Source: Podarcis muralis
Lineage: Eukaryota
DNA: 64,000 nucleotides
Assembly (NCBI RefSeq): GCF_964188315.1
Contig: NC_135659.1
Location: forward strand, 41,602,001 to 41,666,000
Reading direction: 5' to 3'
This document shows positions 1-64,000 of this stretch, piece by piece. Both the position numbers and the translations under genes were made by a program. Every line of letters starts with the position of its first letter. Within the stretch, counting starts at the first letter, position 1. Below the pieces are notes generated by a model. It ran no database searches and had not been told where the DNA came from. It saw only the letters and a program-made list of their open reading frames with translations.

Positions 1-160
1 TAGCGGCTTTAAGAAAAAGGAAACAAACTCGCAAGACGTTTCGTCTTGCGAAGCAAGCCCATAGGGAAATTCGTCTTGCGGAACGACTCAAAAAACGGAA
101 AACCCTTTCGTCTAGCGAGTTTTTCGTCTTGTGAGGCATTCGTCTTGCGGGGCACCACTG
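1..160 (+). mobile_element. Right part of a Tigger/pogo-type non-autonomous DNA transposon (MITE), cut by the window edge
   Basis: Ends GGCACCACTG followed by TA; repeated CGTCTTGCG subterminal motifs; bases ~10-80 match 51070-51144. Confidence 0.75.
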
Positions 161-559
161 TAGATCAAGTTGGTACGGCAGTGACCTGCAAGCTATGAAA
201 TGGGAATGTTGACGGCTAGATTAAGTGGCTTAAGGCCTGGCCAGGAGAGCATTGCTCCGATGCCCTCACAGGCCTGCTATAACAACTTGATACAATATTG
301 TTTTTAATCTTGTGTTTTAATGCTATAACCCACCCTGGGACCTTAGTGTTAAGTGCGGGTAACAAGTAAAAAAAATAACAACTTAGCAAGGGACAAAATT
401 GCTAAGAATCAACAGTCCTTAGCCCATGCTCCCAAATGATACTCATTTTTAAGCGTTTGTTCCAGGAAAAATGTCATCTGGGATGTATCTTTTCTCTTCT
501 AAGATAAAGTTAGGCTTCTGTGCATTGGTGCAATATTGACTCTGCTCCAGTATTCCTCC

Positions 560-2515
560 AGCTTTTTGCAAGTGAATTTTATTTCAAATCTTTGGAAGTC
601 GTAAAACATTTTATTTTACTGCCATACATAAATGAACTATATGTTTTGTTACCTCCCGCCCATATCACAGAAATCAGCATTATTAAACAAACCAAAAGCC
701 CATATACTAAAAAAAAGCATAATGCAGGCTTCATTAAAAGAATTGAGGCACAATCCATTGGGAGGCTTTCCTGCCTTAAGCCCTGCCCACACCATGTTCA
801 GACAGTTCCCATTCATCTCAACGGGGCTCAAAGCAAGGAGAACTTCCTAGCAGATTGTGCCTTTTTATCTTCTACATATAGCACTTACTTCCCTACCAGC
901 TCAGTTGCAGGTTGCAATGCAGTTTTTGGCAGTACTATATGTGGCACACAGAAGAGTGCAAATTACAAGCAGCAATCATGTGATCTCTGCCTTGAGCAAC
1001 AGGGAGTGCAAAATATCTCAGTTATAGAAGCTCATCATTCTTTATATCAGAAACATATGAATAAAAGGGCAAAAGCTGGGGTGAAATTCAAAAGAATGGT
1101 TGGGAACTGTCAAATTACACATTTTTGGTCAAAACTAAACTAGAATGATCAACAGATTTTGGTCACAATCCTTAAACAAGTCTAAAATGCTTTTTCAAGT
1201 TTAATTATGGGTGTGCAGTGTGAACTTCAGCATATGTTATCAAACAGAATGCCTCCAGCCTTTAAAGTGTTCTTCAGTTTTCTTCCTGGGACATCTTCTT
1301 AGCATTTCTTAGAAATATTACTAGCATTAATCTGCACACTGATGTGTAGAAATCCTTTAAAATCTTCTTCCAGGCACTATTCAAGGAACACCCATGAAAG
1401 TATTCCAGTAGCTTAAAGCACTTTGTGATTAGCTATATCCAAACATAGCACATAAAACAAAGACAATAATCTTAACGAGACAAAACCACCTTTTCTTTGA
1501 TTACTGTGTCACCTTTGACGAATTTAGCACATATACAATCAACATGAATGTTATTGCATTCTAATTGTATCATACAGTTTACATACATTCTACAGAAATT
1601 GCAGGCTTTAGATAGAAAATTGTCACTTTGTTTACTGACGACAATGACATTGTACTACATAAATTTAAACTTGAGCCACCAGGTTTATTTTGCTATATTG
1701 TCATTATAAATAATGCGTAGCCCTATTTCAAGTTAAGGTGCTTCCTTCTGCCTCTGTGCAATTAAGCTTTATACTGTACAAACCATCCCTATCACTGAAC
1801 CAGCTCCCTCGAGACAGCCCCTTCAAAAGGCTCATGCCAATCCATCTCAAGAATTTTTGGGAGCCAGCCTTTAAAACAATGGCACACACAAACTAAGGAG
1901 AGGCTGAAATTGACTTGTCATGATTGCCACTAACTTACAAATATCTATCCAGAGAGATTAGACAGGGAGCGTTGACATTTCATGATTAGAACACAGTTTA
2001 CAATTAATTTCCCATGGGAGAATCTGATATTTCATCATTTAGAACAGCAGTAATTGAATTACATTTTTAATGTTTTCTGGAATGGCTGGGGGGGAAAAGA
2101 ACGAATGTAAGTAAACCATGAATGAGATGAAAAGCCACTCTGTAGTTATCTCTGTGCATGAGATGGGATCCAACAATAAGCTAATTTCTTTCTTGTGTAG
2201 AAGCTAATTTTTGTTTCAGTGACTTTACTTCCTATTGGTTGATGGCAGTTCTGGGCAAAGCAGGAGCCAGGAAGCACATTCAAAGGAAACCAGGGATGAA
2301 TGGGGGTGGGTGGGCTTAAGGATTTCACAATTAGTTTCAATGACTAGGCAAAACGAACATCTACAATGGATGTAAACAGCACAGGCGACATGATTAATGG
2401 TGTGCTAAATTTAGACAGACTTGGGTTTTCATCCCACACAGGATTGTTTTATAGCAGCTCTAGCAATGCGCAGAAACAAATTGCATCCAGCCCAGATTGA
2501 ATTTGCAGCAAAATC
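560..2515 (-). other. PATJ: Probable PATJ 3' UTR; candidate AATAAA signals at 1684-1689, 610-615 and 578-583 (minus strand)
   Basis: AT-rich sequence after the stop codon with no recognisable repeat; tttatt hexamers on the + strand. The true cleavage site cannot be determined from sequence. Confidence 0.4.
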
Positions 2516-2662
2516 TCATGACAACACTGTTAGTGTTACAGTCCCTTTCTGGCGCTTCAGAATTGCTACAGCTTGCTCATGAGTCACGCCTTCCAGAGTC
2601 TCTCCATTAACTGCTAAAATCTGATCGCCACGCTTTAGTCTGCTGTCATCTGCAGCTGCTCC
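2516..2662 (-). CDS. PATJ: PATJ last coding exon (GAAADDSRLKRGDQILAVNGETLEGVTHEQAVAILKRQKGTVTLTVLS-stop); alternative frame reads EEQLQMTAD-stop
   Basis: Acceptor ctgtttttttttcag; TGA at 2516-2518; ORF 2516..2698; alternative-frame TAA at 2635-2637. Confidence 0.96.
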   Translation of the reverse strand, partial: GAAADDSRLKRGDQILAVNGETLEGVTHEQAVAILKRQKGTVTLTVLS

Positions 2663-4895
2663 CTGAAAAAAAAACAGAAATGGCACATCAGAGGCCAAGC
2701 AATTTGAAGGGGCTTAATTAAAGAAGAATAAAAAGAGACATACACAAACCACCCTCATCGGTGACATTCCATTAACATTATTAATGCTTCTTGGAGCATT
2801 TGTGGCCATTAATGCTTCAAACACTTCACAGATGATGACGAAAAGGGGTGGAGAGAAGATTCTGGTCTAGACCAGACTGCCCCCACCGCCAAGATTAGGC
2901 GTGTCAATGGTACTCCCTGCCATTGTTGTTCTTTTTTTGATAAAACCAAACAGAACCAGATCAAATCAACTGAATACTGATTACTGACTGTAATAAAGAG
3001 ATTGAAGAGGAAATCAAGCGCACATGTAGGTGTGTGTGTCCCATATGCCATCAATGGTATAGAGGCACACATTCATTGCTCTAGACCTGGTTGGCTGCCA
3101 ACTGGGCCATGCAATGTTTGGAAATGAGATCTTTCCATAAGGCCTGATGCACTTCTGGGAGCCTCTCACTGTGTGGGCTAGTTCTTGCATATTGCATAAA
3201 TGAGTACCAAGTATCCATAAAGTTGCCCTTTTGAGATTTACACACACACACCGCATCTTGTGCTGCTGAATTAGCTTTCCAGAGATTGCTATTGGCCACA
3301 CAGTGGCTAGCCATCTGCTTTTAGGGAAAGTTGAGGAGAACTTCCTTTGCTGCACTATTACTCAGCAGGCTGCTATTAGCAGAAGCACCACTTTTCAAAA
3401 GATGTGTACTGATAGCCCACATAAGAACTCTGGAAGGAATAAGTCATGCATCATAGGATAAAGATTTGCACACATGGCTTCAAATCACAGGCACACAGCT
3501 TGTTGAAAATGTGAACTGATGATGTAAAATTGTCACACTTTTTTTTTAAAACTAACACAATGCTGGTCAAGTAGGTCAGTGCTGCCAGCTTTGCAAGATG
3601 AGATAACTGATGTATACTATTTGTGTCAGTTGCTGGGTGAATCGTTGAGTTGCTAGGTCACAACAGGTGGCCATGGCAGGACTCCTGTGTTTTTTTGTTT
3701 GTTTTTTAAATTAATGTCTAAACTAAGTACCTGAAGCTGTGCTAACCTGATTGCAAACAGTGTCCCATTTTCTAATACTCCCCTTTGTGGGCATTTTTAT
3801 ATGTTCTCAGCTCTCCAATATTCCAGTCCGTTTATAATTTCTGCACAAAGACATCTTTTTTTTTAAATGTCTGTTTCGCATTTCAGATTCTGCACATTTA
3901 AGCAAAGATTGAAACAAGATATGCACAACGGGCTGTGCATAAAATTTGATGCAACCTTGTTATATAATGCCCAAAACTGTTCAGTTGGGAGTAAGAAACA
4001 TGAAAATACGGAAAATAATGCAATGAACAAAGAATATGATACACCAGATCAACAAAGAGTAAAACACCCAGAAACAGGTACGTGAACACTTATTTGAATA
4101 TTTAAGTGGGAGAGGAACGAAGGATACACCTGATGCCAGAGGTATCATGGTGAACTAGGAGTGACGATAAATGCACGGCTGCAATTAAAATGTATGGCTT
4201 TGAAAAATCAAAATAGCAGCTGTGTAAACTTCTCTCCTGGTAACAGTAGCTCAGGAAGGGATTTGCACTAGTACCAGAGTTAAGCCTCCCTTTCCCATGT
4301 GCTGAGATCTCAATTCTGATCAGCTCCTCCCCACAGCTGCTATTTAAAAAAACTTGACATGCTATCACACATTAATTGTGAATTGGACCTCAGGCTGGTG
4401 CTTTTAAAGGGGCCTTCAGCATCTAACTTAGGAAAATGACTTTTCTTCATTCCAAAAATGAGAGCTTGAGAGCCCAACACCTTTCTGATGTGATAGAAGC
4501 TGAACTTTAAGGATGACTGTAAACACACCTTACATTTCAAGAACCTTTCCTGCTAAGAACTGTACGTTGTTAAGGGTGGGGAGTGGGCTGTAGCTCTGTG
4601 AGAGCTAAACTACGGTTCTCAGGACTCTTGGAGGAGGGTATGTGCTTTAAATGTATGGTGTGTACACAGCTGATGACATCCATTCACCTAGTCAATAGAC
4701 AACTTTTAAAAAATTTTAGCAACAGCCTGCTGGGGGTGTAGTTCCGATTTTCCAAGATATGGAAACTCACAGACTGCCCCCCACTTTCCCCAATCAAAGA
4801 GTGGCTTTGATCAAATTAAAATGAAATTAGTTGTTACAAATGTATTTTGAAGCAGCGAAGATACATGCATAGGTTCATCTTTTCTTGTCGATTAC

Positions 4896-5019
4896 CTTTG
4901 CAAAAATGGTCTTGACATAAATAGGGAGGTCTCCATGGGGACTTCCATAGCCCCCTACAATACTAAATCCCAATCCATCTGAGCCTTTCTCCAACACAAT
5001 AATCTTAGGCTGAGGTGAT
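4896..5019 (-). CDS. PATJ: PATJ penultimate exon, probably a cassette; first half of PDZ11 (SPQPKIIVLEKGSDGLGFSIVGGYGSPHGDLPIYVKTIFAK)
   Basis: Acceptor gtgttttccag, donor AAG|gtaatc; 124 nt, phase 2 to 0. Confidence 0.94.
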
Positions 5020-5561
5020 CTGGAAAACACAGCAAATGCCACTTAAAACAGAGCTTATTTAATAAGTGGAAAGGTAACCTAATTGAAACGGCTGCACACT
5101 GTCAGATCAATGGTGTGTATTGATCTAGTTGGCAGTAGCTCTACAGGGTATCAGGCAGAAGAGCCTTTCCAAGCACTGATATTGGAAAGGCCAAGGTCTG
5201 AAATTCAGATCTTGTGTACACAAAGGATATGCTCCACCACTGAGCTACTGGGCTTTCTCACGAATTAGCTATGTGAGATTAGTGCTGGCTCTAGGTTTTT
5301 GAAGGACCTTTGTAAATATGTCCTCAGTGAGACGCCTCCTTCTCACTGATGGCAATACTGTCCAATCCTTTGCACTACACTTTCCCTCTGGGCCTAATCC
5401 TCTCAACTTCCCAAAGTTGCACTCTAACTAAGGCATGTGAAGGATACTGGTCTATCTCCTCAGTCTTCTCACTGCTTACATGCTGAGAGGGGGCAAATAA
5501 ACAGACAATGACATCAAGGAGGCTGAGGAGGTTGACACTGGGTTCCTTGCTGGAGAAAATA

Positions 5562-5602
<41 letters not shown>

Positions 5603-5640
5603 GAAGAAGAAGAAGAAGAAGAAGAAGAATTAATAATAAT
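5562..5640 (+). repeat. Compound microsatellite (AAT)13(AAG)9, the tail of a minus-strand LINE 3' end
   Basis: Read directly; adjoins TTATACCCCACCCATCT. Confidence 0.9.
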
Positions 5641-7415
5641 TTATACCCCACCCATCTTGCTGAGTTTCCCTCAGGAAATATGGGCCTCAGGAAGTGCCCA
5701 ATGATGGCCCTGTGTTGACCTATAATAGAGCTGTTAAGGTTTCCTCCACCTCTGACTCTATATGCTTTTGTCAGCAGCATAAGAGGTAGGCATTGGCCAG
5801 TTGAACTTTTTCTCATCAGTGAAAACTAGAAAATGTTTAACTGCTGATGTTTTTAGCTGTTCACAGAGGAGAACCATGGCATGAAGAAAGCTCACAAAAA
5901 GTTGGCAACACTAGGATAGCAGGAGTGCATAAGTGATTTGCTTTGCTTGATGCATGTACTTTTCAAAACAATTATATCTAGCAGAAACCTGTGCTCTGCT
6001 TACAGCAGGCAAGGACTAACCTATAGATTGTTGAATGGTATTGAAGTGAATTGCTACTCAGAAGATCCAGGCTGGAAGGAAAGTGGTTGTATGAAAGATG
6101 TTTGTGGCCCTGTGATTCCACAGTATATGTATTTTAAAATGAAGCTCACTATCTAAGAAGTGAAGCTACTAATGATGGCAGCTACAGATGAGAGAAGACA
6201 GTCCCAATATTTGTTTAACCACGACCAATGTGGAAGAAAATAATACCAGGGCAGCCCCCTCAGCAAACCGCAAGTTTTGAGATGTGCATCTGACTTGCAA
6301 TGGAACCAACAGCAGAAATGAGCCCCCCCCCCCTTTAAGGAAATAGATAAAACACCAATTGCTGAGTTGGAATGTTTACAAGAAGACTGGGGAGTCATTT
6401 GATAAGAAATAACCCAGCACCATTCAATGAAACAGATGCAAAGAGTAATCTGAACTTGAGTTTTGGTGACTGGTGTTATCATGAATCAAAGGGGAGAAAA
6501 GACTAAAAGTAAAGCCAAAGAGAAACTTTATGGAGCATGCATCTAGAAGCTTTTTCAGGAAGAGTGGGCAAAGCTGTTCTTCATTTTATTTCTCTAAGGG
6601 CAGATCATCTGGAATTGTAGTTGTCATAACTCAGCTCAAGCGAAAATGTAGCCAGATAGGAGCAGAATCAACATGACAACACATCAGTGGAGGAAACTCA
6701 GGAGGATTGGTTGTCACAAGTCAATCAGAATAATAATAATAATAAAACCCTCCAAATCTTCTGGCAGCCTAGAAGATTCACATTTGCATATTTTTGTGTT
6801 ATTAGCAATTATATTCAAGACTAGCAGCTGAAAACAAAAATGTTTACATAATCTATCAAGGGAAGAGGCTGAGGACAGCCAAGCATTTCAACAGGTGCTC
6901 TTGAACAACAAAAGCATATCTAACCCTTGTTCCTAAAATAATAGAGATGGGATGTATCATTGGGTCTACTGACATACAGGCAGGATACTCCCTACCCAAG
7001 TTCTAAAAAGAGCAGCGACCCTACCCAAAGTCTATACTAAGAAAAGGAGCATGGTACAACCCATACCATGTAGGAAATTGCATAGTTGCTTATATGCCTA
7101 ATTTATAGGGCTTCTTTTAGTCATGAAGAAGGGCAAGAAGCAAGGTAGGAGACTGAGGTCCACCCCTCCTTGCAATGCCACTGAAAACCCCACTGATTTT
7201 CTCTTTCTCTTGCTGATATACTCCTCCCCTCCACTCCTTTCACAAGGTCTAGAGATCACATGTTGTATGAAAAATTCTTCATTGTGCAATACTTATTCAG
7301 AATCACTGGATAAATACAACCCTGACATTATTCAGACTGAAAGATGTCACAAGGAAGCAGCAAAAGTAAGATGCATAAGGCAAGAGGTACATTAAGGAAA
7401 AAGACTCCCTAAGTA

Positions 7416-7488
7416 GAATAGAATAGAATAGAATAGAATAGAATAGATAATTTATTACGGTCGGAGACCAGCTTATAAAACACAATTG
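7416..7488 (-). mobile_element. 73-bp severely 5'-truncated retroposon with a (CTATT)n tail
   Basis: Perfect 13-bp TSD gactccctaagta at 7403-7415 and 7489-7501; minus strand GGTCTCCGACCGTAATAAATTATCTATTCTATTC... Confidence 0.75.
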
Positions 7489-8196
7489 GACTCCCTAAGT
7501 ATTTCAATCAAATGGACAAGGTGGCATTTTACAAGGAAAACTCCAGTGCATTTGTGGATCTTGACTACAGAGAAAAGAATCATCTGCCCTTGGTATGACA
7601 ATCTATTAGATTTATGCATGAAGACTGATACTGTACATGTCTATTCAAATGTAAGCCCCACTAAGTTTGATTACTTCCAAGTAAGATGGTATAGATTGTA
7701 GCATAAATCTTTCATCCCACCGAATTTGGAAAATCTCACAATGTGTACAGTATTAAGCTATAATCCACCCCCCCCTACAATCCATTTATATGCATCTCCA
7801 TTATTTCAGACAACATGGGGGAAAACCAAGATTTAGACACCAACACCTCAAATACTTTCTGATTCTCAACATACCATAACGAAATCACCCCAGCTAAACC
7901 ATTCAACCAGTTTCACTAGCAGCCATACCATCTGCTGCACCTAACTAATGGCAATTTTTGACAACAGCATGGAATTCAAAATTTTGGAGTTATGGAAGCT
8001 CAAATTGTTATGGCAACTTAAAAGCCTTTTAGCTATAGAAAGCAAGGGACAAATTATAATGCATGCTCAAAGTCCAAAGTAATTTGTTAAAACTGATCGC
8101 AAATCCAAATATCAATGCCGTTAAACTCAGCATTCTCAACTTCTTCAGGGCAGTGTTTTGCTTCCTCTAGAAAATTTAAGTATCAGCACAACTTAC

Positions 8197-8300
8197 TCTG
8201 GGTCTTCAGGATGGTTTTCTGTAGGTGGGCTAAAATTAGTGCTAGCAGTCATGCTCTCTAGCTGGCTGGCGATGGCACTGATGTTGGTGTCAGCTACAAC
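8197..8300 (-). CDS. PATJ: PATJ exon ([35 protein letters not shown])
   Basis: Acceptor tgtcttgcag, donor GA|gtaagt; 104 nt, phase 0 to 2. Confidence 0.94.
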
Positions 8301-9470
8301 CTGCAAGACAAAGTGAAAGTGACAAATCTAAACATATATATTAGCTAGCATATTATCAAGCAGCAAATTCTGTATTCTTAGAAAGCCACTTTTCCTAATT
8401 AAAAGGGAACTTTAACTGATGAGTGAATTGTGGAAGCACTCAAGACTGTAGCATTGTTAAAGCTAAGTGGATAAAGACATCATTTGTGCCTAGAGAGAAG
8501 GCTAATGAAAGCCATTTATATAACCTGGGACTCAGCTACATTAGTAAAGAAAAAGTGTTTTATATGTGTTATAACACTGTGACACCAGATGGCGCTGTGG
8601 AGTCCCACCTTTAGCCAACGTGATTTCCCATTATGAAGTTTACAACATGTTTTCCAGAAACACTTTTTGTTGTGTCTCGATTTAGCCCTATTCAGCTTTT
8701 CAAAAGAAAAGACGGTATGTTTGCCCAGAAGTAAATCCCCCAAGTTAAATGAGATTTACTTCCAGTTAAGCATATGCACACACGTATGATGCTTATTTTT
8801 TTCTAGACTTGGAAGGCAAGTAGATGAACATATTAAACTCCTACCCCTTTTGCCTTACCTGTATCCATTGCAAGAATGAATTAAGCTTTTTGCACATGCT
8901 ATTTTGGGACACAAAAATTAGCAAATCAAGAAGGGGCTCAATAATGCTTACCTCGAAGAAGAGGAACAGCATTAGAAAATTATCTAACTACAGGGAGCTG
9001 GGTGTCAAATGATCATTCCTACAGGAGATCGTCTTGGCCAAAAGTCCTCTGTGGGGGTTTTCTTTGCCTCCCCTCCAAATTTTACTCTTTTGCATCTGTG
9101 TTGTTTTGCTGAAGGCTGCTTCCATGAAAACTTGGATTGGTTTGGCCATAAATGGAGCTACTTACCAACTGGGGAGTAATAGGTCGGTTCATTTATAAGA
9201 TGAACCAATGCAAGAATGGTGAAACATGCCCATCTCTAAAAGAAGTCTTTTCACCCAATTACCGTATTTTTCGCACCATAGGACGCACTTTTTCCCTCCC
9301 AAAAAGCAAGGGAAAATGTGTGTGCGTCCTATGGAGCGAATGCAGGCTTTCGCTGAAGCCTGGAGAGTGAGAGGGGTCGGTGCGCACCGACCCCTCTCGC
9401 TCTCCAGGCTTCAGGAAGCTATCCGCTAGCCGTGGGAGACCCAGCTCTCCCACGGCTAGCGGACCGCTGC

Positions 9471-10001
9471 GCTAATCCAGAAGCTTGGGGCGTGCGGAGC
9501 ACAGCGCGCCCCAAGCTTCTGGGTGCCGGCAAGGTCTCGCTAGCCCTGGGAGAGCCCCGCGACGTTGCATGGCTCTCCCAGGGCTAGCGAAGCGCCGCGC
9601 TAATCCCGAAGCTTGGGGCGCGTGGAGCTCAGCGCGCCCCAAGCTTCTGGGTGCCGGCAAGGTCTCGCTAGCCCTGGGAGAGCCCCGCGACGTTGCGTGG
9701 CTCTCCCAGGGCTAGCGAAGCGCCGCGCTAATCCCGAAGCTTGGGGCGCGTGGAGCTCAGCGCGCCCCAAGCTTCTGGGTGCCGGCAAGGTCTCGCTAGC
9801 CCTGGGAGAGCCCCGCGACGTTGCGTGGCTCTCCCAGGGCTAGCGAAGCGCCGCGCTAATCCCGAAGCTTGGGGCGCGCGGAGCTCAGCGCGCCCCAAGC
9901 TTCTGGGTGCCGGCAAGGTCTCGCTAGCCCTGGGAGAGCCCCGCGACGTTGCGTGGCTCTCCCAGGGCTAGCGAAGCGCCGCGCTAATCCCGAAGCTTGG
10001 G
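9471..10001 (+). repeat. 128-bp GC-rich minisatellite, 4 full units plus a partial unit
   Basis: GCTAATCC recurs at 9471, 9599, 9727, 9855 and 9983; the ORF track repeats with a 128-bp offset. Confidence 0.95.
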
Positions 10002-10082
10002 GCTTCGGGATTAGCGCTCCGCTCAGCCTGCTTCCCGGAGCGCCAGGCGCCCTGAAAGCAGAGCTCCAGGCGCTTCGGGAAC

Positions 10083-10445
10083 ACATCCGCAGCATGGGGA
10101 GCCTTGCAGGAATTCCCCACAGGGCTCCCCACGCTGCGGATAGCAGCCTGCTGCCTGGCGGGTGGGGCGCCCTGAAGCAGAGCGCCCCTCGCGCCAGGCA
10201 GACATCCGCAGAGTGGGGAGGCTTGCAGGAGTTCCCGACAAGGCTCCCCACGCTGCGGATAGCAGCCTGCTGCCTGGCGGGTGGGGCGCCCTGAAGCAGA
10301 GCGCCCCTCGCGCCAGGCATACATCCGCAGAGTGGGGAACCTTGCAGGAGTTCCCCACAGGGCTCCCCACGCTGCGGATAGCAGCCTGCTGCCTGGCGGG
10401 TGGGGCGCCCTGAAGCAGAGCTCCCCGCCCGCCAGACAGACATCG
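10083..10445 (+). repeat. 119-bp GC-rich minisatellite, 3 units
   Basis: ACATCCGCAG at 10083, 10202 and 10321; ACATCGG at 10440. Confidence 0.92.
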
Positions 10446-12685
10446 GCCAGCCCCACAAGCTTGGGGGACAGCAGGGAGGCGCAGCGCCACTATCCCGCTG
10501 TTCCTCGACCTGGTTCGGTTTCCCTGACCTGCTTTTGGGGGGGAAATAAAGGGGAAAATTTTTTCCTTTATTTCCCCCCCCAAAAAAAACTAGGTGCGTC
10601 CTATGGTCCGGTGCGTCCAATCGTGCGAAAAATACGGTAATATTACTGAGTCAGCTAATAAAAGGCTACATTCTCCTCTGAGTGAAGTTGGGTCACGTAA
10701 GAGAAGAAATCTAGTGGCATATTCCAGTTTTGATATCCTAACCCTCAGTGTTCTTAAAATAAATGGTCCAGATTTCAGAATCACAGTGTACGGATTAAAC
10801 AGCAGATAATATTTTATATGCTTGTTCTGCCTTACTCATAAGGTAGAATAATACTATAATTTTCCAGTAGGATGGGAAAACAGCTAAAATGCTTGTGCTT
10901 TGTGGTTAAAAACAACAGCAAAACCTGGCAGGAGGACATATCTATATTCACCCATCTGTGGCTGGCAGTAAGAGCATATCAAAGTTCAACAACCTTGCAA
11001 AAAGCTTCCCCTTATCTCATTACTACACCTGCAGACAGCTGATTAAATTAACTAGCAGCATCCAAACAGCGAGGAGGGATGAAATATTCCCCCAGGATCC
11101 TAATCTCCCATTTGCAAACAGCATTAACAAACTCCTTTGCCATCCTGCCCCAGGACATATCGACTATAAAGCTTTCCACACCAGTGGATACAATTATCTG
11201 ACCTTTCATAGCCAGTGACTATGAGGTGGTTTAGCAGATAATAGAATTACTTAATGATGTGTCACTCATGATTATCAAATTGATAGGATGAGTTCACTTC
11301 TGTGGTGTGGATTCATCAATGGGCAAATGAGAAGTACAGTTATTTAAAATGAAATATAACCATTTCCTATTCGTCACATCCATTTTTTTTGCTGATCTGT
11401 TTGGATACAGGAACATAAACAAGACAAGTTGCACAATGACTCTTAAATGTCTTTTCTACAAAAAAAGATTTTTTTTGGTAGAAATTTTAATTTTAATGCA
11501 TATTTAATGCAAAAATTGAAAGTGAATAAATAACAATCAATTAAAATATGGTATTATTTCTGTAGGTCAATTATTATTAAATAAGAACCATACTGCAGGG
11601 GGGAGAGGTAGCCTTTTAAAAGATGAACAACTGAACAATCTGCTTTTCTGGAAGTGTTGATATAACAGACATGTCATGAGCAAGTATATTTAATCTTGCA
11701 TCCCCATAGAATCTGGTTTCCTGCCATTCTAAAATAATACTGTTCTTATTTTGGGGACAGTGTAGGTATAATCACAATACTTCTGGTTGACAGCAGTAGT
11801 ATGGTCATATGCCCAGCTCATGTCAGTGCTATTTTCTATTAACTTTCAAAGATGCAAACAAATGTCTCCTCACTGTTTATTAAAAACTATGGCATCTGCT
11901 CATAAAGTTCACCATCCAACTTCGGCTGGGATTTTTATTCTGGGCTTGTTCATGTGGTGATAATGGCGACCTCAGTTGCATTAGATTGGCTGTATCTAAC
12001 AAAATTATTTTTGTTAATTTGCCAAGTTTCAATATTTTAAAATCTTGCTTAGAACCTGTTACTATTATTAGAACCTATTGCCCTGAGCACAGGCAGGCCT
12101 TACCTTATCAGATTAACTTCAACAAAATCTACATAAAGCAGATATGGATATGCTCCCCCAAAGTCACTTCCATTTTTCTTTTCCAACTAACATTCTACAT
12201 TCCATGGCTACTAAGCATGTAAAGCCCTCTTTGGGCTCTTTTCTTAAATGGAGTTTTGCCCCTTACATTTTTTTAAAAAAAAAATTCTGTAAAGTTCTGC
12301 AAACATTTGGGTTTCCCTAAGAATCCTGATAGATCTCCTTCTCCAGTGGGCCCCGTTTTGGTTACAATCATGGCAGCATTCGCTATATGGAGTGAGTCTA
12401 ACATAACCTCAGATAGCAGCTTTAATTTTGTCAGTTTGCCATTTATTGCACTAGCAAAGGCATTTACAGATAAGACAAGAACTAGAACAGGGGCAGATTA
12501 GGGATGTTTTTAAATCCCATTTATATTCCTCCTGGAATTTGTGGTTTTGCATTCCTCTTTCTTGTGGAGTGGCACCAGTGAATTAGAAATTTGACTTTCT
12601 TCTGTTTTGCTATGCATTCATAACATTTATGGTTCCACCCCCATATGGGTTATTGCTGAGAATGAACGCTTGTGTGAATTGCTTA

Positions 12686-13354
12686 CCGTATTTTTTACCC
12701 TATAGGACGCACCGGCCCATAGGACGCACCTAGATTTTTTGGGGGGAAATAAAGGGGGAAAAATATTTTTCCCCCTCCGCTTCCCCCGACGCCAGCCCCC
12801 AGAACGGGACCCAGAGCGGTGCCGAAGCTGCGTGCAGCTTAGGCATCGCTCTGGGAGCTTGAGGGGCTGGGGGCAGGGAAAGCGGAGCTTCCCCCTCCCC
12901 CAGCCCCCAGAACAGGACCCAGAGCCATGCCGAAGCTGTGTGCAGCTTTGGCATCGCTCTGGGAGCTTGCGGGGCTGCAGGAGGGGGAAGCCCTCCGCCA
13001 GCCTTCTAACCAAGTCGGGGGACAGCGGGAAAGGCGCGCTGCGCCTCCCGCTGTCCCTTGAGTTTGCGGGGCTGGCGACGGGGAGGAGCAGGCTTCTCCC
13101 CCCCCCCCCGTCAGCCTTCTAACCAAGTTGGGGGACAGCGGGAAAGGCGCGCTGCGCCTCCCGCTCTCCCCCGAGCTTGTGGGGCTGGCGGTGCGGCTCT
13201 CCTGAAGCCTGGAGAGCGAGAGGGGTCGGTGCGCACCGACGCCTCTCGCTCTCCAGGCTTCAGCGAAAGCCTGCATTCGCCCCATAGGACGCACACACAT
13301 TTCCTCTTCATTTTTGGAGGGGAAAAAGTGCGTCCTATAGGGCAAAAAATATGG
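12686..13354 (-). mobile_element. CCGTA-ended MITE copy 2 (inverted relative to copies 1, 3 and 4), with internal duplications of ~108 and ~113 bp
   Basis: TA at 12684-85 and 13355-56; CCGTATTTTTT...AAAAAATATGG ends; palindrome at 13202-13263; CAGCCCCCAGAAC at 12793 and 12901; CAGCCTTCTAAC at 12999 and 13112. Confidence 0.88.
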
Positions 13355-14085
13355 TAAATCTGGGAGTGGGTGGTGGTGTGGTATTTAAAAGCGTTTAACT
13401 CCCTGCCCCATTATTTCCTTCCTTAGGGCAATGTGTATGACCCAACCCCTTCAACCCCTTTATCACGGCAACACTGTGAAATAAGTTTGGTTTTATTAAG
13501 AGCATGCCCATATTTTTTTTTAGATGAGCTGTAAGCTCTGCTAAGAAAATAAATGCTTTTCCATACAAACACGAAGGGAGTGCATCTTACTAGATAACAC
13601 ACCTTTTCCCTTCCTCCTGCCAAATTAAGATGATAGATCAATTGTACTATCCAAGTACTGCCACTTGGTTGATAACCAGCCATATATAGCGGTTCAAAAG
13701 AAGCAATGCTATTTCTTGTGCCCCCTCCTGCTTTGAAGAACAAATAAGGTTAACATGATGGGCAGCTCCATCAAACCTATGTAGCAAGAGGGGGGAATTT
13801 GTTTTTGTTTCAAAAGTGACAGAAACTGAAAGCCTAGATGATTTTTCATGTACAGCAAGAAGTCGTTCCCTCTCCCCCTCAGTTTTATAAGATCATGTTC
13901 GCAGTGTGAATGGACAAGAATAAAGCACTCTTGAATGAAATAATTTCTTGCTTTCATCTTGCATAATTCAAATCAGCAAGAGCCTTGCGGTGCTGTGGTG
14001 CCTTGCGCCACTGATGCTCAGCCTTTTCTTTAAAAACACCATTTATCTATCCTTGTGCAGCCGCATGTTCAATTTATCATCATAC

Positions 14086-14190
14086 CTGCAGGATAATGCT
14101 CCCGAAAGCATTCTTCAGTAGATTAACTGCATCAGCGTGAGACAGCCCATCCAAAGGCTGCCCATTAATACTGACAATCCGATCGCCAAC
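14086..14190 (-). CDS. PATJ: PATJ exon, end of PDZ10 ([35 protein letters not shown])
   Basis: Acceptor ttttttcccttttag, donor CAG|gtatga; 105 nt, phase 0 to 0. Confidence 0.96.
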
Positions 14191-16435
14191 CTAAAAGGGA
14201 AAAAAAAGTACAATAGCTACAGAAAAATTGCTGGCATTAAGGAAAATTGGAAGAAAGCTCAACATTTCTTGCAAGTTCTGACTCTGCATACTCATGCTTC
14301 CCGGTTATAGAAAGACAATAGAGATCTGCTATGTTTTGATCATTGAGTACTTTTCATAGGGAGGATAAAACACTCCTCCTGGAAGTAATAGAACACAAAC
14401 AAAGAGCTCCTACTTCACTGATAAATTTTGGAAGCAGAGAATTACACCAAAACACATCCTAAGTAGCAAAAGCCTACAGCAGTCCAAGCACATGCATGCG
14501 GCGCACAAAAGCACATTCTTTCAATATGCAGTGTCATGGGAGAAATCACATGATCTCTGGTAGATAGTATATCTGTGACCACAGATGTCAATGGGGTACA
14601 TAGGAACCAATACTTACTACTGAAGATATAGGGTTTAGTATTAATTTTCTGCAACAGCCTGTTTAATTTTCCATTTGTCTCACTTAAATAAAGCGTGACA
14701 TAAATGGCATGACAGTTATCACTGGCCTCATCACCTCCACACAGAGTCCTAGCATTCACCTAAAGAAGCAGGTCGAACCAAACAGTCTTACAGCAGATCC
14801 AGATGAAGTTCAGTCTTGAGGCCAGTTCACACAGTGAAAAGGCAGCTTGTTTCCCCACACAATCTTCTTCCTATACACAACTTCATCCCTGACATGTGGT
14901 ACGGAGTAGAGTACTACTGCTATCATGGAAATCGCTGTAGGGTACATATGTGTACCAGTGGTGCACACAATATGGCTCCCCATGTTCCCAGGATAAGTTG
15001 TTGTTTTCTGAGTGGGAAGAATTCCAGAGCTGTATAGTAAACACTTGAAATGCCTCTCTGCAAGCTCTTCTTCTTTTAGCGAGAGTGCATGAACAGTTCA
15101 GGAAAGAAGGCACTTATATCTTATCTTGCTGTTTTTAGGCAACCATAATCTTTGTGGTACTTATACTTGCATCTTTACATCACTATAGTTAAGTATATTG
15201 ATACAAAAGCTACAAAGATATTCTACCTTCAAAAATAAAAATAAAATGGTACTATTAACCAAATAGTAGGCACTAAATCTCGGAGCCATTTCAGGCAATC
15301 AAAACATGCTTCGGCTTTCCATGGGAGACATTTTTTTAAAAAAAGAGGTTATTTCTATGCACATCTTTACTGAATACCCTAAACATTTAGGGCCAAGTAA
15401 GACATTCAGGATCTTTGCCACCCAGTGTATTCTGTGGGGTCCCTGGGGACTTGGGCTGTTTGCCATGGCTTGGGCTGTTTGCCAAAACAGCTGCCAGCTC
15501 TTGGAAAGAGTTCCTATGATTGCAGAAGCTGAAAAATACATGGTGGCAATGACATAAATAATTGCTCTGAACCTATGGCTGTACCCATGGATGTCCCGGG
15601 TCACAATTTAAGTTCTCTACACACATGTTTCATCAGGAAAGTCAAATAACATAGTGTTGAGCACATTTTAAGTGTCTGAAGTGGCTTCTCAATCACCAAA
15701 TACTTGGTTAAATAGCAATCATATTTCTTAGAGTTAGGCAGAGAGGAAGGTACATAGAAGACACACAATGGCCCAGTTTGCAGATCATATTAAAACTAAC
15801 TATAATTTAATGGGAGTGAAACAAACTGCCAAATCACAAGCAGTAAGCCAAGAACAATACTTATGTTTTGTTTGGAGGAAACATGAGCCCTGGTCCATGT
15901 GACATGACAAGCCAGGCTTTGGCTTTGCTGTGCCTGCAGTGCAGGATCAGGGGTGCAACACTACGGGAACTTCTGAGCAGTGTGCACCAGCAAACTGCTT
16001 GTTCACATGACATCACAGTTTGCTTTGAACTATGGTTTAATGTGAAGCACAAGCCAGGCCAGTGGATCTAGCACAAGACAATCCATATGGGTTTTAAGTA
16101 AATTCATAGAGACAATTTGTGTTCTTTCAGCTTCCTTGCTTTGTTGAAATGGCAGATTGCATGACATGACTCTGGTTCCAGAAACCAGAGTCCATTTAAA
16201 AGGCAATTTTCTATTATTACTGTTATGCAATCACTCACAGTAGTTGACACAGGTGGTTTTGCTAATCAGAAGTAAGAAAGAAGCACATTTCACAGTTCGA
16301 AATAGAATGGAAATGCCTGTCCGAGTATATCGAACAATATATAACCCTTGCAGTTTTCTTGGGGGGGGGGGGAATAAAATCAGCAACATGAAAATAAAGA
16401 CAATATATATGGATAATTTTATCTTTTTCACTTAC

Positions 16436-16558
16436 TTTTAGTTTGTGTGTACGTGCTGCTACTCCACTGGCTTGAATCATGGCAATGAAGATTGGAATGT
16501 CTCCCAATGGGCTTCCTTTGCCCCCAGCTATGCTGATACCAAGAGCATCATTTGGACC
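16436..16558 (-). CDS. PATJ: PATJ exon, PDZ10 ([41 protein letters not shown])
   Basis: Acceptor ctctctgttaag, donor AAA|gtaagt; 123 nt, phase 0 to 0; inside ORF 16262..16693. Confidence 0.96.
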
Positions 16559-16728
16559 CTTAACAGAGAGGTTAGCAACATAACTATTTGTGTTGACATC
16601 ATTCAAGACATTTAACACATGGGCCTTAGTGATAAATAAAACCAAGCATGACAGTGATGCGAAATTTCTAGCAATTTCCTGTGCATCGTTCAATATTGAT
16701 TTAGCAACAACTAAGTCCAGGGGATGAA

Positions 16729-17095
16729 GGGACGCGGGTGGCGCTGTGGGTAAAACCTCAGTGCCTAGGACTTGCCGATCGCATGGTCGGCGGTTCGAAT
16801 CCCCGCGGCAGGGTGAGCTCCCGTCTTTCAGTCCCAGCTCCTGCCCACCTAGCAGTTCAAAAGCACCCCCAAGTGCAAGTAGATAAATAGGTGCCGCTTT
16901 CTAGCGGGAAGGTAAACGGTGTTTCCGTGTGCTGCGCTGGTGCTGGCTTGCCAGAGCAGCTTCGTCACGCTGGCCACGTGACCCGGAAGTCTCTCCGGAC
17001 AGCGCTGGCCCCCGGCCTCTTAAGTGAGATGGGCGCACAACCCTAGAGTCGGACACGACTGGCCCATACGGGCAGGGGTACCTTTACCTTACCTT
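16729..17095 (+). mobile_element. Full-length Sauria SINE (Squam1)
   Basis: GGGACGCGGGTGGCGCTGTGG head with A box and GGTTCGAATCC B box; ACCTTT-type tail; TSD taagtccagg(g/t)gatg at 16712-16726 and 17095-17109. Confidence 0.92.
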
Positions 17096-17583
17096 AAGTC
17101 CAGGTGATGTATGCGTGTATGGAAAGTCTGTTCAATTGGAGAAGTAAAACACAACCTAAAGGCAGTCACTGGTTCTTTTATATGAGACTCCTATTGATCC
17201 ACAGAACCCTTAATTTGGTAGCAACTCATGCGCATAAGCTGCGGCAACATGATGGCACATATATCACATACAAAGGCCACTACACCACTAGTAGGTATTG
17301 ATATAATTTAACTAAGGATGGGTGAGTAAAATGGCCAAACTCTGTTTTGGTCCCATGTTCACATACAGCCCAAAGTGAATTCATCACCTCTCATTAAAAA
17401 ATAAATAAATCTGCAAATAAAAACTGAACTTTTTTTTTTTAAGAAATAAATGTAGAAATATTTTGGGTTTGTTTTTTTTAAGAAACAAACGCGGCTAACT
17501 TTTACACACGGGAAGAACCTTATGTAGCTCCATTCACTTAAAATAATAACTAAATGCTTTGAAAAGTAAGAAAAGCCACTCAC

Positions 17584-17624
17584 TCTTGTTATTTCCACAG
17601 TCCTCGGGCTCATATCTGTCCCAA
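17584..17624 (-). CDS. PATJ: PATJ small exon, start of PDZ10 (VGTDMSPRTVEITR)
   Basis: Acceptor ctttattag, donor AGA|gtgagt; 41 nt, phase 1 to 0. Confidence 0.9.
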
Positions 17625-17951
17625 CTAATAAAGAAATGAACAATTAGTTTCTGTAATTAAAAGATAATGCCATCAGGAGATTATAGACCCTGGTTGCTGT
17701 TTCAAAATTATCACTGATGAAAAGCTTGTTTATGCCAGAGCAAGAAATACATTATGCAACTGGAAAAGGACTTAGCGTCTGCCATTCACTGAGCATGGAA
17801 GTGGGGAACCCATTATCCACTGAAGTGTGTTCAAGTGTATACCCCCAATAGACACAAGGTGACTGTTGCATATCTTTGCCCAGAGATGGTGATACCATAT
17901 GGGTATCCTTTGCCTAACTTTTGATTTATTAGGTTTGTTGCAAATGATATA

Positions 17952-18995
17952 CTGTATTTTTCGCCCTATAGGACGCACTTTTCCCCCTCCAAGAAGGAAG
18001 GGGAAATGTGTGTGCGTCCTATGGGGCGAATGCAGGCTTTCGCTGAAGCCTGGAGAGCGAGAGGGTTTGGTGCGCACCGACCCCTCTCACTCTCCAGGCT
18101 TCAGAAAACTCTGCACAAGCCGCGGGAGCCCTCCCCGGCTTGCGCAGCGCTGCCTCTCATCCCGAAGCCCCGGCGCACTCAGCAGTCGCGTCAGGGCTTC
18201 GGGTAGCTCTGCGCAAGCCGCGGGAGCCCTCCCCCGGCTTGCGCAGAGCCGCCTCTTATCCCCAAGCCCCAGCGCACTGGGCAGTCGCGCCAGGGCTTCG
18301 GGTAGCTCTGCGCAAGCCGCGGGAGGGCTCCCCCGGCTTGCGCAGAGCCGCCTCTTATCCCGAAGCCCCGGCGCGCTCAGCAGTCGCGCCGTGGCTTCGG
18401 GTAGCTCTGCGCAAGCCGCGGGAGGGCTCCCCCGGCTTGTGCAGAGCCGCCTCTTATCCCGAAGCCCCGGCGCTCTGGGCAGTCACGCCGTGGCTTCGGG
18501 TAGCTCTGCGCAAGCCGTGGGAGGGCTCCCCCGGCTTGCGCAGAGCCGCCTCTTATCCTGAAGCCCCGGCGCGCTCAGCAGTCGCGTCGGGGCTTCGGGT
18601 AGCTCTGCGCAAGCCGCGGGAGGGCTCCCACGGCTTGCGGAGAGCCGCCTCTTATCCCGAAGCCGCGGCGCACTGGGCAGTCGCGCCGTGGCTTCAGGTA
18701 GCTCTGCGCAAGCCGCGGGAGGGCTCCCCCGTCTTGCGCAGAGCCGCCTCTTATCCTGAAGCCCCGGTGCGCTCAGCAGTTGCGTCGGGGCTTCGGGTAG
18801 CTCTGCGCAAGCCGCGGGAGGGCTCCCACGGCTTGTGCAGAGCAGCCTGTTCTGGCGGCTGGGGTCGGGGGAAGCTCGGGCTTCCCCCGCCCCAGCTCCG
18901 CGCCTGGGGGGGAAATAAATTTTTTTCTTTATTTCCTCCCCAAAAAACTAGGTGCGCCTTATGGGCCGGTGCGTCCTATGGGGCGCAAAATACGG
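17952..18995 (+). mobile_element. CCGTA-ended MITE copy 3, carrying a 99-bp array
   Basis: TA-CTGTATTTTTCGC...GCAAAATACGG-TA; same arms as copy 1. Confidence 0.9.
18109..18845 (+). repeat. 99-bp GC-rich minisatellite, 7 full units plus a partial unit, alternating A/B variants
   Basis: CTCTGC(G/A)CAAGCCG at 18109, 18207, 18306, 18405, 18504, 18603, 18702 and 18801. Confidence 0.95.
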
Positions 18996-19323
18996 TAAAT
19001 ACTAGGGGTGTGCAACTGCAAGCCTTGGAACCTAATTCAGTGCTTTGGAAAACAGCAAGCCCTGATCTAAAGTGCTTCGTAGGCTGACCAATGTAGTTTG
19101 GGGTCTGCCTGAATTTGCTCTCTGCCCTGATCACTATTAGGAGATTAAAAATTAGCTATAGGTTTTCTGGACAATGGGTGAAATGTGCAAGCGTAGTAGT
19201 TCTTGCAGAGTGCATAGTAGTAGTTCTTGCAGACTGCCAACTTATATTTTGGTCAGTGAACACCCTAAATAAATACCTTTCAATGCTTAACTACGTACAC
19301 TAAAATGTTCATAACTAGAATTA

Positions 19324-20010
19324 CCGTATTTTTCGCCCTATAGGACACACTTTTTCCCCTCCAAAAATGAAGGGGAAATGTGTGTGCGTCCTATGGGGCG
19401 AATGCAGGCTTTCGCTGAAGCCTGGAGAGCAAGAGGGGTCGGCGCGCACCAACCCCTCTTGCTCTCCAGGCTTCAGGAAGCTATCCCCCTAGCCCGGCAA
19501 GCTCCCAGAGCGATGCCAAAGCTGCGCGCACCTTCGCCATCGCTCTCCGACCCGTTCTGGGGGCTGGGGGCGGGGGAAGCTCGGGCTTCCCCCACCCCCA
19601 GCCCCACAAACTCCGGGAGTGATGGCGAAGGTGCGCTCACCTTCGCCAGTGCTCTCCGACCCACTCTGAGGGCTGGGGAAGCTCGGGCTTCCCCCACCCC
19701 CAGCCCCGCAAGCTCCGCGAGCGATGGCGAAGGTGCATGCACGTTCGCCAGTGCTCTCCGACCCACTCTGGGGGCTGGGGAAGCTCGGGCTTCCCCAGCC
19801 CCGCAAGCTCCGGGAGCGATGGCGAATGTGCGCGCAGCTTCGGCATCGCTCTGGCTCCCATTCTGGGGGCTGGGGTCGGGGGAAGCTTGGGCTTCCCCCG
19901 CCCCAGCCCCGTGCCTGGCGGGGGGAAAATAATTTTTCCCCCTTTATCCCCCCCCCCCAAATCTAGGTGCATCCTATGGGCCGATGCGTCCTATAGGGTG
20001 AAAAATACGG
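19324..20010 (+). mobile_element. CCGTA-ended MITE copy 4, carrying four ~100-bp diverged units
   Basis: TA at 19322-23 and 20011-12; CCGTATTTTTCGCCCTATAGG...CCTATAGGGTGAAAAATACGG; internal units at ~19490-19905. Confidence 0.9.
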
Positions 20011-20449
20011 TAATTGCAGATATTTAGGGGGGTGGAGAGCCATATAGCTGAAAAATTAAAGTCTGGTTGGGCTTTTCCTTCAGTATTTAGAAATGACTTG
20101 GATATGCCAGTTGCCCATTATAAATTAAGTAGTTTATTGGGCCCTGAACCTTAGTAGGTAACAGACAACTTTAAGATGTTGCACGAAGTGGAATCAAAAC
20201 AGGAAAAACAGGACCTGGGCTACTTCAAATGCAATGTGAGAAACTGTAATTAGCACATTAGAAATGCCTAATCATCTGCTCCATATTTCACAGGACTATT
20301 TCATATTTAGGAGTTATTGCTAAGAATTGCTTCCTTGCTACATACAGAAGTAAATACCTAACTAGGTTTATAAATGAACAGAATAAGATGGCAGTGAACA
20401 TTCAGCATAATTCACAGGGTTGTATTGGTTTGCAGGTTCTGTCCCATAC

Positions 20450-20567
20450 CTGAGTTTCTGTGAGAGGAATCAGCAGACGACCTCTTAGTGCTGACAAAAT
20501 TCTGTAAAGTGGAGATAACTGGAGCAAATGTAGGGTGAAAGTGGCTATGAACACTGTGTTGGCTTAT
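20450..20567 (-). CDS. PATJ: PATJ linker exon (ISQHSVHSHFHPTFAPVISTLQNFVSTKRSSADSSHRNS)
   Basis: Acceptor ctttgcatttcag, donor G|gtatgg; 118 nt, phase 0 to 1; inside ORF 20412..20729. Confidence 0.92.
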
Positions 20568-21783
20568 CTGAAATGCAAAGGCAAAACCGGTAAGGATGAA
20601 GGAAGGAACCAAGTTGTATTTTGTACCTGCAGAGGCTTCCAGTCCTCTGGAAGGCCGTCCCCCACACAATGTATTACAGAAATCCAAAATGGAAGTTATC
20701 AGAGCTTTTCTTGTCCAGTATCCATCCATGGCCTCACTAAAGAATGAAGAAATAATATCTGCAACCTGCTCCCCTCACTACGACATTGGATGAGATCTTC
20801 CAGAAGCACTGACAGATAGTGCTACTAAGAACTCTCACAGACAGCTGCTGACACTAATGTTAAACAGATAAGTCACACGATCACATGGAAGCACTTGTTT
20901 TTCTTTTACATATGGATGCCCAACATCTGTGTTTAAAAAAGGTTCAAAGAGATTGGATGGTAGACAGGCAACACAATTCTGCTTGGCTTCTTAACTAGAC
21001 CAAGTAAGAGAGAATTTACAGAATAAACTCCAGGAAAGCTTTGAGAGGTTAGAACTCCTATGTGTTCTAATACAGCAAGAGTATTTCACCGAAACATTTC
21101 ATTCGCCAACCAAATCTGGTGCCCAGCTGCCAAGTTTTAGCTGTGCAGTCTCGTGTGTGAAAAAATCGAAAACCTCCTCTAGCTAAACAGATTTTTAGGC
21201 CACAGAGTGCTAATGAAATTTCTGCAGAATCTGGATTAGTGCTCCTCAGGGTGCATGGAGAATTCATTAGCAGTAGCTGTCAGCTCTCTAGAGTTCTCTT
21301 CAAACTAGCAGGGAATAAGGCAAAGGAATAATACACATGTTGACTGGGAAGGTTGCAGTGCAGCAGTTCAGGTGAAGCAAAATGAGAGCTTGGCACCTGG
21401 GTGTCTGCGACAGAAGGGCACACAGGCTGGGAAATGACAGCAAGCGGAAACAGGAACTGGTGATAAATGACTTACTTAACAATCTCCATGCTTTCCTGTG
21501 AAAATCCTAGTGATTGCTGGCCAGAATACAATACAGCCTTTTCTTTATTATTGGCACATGTTATTTGCATAATGTTGATACATGACTTTTTTCAACTGTT
21601 TCCCACATATTTTATTGCTGAAAAGCTTGCTAGACACATTGGTGGCTCCAAGTGGACCGAAGGGCAAGATAAAAGTGAAAACAAAATCTATTGTTCTCAG
21701 CCTGTCGGTGCAATTATTGATTTCATTTTTAAAAAGTACAAGTGCACAGTAAAATTGTCCATGTATTATGAAATGGAATACCA

Positions 21784-22006
21784 TTTCATAATAATTTTCT
21801 TTCCAAAAACAAAGAAAATATGGTTACGAATTACTTGATTTTGTTATTGTATGTTTTCTGTATTATGTGTTATTTTTTTATTATGTGTTTTTTTTTTAAT
21901 TCTTATGTGCTCTCTTTTGTTTATTGTATTATGGTGATGGTTTTATATGTGTTTGGTGATTATAAATGTCTAAAATCTTTAATAAATATTTTATAAAAAA
22001 AAAAAA
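21784..22006 (+). mobile_element. 5'-truncated poly(A) retrotransposon 3' end (L1-like)
   Basis: T/G-rich 3' UTR, AATAAA at 21981-21986, A13 tail; TSD atgaaatggaat(a/g)cca at 21768-21783 and 22007-22022. Confidence 0.7.
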
Positions 22007-22246
22007 ATGAAATGGAATGCCAAGCCATTTTCTGTCTCTTAAGGTGGCTGTAATGTCCAATGGTTAATACACAGACATCTGGGTCACCCAAAATATTGAA
22101 ACAACAAGCTTGACTCTCTGGGTTACGACTATAGCTGGGTTGTAAGACCAATTTCCAGAGTTACGTCTGACAAGGTCAAATCTTCACATCCTGAGTTTTA
22201 TATCATCAGCTTCCCATTTCTTATTAATGCACCATCTGCCACTAAC

Positions 22247-22333
22247 CTGACTGTTTTGAGATGTCTTCCGTGATGACAGCCAAGATCCAGCTTTCAGTCG
22301 TCCAATCTCTAGTTGTACAAGCCCTTGGGCACA
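22247..22333 (-). CDS. PATJ: PATJ exon, end of PDZ9 ([29 protein letters not shown])
   Basis: Acceptor catatccaaag, donor CAG|gttagt; 87 nt, phase 0 to 0; inside ORF 22184..22528. Confidence 0.93.
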
Positions 22334-22532
22334 CTTTGGATATGCAAAGAAACGTACAGCATTTACACTCTGGTGGCTTTTTAATTTCCCCCCTAGATAT
22401 ATTACCCCCACCCCCATGCAAACAATCATACTTTTGCCTAAACCACAACCACATGGTAACGTAAAAAAAAAAATCGGTTTCCAGAAACCTTGTAAACATG
22501 ATTTAGTGCTCAAGAATACACTATGCACTTAC

Positions 22533-22680
22533 CTTAAGAATTGTAGCAACCACCTCTTGTGACGCATGCCTTACATCCTCCCCATTGACAGACAAGATCT
22601 GATCCCCTTGAATTAGTCTCCCATCAAGGTCAGCGGCTCCTCCTTTTACGACGTCAGAGATAAATACTCCACTTCCATTT
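22533..22680 (-). CDS. PATJ: PATJ exon, PDZ9 ([49 protein letters not shown])
   Basis: Acceptor caactgttag, donor AAG|gtaagt; 148 nt, phase 2 to 0; ORF 22521..22769. Confidence 0.96.
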
Positions 22681-23003
22681 CTAACAGTTGAAAAGAAGCA
22701 CATTGCTGCACCACTAAAAATATTTTCTAAAAACAATTTGCACATTGTATGTTCTCTGTTGCTCTGCATTTTATTCTAGATATCTAATGATATCCCCCCC
22801 TTTCTAGACTTTTTATCTGCTCTTATTTGATTTTTATGGTTGTACTACTCCTTAATGTGCTATGTATACTGGCAATTTTCTGTTGTGGATTTTATTATTA
22901 TTAACCAATAGGATATAACTGTAACAAGCAAATAAATAATTGTTAAAAGGTACATACAATTCCTAGGAATATAGGCATTTAGATATTGCTAACCAGGACA
23001 AGC

Positions 23004-23240
23004 TCCTGCCAACCTAGCAGTTCGAAAGCACGTCAAAGTGCAAGTAGATAAATAGCGGGAAGGTAAACGGCATTTCCATGCACTGCTCTGGTTTGCCAGA
23101 AGCGGCTTAGTCCTGCTGGCCACATGACCTGGAAGCTGTACGCCGGCTCTCTTGGCCAATAAAGCAAGATGAGCGCCGCCACCCCAGAGTCGGTCACGAT
23201 TGGACCTAATGGTCAGGGGTCCCTTTACCTTTACCTTTAT
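23004..23240 (+). mobile_element. 5'-truncated Sauria SINE
   Basis: Body CTCCTGCCAACCTAGCAGTTCGAAAGCAC through the (ACCTTT) tail; TSD ccaggacaagc at 22993-23003 and 23241-23251. Confidence 0.88.
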
Positions 23241-23295
23241 CCAGGACAAGCAACACAATACAAATCCTGTCTTGAGTTTTAAGGAGCAGCTACTT

Positions 23296-23428
23296 GAATC
23301 ACAGAAGAATTATAGAGTTGGAAGGGACCATAAGCATCACCTAGGCCAACCCACTGTTGCTCCATGTGGGGCTCGAACCCACAGCTCTGAGATTAAGAGT
23401 CTCATGTTGTCTACCGACTAAACTATTC
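23296..23428 (-). mobile_element. Short SINE with a tRNA-Lys(CTT)-derived head and a CR1-type tail (not a functional tRNA)
   Basis: Minus strand TAGTCGGTAGACAACATGAGACTCTTAATCTCAGAGCTGTGGGTTCGAGCCCCAC resembles tRNA-Lys; followed by GGTCCCTTCCAACTCTATAATTCT, a CR1-like 3' end; no acceptor stem. Confidence 0.75.
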
Positions 23429-23917
23429 CTCTTAATGCTTGTTCATCAGACCACACACTGGTCTTAAAATGAAAACACTGGTTTTCTTATGTGGCTAAAT
23501 CATTCTTGCTATCAGTGTACTCTCAGAAATCGATATACGACGGTCAACATTATTACTTCCATATTTTAGATAGGGTGTTGAGAGAGTTAACAGCTTGCCT
23601 AAGGTTGCCTCGTGAGTCAGAAGCTGAGGTGACATTCTGACTGGCAGCTGTCATTACACTACAGTAGCTCTCAGGTACTACGTTTGTCCTCCTAAATGTA
23701 AAAGGAAAATCGGATTCAGGTATAATGCATCTAATTGCATGTTTCACCTTTCTACTTGTAGAAAAGCTAAAGGTGTAACAACCATTACAAATATTGCACC
23801 TGTTCTGAAAGAGCACATAATCTTTGCAGCTTATTCTGTGGAGGGATCTTCAGTTTAAGAGAAGACAAGGCTCTGTAATGTTCTGCACACAGAGCTATGA
23901 TTAAGTGTAACCCTTAC

Positions 23918-24111
23918 CGTTTCCCAACAATGCTTAGCCCTAAGCCTCTGCCCATTTTCCTTTGTAAGTCTACATGGAAAATTTCCAAATTCTCTTCATC
24001 TTTATAATGAGCTTCATCTCTATACACAACCAGTTGTACTTTCTGAGGCGTCTGTCTCAAGGCTGTTATAGCATCTTCATGGCTGGCATTCCTCAAGTCT
24101 ATGCCATTAAC
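23918..24111 (-). CDS. PATJ: PATJ exon, end of PDZ8 and start of PDZ9 ([65 protein letters not shown])
   Basis: Acceptor ttttattctag, donor CG|gtaagg; 194 nt, phase 0 to 2; ORF 23914..24096. Confidence 0.96.
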
Positions 24112-24431
24112 CTAGAATAAAACAGAAGCATATTATATTCTTTGCTTATTGGATTTTAATTAGTCTAGCAAAGTAATACTTCAGAACAAATCACAATTTC
24201 TATCGTTAAAGAAGTCATATGAATAAAGGAAGCAACACTTTGGCAGCATTTCATGCTTAAAATCTTGTAGCCAGGAGGTCTGAAAGAGTCCCACTGCAAA
24301 ATCCCAGAACTTCCACTCTATGCTAGTCATTCTTGTTCACTGATTAATACAATTCATTGTATTATTTCATTTTAGGTTGCAATTATAGAAAAGCAAGGTT
24401 AGAAGAGGCCAGATGTCCTCTAGCATACTAT

Positions 24432-25072
24432 TGTCACATGCCACCCTGATCTCCAAATGCTGCAAGGCACCAGGGTATGTGTTTCCTTTTGGACAATGAG
24501 GAACAGCAGAATCTGTGGTTATTTACACATATACACAACCTGTGCTTAGATGGAGAGTGCAGAGCATTGATATCCCGATAAGGTCCTGTTCCTTCCACTG
24601 TTGCACCCTCAGATTCCAAACATTGTGTCTGACCCTCTTTGCAGTATAAAACAAGACAGCCCGCCTTGAGCTCTGGCCCCCACCCAGCTTGCAAAACTCG
24701 CATTTCTCCCGTTAAGCTTACATCATCCAAACTGAAATCCTACACCCTTTAAACCCCCATCGTCTCTTCCCACTAACACACAGCTGGAGGAGGGGCTCCA
24801 CCCCTCCTGGTCTTGCATAGTCTTCACCCTCCTAACAGCTTTCTGGATGGGTCAATAGCTCAGCCATTAATATCTTTGTTCCTCTTATGACCCACACTCA
24901 GCTGGCTATCCCAGGCTGGCCTGGCTCATTAGCATAAGATGAATCCAGCGGAGTTTGGCACAGTTTAATAAAACCTTGATTAATTCCAACTTTTAATAAA
25001 TCCAGGAATTATGGGGAGAATCTAGCAGCCAGGAGTTTAGGGAATCCTTGCCCCCTCCCCCAATTTATAACA
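24432..25072 (+). mobile_element. Possible solo LTR
   Basis: TGTCAC...ATAACA ends, TATAAAA at ~24655, AATAAA at ~24967; no clean TSD. Confidence 0.3.
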
Positions 25073-28000
25073 GTACTCTGTAATGTGGTCAGTTACCTTT
25101 ATGTTTACCTTATCTGAAGCATAACTATTTTTAAAAATGTTTGGTCATGAACATACATAGTATCCATTTTTAGTTTCTGATGAAGTAAGAATTTTTAAGC
25201 ATACATTAGGGAGAACTATCATCCATGGATCCCCTTACGAGTTCTATGGGAAACTTTCTTAGCATTTTATAGTACAAATTCAGCATGTCTGAAGTCTATT
25301 CAGTAGACTACTTTTTGAAATATAGAGTAATTATCATCATCAATCACCCACCCTCCATCCTAAGATCCCAGGGTGGGTAATAAATTTAAGCAACAATGAT
25401 TTACCTGCTTTTAAAAAAAATGGTCACAGGGATGGAAGATGGTTTTGATTGGTCCACTTTTCACAGTGGACCAGCCCATTCAAACATTCCCAAACTTGGT
25501 CACTGATCAGAACACAACTTCCAGTTAGATTGTGAACTTCTCTAGATTTTGTGATGTGGTTTCAGTATGCAAAGAATGTCCACAAAAAGGGATATTTCAT
25601 GGGGAGAATGCATTGGAAAAAGTGTATTTTACATAGAAAGTGCATATAAAATGGATACAATTTAAATGCAGACTTTCTGTGTATTCTTTTAAAAAATCCA
25701 CACAATTGGACAGAATGGACCTATGATTCTGTGTCAGCAAAACTGAAACTGGACAGAAATAGACCGGTCTATTTAACCCCAGCTGATGCCTTAAAAAGTA
25801 CACATACCATTCTGAGACCACCTTGAAAATGCAAATTTCCCATTATTCTTTACACTAGCCACCAAAGCAGAGGGCTGTAGTCTTAATATCTGCTTACGAT
25901 TTGGAGGGTTAAGACTCTCCATTTTTGTAAACATGTTAGAACTCATATACCAGTAGCTGTTTAGCCATTAATTTGTAACCAATGTTCTTTTTCTGTTAAG
26001 ATTTAGGCAATTCGATAATTTGAATCATAAGAGAATAATTTTTCTAGATTCCAATAGATGGCACACCAGACCACCACTGCAACTTTAAATTGCTCTTAAA
26101 ACTAATGCTACAGTTAAAACATTCCAGTTTAATGAACACAGTCAGGATCACTATTTTATTTTTAAACATTTTCTTTAGTTTTTACCTGGACTAATTTTCT
26201 GTTTGCTTTACCCTGGACACCAAAGTGATCTCTTGTAACATGAATCAAAGCCCACAGGAGCCTGATTCCCAGAATTTCACTCTGGACTGGTAGCTATGTT
26301 CTCTTAAACTCAAAGGATAGATGGGATTATGCAGTAAACTTTAGCTAGCAGAGTTTTGGTGGAGCACTGCAGCCCTCAGCAATGGTTAAATTGTAGATAA
26401 CTTTAATCTTGCATATTGTACGCTTCATATTGTATGTAATAGTATTTTCCTTTCTCAATAATTCAATCATGTATAATGTGCCCTTGATACTATTATGCTT
26501 ATACGTTTTATAAACCAAAATGCATTCACTGGTTTTCTGATGATGCATTTAAAATAAATCTTTCCAAACAGATTTTGGCCTATCGGTCACCACCCTCTTG
26601 CCCACCAGGCAAAATTAAGAACCTTGTTTTTATAAAGCACATGGATGTTGGCTTCCTTTAGATGAATAGCACTTGATTTCACCTTGAAATGTTGCCAGTT
26701 ATTATCCAGGTGTCTCATCCCCTGTTTTCATCCCAGGACCGCAATGCCACTGATTACATGATTTCTCTTGGAAACAGCGGAGAATATGCAACAGATACCC
26801 GATAACCCATTTTATTGTTGAACCTCTTCCATACAAAAATAACTTTAGCCTTCATCATAAAATGAGCCACAAAGCCTGCTCAGCCTGTGCTGATCTAGCT
26901 CTCTGCGGTATAGAGAGATGGAGGGCCAGTGTTGGCTGAAGACTTTAGTATGTGCGGACTGCAGCAATTAGACATACACCTGACAACCTGCAAAATCTCA
27001 GTGCAAACATGCACTGTGAAAAGAAATATGCAAATACACATGCACCTTGTGAATTCAGAGAAAAATAAAAAGACATGCTACCTACAAGTACTGTAACCAG
27101 AAAGTATGGGGTGAGGCATGGATGTGTGCGTGTTCATGTGCATACAGACATCCATGCTCATATGCCTGGCTTTGACAAGGCAAATCAATAAAACCTAAAT
27201 GAATCTACACTGAATTCTTAGATGAGTTCTAATGGCCACAAACTGTACCAAGCACCAGGGCATGCAACGGCCGCATACCTGAGACTCCAGGGGAGTGGCG
27301 GTTTGTGGTCTGATACGGCCCAGTCTTGGGGCCAAATTCTGCACAATGTGGCCATTGGGGGATGGCAGAGCCTCTCCACAGGGCCACATCGCTTGGTGCA
27401 CCCATTTAAATGGGCCAATCATAGTGAGCTGACGGGTGTGCTTGCGGCAGCCGTTCTGGCTTCACTCAAGTTTGCCTATTCATTATACAGTGGTACTTCT
27501 GTTTTCAAACGTCTTGGAAGCCAAATGTTTCGGTTTTCAAAGGCTGAAAACCCAGAAGTAATTGCTTCCATTTTCGAACGCGCTTTGGAAGTCAAACAGC
27601 TTCTGCTGTGTGTTTTTCTTTTTTCTCCATTGACTTTGCCGACCGCCCAGGGAATAATTTTGTTCCTGCAGACCAACTGGCCAGGCTGTGGGTTTTTGCC
27701 TCCCTCAGAGCAATCATCACAACGTTGGGCAGATAAGTCATTAGGTTGGATCATTAGCTTATTGTATACCCCACTAAAGCGAACTGGGAAAATGTGCTTC
27801 TGCCCAGGAGTCCACATGGCCACTGATGGACCATAGCACGCCTCCAGGTGACGGCCCTAATGGGTTCACTCTAATTTGATGTATGGCATAGGGTGACTCT
27901 CGATCTAGGTGTGTGTTTTTAATCAACCAGTAGGAGGGTTGGTTGATACTCATTGCCTTCGTCAAAACCTACTTACAGCTGTAATCAATAAAAGTTGTGG

Positions 28001-29169
28001 CCAGTTTCAATTCAATACTGATGTCCTGTGTCTTATTTCTACCCTTGGCTGGCCCTGCGCCACGCCACATGCACGCGCTTTTTGCACCTGGGTCTGCAAA
28101 CATGTTTCCTGTATGGTCCATTAACAATCTATTGGTTGATATGTCCATTCTGCTATTAATGACACATTACTGTGATACACAGCTGTTATTTAAGAATAGC
28201 AGCCAAAATAGGAATAGCAGCCAAAACAAGAAACATTCGGTGAAAGAGCTGTTAAGGGTAATTCCCAAGCAGCCCTCATTGTTTTCCTAACCTCCTTACA
28301 TGGAAGCCCTAATAGGTGTACTGGGAATTTCTCTTGCCTTGACAGTGAGGTACTTCTATCCACTCTGCAACCATCATGAATGGACTTCTTTTCTAAGCTA
28401 CAATCAAACGCCAACTTTTTTCTTAACCCTTCCTTACCTGATATCTTAATGCAAGACACATGAAAAATCAGTAATGTTTATAAAGTGGCTTGTAAAAACA
28501 TAGCCTCAGTTGATATGAAGATAAGTTACAGAAGATAAAAACAGCTTCTGCTTTCAGTTAATAGATACAAGATTTTAAGGGTTCAGAAATAATTTGAAAT
28601 ACTTAAATCAAAATGGGCTGGGTAAATAAGGTTAAACTGACAGCTCATCAAAAAGAAAGATGGTAAATAAAAATAATTTTGTGACATATGGTGAAAAGTG
28701 ATATAACATTTATCATCTCATGACACTAATGCCTACTGTCTAAATTTTTAAATTGAACATGAAAATGCTGTTGCATATCTGATGAAAAGGAAAAAGTTGT
28801 TTGGCAATGAATATTGCTAAATGAAAGTTTGTATGAGTTTCTTCTCTAATATTTAGTATTTATGTTTACAATATGTTCATAATTTGCATTCATATGGTTT
28901 CGCCTGTATTTTATATAGTTGCGATGTGCTAAATATACATATGTATTTTTTGAAATACTAAATGTTGAAGAAATCTGATCAATAGATGTGTATGGACCTC
29001 AACATTTTAAGTAGATGAAGTAGATAAAAAGCACATTATCTATTATTATTTAGAGGAATAAGTCAATTATTTCAGCCATGTTTCTTGCACAATGCATGGT
29101 TTTCCCTCTTAAAATATTGGCTTTGTATGAAACAGAGAAATATTTGAAGAGTTAAATAATGAATCTTAC

Positions 29170-29253
29170 CTCAAGGATTTGATCACCAGCCCAAAGTCGG
29201 CCATCTCTAGCCGCTGCGCCTTCTTCATACACTTCATGTATTACAATAGCATC
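29170..29253 (-). CDS. PATJ: PATJ exon, PDZ8 ([28 protein letters not shown])
   Basis: Acceptor gttctgttag, donor GAG|gtaaga; 84 nt, phase 0 to 0. Confidence 0.96.
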
Positions 29254-29960
29254 CTAACAGAACACATAATCTCAGTATCAATGCTTATATATTAAAAGTA
29301 AGTTCCGAGACCACAGTCCAGAATGCAGAACTGACATGAAAATACTGTGACCTTTCCTATCATCGTCATTTTCATGTACCTCACCCATCTGACTGGGTTG
29401 CCCCAGCCACATATATTACGCTGATGATCTCTTAACCATTGTGGCAAAATACTGAGAGTGTTGCAAGATCACTCACAGAGGCACACATTTCCCCAGAACA
29501 ACTATAACCACATAGTGGGCAACTTTAACCAGCTTCATACCATGCTTTCACGTATTTGTTAAGGTGGAAACCTGGTCAGTAAGTTCTAATCAGGGTTAAT
29601 GCTGTTGAAAGAGGATGAAATTCACTTTGAATCGAACATTCAGTTCTATAGCCTCAAAGTGTACTGTGATTAGCAGCACTGGTTGCCAATTTGTTTCTGG
29701 GTCTACTTTGCAGTGCTGGTTTTGACATTATTTCAGACCTTAGGATTGTCATCTGAGGCTCTTTGTGCAAAGGAGATCCAGTGGGTGACAATGAAATAAC
29801 ACTTCTCCCCTAAAGTAGTTCCTTGTCTATGGAATGCTCTCCCCAGAGAGGCCCGCCTGACACCAACTTTATCAGCATTTCAGCATCAGACCAATATGTT
29901 TTGGGTGGTATTTAGCTGCCCAGAGTGGCTGGGGAAACTCAGCCAGATGGGCGGGGTATA

Positions 29961-29981
29961 AATAAATAATAATAATAATTA

Positions 29982-30029
<48 letters not shown>

Positions 30030-30030
30030 T
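29961..30030 (+). repeat. (AAT)n followed by (ATT)n microsatellite after a probable L2 3' end (29915-29960)
   Basis: Read directly. Confidence 0.85.
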
Positions 30031-31174
30031 CTGAGCATTTTGGCAGCACCAATGACTGGACATTTTTACTCTATGTATTTTTAACACGCTTGTGTATTTT
30101 TATTACAGCATTATATCTGCCATAGCCACTAAGGTAAAAGGGGGTTTCTTCCTCTTTTCAGTGCAAGAATCCAGATTTTGGCTAACATTAGCCATAATTT
30201 GGCTAATTATTCTGTGTAATACTTCCACCATATTATACACAGCTAGGCATGAGTGAAATCTGAACTCCAAGTCAACTTGCATTTTCAGTCCTGCATGCTT
30301 AACTTTTATAATTTAATATAAACTTATAATATATAATTTAAAACCATGGTGTTATGAGTAATGGCTGTTTTAAGGCCTTCACAGGGGTGTTCAGCCTTGT
30401 ACAGCGTGGCTGCAAGTTAAATCCACCACAATAAATGAATTTGAAAAATATATTAACTTTATTACCAAGGCTGGAAAATATAGGCGGCAGCAGATGTTGC
30501 TTTAGGGAATGTTTCAGTGATATACACTTATTGTCAGCAGTAGACACCCCCCCCCCAAAAAAGGAGGGGGGAACACTTCAAACAGCACATTTTTTATCAT
30601 TTCACCAGCAATGCCATTTGTTTTGAAATGAAATGCCACATACTCCCACGGAATATTCCCAAGCTATCAGTTTTAACAACCAGCCATACAAAATTGAGAA
30701 GGATGCACATACTCTGGAGGATAAGCTAAGAATTCAAAAACTGTATTTAAAAACCAGAGAGCTGTGCAGATAGCAACAGAAGGTTAAATTTGGCAGGAAG
30801 AAAGAATATGGGAAGAAATGCAGGGACAAGTATAAAATAGGAATAAATGTCTAGGCAGCCACATTTCTGACGTTGGTTTAGGGGTTATAATGAGCAAAGA
30901 ACTGAGCATCAATCAAAAGCATGCTGTGTCATGACAAGGTCAACATCGTTCTAGCTTGCATCAACAAGAGCACTGCTTCTAAGACTAGGGAGTGCCTATA
31001 AGGTCATAAATTGAGAGCGCTGTCTGTGTCCCATCCTTGGTACAACAGGTAAAAAAAAGATTCTTGACAACCAGGATGCTCATGTCACAAAGCTCTATTT
31101 CTCTATAACATTGGAATCAGGAAAGGGTGTGAAAGCTCTGGATTGGCATCTGAATGCATGAGGGCTGATAAACT

Positions 31175-31500
31175 ATGCTTGAAGAAGGAGGCTCTTTGGG
31201 TGGTTCCCACATTTGGGAACTATACAAGGTACCTGTTCTGGGTGGGGCTGTACTCCCTCTTAAGGAGCAGGTGTGCTGCTTGGGGGTACTCCTAGTTACA
31301 TCGTTGTTACCAGAAGTCCAAATGTCCTCGGTGACTAGGAGCGACTTTTACCAGCTTTGCCTCGTTCACCAGCTAAAGCCATTCCTGGACAGAGATACCC
31401 TGCCCACTTTGGTCCATGCAGTGATAACCTCAAGACTGGATTACTGTAATGCGTTCTATGTGGGGCTGCCCATGGGTCTGGTTTGGAAGTTGCACAGGCT
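31175..31500 (+). mobile_element. L2-clade LINE ORF2 fragment (C-terminal to the RT core)
   Basis: ORF 31175..31516 reads LGVLL...FYQLCLVHQLKPFLDRDTLPTLVHAVITSRLDYCNAFYVGLP, typical of L2 ORF2. Confidence 0.85.
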
Positions 31501-31798
31501 GCTCATCTACTACTGAGACAGGCTCATGGTCCTTGCATTGATTTACATAATTTACATCACCTGAACCATTATATCCTAGTTTGATTGTGGAGATAATCTG
31601 CAGGAGCACTGTTGGTCACTCCCCGAGCTGGAAAGGCTAATGTGACAACACGAAGACACAAAGCCTTTATAACTAGGATATAATGGCTCTCCCAATGGAA
31701 ACTGGCTCTACCGGTGGAAAGCTTTACCAAGAAAGATTAAGCAGGTAGTTTCTGTTTCAACTTTTAAAGGCCAGCTGACAACTTCTGTATTCTGCTGC

Positions 31799-31838
<40 letters not shown>
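31799..31838 (+). repeat. (ATT)n microsatellite, the tail of a minus-strand LINE 3' end
   Basis: Read directly; followed by CCCATCTGACTGGGTTGCCCCAGCCACT. Confidence 0.9.
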
Positions 31839-33570
31839 TTATTTGCTGCCCATCTGACTGGGTTGCCCCAGCCACTGCTAGTCCTACGCAGGCAATTAAG
31901 AATAAATCTTTCCACAATAGTTAATTGATGTCTGTTTTAACCTCTTTATATGGTTTTTACTGTATGGGTTTATGTATTTTTGTTACCTGCTTTGATCTTT
32001 TCAACGAAATAGTGATTTATAAATATGTTTTACCACTTTTTTACTGAGTCTTAAGCACATAAGCATGTGATAGGAACAGTAAAATCTACACAAAATAATG
32101 CTCCAGAGTGGCTTTCAGAGCTAATTCTAATGAAAATGAACAGGTTTCATTTATTCAGTAACATGGAATTTGCTTTCTGTATAAAGTTATTCATCACAGG
32201 AAGAGCAGTCAGCAGGAGGTCACAGAATGTGCTCAGTTTTAAAAAAACATTTAAATGAAATAGCACTACATCACTCAGGGCAAGGTGACATGAAGTGAAA
32301 AAGACATGGAGGAGGAAGAAAATATTAATATCCTTGCCTGAAAGCAAGTATTGTGATAAAGATATGGATGGAGTTGGGTTTTTTTGAAGCTTCCTCCTTT
32401 GCAGTCCCGCTAACAGTATTTACAACCACTCTGCTGTAGCAAAAAGTCAAGGTCTAATCTCAAACTTCTGGTTTGTTTCTATGGCATGAGTGATCATGTA
32501 TTTACAGAACACTGGATTCATTTGCAGTACAAATTACTGCTGAATGAAAAAAATGCTTAAGGCTGCATACAGGAAGAAGGTGTGTGGTCAAATTGCTAAT
32601 GCATTTACCGAAATAAAAAAGCAGTTTAAATTTTATTAAGCATGCTCCCATAACTGGATTATTTTTCACAAGAATAGTGAAAAATGCAGCTGGAATGGCC
32701 ACAAAGCAGGAGAAGGATTTCTCTTACAACCAGCTTTTCAGACCCCCTTGTTATATGAAGGTCGTAAGATCCAGTCCTACAGCCTAATGATAGCTGTGTA
32801 GATTCACTGTTGTACAAACTATACTTTAGTCTTCAACAGGGGAATCAGGACCAAATACCAGGTTGCAGCTTGACCTAAAATGGCTCGTAGCTACAGCATT
32901 CCTATCATACATAGAAACGAATGATTTTTTTAAAAATTAAGAAGTTGGTGCCCAAATGCTTTTTTTGACTGAAGGTGGGCCCCTGGTCTCAAAAGGATGA
33001 AATTTGCTAAACTGCAGCTTTATGACATAACAACGGGCAAAAAATATGAACCATATTTTCCAGTCTTCTGACACATGCCTGTGGAGAGCAAGGAGGCAGC
33101 AGACAGGAAGCTGGTAGAAATTTCATTTCTCCTGTACAAAACATGATTAAGCCCAACGTTACCCAAGTAATATCATCCAAAGATGGGAACTCTCTATCTG
33201 CATTTTGACAATGAAAGTCAAACTTTCAAAGTGGGATTTTTCAATGAAGAAATCTGTTAATCCATGGGAACAGTTTTCACATATTTCTAATATGTATGTT
33301 TTTACACCTCCAGTGATTTTATGCAATTTTCACACTGATATTGAAGTTCACACTTTCAAAAGCTTATCTTTGGTGCAAAAAGCTATTATATTTAGTCTCC
33401 TGCCCCTATCTTTTAACCATATACGTAAGAGAAAATCTAAGCGCACGTGTCTGGTACTCGACATTCATCAGAAAAAGGAAGCATCAAATATGCAACAGCA
33501 GATCAAGCTACGTGCATAGTGTGTACAGTTAAGGTTAAGCTATGCTGCGTTAAGGGAATTTATGCACAAC

Positions 33571-33838
33571 TTAGATAGATTTAAGAGGGGATTAGACAAA
33601 TTCATAGAGGATAAGGCTGTCAAAGGCTAATACTCATGATGGCTATATACTATCTCCAAGATCAGAGGCAGCATGACTCTGAACACCACTTGCTAGTGAA
33701 TCGCAGCAGGAAAGAGTTATTGCCTTCATCTCTTTTTTGGGTGGGCTTTCCATAAGCATGTGGCTGGCCAGTGTAGAAACAGGACGCTAGCCTCTGGGTC
33801 TTTGGTCTGCTCCAGCAGCAATCTTCTAATGCTCTTAC
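33571..33838 (+). mobile_element. CR1 LINE 3' end
   Basis: TTTAAGAGGGGATTAGACAAATTCATAGAGGATAAGGC (FKRGLDKFIEDK) followed by a 3' UTR ending CTAATGCTCTTA. Confidence 0.7.
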
Positions 33839-34010
33839 GAAGAGGATGGCAAGGAAATGAGGTGTCCTTTGTTAAAGAAACATCCAAGCGTACATGTCAA
33901 ACATGTATTATGGAATGTCCACATTTCTTTCTTTCATTGTACCAAAAATGGAGTAGCTTTGAGATTCATGAAAACTTGAAATAGTATTCCAAAACCACCA
34001 AACAACTTAC

Positions 34011-34141
34011 AAGTGGTGTATCCTTTCCTCCTACAATACTGAGACCAAGGCCTGATCGCCCCTTGGAGATTTCTATAGTCATTTCTTGTCCAGGAACTAT
34101 TGGGCATGTCGCTGGATCCACCAGAGGAAGCGGAAGGCCAC
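34011..34141 (-). CDS. PATJ: PATJ exon, start of PDZ8 ([43 protein letters not shown])
   Basis: Acceptor catttgttgcag, donor CTT|gtaagt; 131 nt, phase 1 to 0; inside ORF 33966..34193. Confidence 0.95.
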
Positions 34142-34899
34142 CTGCAACAAATGATAAAATGTACCAGTGAACAAAAGCACCATTGCCAAACAAAGAAAGA
34201 AGCTGCAGAGGAATAAACTCAGTGTCGAAATTTGGTGTGCACCTGCATCAAATTCTTGTGATTTGAGGTCTGCTGCTTTGGATGCAATTTCACAATTCAC
34301 ATGCAAGTTAACGTTTAGGGAAGGTGACACACCATTCTGATAAGCTAGGGCACTTGTTATATCTAGCTGCACACACATGCTCGCTCACACTCACACATCA
34401 GATCCTCTTCTGGATCTTCTGCTACCTGAAGGGCAGTCAAGATCTTGCTTTTCACTGCTGTTGACAAGTTTATTTACTCATAATATTGGTTTATTCATAC
34501 AAGCAGTGTGACAGAAGTTCACAATTCTCAGCTGTGGCAACCTCTGTTTTTATTAATACATTATGGAATTTTGGTGATTGCAGAATTAGCATGGCTGAAA
34601 TTTCTGAGCCCTGATCTCAGCAGTTATACTGCTCATGCATCATTCTTATGAGTGAAGGAGGACAACAACGCCTGGTCTTTCCATGCAGCAGAGTGAGGTG
34701 GTAGATAAAACAGGTTTGTTACATGAAATGTTCTAAGAAAAAATACATTAAATCAATTGCATGTAAAAGTAAACGGCACTGTAGCTGTTAATCTAGACTT
34801 TTAAATTAAAAGAAAAGAAAACATTGCATGCTATTATCATGCTAAAAAGCTTGGTATTGAATGAAAGGTATTCTTCAGATAGAAGTAAGAAGTTCATAC

Positions 34900-35014
34900 T
34901 TCTGCTGGTGAACTCTGTCTCTGGAGAATAAGAAGGTGCCGGAGCCAAGGATATCTTGTGTAAACTGATAGGGATTACTGCTGAAGACTTTGATTGCTTT
35001 AATTGGTTACGAAA
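34900..35014 (-). CDS. PATJ: PATJ linker exon (FRNQLKQSKSSAVIPISLHKISLAPAPSYSPETEFTSR)
   Basis: Acceptor ccccttttcccttccag, donor A|gtatga; 115 nt, phase 0 to 1; LAPAPSY resembles mammalian LAPASSY (recalled). Confidence 0.8.
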
Positions 35015-38000
35015 CTGGAAGGGAAAAGGGGGGGGGGGGATAAATCAAAGACATTGAACTGTTAAGCCTCCTAAAACCCAAACAAGAAGTTGAAACTACA
35101 GTACAGAGATCTTTTATGTAGATCAGAAGTGGGGAGCGTAAAATAACATCTAACAACTTTAGAAGTAATAATCTACTTACCTCTGATGCTGCAATTTCAA
35201 AAATTTCGGTCAGAGAACATACTACTGAAACATTATTTACCATAAAGTTTAAGAGCTTTGGTAAAATCTTGAAAGTGTTTTACAACAGTTCCATGTTTTC
35301 CATTATTATTTCTGGCTGTTTTACTAGGTCATTTAAAAGCTTGCTATTATAAACTAAATAAAAGTGTACTTTTTCTGAGCTAAAAGAGGTCTGCTACAAG
35401 AGCCCACAACTGTACCTACTGTACCTACAGTACTACCTACTGTGTGGTAGTAAAAGCAACAAAGAGGGGCCATTTCATTGCTTCTATTGCCATGTCTTTC
35501 AACCATTTGCAATGGAGCTTGTCAGGACGGTTCTTAAGTCTTGACACTTATATTGGTGATGGAGCCCAGGACACCCCAGAAACCCTCTGTGATTTGCTTG
35601 CTGGGCATTTTGAGGAAGAAGCTGTTCACCTCTGTAGTGAGCTAGATGCCGTAACTGATGCAGCTCTGAGTCAGATGTGCTTTGTGGTATCAGCTTTGGG
35701 TTTTGCAGCCTGATGACACTGACCAGATGCTTGGGAGTAAGCGCCCAAGGATGTGCCCTCTTCACCCTTGCCTTTCATGGCTCATTAAAGCTAGATGGAA
35801 GGGGCATGAAGGGGCATGAATGGGTGAGCCCAGGGTGTGATAAATGTCTTGCATTTCCCTGAAAGGAAAACTCACCCTGAACTAAATAGCAAACAACTAC
35901 TGTCCAGCTGTAAATATGGCCTTTGGGTGCAAGGTCCTACTCAAGAGGATTGCAGTCATTATTTGGGGACATTTTAATCTGGTTTCAAATCCAGATTTGG
36001 GATTGAATCAGCCTTCGTTACATGGATGGATGAGGGAGAGGGAAAAGGAGCACTATGCTGCAGCTCCTCCTCAACCTCATACCAGCTTTGGAGGGCATCT
36101 TCCTGGACCATCTATGAGAGATTGGGGCCATGGTTCTGCAACAGTTGCAACCTTATCTCCTATTTCACCACCCCCACTCGCTTTTGACCTATGTGGTGCC
36201 ATGGAGCACTGCATTGTCTCCAGTGCTATTTAAGAACTAGATGAAGTCATTGAGAGCTTAGGTGTTTGTAATTTTTTAAAACCTTCTCTTCCATTGTTTG
36301 TTCCTCTCTGTCATTTTTATATTTAAGTTTGTAAATCACCTTGAGAAACTTGTTAAACCAGACGCACATATACATAATAAGAATAATAATAAATTGTTAT
36401 TAATAATAAAATAAATGAGTAAGAAACCATTTGGAGTATAATACATACATTTTCTGTAGGTTGCTCTGCTGTTATCTGCTGGTTCTCTATCACCTGCTTG
36501 TCAAGCTTGGCACCGACATCCTATCAAAAACAACCCCCAAATTAAAGGTTTATCTGTAAGCAAAGACCTGTGCAAAGATACACACTTTCAAGTGTAACCT
36601 GTTTTATCGCAGCCCTCATTCCCTGAAATAAATCGTCCCAAACTGAAATACTCAATTCACAGTTCAATGCACATGTAGACCACATAGATTACTGGTCCGT
36701 GTTAAACGCTCTTCAGGTGAAGCTTAGTATCATATAGAATTAGGAATATATTGCTTACTTTTTCATGTGGCTCATTTAAGATTAGACCTCTCTTACTACA
36801 TTTAAGTCCCCCTGAAGGCCTACCTTGTCATCATTTTCTTAGACAGCAGGCCAAACTGAGAAAAGGCCATTTAGGGTGAGACCAATCAAAATCCAGTTTA
36901 CTGCTTTGGGAACACAGCCAAGTACCCTAACTAGACAGCTACTGTGTCTGTAGGAAAACTACCACAAAATGCTTATAATGCAGATGCCTCAATAAGGACA
37001 AGAATGCACAACTTAAAGAAGATGAACTGCAAAAAATGCTACCTTTAATTCTTCAAACCTAAATATAACTAATTTGTCTGATTAAATGTGATAACCATGT
37101 TTGTGATATTTTCTGTGCTTCTGCAGTTACACCTTTAATAAGTGAATTTTGTTTTTGTCATTCTAAGATATTACCTTTTGCAGAAGAATAACAGAAACAC
37201 CCATTTATCCCTTATGGTTCAGAAAATAAGCTTGTAAAAAATGTTTGGTGAAATATCAGACATTAAAGGAGGCTGAGGTAGACTTCCAACGTTCAAGGGA
37301 TAGCAATTTTGTAGTAGCTTGTGTATAGTAGGCTTTTCTTATTTCACAAAATAAGCAAATTGCACCCATTTTTGAAGCACAACGTGAGACACCATATCAT
37401 AACTTCCAGACTTTGAATACAGTATGCTTATTCAAACAAAAGTCCTGCCAACGAAAGCATCATTTTTCACCTGCTTTTAAAAAATATCATAACAGTGGGA
37501 CAAAGCAGATAAGGTAAAAATTGATGTTTAGTATTATGAGGAATGGCTGAGCTGAAATACTGCAAAGATGCCATGAGGAAAACATCCTTCAAACATTTAT
37601 TTCCCACACACTGCCAGCTGCGTCCTCCAATACTGTATTACACATGATTTTATTTTAAAGAGACAGATTATGCTGCTGAAAAATAAAAACAGAAACACCC
37701 CACTGGATTTGTGTGCTCATCAGTATTTTATTTGTCACAGAAATATTGGGAAATATTAGTATGAATCTCTCCTTTGAAGCCATCAACTTCAGCTGATGCT
37801 TGACAGTAGGGCAGATTCAAGGACACCCACCTTTCAGCTTTAATAGTGATCAAGTTGAAAAAGCCTCCTGCTGAACAGAACATTTGATTACCCTGTATGT
37901 ATAGTGAAGCAAAGTAAGAACACACATCTAAAAACCACACTGGAGCTATCACTCATGCTATTTCCCTGTTAAGTCAACACGGAAGGTTTAAAATCACTTG

Positions 38001-38222
38001 CTTATTGTGCAATGCACCAAAGGTATACCCTTCAAAATGTAACAAAACATTTTCTTGGGTCACTTTTAATACATAACACAGCATTTCTTCTAGTATCATA
38101 TAAACTGTGAATGAAAGCTGCAGTTGCATTTGTCTCTGCATGTACAAGTTCAGGGTCCTTTTGAAGGTGATCGCTTACAATTTAAAGGACCCAAGAACAG
38201 ATGCCTTAGACTAGCAGCAGAC

Positions 38223-38335
38223 CAGGGTGGAGAAACCTTTGGCAACTTCCATCAACCCTGATAATTGGCTATGGTGACTTGGCTGATAGGAGTCAGAGTC
38301 TAACATCTGGAAGGCCATAAGGTTCCCCAAGCCTG
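38223..38335. mobile_element. Small hAT-like MITE related to 58769-58874
   Basis: CAGGGTGGAGAAACCTT...AAGGTTCCCCAAGCCTG ends; shared AACT(T/C)CCATCA core; TSD only 5/8. Confidence 0.45.
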
Positions 38336-41316
38336 CAAGGGACTTTTTCTAATAGCTGCTAGGGATAAATAGATCATTATATTTCTGATCTGTTTCTGCT
38401 TGTCTGTGTTCAGCCCCAAATCCATTCCATCCCAATTCCACATTTCTCTGCAATTAAAACAACAACTGCACAACATTTGTAATTAAGTATGTATGCAATC
38501 AAAACACTTTGTGATAAATGCATCAAAAAAATGTTATCACTGTGTGTGTGTGTGTGTTTCAGCTGAAAACTGTTTCATAAAATTCAGGGAGAGAGAGGTG
38601 CAAATCAGATCAATATTTTTTTGTAGAGTCAAATTCCTCAAGCATTCTATTGTCTTCTTCAAGCCCCTATGAGCATAGAGCTCCTACTACCCACCTATGC
38701 AAAGTCCAAGCTGCACCAGCATGGAGGGAACATTTACTTTCCCAAGCCAACAATGGAAAAGTCCAGCTTCACATAAATTACTGCTTCCCGAAGCCAGACT
38801 TTGTGATCCTTGATTCCATCATATTTTCCCATTATGATTATGGATAAAAGGCTAACATATTATGACAAAAATGTTCAAGATTGGGAACTGATTTTTTAAA
38901 ATTTAATGTTATGTCTGAATATAGCCACTCAGAAGGCAACATTCGAATAGTAATGCAAAATAGGCTGTGTGCAGAGGAAGAAAACAGAAAAACCAGCCTA
39001 CATAGTAAATTTCTAGGCATTTGTACTGTAGCTATTAGCCTAACTCTCATTTCTCGAGTCCCTTTTTGCTGTCAGAGGTAAAACAAATGTAGACCAGAGG
39101 GAAGGTCTTTTCACCCTGGATTTTGATTTTTTTCCAGAGTGGTGAGCAGCTTGACATCCTTTTCTCGTGACAGGTAAAGCTTTTAAAACACAGAAGTCTC
39201 CCAGGCATCGATTTAACTCCAGTTTTACCAGTCTATGGTCAGCTGTGCCGCCATAATTTTAATTGTTTTGTGTCTAATTATTGTTTATAGCTGCTCTATA
39301 AGAGTACTTTTATAAATTTAATGTTAGGATATTTGATATGTTGAGGAAATAAATCCAAAGCATTTTGCTGTACTTTAACCACTTCCATTTGCAGAAAACT
39401 TTAGTATGCAGAAGGTAGCTGAAGACTTGCAACAGTAACCTATTACTAGTCTCAAAAAGGGTTTGTGACAAATTAAACACAGGGGTATGCAGAAATGGCT
39501 TGCTCTCTACTCTCTATAACCTATTCTCCTTTTAGTCTCATCAAGGTATTTAGAGACTGACACGTCAATCAGTTTCTCATACATTGTGTGCCACAGTGCA
39601 AGCAACCAATGTCCTGCTCGAGGGTGGCCTTAAACCCTTTGGATCAAAATCTGTCAAATGGGAAGAGAGCTTGACAGAGAGGTGAAGAAGTCTCCACAGG
39701 CTGCTCCAGCTACGTGGGCAACTGGCACAAACTGGCCTGTGGGGAGGGACAACATTAAATGCATGCTGCAGTTCCCGCTGGATTGCACCTTCCCCCACAG
39801 AGCCATCTACTGTCAACTTACCTGTGGGAAGGATTCCAGAAAAGCAAGGGAGGCAGCCAGAGATAATATCAGGAACCCAGTCCTGTTGCAGCTGGACTGT
39901 TTCCTCCTTTTATGAGGCTATCTACCACCAGCTGCCTACTAGGAATCCTCCTTATAATTTGCTCTATGGTGATACTGCTCATTTCTCACCCCTCCCCTTC
40001 TCAAAATACACATTGGTGTTACTTATAAGCAGCAGTCAAAGGATTTGCAGCCTCAAAAATGGGATATAAATAGCTGTAATAAATACATGAAAGAACACCG
40101 ACATACAAAGGCTTCCTGAAATCTCAAGAATTTTATACTATTCTTTTAAATCATAAATACAAAATACCCATAACTGCATGCCTAGCATGATTGGGTTGTC
40201 TTAAGTTGCTTTGACATAGAAAGCAGTTGAAATATATTGGCATGCTGAGCAGCTGAGGCACTCAAGCATCCATGTAAAAATGTATTTCCTCAGTATTACC
40301 AGAGAACAGATGTGTGCCACTCTTCCTGACTGCCAGGTGGATGAATTCATCTATTTGAAATATTTGTATTTTACTCTTCAGCAAATTTTCTGGGGCAGTT
40401 CACAAAAATGAGATAATAAAGCGAATAAATAAAATATAAACAACAATACCTTAAAAAGACAAATACATTTAAAAGCCTGAGAGTGCACAAGTGCCTGGCA
40501 TTGAAAGGATAGCAATACTGACATCAGCCAGGCCTCTCTGGGCAGGCAGGGAATGCCACAAATAGGGTGCCACCACTGAGGAGGTTCTCACTCTGGTAAC
40601 CAACCACTTCACCTCAGTTGGCAGGAGCACTTGAAGGAAAGCCTCTCAAGATTACCGCATTGGACATGCAGAAGGGCCCGTCAACAGGCCTCTCTCTCTT
40701 CTCTAACATTCTCCACAGGGAATAAACGGCATTATCAAACCACTACTAGGAACTTTATGCTAGATCTCATTAGCAGAGGGGTGTGTGGTGGGGGTTGAGA
40801 TGATGTGAGTTTCAGAACAGCAGAATTCATTTTTTGAATTGAGAATTGAGACTGAATTTATCATCTTGAGAATCTCACAGTTCATTAACTTTTTCAAATG
40901 TCAAGTTTTTAGCTCTAGCAGTTATAGTTATACATTTGAAAATACAAATCTGAGTGAGTGGAAATAAAGAGGGACTTAGCAAGATCTCTAAACAGCTATG
41001 GTCCTCAATGCCATGCATGGTTCTGTGCCAGCTTGACATCAGTTTACCCTCTCTGTCTAATTTACACTCACCAAAAGTATTATGGTTTTGATTGTTTGCC
41101 CCGTCCCAATATGAGAATCCAAGGTTCAATTGTAACACACATATAGGGCACCAAAATTCAATTATAGTTTCTCTGTTCTTTGGGGCTGGTCTGTACAGTG
41201 TGCAAAACTGCACCAATGTCATTTCCTGCTTCTCTTTCCTTTTCAAGTCCCCCCCCCCCTTACTGGAACCTTGACTCTGTAAAGAAATTTGCATATGTCT
41301 TGCAGCGCATGCTTAC

Positions 41317-41409
41317 TAGTTTAGTGTACACATCATCCGTTGAGCTTTTTGTAAGAAATTCCCAACTGGTATCTTCTTCACCACTTGCAGATTCGGTGGT
41401 ACTGTGGTC
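41317..41409 (-). CDS. PATJ: PATJ linker exon (DHSTTESASGEEDTSWEFLTKSSTDDVYTKL)
   Basis: Acceptor ctttttcaccag, donor CTA|gtaagc; 93 nt, phase 0 to 0; position and length fit the divergent linker exon. Confidence 0.8.
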
Positions 41410-41821
41410 CTGGTGAAAAAGTTTTGTTTTTCAATTTAGGAATGTGAATTTCACTTAAGATTTTAACAATAAAACTACAGAATATATTTCTTTGGAGGGA
41501 GACTCAACAAATCAGCCTTGCTTTCATGAACAGTGTTCAACTGGTCATCTGGGCTATAGTCCACAAGGCTTTGGAAACACAAATATCCACATATGACCAT
41601 TCAGATCACTCTTGTTTTCTGTCACTTCAATGCAATCCCAGCCTTGGCTTAGATGGCACATTTCCCACAAAAAGCATGCTGTATAGAGGTTAGGAACCAA
41701 AAAGCAGCAGTAGGAAGAGAATAAGGTACAAAACATTGAGTATTTTGGTTTTTCACTCCTTTGCAGAGAACACACGTACAGTACATTTTCACCAGCACAA
41801 CAGTTAGAAATGTGTCTCAGT

Positions 41822-41883
<62 letters not shown>
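41822..41883 (+). repeat. (AAAG)n microsatellite, about 15 units
   Basis: Read directly. Confidence 0.95.
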
Positions 41884-42022
41884 CTGAGATTCCCGGGAAG
41901 TTTAATAAATCCCAGATCCTGAACATGCATCAAATGAGCCACACTCTGTGCACTCTCAAACTCTTAATAAAACAGCAATGGTTAACTGGCTGTTATGGTT
42001 TAGTTTTCTGCCTGAAGTTCTA

Positions 42023-42087
42023 TTGTTGGTTTTTAAAATATATGTAAGTTTTTACTTGTTGGTTTTTAAAATATATGTAAGTTTTTA
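42023..42087 (+). repeat. 33-bp tandem duplication
   Basis: TTGTTGGTTTTTAAAATATATGTAAGTTTTTA at 42023 and 42056. Confidence 0.9.
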
Positions 42088-43174
42088 AAATTCTGTAAAC
42101 TACCTTGGGAACCAATTTTGGTTGAAAGGCAGCTTATAAATAACAGAAATGAAAAATAACAGGTTTTCAGAAGATGAAATCTTCCATTCAAGTTAACTGG
42201 AAAGTATCCATAGCCTTCAAAGCCAGACTTTCTAGAGTTATCCCTGTGAAATCTGCTCTGCTGCACACACACACACACAGGGCACAGAACACCAGCACAC
42301 CCCACATCTTTAGTAACATTTTAAAAACCGTTGGTGTACTGCAACATGATTAAACTGTGCAACTGCATAATGTTAGGTATTTCACCAAGTCATTACCAGA
42401 ATAATGTTGTTTGGGTATAAAAGACACACAAAGTTGGAAAAAAAAATAGTATGGAGTGAGAAATCACAAAGAAACTAAAGCAGAAGAACTGGATAATAGA
42501 AGGAAATATTTGACTAAATACCAGGGAACATCAATTCAGCGCAAAAAAAAAAAATTAAAAAAAATTCAATCAGGGAAACAGTAATTATCCAGAAAGTGAC
42601 ACACTACTCCTGGGTTATGATAGAAAATCAACTCTATAATAAAAATGAGAACAAGTGTATTTGAAGAGGGCATGGACCAATGTGAAGGAGGAAAATCTTT
42701 TCTCTTATTTATAAAGTAACCATGCATAATCATTGGGCTTGCAAGTCAAAACAAAAGGCAAATAATAGATGCTCATTATCAAACTTCTGGAATTCCATAT
42801 TATGATATTTCACCAATATACATACACTATCTTTTTGGCCTGGCTTCCAAATAAGTTTGGCAGCAATCCCAGGGTTTCCCGACTCTAGAAACCTACTTTC
42901 TCTGTGAGTCAGATACTGTTTTGTTTTCAATGGATGCTGGAAGAAACTGGCCATTGTCCAAAATGGTGGTTTTCCCAAAGGCAACTCAATGAGGTTCAAA
43001 TGTGAAGTTGGCATAAGACCAGATGTAGTTGTATGAAGAGGTCAAAACGTGACCTGCAGTTTGTAGCTTGGGACATTTTCTTGAATTATTTGCTATGTAC
43101 CGAGGTTTTTCCCTGGCTTTCCAGTTGTCTGGATTGCGCTGTGGATGGCGCTATTTGGAGACAGAGGGCTTGTA

Positions 43175-43531
43175 AAGGTAAAGGTAAAGGGACCCCTGAC
43201 CGTTAGGTCCAGTCGCGGATGACTCTGGGGTCGCGGCGCTCATCTCGCTTTACTGGCTGAGGAAGCCGGCGTACAGCTTCTGGGTCATGTGGCCAGCATG
43301 ACTAAGCCGCTTCTGGCGAACCAGAGCAGCGCATGGAAATGCCATTTACCTTCCCACCAGAGCGGTACATATTTATCTACTTGCACTTTGATGTGCTTTC
43401 GAACTGCTAGGTTGGCAGGAGCAGGAAACAAGCAACGGGAGCTCACCCCGTCGCGGGGATTCGAACTGCCAACTTTCTAATTGGCAAGCCCTAGGCTCTG
43501 TGGTTTAACCCACAGCGCCACCCACGTCCCT
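43175..43531 (-). mobile_element. Full-length Sauria SINE
   Basis: Reverse-complement head GGGACGTGGGTGGCGCTGTGG; AAAGGT tail; perfect TSD agagggcttgta at 43163-43174 and 43532-43543. Confidence 0.92.
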
Positions 43532-44089
43532 AGAGGGCTTGTAGGCACATGCAACAGCTGCATTTTCTATGGACATATGCAAGGTCTACCTCTGGATCCA
43601 TGAATCCATGAATTGTTAATATTCATTAAGCCCAGAGGAAAAATTTTCTATTGTTGACGATGGTTGTTACGTTCGGATAGGAATAAGTACAAGTGAAACT
43701 CTTTCCATTGTCCTTGAAAATTCACACTCAATTCTGCACAAGATGAAAAGTTCTACCTGATGCTCTGGCATGCAAGGGAATACCACTGTTGATATTTCTC
43801 TATCTCCAATGTCATGTTGACTCTAACAACGTGATAGAAGGTTCCTGTTTTAATAGATGGCATGATCCATTAAAAGTGATAATTAGACCCTAATTTGGAG
43901 CTGGAGAGTTTGGATTCAAGTGTTTGCCTGGTGACTAATTTACAATTTTTGAGAAAGGTATTGCAGAGAGTAGCAGCCTTTTAACTCCAGACAGTCTTGA
44001 ACGAAACTCATTATTATTTGGATCTGTTTTAGCCTGCCTTCCAACTGAGTTAGGAAAGATATGGCTGTCAACTTGATGGATAACTTACA

Positions 44090-44430
44090 TAGGGGAATGT
44101 ACAGGGGGAGTGCAACCCTGTGAGTTCTCCTGAACCTTTCTGTAGCTTTTGATATCATCAGCCATTGTATCTTGCTGGGCTGCCTAGCTGGAACAGTTTC
44201 TGAAGGCAGTGTTATGGAGGCTTTGGCCCTTTCTGGAGTGCTGGTCTCAGAAGGTATGTGTTCCTAGACTCAATGCCCAGGTGGTATTGATGGACAAGAC
44301 AATTGTTTATGAGGAGCTTCTACAGAATGCAGCTGTGAGAGGACAAAGTAGATGCTTGGAGTCCACAACACCTATACTGTATCATTTGAATTTGCTGTCT
44401 ATTTGTCTCAGGACTTCATATAAAGAGGTT
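44090..44430 (+). mobile_element. Degenerate, internally deleted L2 LINE fragment
   Basis: Decayed LLDLSAAFDTIDH-like DNA at ~44125-44180 followed by a HITPILYHL-like segment at ~44360-44420. Confidence 0.6.
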
Positions 44431-44858
44431 GTGCTGACCTACACAGCGAGCCCCTTTATTCTCATTATGCTCTTTAACACACACATATACATCAACAAGA
44501 CCCAAGGATGTCACTCCAAAAAACACTGAAGGTGCCCCTGTGTGAACTGGAGTGCTCCGTCCTTGGTTTTGGGAGAGAAAAGTGCTTCAGGTATCAGGTT
44601 TTCAGCATAGTTCATCTCTGTGTTTAATGTTTCAAACTTAAATAGAGCTGATTTTACATCACTGAAAAAATGCAAACAGACGTGCACAACAGTGAACCAT
44701 GCCAGTTATTGCATTATGAAGGGAAATTCATGCTCTGTTGGCCTTCTGCTGAATGTTTTTTTGTAGAGTTTAATTAGATGAATGCCATGGTTTATATTAA
44801 TCTGCTAATTATGATTAATTGCTTTCATTTAGGAAACACTAATCAGAAAGTATCTTAC

Positions 44859-44931
44859 CTCAATGGAAGACTGGGAGCTGGAGGGTAATGGGAAAGGAGC
44901 AACAGCCATCTGGTTAAATGCATCATCATTG
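44859..44931 (-). CDS. PATJ: PATJ exon (NDDAFNQMAVAPFPLPSSSQSSIE)
   Basis: Acceptor ctcgcttttcag, donor GAG|gtaaga; 73 nt, phase 2 to 0; resembles mammalian [24 protein letters not shown] (recalled). Confidence 0.92.
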
Positions 44932-45494
44932 CTGAAAAGCGAGCAAAGGAGAGAAGAGAGGGAATCAATACATTAGACAAACTGCAAAAACATCTTCATT
45001 TTCTCTTATTGGTTATTTTAGTTATCTCTTGCGTTTATAATCCTCCTTTAAGGTGGCATACATAGAATTTCAGGGTGGGCTCCCAACTATGCACTGACCA
45101 GATCCAGATCCATTTAGCAAGAGCAAGAAAAATGCACCTTCAGCACAATAAAATACATAGCCCTGTAAAAATGTAAGGCATTTAGATACTGACCAAATAA
45201 TGCATCTGTCTCTTTATTTTGCTTAAAACAAGGGGGCAAGAAGTTTAGCACTAAGAACCACATTGGAAATGCGTTGTAATTTGGAAAGCTTCCATATTTT
45301 AAATTGCATGCAAATAACCCAGCACCACTTATAGCATGATTAGGGCTATTGCCCAGTGGGGCTGGCCAGCATACTGTTTTAACAGGCCTACCTAGAGGCA
45401 CATCAATTTCCTGCTTATGTTTCCTGCCAATGGCTATTTCCAACCGTGCTTTCAATACTGCTCTCTCTTGCAACGTTTACATAGAACGCTATGC

Positions 45495-46500
45495 TCCCAT
45501 CAATTTTCTGTACGGTAATTTTTTATATCAACATCTATTTGCAGCTGTTGGAAGTGCACATTGGAGGGTTTGGAGAGAGGTGTGATCAGTATGCTGATGA
45601 TACCCAACTATCTTTCTCTGTACAACTAAGCCAGTCGAGGCTGTGCAGGTCTTGGACTGGTGATTAGATACAGAGGTGGGTCAAAGGGGGGCCAATAAGT
45701 TGAATATAAATCCTGATAAGGTATAGGTCTGGAAATCGGGGAGGTTTTCTGTTCTGGACAGGTTGCACTCTCGCTGAAGGAACTGGCATGTGACCTGGGA
45801 GTGCCATCAGAGCCATTATCACTGGAGGCTCAAGTGTCCTTTGCAGCAAGAAGTGCCTTTTACCACATTTGGCCTTGCCAAAGTACATAAGAACATAAGA
45901 AGAGCCTGCTGGACCAGGCCCATGGCTCATCATGGCCAACCAGATGCCTATGGGAAGTCAAAAAGCAGGATGTGAGGTCAACAGCAGACACCCCGCTTGT
46001 GATTTCCAGAAGCTCACAGCGAAACAAGAGACCTCAAGACTGGAGGCGCTTTGCGTGGGGCTGTTCTTGAAGAAAGCTTCAGATAGTGCAAAATATGGTG
46101 GTTACACTCTTATATCTGTGGTGTCCTGTCACAAATACGCAATACCAATTCTGAAAGAAAATATACTCTCTATATGTTACCACTTCAAGGTACTCCTATT
46201 GACTTACAAAACCCTATACAATCTGGGGAATAGACACCCGGGAGAATTCCTTATCCTGTTTATACTTGCCTGCTTGTTAAGACCTGCTGGGGAACCCTTC
46301 TTAGCTGAGCTATATGGCAACATGGGAAGAAAGCCTTCTCAGTGGTGGCACCTAGTTTGGAACTCCTTGCCCTCTGAGATATGGATGAGGCCTACTCTTT
46401 AACCTTTCGATTCTTGCTGAAGACATGGGTATTTGGCGGCCTAAAGTACCAGCACTGATATATTTTTTTTATTTGACTGGTTGTAACTATCCACATTGTT
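45495..46500 (+). mobile_element. Degenerate L2 LINE fragment (RT YADD motif to the 3' region), interrupted by a CR1-type 3' end
   Basis: CAGTATGCTGATGATACCCAA (QYADDTQ) at ~45588; FKVLLLTYKTLYNLG in ORF 45932..46402; CATAAGAACATAAGAAGAGCCTGCTGG CR1-type tail on the minus strand at ~45885-46060. Confidence 0.65.
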
Positions 46501-46626
46501 TATAGTACTAGTACGATGCATCTGGATTTGTTTTGATTTGTAAGCCCTTCTGGATTTGTATTTGTAATGAAGAACATATAAAAATATTTTAAATGAAGTA
46601 TACAACTTTGTAAATTAAAAGGATTA

Positions 46627-46844
46627 CTACTGCTGCTGCTGCTACATTTATATCTCATCTTTCCTCGAAGGATCTCAAGGGGGGGTACATAGTTCTCCCC
46701 TCTCCATTTCATCCTCACAACAACTCTGCAAGCTCAGATAGGCTGAGAGACTGTGATGGGCCCAAGGTTGCCTGACTGAGTGAGGGATTTGAACCCTGGT
46801 CTCCCACGTCCTAGTCTGACACTTTAACCACTATACCACACTGG
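46627..46844 (-). mobile_element. Squam3-like tRNA SINE (degenerate)
   Basis: Minus strand CCAGTGTGGTATAGTGGTTAAAGTGTCAGACTAGGACGTGGGAGACCAGGGTTCAAATCCC head, then CTCTCAGCCTA and GTTGTTGTGAGGATGAAATGG body. Confidence 0.7.
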
Positions 46845-46913
46845 ATTGCCATGTTAAGCCACCGCAAGTGGCCTAACAAGGACTGATGCATTTTCTTCAA
46901 ATAACTAGTGATG

Positions 46914-47053
46914 CAGTGCCTTTTTCGGGGGGGGGGGACGCACAGGTACACATACCCTAAAACATTTTGTGAATCTCATGAGGGGCAGTATTTCAATATG
47001 AGTAGGAAAATGAGAGTACCCCTAAACATTTTTTTTTGGGGGGGGAAGCATTG
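46914..47053. mobile_element. 140-bp hAT-type MITE
   Basis: CAGTGCCTTTTT...GAAGCATTG ends; perfect 8-bp TSD tagtgatg at 46906-46913 and 47054-47061. Confidence 0.8.
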
Positions 47054-50000
47054 TAGTGATGTACTAATATAGTTGATAGAAACAGTTTCTGATTAAGGCC
47101 ATCAATATTCTACTTTCAACCTCTCATATTCTTGTTTAGCACAAAACTTGATGGGCTGGGCAGCCAGAAATGACAATACAGAAGTGCACAGAATATTCTT
47201 ACAGATAAATGATACTCAGCTGTACTTCACATTTCCAAGAACCTCCCTTTAAAACAGTCTAGCATGTTAAACAGCAATTTTCTAGCTCCTTTTGTTTTCC
47301 CAAGCATACAAACCAATTATGATGTAGCTCCTGCTGATGAGAATTAATCAGCATATCTAAAAGCTCCATAACCCCTGGTAATTTCTGTCTGGTGCCAATT
47401 TAGGTTCTGCCAGTTGTTGGGTTTAATTTCTTTAAAAAAATATATAAAACAGCTAATCAGCACAAGTAACAAGGAAATCAGCATAAAGCATCTGCAGCAC
47501 TTGATGCAGCCTCTAATGAGGAGATCTGTAAGCAGTGAAACAACTTCAGACATTCTATAAAAGTCCTCTCTTTTGATTTAGGCAGCAAGAAGGCTTTGCG
47601 GCGAGTTCTGCACATACAGCAAAGCTATTCCCTTTCCCCAGCCTCTCCTAATCTTAGGGAAGGAGTGTGAAGAGCTGCAGTTTAAAGGCTGGGGAGTTGT
47701 TGGAAAAGCTTGTGCCTCAGGGGGCAACTAGATATCAGTGCAGCACCTTTGCACAGTAATGTTTAGGAAGGCTTACACAAGTTGTTTCCCCAGTCCTGAA
47801 AGTAATGATACTGAGTACAGAGAAACGCATGATGTGACAATACAATGCAGGGTTGCCATTTCCAAAAGAAGTCCTGCACAGTAACTCCACCCTCAAGTGC
47901 CCTTTGGATCCTTGACATTGTTTTGAGCAATTTTTAAGCACACCTCTGCCACCTGCCTTTCCTCATCACCATTAAATCTGCACCATAGGCAATTTTAGAA
48001 AGAGATGGTAATTTTTATTCATATAAAGCAACTCTCTCTGAGGTAAGAGAAAAAGAAAGAAAGAAAACTAGGTGAAAAGAGGTTGCCGCACATAATCTGT
48101 TCCTGCTGTGACCGTACATATTCAACACAACTTTAGTCCTGCTTCAAAGGAGGTTGCTTCAAAAGTAATGGCGTGTTTTAAACGGCACCACAGAAAATAA
48201 ATAAATGGACTTTTGTACTACCATCTCAGCAGCTGTAAAACAGAATATATTTATTTTACAATGGAAAGTAATGGCAACCTCGCTTTCACGATAAAGCAGG
48301 CCAGTGAGGGGGCCTGAACACAATGTTGGAATTACACTGCATGACAATAAAAACTCAGCACAAACGCAACCATCTGCCACAGCCTTTCAATTCCCAGTAG
48401 TACTATAGTAAAAAAAAAAAAAAAGGTGAATTTCCACATGCACGTTTCTCAAGTTCATAATCAGTTTGTGACTCCCATGTGTAAAATGATGATCACAGAC
48501 ACCAAATGCTATAGTTTATCTCCAGGTGGAAGTGTGAAAAGCCCCCATAAAAAAGTCCCAGGTTTTAATTCATTTAAAGAAATATGCTAGGAAAAGTGTG
48601 TGAATATGCATGTCAGCTAAAGGATCATAATACAATGGAATACATAGGGTTTATTTCAGAATTACAGGAACACAAGAAGCTGCCTTATACAAAGTCAGTC
48701 TATTTACCTCAGTATTATCTACACTGATTGACAGCAGCTCTCAAGGATTTCAGATGGTAAATTCCAGCCCTACCTGAAGATGCCAGTGACAGGACCCGGA
48801 AATATTCTGCAAACAAAGCAGGTGGCCTGCCACAGAGCAGAAAATAGGAGGAACTAAAATTCGAACTGGATCCAGTTGGAGATCCTCCACAAATAGAAGG
48901 AATCCTTCAGTTAATGGCAATGTCCCTTCTGTTTGAAGCGACTAGGATTTTTCTGGTAGAGGCTTCTGCCGACAGAAGGGATGGTGGAGGCACTTTTTAC
49001 TAATTCCTCTTCCTCCTCTCAGTCCCCAGGCCACATCCTGGACCGTTGCAGATGGTATGTCAATTCTCCAGAGCAGATTTTTCAAGGCCACAGCAGACTG
49101 CAGGGAAAAGGGACATCTTGCGAAAATCACTTCTCCCCTAACCCCTTCCATCTATTGCTGGAGCTCTGCTTTACAGATCTCTGCATCCAAGTGCCTATAT
49201 TCTCAAATTTAACTGTATCTCATTTGCCTATTTTATCATCACAAGTGCCAGCTATTATTATACCCTGTGGTTCAGTATTTTAGACCATACGTATCTGTAT
49301 AATGAATACATTGTTAATTATCTACAATAGTTGGTTTGTTATTATTTAAATCCTAAGATTTCCACGTATTGTCTTGGAATTTATCAATTCATGTCACATT
49401 TTTCAAAGTTACATTTTAACAGCTGTTAAATAGATAGATGCTTCATCTATCTAAACAAGCAAAACAAGGAAGAGTGGCAATCCCATGCTTTAATAAGCTT
49501 AAGGTACCGAAGACATTAGGAAAAGAGTTTCTTTTAAGATCAGAGTTTTGTGGTTTACAAAAAACAAAACAAAACCTTGGGGCTAACCAAGTACACACCA
49601 TTTTAATACACACAAGTATACAAAATTGAACAAATAACCACACACAATGGTCCTTAGGCCTCCTTCAGACCTGTCATTCACAAAAAGTACTTTTCGTACC
49701 TGAAATTTATAATGGTAGAGGCAACCTGAACTCAAGTGACTATTATCAATTTTTATAGTGCTGATTTAATCAAGCTGAGAATACATGTGGCTCCAACGTG
49801 GAGATTCACTCTCTCTTTCCAGAGCAGCTAAAACCCCAAAACTGCTGAAATGCCCTTCCTGAGTCAGGGAGAAGACTGAAATCCCCCTGCCACGACCCTA
49901 GCCACTGCAGCTGCCTCCTTCCTTTCCTAAAACTTCCTGAGTTATACCATCAGTAGTGAGAGGAGTTCTTAAGAGATCTAATTCATTTATGAACTGCTTT

Positions 50001-50202
50001 ACTTTTAAGGCAAGTAGGACAAAACTCCCCCCCACACACACCTTTTGATATATAAAGGTTTGATTCCACTCCTCCTGGTTTTAAGATATTTTATGTTCTG
50101 TTCTTAACCCAGTTTATTTTTAAAGTTTATGTTTATGTTGAGGGCCCTCATTAGGACTAAAAGGCTATTTATATATGTGTGTGTATAATATATAATATTA
50201 TA

Positions 50203-50362
50203 TGGTGCTTTTTTCTGGGGGTACGCATACCCCTAAACATTTTGTGAATCTTTGTACTTTTGTCCATTTAATGTATTTATTTTCCCCCAATTTGAACTAT
50301 AAAATGGTGATTTTCCTGAGTCAAAATGAGAGTAAACATTTTTTAAAGAAAAAAAAGCACTG
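50203..50362. mobile_element. 160-bp hAT-type MITE, same family as 46914-47053
   Basis: TGGTGCTTTTTT...AAAAAAGCACTG ends; perfect 8-bp TSD atattata; shares the core ATACCCCTAAACATTTTGTGAATCT and AAAATGAGAGTA. Confidence 0.8.
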
Positions 50363-50877
50363 ATATTATATAGATGTAAAATTCAAGTATCTGTTAGACT
50401 CTTGTCTAAATAATTGGAAGGGAGGAAAAGAGAACTGCAATTCCTATGCAAAACTAGCCATTCTTTATCATTGGCCCCATTTTATATTTATTTAAATAAA
50501 CCAATCCAATCTTTTGAAGAGCAGGGCAATCGCCACCCCCACTTGGATCCAGTTTCATATATGATTTTTCTACCGTCTGAGCAGCTTTTCCCAGACACAT
50601 TTTCAAATGCAATTAAGTAATGGAGAGTGAGCTGCTGTACACGACATTTAATTTCAGTAACTGAGAAAAGTAAGAGGCTGAAAGCAAGATCATTAATCTC
50701 CTCTGGTTGCCTTGCACTGCCAAGGATAACAACTAATTTTTCATTTTACTGGGTCTGCTCTTCAACCATAGTCACATATGGTCAAACTTATCGAGACATT
50801 AAGATCCAGTCACAGTGACTCTAAGGTTGATTTTCACTTATAATGTATATGGAGCATAGATTTAGTCACTGCTTATA

Positions 50878-51144
50878 CAGTGGTGCCTCGCAAGACGAAA
50901 TTAATTTGTTCCGCGAGTTTTGTCATCTTGCGATTTTTTTCGTCTTGCGAAGCAGTGTCGGAAAAGTTTTGGAAAAGCTTCAAAAATCACCAAAGTCTTT
51001 AAAAACCTCAAAAAAGGCTACCACACCGCGTTCTATGAGTTGCTCCTCGAAGTCAAGTCACAATTAACGGTGTTAAGAAAAAGGAAACAAACTTGCAAGA
51101 CGTTTCCGTCTTGTGAAGCAAGCCCATAGGGAAAATCGTCTTGC
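50878..51144 (+). mobile_element. Tigger/pogo-type MITE, left part, right end deleted; same family as 1-160
   Basis: TA followed by CAGTGGTGCCTCGCAAGACG; internal CGTCTTGCG/CGCAAGACG motifs; no right TIR. Confidence 0.75.
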
Positions 51145-52714
51145 CTCCCCCGGATGTCAATTTCCCCCTGACCTATACTACACAAGAAACCAAGGATGGA
51201 GGTGTTTCATTTTCACTCTTGATCACCAGTATAGATGAACCCAATTCTGAGATGGGGATGAGGCTACCACTCTGGCTACAAACCAGCGTGAAACGTATAA
51301 AATACGCATTAAAAATTAACAAGCATCTACAGAAATAGCTGGTCCATGATGGTTTTCAGAATACTGTACTGCAAAATCTGATTAATGGCTGAACATGTAA
51401 TAGAAAATCATAATGTTAACTGCATAGGCAACAGATTTTAACAGTCACTGGCACATGCCACAGCCAAACTAAATCTGTTTGCCTTGAGGGGGAAACCATT
51501 CCATAATATCCAACTAAGAAGAGAGAATCTGAACAAGTGATAGTTTCAAATCCTAAAACTGGGAAACACATTTCCATGTTAATTCTGTAGTTGGTTGCCA
51601 CAGGACATCAAAGCTTGCTTTAAAAAAGGTGTTTTTTTACATACAGCTATAGCCTCCTCACAAAATTGTCCCAATGGTGTTTACATCAACACTGTAAGCT
51701 AAGCCAGTATTAATATCCCTGCCTTACAGATGTGATAAGGGCAGAGTAAAGTGAAGCCTTTTAGTAAGTTCATGCCTGCGGTGATATAGATCAGCCAAAA
51801 GTAAGGTCTGGGAGAGATTAAAGGACATGCTTAATTGTTTGTTTGGCTGGCTGGTGTTCCTAGCGAACTTAAGTCCTCTATACATCCTACAATATTTCAC
51901 CTCTCAGTTTCTTCTCCATACACCATATTCCCATGCCTCTCATGTATAGTCTAATTTCTTTCCCCAGTCTCTTTCAAAATGTCATACCAGGTCATATACA
52001 AAACTATGCTTCAAAAAATGCTTTCCACATCTATCAGGTAATAGCATCATGCTACCTTTAGCCCGTGGCAGCCGACCTATTTGCATTCCACAGATGAGGC
52101 ATCCCATCTGCAATGTGAGCTGTTTAGCTACCAGCCAAAGTGATGACAAAAGTCCTCAAGTGGTCTTCCTTGCAGTAAATCAACCAACTAGTTTGCCATT
52201 TGTTCCCCAGTCACACTATCAGCAAAGGCCAAATAATAATAACATGGATCCTAAGAATTGCTAGTGGTATTCTCACATAGCAGAACGGACTTTCCTGTCT
52301 AATTGCATTCCCTCATCTTCCTGGAACACCTCTCCTGAGGGTCTGTGAGACCCTTCAGAATGGTGTTTGATTCAGCACAGGGTTTGGCACTTTCAAAAAT
52401 TGGTAGAAAATGGAGACCTCCTGCTCTTCTCTCTCCTTCTCCATTTCCACACAAACACAAGCATCTTTCACTTGCACCAGGGCATCATTACATCCAAACC
52501 AACATGTCACAAATACGTTTTTCTTCACCTAAAAATCTGCTGGGCACTCTACCTTCTTAAAAGATCAAATAAAACAATAGTCCCAGCCATAGGTCTAAAA
52601 TCTAATTAGGCAGTATGCGAAAAGCTGAACTGAACACACAGTCAGCAAAGCTTATTGTAGCAGTAAAAGCAAAACATGGCTTTAGTAACGAAGCCGGATT
52701 CCAATCCTGTAGAG

Positions 52715-52990
52715 CAGGGATGGGGAAACCCTTTTCAGCCAAAAAGCCACATCCCCTTGGGGGCAACTTTCTGAGGGCCACATGTTATTGATGGGTGACA
52801 AAAAAGCAGACAGGGCAAGCGATTATACAGCCACTGAAAAGTCAGAGGTTTATAAATATGCGCCTCTCCATCCAGACAAGCAAGGACACATTCCTTGCGT
52901 GGCTTGGGGAGGAGGCCTGTGTGGAGGAGAGGGCCAGATAGAAGCCTAGAGAGCCACATTTGGCTACCAGGCCTCAGATTCCCCACTCAC
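52715..52990. mobile_element. hAT-Charlie-like MITE (degenerate)
   Basis: CAGGGATGGGGAAACC left end and GATTCCCCAC right end; flanks resemble the NTCTAGAN target; TSD imperfect. Confidence 0.5.
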
Positions 52991-55125
52991 TCCTAGAACC
53001 CATGGCGTGGGGTGAAGAACCTGCCTCAAGCAGTGGAAGTTCAAGAGAACTTCTGGCATGCAGCGTTGCTGCTCATCTTCCCCACCCCTGGGTGGAGAAG
53101 CTGAGTGAGTGGCAACACTATGAGGAGCACCCTGGCTCCCACCGAATACAGTGAGAGCTGGGACACGGTAGCAGCGGAAGTGGGGCATGGCAGAGGGGCA
53201 GGAGGGGCAACTCCCATTTTGCCTCAGGTGAGGAAATGGGACAGGCTGCCCATGAGGAAATGCTGGCTTTCCTGTTTGTTGCCAGCTTGAATTATTTTCC
53301 TTGCTTTAAAGAGCTGCCCAGGGACTGGAAGGGCAAGGGCAAGAGCTAAAGAGAGATGTACTCCTAAGGTCAGCAGGCCTTTCTCTTCTCGCACCTGCTT
53401 TCTCTCGTATCATGCCAATGCTACCTTGTCTTTCCTCCTTTCTGCTTGTGTAATATACACAAATTAAAAAACCAAACCTGGTCATTCAGTTGCTAGGCAA
53501 TGGCCTCCTGTGCTCTCTTTTCACTTCTGGGACCACCCAGCAGCATAGACATTAATGCACCAACCCAACTGAGCTTGCATAAATGAGAGTAGCAGATCCA
53601 CCTGTAAGGAGCTCTTTCAAAAGGTTAAAATGCCACCAGCCGGATTCTTGGCAAGGAAGGAGAAGCAGGAGGGAACCATTAAAAAATGAGCCCCCTGCGC
53701 CTCTCCTTGAACAGCTGATTGACGGGGTCTTTCTGAAAGGTCTCCATGTGTACAACCCCAACTACCTGATTTGAAAGGTTAGCTGCCTGCACAGGACCTG
53801 TTTATGCACACAATTCCCCATTCAGCTGAGGCCATGGAAATGGAAACCTTCTTTTGAACACACTATACCTGCTGGCTAGAGTACATTGATTGCCTTGCTT
53901 TTAACTGAATGGATATATGTAATAATCAAAATATGGCAACAAAGGCAAATAAATGGCATACACAAATTGTCCTTGTGGATTTTATCCAAGGAGTCTCCAG
54001 ACTGGGGGTGAGGAGCCTTTTTTCTCTTGAATGCTGCATTCCCTTTAGGGCTAAAGTCAGGGGCCACATGGCTGCAGTAGGCAGAGCCCCCCCCCCTTTC
54101 CTCTCTCCATCTGACTTCTCTCTCCCCCTTCTTTCAAGTCCAATGGGCTGCTGAGGGAGGGACTTTGGTTACTGCCAGAGGCCTGAACTAACCACAGAGG
54201 GCTTTACCATTCTCCTTCTACCTTCTTCATCTCCCCCAACCTCATTTCTCCTCTCCCTCCCACTTTCTGTCCCCTGGGCTCCCCCCAATCACATGAAATT
54301 AGGCAAAAGGCTGCAGTTTCCCCATTTCTGTTCCAAACTGGAGCAACTGTGTACTGAATTAGGTTTAGATAATTCCGCGTCACTCATAGTGTCAGGCTAT
54401 TTTCATGTCGTTTCCAGTTCCAGGATCTCTCTATTTCCGCACAGCAAGCCAGACATATGGCCTAGACCAGTGGATTAAGGAGTTGTAGCTGTCCAGATAT
54501 AGCCATGCTCCTACTCCCATTAACCCAAGCCAGTGTGGTCAAAGGTGAGGAACGATTCAAGTTGGAGTCCAGTGATATATGGAGAGCCACAGCTTCACCA
54601 CCTCTGAATCAGGCTTGGCTTATATGAGAAGAATTTCCTGCTTTTGCAGTCATGAAATACATATGAAAAGGGTGAGAGTCTGCTTTCATTTAGTTGTTTT
54701 CCCTTCCTACTTGGATCCTGAATTGCTCAAGGAAGTTACACAATATCCAGTTAGCTTAATATTGTCTGATCTTCCGTTAAACTGAAGAAGAGCTTGCTCT
54801 GTTTTACTTGGGTTGCCTTCTACCAAACCACCTTATGCTCTGTTCTAATCTATCACACTGGTCTTCCATAACTTGCTAAAATGTGAAAGTAATTTAATTT
54901 CGAGGCATTGACATATCAGTTTTCAGTAGACTCAGATGAGGGCACCACCAGAATGAGAGGTTACATCATGGGGGAAAAATGAAAGAAAGGGAACTGTGTG
55001 ACAAATGGAGCACACTTCAGCAGCCCTCAATTTCATTTGAATACTGAATCTTTCTCATTTTGCAGCTCCCCCAAGTTCAGGCCACTAATGATGAGCACAA
55101 GAGTTAATGACTATGCCATTCTTAC

Positions 55126-55217
55126 CGTATAAATACCAGCTTGACCTTTGATGGTGCCGTCTTAATGATTGCAGAAGCATTCTGGTGACTTCTTCCATAC
55201 AAGATCTGGTTATTTAT
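55126..55217 (-). CDS. PATJ: PATJ exon, end of PDZ7 ([31 protein letters not shown])
   Basis: Acceptor cataaaacag, donor CG|gtaaga; 92 nt, phase 0 to 2; translated by hand. Confidence 0.95.
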
Positions 55218-55574
55218 CTGTTTTATGAAGAATATTTGAGACAGTTACAAATTAAACAGTAACAAAAGGTTAAGTATTGTTTTCTAATTTTATTACACCA
55301 TCAATAACTCTGAAGGAAATATCCTAACCTTCTTTTATGAAGCTTATCTTCAATAGCAAGAAAGGAGAAAGTGAAAGAAATAGGCAAGGAGGGATTGTTT
55401 GTGTTGCTTGATTTTTTCCCCACTGTGGAAGGACGTGTGGATCCAGAATTGGCCTCCACAATCACCTACGGACACACTTTTAAGACCGTATTCATGGAAG
55501 ACAATCTTACTCCGCTACGAGTGAACACCAAAGAAGAAGAAAGAAGCACTGGCTGACAATTAGTTTCTGAACCC

Positions 55575-55830
55575 AACGAAGTGCTGGTTTTGACCTATAA
55601 AGCCTTAAACGGTTCAGAACCAAAATACCTCAAGGACCAGCCCTACCCATATACACTGACCTGGATCCTACAATCATGCCTCTCCCATGAGAGGTCCAAG
55701 GGTAGCAAAATGGGCCTTTTCTGCCGTAGCTCCTCATTTGTGGAATGCTCTCCCCAGGGAGGCTCACCTGGTGCCTTAATTATATATCTTTAGGTGCCAG
55801 GCGAAAAAAATTCTCTTCAACCAGAGAAAA
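55575..55830 (+). mobile_element. L2 LINE 3' fragment
   Basis: VLVLTYKALNGSEPKYLKD in ORF 55581..55793; TGTGGAATGCTCTCCCCAGGGAGGCTCACCTGG, also seen at ~29830. Confidence 0.7.
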
Positions 55831-56714
55831 CATTCTAAATGCTAAACGTGTTTATGGGAGGAGACTTATTGGTTTGTTTTCATTTTATTATGTATTTTAT
55901 ATTCGCATTCTGCATTTTTAGTCTGGCATTAGCTATCCATGTGGGCAAGGCTGGTTATCAATTGGAACAATTATGCCACAACAACCTTGGGAGTTAAGTT
56001 TAGTGGCATTAACATAGTTTGCATTGTCTACCACTTCAAACAAAGCTACAGAATGAAAGAGAGATAGAAACTGCACACACTGTAGAATTGAGGCAGTAGA
56101 AATCACATTTCCTGTGAACCTATTACAGTGTCAAACCATATCAGACTTTTACTTTACATTACTCTTTTTCCCTTTCAGAAGCTCAGATCAGTATTCTACA
56201 GGAGTCTTTTTAAAGCACAACTGCATTTTAGGAAGATATTGTGCAAAAACGCATGAAGGGCGAAAATAGGCAGTGCTAACCTCCATCTGCCTACTGTCAC
56301 AGAAGTCTGTCTCCATGTTAAGAAGGCAGCCCTCCGCATGAAGCAAGATTGAGCTTTCCCTTACAAAACATGTGCATTTAAGCAACTTAACTGTTTTTCT
56401 CCAATTGTTATCAGCTGGAATGCGTGGCCACAAATTGCTAAGCTGTGTACTACAGTCCATTTTCCAAATTAAGTTAGAAACCCTCTACCATCTACCCATG
56501 CCATGAATATCCCGTGAACAGCAAGGTAACACCTACCTGCTAGATCATACCAGTGCTCAGTCTATTCAAGCTCTAACAGTTGCTCTGAGCTGGCACTACT
56601 GGACAGTCATAAGTTGGCAACTCAACACAGCTGTTGAGTGCCTCAGTGTTGGATTTTGGGGTGCAGACATTTCCAGTAACAACCATAAGTATAGATCTAT
56701 GCTTGTAGAATGCA

Positions 56715-56932
56715 ACCAGTGCGGCTTATTGGTTAGACTGCTGGGCTGGGACCTGAAAGACCTCGGTTCAAATCCCCACCCAGCCATGAAGTTTACCGAG
56801 TTATTCTCGGACCAGTCACCGTCTCTCAGCCTCTCCTACCTCACTGGGCTTTTGTGAGGATAACACAGAAGAAAACTGTATATTACTATAGCTCCTTGGA
56901 GGATAGATGGGATATAAGCATAGTAATAATAA
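56715..56932 (+). mobile_element. Squam3-like tRNA SINE (degenerate)
   Basis: ACCAGTGCGGCTTATTGGTTAGACTG...GGTTCAAATCCCCACCCAGCCATGAAG...CTCTCAGCCT...TGTGAGGATAA, ending in a TAA tail. Confidence 0.7.
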
Positions 56933-57528
56933 GCAAATCTACTGATTTTTAACAGTAACTTTATAAATCATAAACACAAACCCAACCTGCGGCTTCTCTC
57001 CCCTTCCCACAAACTAATAAAAACCTCCAATTGCATAGCTTTTGTTACAGGCTTCAGTGTAGGGATAGGAAAGAACCATGACTTACTGTAATGACAAAAT
57101 CTGCTGCTCTAGGCTCATTACGAGAAACACAGATAAACGGGAGGGAGGTCATGGAGGAAGAGCAAAGCTCATGGGAGAGTAAGATAAATAAATGGAACTA
57201 CCAACTAGGGAACTAGAGTGGCTAAATTATTAACAAAGCCTAAAATAACATTTAACACAAGGAAAGCCTTAACAGGCAGCAATTTCTTAGTGGTGGGAGG
57301 GCGACATCATAAATATTTCGCAGAAGGTGGACGAGGTACAGAAGGTAATGAAAACTAATGAGTGAAATTTAAGGAAGAGGAAATTACAGCTACGTGTCAG
57401 GATGTGGAAGGGGATTGGGCTGGACAATTGTCTCCAGAGGAAAATGATATTTTTCTTCTTCTTCCTTTTTTAAAAAGCCCCCACTCCATTTAGGCTGAGA
57501 ACTCAAGAAAACTTATTGACTTCTGAGA

Positions 57529-57719
57529 GGAACATAGGAAGCTGCCTTAAGCTGAACTGGATCATTGGTCCATCCTGTCTCAATATTGCGTACCTGCTAG
57601 TGGCTCTGCAGTGTATCAGGTGGGGTACCAGATACCCTTACCTGATTACTCCATGAATTAAACCTGAGGCCTTCTGAATGCAAAGGAGATGCTCTACCAC
57701 TGAGTTATGGTCCCTTCCC
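57529..57719 (-). mobile_element. Old tRNA-derived SINE (Ala-like head); related degenerate copies near 5120-5250 (-), 48668-48840 (-) and 59829-59975 (+)
   Basis: Minus strand ATAACTCAGTGGTAGAGCATCTCCTTTGCATTCAGAAGGCCTCAGGTTTAAT head; GGCAGCTTCCTATGTT tail shared with the 48668 copy. Confidence 0.55.
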
Positions 57720-58768
57720 TTCCCTGATAATTGGCTGTGCTGGCTGTGGCTCATGGGAATTGGGGGTCCGGACAACATCTATAGGGCCACAGATTCCCCT
57801 TCCCCCCATGATTGTTTTCTTTGTCTTTATTTTCCAAGAGTATGCAGCACACCTATGTTTTAAGTTGATCACATTTCATTAGTATGACCATTCCAGCTGA
57901 AAGACAACAAGCAGCTCTGCCAGCAAAAATTAATATTATACAAGCTCAACAGATAAGCCAAATATAATTAACTGGATTTAAAAGCAGTATGCTTTATTTT
58001 TTAAAAAATGGAAGGCTGGTCAAAATCATTTCTACATTTTTTGTATTACCCTGTCTAGTTACTTCCTTACAAACAGAACATATTCATCCTCTTTGTCAAA
58101 AGAAGTCCTTCTCAAAATGATTTGTACTCAGCATGTTCCTATACCATGGTGATAACTTATCTATTAAAATCCAGCTGATACAGAAATGCACAACAGCAGC
58201 TGAAATGTCAGGAAGTTTGGTGTTGAAAGTGGATTACAAATGCTGGATTTCCAAGAATGTAGGGCTTGCAGCACCCCAAGTTCAGCAATCAATCTGAATG
58301 AGGTGTTTGGTCAATATGATAGATCTTTCTGTTATTACTTACTTTCAGCAGAGGAACTAAAATAGTTCAGGTTCTAAAAACTGAACAAACAACTAGGTTT
58401 CCCTCTACATTGCAGGGCAAAGCTCCCGAATTGTTCAGATGGAATTCAAAACTATACAATCTCCTGCTGATGAGCATCCTGATGAGTATCTGAATAGATG
58501 CACCTTTGGGTTCATCAATCAGAATTCCTATTCTCTTATGACTGATTGGTTTGAAAAGCCTAAGGTAGTGTGAGATAATTGATGCCAGTGTAAATTCTTA
58601 TTCTTGTCCAGTAGGCTTCATTCAGTGCTGCCACCAGTTTCTGGTTCATTGTGTGAAAACAGATCTAAACAACATGGACCTGGGCGTTTGGGTTCCTCAA
58701 TTAAGCCAAGAATACTAATTAATAATAATAAATGAATCTTCTTTACAGTGTGCAACCTTTGACTAGAT

Positions 58769-58874
58769 CAGGGACAGAGAACCTGCAACTCCCATCATCC
58801 CTAACAATTAACCGTGCTGCCTGGGGCAGATGGAGTCCAACAATCTCTAGAGGACCACAGGTTGCTCACTGCTG
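58769..58874. mobile_element. Small hAT-Charlie-like MITE
   Basis: CAGGGACAGAGAACCTG...CAGGTTGCTCACTGCTG; flanks gactagat and atctagat (6/8 match, CTAG core). Confidence 0.55.
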
Positions 58875-61136
58875 ATCTAGATGAAACACTTATTCATTTA
58901 TAAGCTGAGAGGAATTTGTACCTACCACAGACAATGATTCTCACATGGAAACTCTTCACCCTCAGTTTCAGGGGAACATGGTCAGGAGAAGACATTTAAG
59001 CCTCCACTTCTCTATTATTATCATTTTGTATGCCTCAGCTTTAACAGCACAGTAAAATAGGTCTCGAACTGAGCCTCATATTAATCCCTGCTACAAACTG
59101 TCTTCTCCTTACCTAACTGATCACTTTTTTTGCCCCCACTAACAAAAAATAATATTGGGGGATAAGCAATTTTAAGATTTGACTCTATTTAGTTAATTTT
59201 AAAAGTACATGTGAGTAATGCTCAGTCATCTCCTCTGTTCTGGGTATGAAGACAATGTTATATCTGTCCAGAGTTTAAACCTTATAGTGAGAGAATCTCA
59301 TCCTGTTGAAATATGAAACATCACAGGAATTGAAGGAGATGCCAAATTTGCCTGTCACATTTTCATGAGTGAAACAGACTTTTAATAGTTTTTCATTCCA
59401 GCAGAGAGAAAGGCAACAATATTTTACATCAAAACAAATCTACACATTATGTCAGAAGCATGTAATTAGAGGATCCCTAGGCACTGACAAATGTTTAGAT
59501 TGTTTTCGCATTTCCTCAGGCATCCTTTTTTATTTTGCCAAAGCTGTGAAGTCACCAAGTAGGAAATACTGCATTAAAAATACAAATTATTACTGTGAGA
59601 TATAACGTTCTTGTATCATCATAATCTTCTTCAACTATAACTACTATTTACTTCCTATTCATGGGGTACATGAAAGTATTCACACTACAGTACCTCACAT
59701 ATATTACCCCAGTAATGCTTACAATGGCCCAGTAAGGTAGGTTAGCATTAGGCTTCTGGGCAGATGGGGACTGAAGATGAGAGAAGAATGGTTTGTCTAA
59801 GTCCATCTAGTGAGTTTGTGGCTAAGGTGGGAGAGACCTAGCTCAGTGGAAGCAGGCAGGCTTTGTAGGCAGAAGGTCCTAAGTGAAATCTTTGGCATTT
59901 CCTGTTAAGAGGCTCAAGCAACAAGGTTGGAAAAAACCTGGTGGAGGCCCAGGAGAGCTAGTAAAAGTCAGAGTCAGAAGGTTGGGGAACCTTTATCCAG
60001 CGGGTCAAATCCTCTGAGGGCACCTGTCATATGATATTAGATGGATTAAAGTCCACTGGACAAAAACATGCGGACTTGTCTTTAGTGAATTGAAACATCA
60101 GCAAATGCAGGTCCTATTACAAAGGAAGTTGGGACTGCACTTCTGGTCATAAGCTCCTAATTGTTTATTAGAAGTGGGAATTGCATTCAGTGCTGTCTAA
60201 ATTCCATGCTGACTGCATGTCCCCACTGCCTTTGGCATGGATTGGCTCCACCCAAAAGCAAGACTTGCATTTGGCCCTGAATTTAAACAGTGTCAAATGC
60301 AAGCCCCACTGCCAGCAAACACTTGCACCTTCCCAAATAATAATAATAATATTTTATTTATATCCCACCCATCTGGCTGGGCTACCCTAGCCACTCTGGG
60401 TGGCTCCCAACACACATAAAAACACAATAAAACATCAAACAATTCCTCCCTGGTAGCTGTGACCATCCCAAACAGGGTTTACTTGGTGTCATATGATGTC
60501 ACATGAGTGACAAGTAGGTGTGGCTAGCCAAAAACAGCTATATGAGCCGAATCTAGCCCACAGGCTGGAGGCTTACCACCCCTGGGGTCGACAATACAGG
60601 TGTAGGTGAACAAATAATCTCACTTGGTATAAGACACATTCCTATGCTCTTAGCCATGAATTTGTCAGCTCACACTCACAGCCAACAGCTCTTTTAAACT
60701 CTTGCAATTAATTTGACTTTTCTTTTGAAATCCTATGTAACTATGGGGCTGCATAGAATGGGCGCACCTCTCTCTGGTCACTGGATGTACAATCAATGAA
60801 ATCTTATGGCATTCCCTTCCTCTTTGACCAACAGTAGCCCCTATCTAAATATACCACACTTTAGCTTGCTTACTAAGCCTTCAAATCACTGGACCAGTTG
60901 AAGTCAAGTTGTATGTACAATAGCCGCTCCAAATAAAAGATTCTTTTCTGGAAGAATTATTATAAGTGGCTCCACATATGTGAAAATGTTTCATAGGATT
61001 CAGTCTCTTGAAAGACCAATCTTTAAAAAAAACTGGGCTGAGTCATAGGATCTGAATCACTTCTTTGAAGTGGGGATGGCAATTCTGTTGCATTATTAGT
61101 TTGAATTCAACAGTGGGTTCCTTTGATTACTCTTAC

Positions 61137-61333
61137 CTCTAAAAGTTCATCTCCAGTGTGTAATCTTCCATCTTTCCCTGCAGGGCCATCTGTACTGATG
61201 CCCACGACAAAGATGCTCATGCGAGACCTGTCCTTGTTGCCAGCCAGGCTGAGTCCAAGTCCATTCTTGTCCTTTTCAAGTTCAATAATGTGCAATTCCC
61301 CGGGCAGATCTGCATATCTTTGCCTGATTTTTT
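61137..61333 (-). CDS. PATJ: PATJ exon, first part of PDZ7 ([65 protein letters not shown])
   Basis: Acceptor ctcttctttaatag, donor GAG|gtaaga; 197 nt, phase 1 to 0; overlaps ORF 61107..61361. Confidence 0.95.
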
Positions 61334-64000
61334 CTATTAAAGAAGAGAGACAAACACACAATACTTAGGGAAGTAATTTCAGTGCAACTCATTGGTTTGT
61401 TCCATTTGTTTCCTGAGCTTCTAGTTTTGCAATTTAGTCACGCAATACTAAAAAGGTAGCATATTATGGATGAATTCTGCATACTGCCCCTTTATGTACT
61501 GCATCAGCCCATGCTGACCCCAATATGCCTTGTATTTTATACCACAGGAGTGCTTTGTTCCACAACATTTTAAGTCCTAGTTTCTTTTTTTAAAAAGCCC
61601 AGTCTGAACTATTGTTTGAAAGTGGCATGCAATAACAGCACAAGGTGAAAGCAATTAATCCATTCAAAGGAAAGAAATGAGATCATAAATATAGAACTGT
61701 ACATTAAGCCTGCATCGCTGTCAGAGGTACAACTGTTCCACTGGGAGACTAGGTTAGCGGTACTGTACAATGTTAACTGTGAACAGTAAATGTTTCTATA
61801 GCAACAGCAGACCAAAGAACAGCTTGACAGAGGAGTAACTATCAAATTAAAGGACGGACATTGCTATCAAACCACAGGACAACGTTTCAATAGTTGAAAA
61901 CTAATTCTGCATTTACAACCTGAAATTATCACACCACCTATTTTGCATCCATTCGTGCCTAGAGAAAGCAAAATCTGTCCTTAAAAAACAAGAACAACTT
62001 GCTTACTATGAAATAACATGGTATGGAGCAGCTAGTATTTCTATTTTCGTGTGTGTGTGTGTGTGTTTACATTGGAAGAAGGTGTGAGGGTGTGCGTTTG
62101 TGTCAGGATACACTGTGGCTCTTCTGTTTTGGCAGGCCTGCAGCAATTGCAAGCCAACTATGTAAATAAATGCATACATAAACAAATGCTTTTATGCAAT
62201 GGTTTAGATATTCAGATGCTTCTCTCTCACACACACACTGGTTGATTATGTTTTAATGACTTTTAAGATTATATGTTGTGGTTTGTTTTGTTTGTTTGTT
62301 TAATCGGTCCCCTCAAGGCTACTTTTAAGAACCAAAAGTTGGGATAAAGGATTTTATAAATAAAATTATGGCAATTGCTGTATTCTGTAGGCCATTGCAG
62401 TTATCCCGATACTGCTCATAAGTGTGTGTTGGGGGAAGAATAATATTGAACATCTAGTGGCATGCCTAAGATCATCCAGTGACAGTGGCAAGATTTGAAA
62501 TGGGACTTAGGACTCAGCTATACAGCTGCAAATAAAACGTTTTAAGCGCAATATACAATATGACACTAGATGGTAATGGTGAGCCTTATGGAAAATTCAA
62601 TGTATTATTTTTTTTTAAATACATTTAAAAAAGCATTTTCAGAACGGTTTTTATATGTGTAGATTCCACCTCTATTTAGGTTTGCAACCTGTACTTAGCT
62701 GTATCAGCTCAGAACAGCTACTAAGATGGCTATCAATTTTGAGAGTTTGCTACATTTTTCTTAAATGGATGATTAGGTCAATCATATAGGATACGAAACT
62801 TAGAAAGAGTAAGCTTATTTTAATGACCAAATGGACAGATGCAGGTGTGAAACCCCTGGAAGCATGGGACAGCTCACCCCCTAATGAGAAAGGCATTTCT
62901 TGCTCCTCACTGTTTAGTCTACTGAATGGAAGGAAATTAAGATAAATAGTACACTGTCACAGTGAACGATACCAGATGATGGGCCCCTGGAAAGAAATGG
63001 GAAAGAAGAAACCAAATGTCTGCACTCATCTGTACTACAAAGAGTGTGGAAGATCTCTCAGGCTGAATGTGGACCGAGACACAAGGATCAGTTGAATGCC
63101 TTCCACTTATTTCTTCTTGTCCCCTACCCTTCTATACGTGCAAAAGTGCTCAGGTTGTCAATTGCTTATAAAAGGCCTTGCCATAGGCTGTGCAGTTGTT
63201 GCTCATTTGTTCAGCAGAAACATGACGTTTCCCTAAAACCCAGTGGCTTTATTGTGCTTGTTCAGAACTCAAATGACATGACTTTGTCATTTGGGGTGGG
63301 GGATTCAGGTATTCCTCTACCTAGTATATCTATTGCTCTCGTAATCCGTATGTAGAATACAACTGTGCACTAGATTCTAGTGACTAGACCATGAAAATGC
63401 ACTGGGGTGAACTTTTCGTATTGCTAGCAATGTCTTACCACTTCCCTACACACCTCTGCGATTTGGCTGTTTGTTTGTTTGTCTGGTGTGTGTGAGCACG
63501 TAAATGTCATTGGTGCCCATGTGATTTATTGATGTGCTAACTTAACTCTGAAGCATCATGGCAAACATGCCACATCTATCTGTTTGATGCCTCTTGTTTG
63601 TTTCCTATTCAACTGCTCGTTCTTGCTTTTTTCAACCTCTTCTCCCCAAATCTGTTCTGCTGTTTTGGAAAACTTTGTTTTTGTTTTTGAAATATTTAAA
63701 ATTCCTGGCATACAACTTCCATGCAGAAGGATCTATCCAGCCACATCTCCCCAAACAACAAGGCTGAAAACAGCAGCATGGCAAGGCTAGTGACTCTTCC
63801 CCTGAAATATTAAGTGCTGATCAGATATTGTTTTATTTAAATAATATCCCACCTTTCAACTTACAAAATGTTGACAAGGCTGCCAACAACACAATAATTA
63901 ACAGCAGCAGCAATTAAAAAAGAAAAGAAAAGAAGCATAAAAGCAGTAACAGTAAACTGTGGGTATAGTAACAGTTGATACAGCAATGGAATTCTCTAAT

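Follow-up and report, generated by a model that had tools for sequence, protein, structure and literature searches.

Transposable elements in which conserved flanks enclose tandem repeats have been described in several animal groups, and the use of transposon flanks as a cassette for such repeats is already published for DTC84/pearl, Xmix and miDNA4. DTC84/pearl-type tandem-repeat MITEs of bivalves and DINE-1-like elements of insects were treated by Satovic and Plohl (2013; PMC3879986): in the DTC84/pearl type the repeat variants stand in a fixed order and palindromes were proposed as hotspots, and related elements carry unrelated core repeats, array diversity being attributed to deletions in a preformed array. 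A review (PMC9659126) lists, in Xenopus, the Xmix MITE and Xstir satellite and a Tc1-mariner MITE of X. tropicalis with internal miDNA4, and a stem-loop replication model (Hikosaka and Kawahara, 2004) is cited in PMC3879986. Passer is a DD35D cut-and-paste family of the pogo superfamily (PMC7386202; PMC9976928), which is published to favour genes and their 5' regions and whose TIRs in Squamata range from 18 to 29 bp (PMC9976928). Neither MITE derivatives nor hairpin arrays are described for it in Gao et al. (2020; PMC7386202) or Wang et al. (2023; PMC9976928), the term MITE appearing 0 and 1 times in the two papers.

We have analyzed a 64-kb stretch of Podarcis muralis DNA (the window), in which a sequence-only reading had noticed four elements with common arms and different hairpin-minisatellite interiors. 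The elements (E1 to E4) and their parts are collected in the table, where L and R denote the left and right arms and A to D the families of repeat units. We have found that the four elements are borne out at the coordinates that reading gave, with the orientation corrected in that E2 is inverted: all 8 element ends have at most 3 mismatches to one 29-mer, 0 being expected from shuffles, no further end matching this TIR 29-mer occurs elsewhere in the 64-kb window, and TA is present on both sides of 4/4 elements. The TIRs are 27-29 bp long, and the terminal pentamer is CCGTA in 6/8 ends, CTGTA in one and CCATA in one.

Features of the four elements, with positions in the window
Feature	Positions	Strand	Description
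E1	9262..10637	+	1376 bp; L - A x4.4 - fold-back - B x3.4 - C x0.7 - R (module map, TRF)
TA target-site duplication of E1	9260..9261 (left); partner 10638-10639
Outer left Passer terminus of E1	9262..9348	+	27-29-bp TIR and inverted subterminal GTGCGTCCTAT motif
62-bp near-perfect palindrome of E1	9353..9414		folding z -11
A array of E1	9421..10003	+	107-bp founder-like A0, then 128-bp two-hairpin units, 98-100% alike
Fold-back at A-B boundary of E1	9981..10017		perfect 16-bp stem
B array of E1	10024..10441	+	119-bp two-hairpin units, 93-94% alike
Single C unit of E1	10446..10515	+	83-86% to C units of E2
Right arm of E1	10536..10637	+	GGGGGAAATAAA hairpin, then outer Passer terminus
Outer right Passer terminus of E1	10585-10637		two GTGCGTCCTAT motifs and TIR
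E2	12686..13354	- (inverted)	669 bp; L - C x2 - D x2 - R (module map)
TA pair flanking E2	12684-12685 and 13355-13356
D array of E2	12777..12991	-	108-bp units
C array of E2	12991..13194	-	~113-bp period
E3	17952..18995	+	1044 bp; L - A' x7.5 - D tail - R (module map)
TA pair flanking E3	17950-17951 and 18996-18997
A' array of E3	18109..18851	+	99-bp two-hairpin units, homologous to A units of E1
Partial D unit of E3	18846..18900	+	tail and small hairpin, adjoins right arm
E4	19324..20010	+	687 bp; L - D x4 - R (module map)
TA pair flanking E4	19322-19323 and 20011-20012
D array of E4	19486..19910	+	first and last units are hybrids

The make-up of the arms was also confirmed as first described. 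The left arms (~160 bp) are 90-93% identical between elements over 157 bp and contain the TIR and, in E2, E3 and E4 as well as in E1, the 62-bp palindrome; the outer left terminus of E1 folds as an end hairpin of ~75 nt. The right arms (~95 bp) of all four have GGGGGAAATAAA..., two GTGCGTCCTAT motifs and the TIR. MITEs are usually under about 800 bp, and E2 and E4 fall below this limit, whereas E3 and E1 exceed it because of the expansion of their arrays. The four elements lie within 11 kb (10.7 kb), a density far above the prediction of uniform scatter, and the published preference of Passer for genes and 5' regions is a candidate cause of this cluster. Segmental duplication as its source has been excluded, the flanks of the elements showing no mutual similarity.

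Assignment to Passer refines the earlier proposal of a Tc2/pogo-like non-autonomous element, and it draws on two published termini, the TIR of PasserC-lizards from Anolis carolinensis and the left end of a Passer copy from Podarcis muralis, both given in Supplementary Tables S1 and S2 of PMC9976928. The 27-mer of the Anolis TIR matched 3 left ends at 24/27 bases (3 mismatches), the Anolis subterminal 19-mer matched 4/4 right arms, and the Podarcis left-end 36-mer matched 4/4 left arms, 0 matches being expected by chance in each of these searches; the Anolis TIR taken as a 29-mer had no match in the window at 3 mismatches. As in 'Anca-PasserC-lizards', the elements have a TA duplication, a short CCGTA TIR and AT-rich TA insertion sites, and they share with Anolis and Podarcis Passer ATAAGACGCACCTAGTTTT in the subterminal region on the right and GGAAATGTGTGTGCGT..GGAGCGAATGCAGGC in that on the left. 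They differ from published Passer in having no transposase gene and in an interior made of hairpin repeat modules. Judged from these termini, the classification of the four as putative non-autonomous, TA-inserting Passer derivatives of the pogo superfamily holds. No transposase (DD35D, BrkDBD/HTH_Tnp_Tc5) was found in the 64-kb window. Six ORFs inside the elements gave no Pfam domain above threshold; the ORFs within the arrays are spurious products of their GC richness, and the elements are non-coding. Ten long ORFs outside the elements likewise gave nothing above the Pfam threshold and no gene context. Pack-type capture of gene fragments was rejected, the interiors being free of protein-domain signal and the units being family-wide repeats.

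Tandem Repeats Finder gave periods of 128 and 119 bp for E1, 108 for E2, 99 for E3 and 102 for E4, in agreement with the periods noted before, and the A' array of E3 additionally has a weak 198-bp dimer periodicity. The four interiors are not unrelated arrays, however; each is a different mix drawn from four common families of units (A/A', B, C and D). A/A' occurs in E1 and E3, C in E1 and E2, and D in E2, E3 and E4. All 4/4 copies are colinear with the order L-A-B-C-D-R, a statement based on n=4 and a few read joints, in which the order was defined from E1 and E2 and only E3 (A before D) tests it. Against shuffles, the 128-bp A and 99-bp A' units proved homologous over the whole length (z 5-7), and the homology between the D units in E2 and in E4 has z 16.5. 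B is weakly linked to the A family (A' against B, z 3.9; A0 and A against B, z 1.5-1.9), and the likeness of C to D lies mainly in a common head motif of 14 nt. The same shuffle test gave no homology of A to C or D, nor of B, C or D to the 62-bp palindrome. Every unit folds as a strong hairpin (z -5 to -11 against shuffles), as the description of GC-rich stem-loops implied, and the dispersal of CpG-rich hairpin arrays is likewise upheld by a CpG observed/expected ratio of 0.67-0.88 in the elements against 0.23 in the background.

Compared with the described systems, the four elements resemble DTC84 in that a variable tandem array is enclosed by conserved modules on both sides. The duplication made by DTC84/pearl and DINE-1-like elements is AA, and they carry a microsatellite tail and may move in a Helitron-like way, whereas our elements have a TA duplication, pogo-type TIRs, several unit families and units palindromic throughout, and no microsatellite adjoins their arrays. 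The likeness to pearl/DINE-1 is architectural only, and the elements do not belong to that lineage. With Xmix and miDNA4 they have in common a vertebrate MITE setting, expanding interior tandem repeats and a proposed role of stem-loop-driven replication errors, and they differ in the transposon family and in the units. Foldback elements/Tetris of Drosophila virilis (PMC4079207) are similar as DNA transposons rich in repeats and secondary structure that seed tandem arrays; their long TIRs are built of repeats, whereas the arrays here are internal direct repeats between short TIRs, by which membership among the foldback elements is ruled out. The four elements are a vertebrate example of a known repeat-carrying type of transposon, and the mechanism is not new.

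Copy numbers were estimated from raw reads at about 1x depth in 150-bp bins. The Passer termini are covered to a depth of about 6500-8000 and the flanks to about 1-2, and thousands of reads exit exactly at the E1 edges (9260 and 10639) into non-consensus AT-rich sequence. Within the element, 5378 reads leave the sequence of E1 at 9348 and run on into another interior, and 4288 enter the right terminus at 10585. Of the chassis proposed earlier, the dominant genomic family shares no more than the outer ~87 bp on the left and ~55 bp on the right, its 30-nt interior overhang being absent from the window. Both the palindrome and the hairpin of the right arm are particular to the subfamily of E1 to E4. 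Each unit type has roughly a hundred to about two thousand genomic copies. Among the joints listed, several junction types recur in reads, arm-unit joints included; the joint 9853->10024, on opposite strands, which marks the fold-back junction of E1, has about 27-46 reads, corresponding to about 20 or more copies. E1 and E2 are absent from the contig of a related species (organism B), where their sites are empty, which indicates that the loaded elements transposed recently.

On this basis, we consider it likely that the locus holds four independent non-autonomous Passer insertions with a modular hairpin interior, whose loaded variants have been inherited and varied. Mobilisation would occur in trans, presumably by a Passer transposase reading the TIRs (27-29 bp) together with the subterminal GTGCGTCCTAT motifs. 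Inside the outer termini, the design comprises the 62-bp palindrome, the hairpin families A/A' (99-128 bp), B (119), C (~113) and D (102-108), and the right-arm hairpin; these GC- and CpG-rich, palindromic modules follow the order above where present, and the copies differ in the modules retained and in repeat number. Variety may arise in source elements through slippage or unequal exchange and through module deletion, with fold-back or template-switch synthesis at hairpins adding to it; the loaded variants would then spread through transposition, and some arrays, such as the A array of E1, whose units differ at 2/384 positions, may expand further in place or shortly before insertion. For the B array of E1, the divergence between units (6-7%) is greater than that of the flanks (~3%), so this array would have been carried in.

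Two features point to template switching at hairpins. At the perfect fold-back junction of E1 the last A unit is interrupted and runs on as its own reverse complement, and hairpin arms co-vary between unit variants, with 6 pairs altered on both sides and 86.7% paired against 33-56% when slid. In the D array of E4, moreover, the arms of the first and fourth units pair better across the array than inside each unit; an array nested in a split hairpin was considered for E4 and dropped, the first unit being of type 2 again after its 3' arm. A more ambitious possibility, to which we give a rather low probability, is that the interior forms a self-renewing palindrome system that seeds gene-proximal, CpG-island-like VNTRs. 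Fold-back or intrastrand template switching would then give birth to units or reshape them with both hairpin arms co-evolving, and exchanges would favour hairpin centres, as E4, with its hybrid units at both array ends, and the A-B fold-back of E1 suggest; young CpG-island-like VNTRs would be seeded near genes because Passer prefers gene 5' regions. If true, such a system would offer, in a vertebrate, a natural model of how palindromes drive the birth of minisatellites.

We consider it improbable that the arrays are remnants of 5' non-coding sequence from the autonomous lizard Passer, the elements then having arisen by simple internal deletion from a full-length transposon in which GC-rich repeats were already present. 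Transposase-encoding Passer of Podarcis muralis and Pseudonaja textilis do have GC-rich tandem repeats right after the left subterminal region, one motif of the Podarcis repeat, selected post hoc, was found in a C unit of E2, and the dominant-family interior past 9348 (GCGCAGCTATCCCAGAAGCC...) looks similar by eye to GCTATCC and to the sequence flanking the second A-unit hairpin. The likeness to the Podarcis repeat is, however, short and chosen after the fact, and the dominant family continues with a different sequence that the window lacks. Aligning as deletion derivatives of one autonomous element had been named by the sequence-only reading as contrary to its own proposal; the interiors come near to this, and they fit inherited loaded variants with expansion, contraction and deletion.

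That proposal, in which a constant chassis makes an unrelated hairpin minisatellite de novo in each copy or excision-repair event by template switching, appears quite improbable. The fold-back junction, the near homogeneity of the A array of E1 and the co-variation of hairpin arms, such as would arise when one arm serves as the template for its partner, agree with it, and one clear fold-back footprint lends substance to the template switching it invoked. Unit families common to several copies, among them the homologous A and A', and recurring junctions speak against the repeated birth of new cargo. Units at ~10^2-10^3 genomic copies and a fold-back junction in multiple copies mean that these structures are inherited and not private. 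Arm similarity also tracks cargo: when arms and cargo are compared, as had been suggested and here within four copies, E2 and E4 are the closest pair in both arms and also have common cargo (D).

Capture of host minisatellites or satellites between transposon ends by Pack-MITE-like transduplication is very improbable: the unit depth in reads is high, which speaks for it, but all arrays in the 64-kb window are inside element arms with none free-standing, arm-unit junctions recur, and the C/D head motif and the architecture common to A and A' are expected of a family evolving inside the element. Also very improbable is that the hairpin arrays are functional, as small-RNA precursors or unmethylated CpG-island-like regulatory modules under selection; strong hairpins, the raised CpG ratio, compensatory changes in hairpin arms and the tendency of Passer toward insertion near 5' gene ends would suit this, but Rfam at a permissive threshold gave generic miRNA-shaped matches far below gathering scores and no known RNA family, 12/31 changes among the units of E3 are transitions at CpG, the pattern of methylated DNA, the insertions E1 and E2 are lineage-specific, and youth explains the high CpG content.

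If the four are taken as inherited and varied Passer derivatives, the recently active Passer (pogo) lineage seen here in a lizard includes a non-autonomous branch in which CpG-rich hairpin minisatellites are carried and multiplied. Such elements probably give rise to length polymorphism, to replication-fragile palindromes, to CpG-dense stretches close to genes and to breaks in assemblies, contigs from this species terminating exactly at element borders, and the four neighbouring copies give a compact view of a few modules expanded, deleted and recombined. The value of this information is descriptive, for squamate repeat annotation, and not conceptual, because the cassette principle is already in the literature.

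Some minor observations may be added. A full-text literature search for the TIR and motif strings returned unrelated primers only, and two 21-bp metagenome matches to the palindrome arm, in which homology did not extend past the seed, were discarded as chance matches.

The feature is real: the four TA-flanked elements E1–E4 form a non-autonomous subfamily of Passer, a cut-and-paste transposon family of the pogo superfamily, and hairpin repeats follow one another as modules in their interior. We searched the window with the 29-mer TACCGTATTTTTCGCCCTATAGGACGCAC built from the element ends, allowing up to 3 mismatches and using 100 shuffles as the control. Eight sites were found, against 0 in the 100 shuffles, and they make up four inward-facing pairs, each bounded by TA (4/4 elements). 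The left arms, which are 90–93% identical over 157 bp, contain the terminal inverted repeat (TIR), a GTGCGTCCTAT motif in inverted orientation and a nearly perfect palindrome of 62 bp; the right arms all combine the TIR with a GGGGGAAATAAA... hairpin and a pair of GTGCGTCCTAT motifs. The 29-mer search, TRF and the arm comparison confirm the description of the four elements, arms, palindrome and arrays that the sequence-only reading had given. No similarity was found between the flanks of E1–E4, which indicates four separate insertions and rules out a duplicated block as the origin of the four copies. In E1, both TIRs (9262–9290 and 10611–10637) read CGCAC(C/G)AT as a variant of the CGCCCTAT of the other copies. 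One element thus has the same derived change at its two ends, which could represent a TIR variant of the subfamily or else end-to-end correction.

Elements E1–E4 (L and R, left and right arms; A, A', B, C and D, families of interior hairpin units) and microsatellites in the window
Feature	Position	Orientation	End sites	TRF period (bp)	Modules
E1	9262-10637	forward	9260/10639	128 + 119	L - A x4.4 - fold-back - B x3.4 - C x0.7 - R
E2	12686-13354	reverse	12684/13356	108	L - C x2 - D x2 - R
E3	17952-18995	forward	17950/18997	99	L - A' x7.5 - D tail - R
E4	19324-20010	forward	19322/20012	102	L - D x4 - R
Microsatellite (AAT)26	5562-5640				
Microsatellite (ATT)16	29982-30029				
Microsatellite (TAT)15	31799-31843				
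Microsatellite (AGAA)15	41822-41883				

The transposon identity can be examined against published Passer sequences. Anca-PasserC-lizards of Anolis carolinensis (1849 bp, 423-aa transposase, TA duplication) has the TIR CCGTATTTTTCGCTTTATAGGACGCACCT, then ...ATAAGACGCACCTAGTTTT, and a Podarcis muralis Passer copy (3014 bp, 425-aa transposase) has the left end ...GGAAATGTGTGTGCGTGTTATGGAGCGAATGCAGGC (PMC9976928, Supplementary Table S1; Wang et al. 2023). In the window search, the Anolis TIR 27-mer matched three left ends at 3 mismatches, the Anolis subterminal 19-mer matched the right arms of all four elements, and the Podarcis 36-mer matched all four left arms, with 0 expected by chance in each case. 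In transposition assays the teleost Passer TIR was CCGTATTTTCCGCACTATAAGGCGCACC (PMC9976928); by our own count it agrees with the consensus of the E1–E4 ends at 23 of 27 positions. The interiors have no coding capacity, their long ORFs being GC artefacts without Pfam domains; the window has no transposase gene, and no Pfam-bearing ORF of at least 110 aa occurs anywhere in it. Passer-like ends together with non-coding interiors indicate that E1–E4 are non-autonomous Passer derivatives, and the earlier "Tc2/pogo-like" call, based on the TA duplication and TIRs, was right in substance because the ends and subterminal sequence match published Passer.

A module map was prepared from pairwise BLAST, a unit library and alignments. 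The 128-bp A unit of E1 and the 99-bp A' unit of E3 align over their full length as one two-hairpin unit (local alignment 5–7 sd above shuffles, 0/500), and the short hairpin form is present in A0, the 107-bp first A unit of E1. Homology is clear between the D units of E2 and those of E4 (z 16.5), and a 14-nt head, AGCCCCRCAAGCTC, starts every C and D unit (z 2.4–2.9). B is weakly tied to the A family (A' vs B, z 3.9, 1/500; A vs B, not significant), and alignment against shuffles gave no likeness of any unit to the 62-bp palindrome. The order A, B, C, D is held in 4/4 copies where the modules are present, E1 and E2 defining the order and E3 alone testing it, which is statistically thin. Arm similarity is highest between E2 and E4 (93% left, 85% right), and it is in these two that D arrays adjoin R, as vertical inheritance of cargo predicts.

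We also compared the stretch 9112–13611 with reads of two runs, X24 and X23, at a likeness of at least 80%. Depth was ~1–2 in both runs for unique flanks and ~6500 (X24) and ~8000 (X23) for the outer left end, which corresponds to several thousand copies. Depths of ~690–815 and ~960–1160 for the B bins, ~660–910 and ~880–990 for the C and D bins of E2, and ~30–170 and ~100–420 for the 128-bp A type show that every unit type is a family-wide module and none a private invention. At 9348, 5378 and 6427 reads diverge into a single consensus, GCGCAGCTATCCCAGAAGCCAGAACAGCAA (agreement 0.91), and at 10585, 4288 and 4855 reads come in from a second consensus (agreement 0.87), whose reverse complement resembles, by eye, published Varanus and Anolis Passer beside the right end; the abundant family therefore has ~87 bp on the left and 55 bp on the right in common with E1–E4, and no more. 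Only the subfamily has the palindrome and the right-arm hairpin; as a rough estimate from the mixed bin 13162–13311, it may number a few hundred copies. At 9260, 10639 and 13356, thousands of reads enter AT-rich sequence without consensus (agreement 0.33), confirming the exact element ends and many insertion sites. Recurrent joints were found for L–B without the A array (9438 to 10116; 26 and 66 reads), for L–D head (9424 to 12977, opposite strand; 13 and 26 reads, part necessarily from E4), for longer C arrays (13101 to 12995; ~190–210 reads) and for the fold-back junction of E1 (9853 to 10024; 27 and 46 reads). At ~1x depth these counts correspond to tens of copies each, indicating that the architectures have been copied by transposition.

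The view that unrelated cargo arises anew in each copy between fixed arms is thus not supported, because unit families are shared, unit types are family-wide and joints are recurrent. A small inherited set of modules would instead expand, shrink and drop out, and hairpin-mediated strand switching may be one of the processes shaping them. Single-stranded folding compared with dinucleotide shuffles gave z values of -5.3 to -11.2 for the units, left end and palindrome, with the right arm at -3.6; E1–E4 have a GC content of 63–68% and CpG o/e of 0.67–0.88, against 40% and 0.23 in the window outside the elements. Where A meets B in E1, the final A unit closes with ...GCTTGGGGC, and what follows is a reverse-complement copy of its preceding 16 bases. 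The resulting perfect 16-bp stem (9981–9996 with 10002–10017) is the mark left by a fold-back strand switch. When E1-type A units are compared with E3-type ones, six stem positions have changed on both sides with pairing retained, and 86.7% of stem cells are paired, against 33–56% with partners slid; this co-variation is essentially one lineage contrast and counts as a few events. D hairpins of the E2 and E4 types likewise differ by paired changes (GCC...GGC vs GGC...GCC; CTGC...GCAG vs GTGC...GCAC). The first and last D units of E4, u1 and u4, are hybrids: the u1 5' arm has 2 mismatches with the complement of the u4 3' arm and 5 with its own 3' arm, and the u4 5' arm has 3 with the u1 3' arm and 6 with its own. 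As a lead from six units, these hybrids may stem from exchange at hairpin centres or from an inverted duplication on the scale of the array. At the left end, a hairpin of ~75 nt arises from pairing of the TIR motif with the inverted subterminal one (z -6.9; 9262–9345 and the same part of E2–E4). In this hairpin CCATAACACGCA pairs with TGCGTGTTATGG in the published Podarcis Passer and CCTATAGGACGCAC with GTGCGTCCTATGG in this genome, so that pairing has been kept by two-sided changes between species.

Tandem-repeat-containing MITEs are well described. In DTC84 of the clam Donax trunculus, the flanks are termed a 'cassette' for core repeats, variants stand in fixed order, a palindrome is placed at a hotspot and diversity is attributed to deletions in a preformed array; its pearl-family sister elements have unrelated core repeats (PMC3879986, where Hikosaka and Kawahara's stem-loop replication model is also cited). 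A review (PMC9659126) lists, for Xenopus, the Xmix MITE from which the Xstir satellite derives and, for X. tropicalis, a Tc1-mariner MITE with miDNA4 as its internal satellite. Tetris (PMC4079207) is a foldback-type analogue of E1–E4. The pearl/DINE-1 lineage is excluded for E1–E4 by a TA rather than AA duplication and the absence of a microsatellite tail, and foldback elements are excluded by the short TIRs. The Passer papers (PMC7386202, PMC9976928) and a survey of Anolis DNA transposons (PMC3014272) make no mention of hairpin-array interiors.

Concerning age, a 4.5-kb contig of a related species, organism B (run X13), covers 9115–9245, 10641–12146, 12225–12683 and 13457–13611 with a flank divergence of ~3%, and it has 27 and 66 letters of its own in place of E1 and E2. 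Judged from aligned coverage and these letter counts, both elements are absent in organism B; same-species contigs (records 9 and 13) stop exactly at the borders of the elements. The arms of E1–E4 are 7–10% apart, above what flank divergence allows, which indicates several source lineages active in parallel. Within E1, the B units show 12 non-CpG changes from consensus (93–94% identity), so the B array is older than the insertion and was carried in, and the A units differ at 2 of 384 positions, so the A array expanded very recently. The E3 units are ~10% apart, with CpG transitions making up 12 of 31 changes, and units two apart are closer than neighbours (7.0 vs 9.5 differences), pointing to a possible dimer periodicity of 198 bp.

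The four copies lie within 10.7 kb (9262–20010), and when the four elements were compared with the window by BLAST, the other 53 kb gave no further fragments. This clustering is far above uniform scatter, because evenly scattered copies, whether a few hundred or a few thousand, predict far fewer than one; the subfamily is put at roughly 10^2–10^3 copies in an assumed ~2-Gb genome. Simple local hopping is insufficient, since a distance of 7–10% between the arms means that no copy arose from another by a recent local hop. Preferential insertion in this region is a possible candidate explanation; published Passer work describes insertion at TA in AT-rich DNA, with genes and their 5' regions favoured.

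Several minor observations were also made. The 150 bp to the left of E1 (9112–9261) have a depth of ~170, against ~1–2 for unique sequence, and are present in the organism B contig, indicating that E1 was inserted at the edge of another moderately repeated sequence. Depth is slightly raised (~3–9 fold) at 12112–12411, within which 12147–12224 (~78 bp) corresponds to only 10 letters in the organism B contig, indicating a short repeat or a small indel specific to one lineage. At 52000–54500, GC is mildly raised (0.44–0.52 vs ~0.40).
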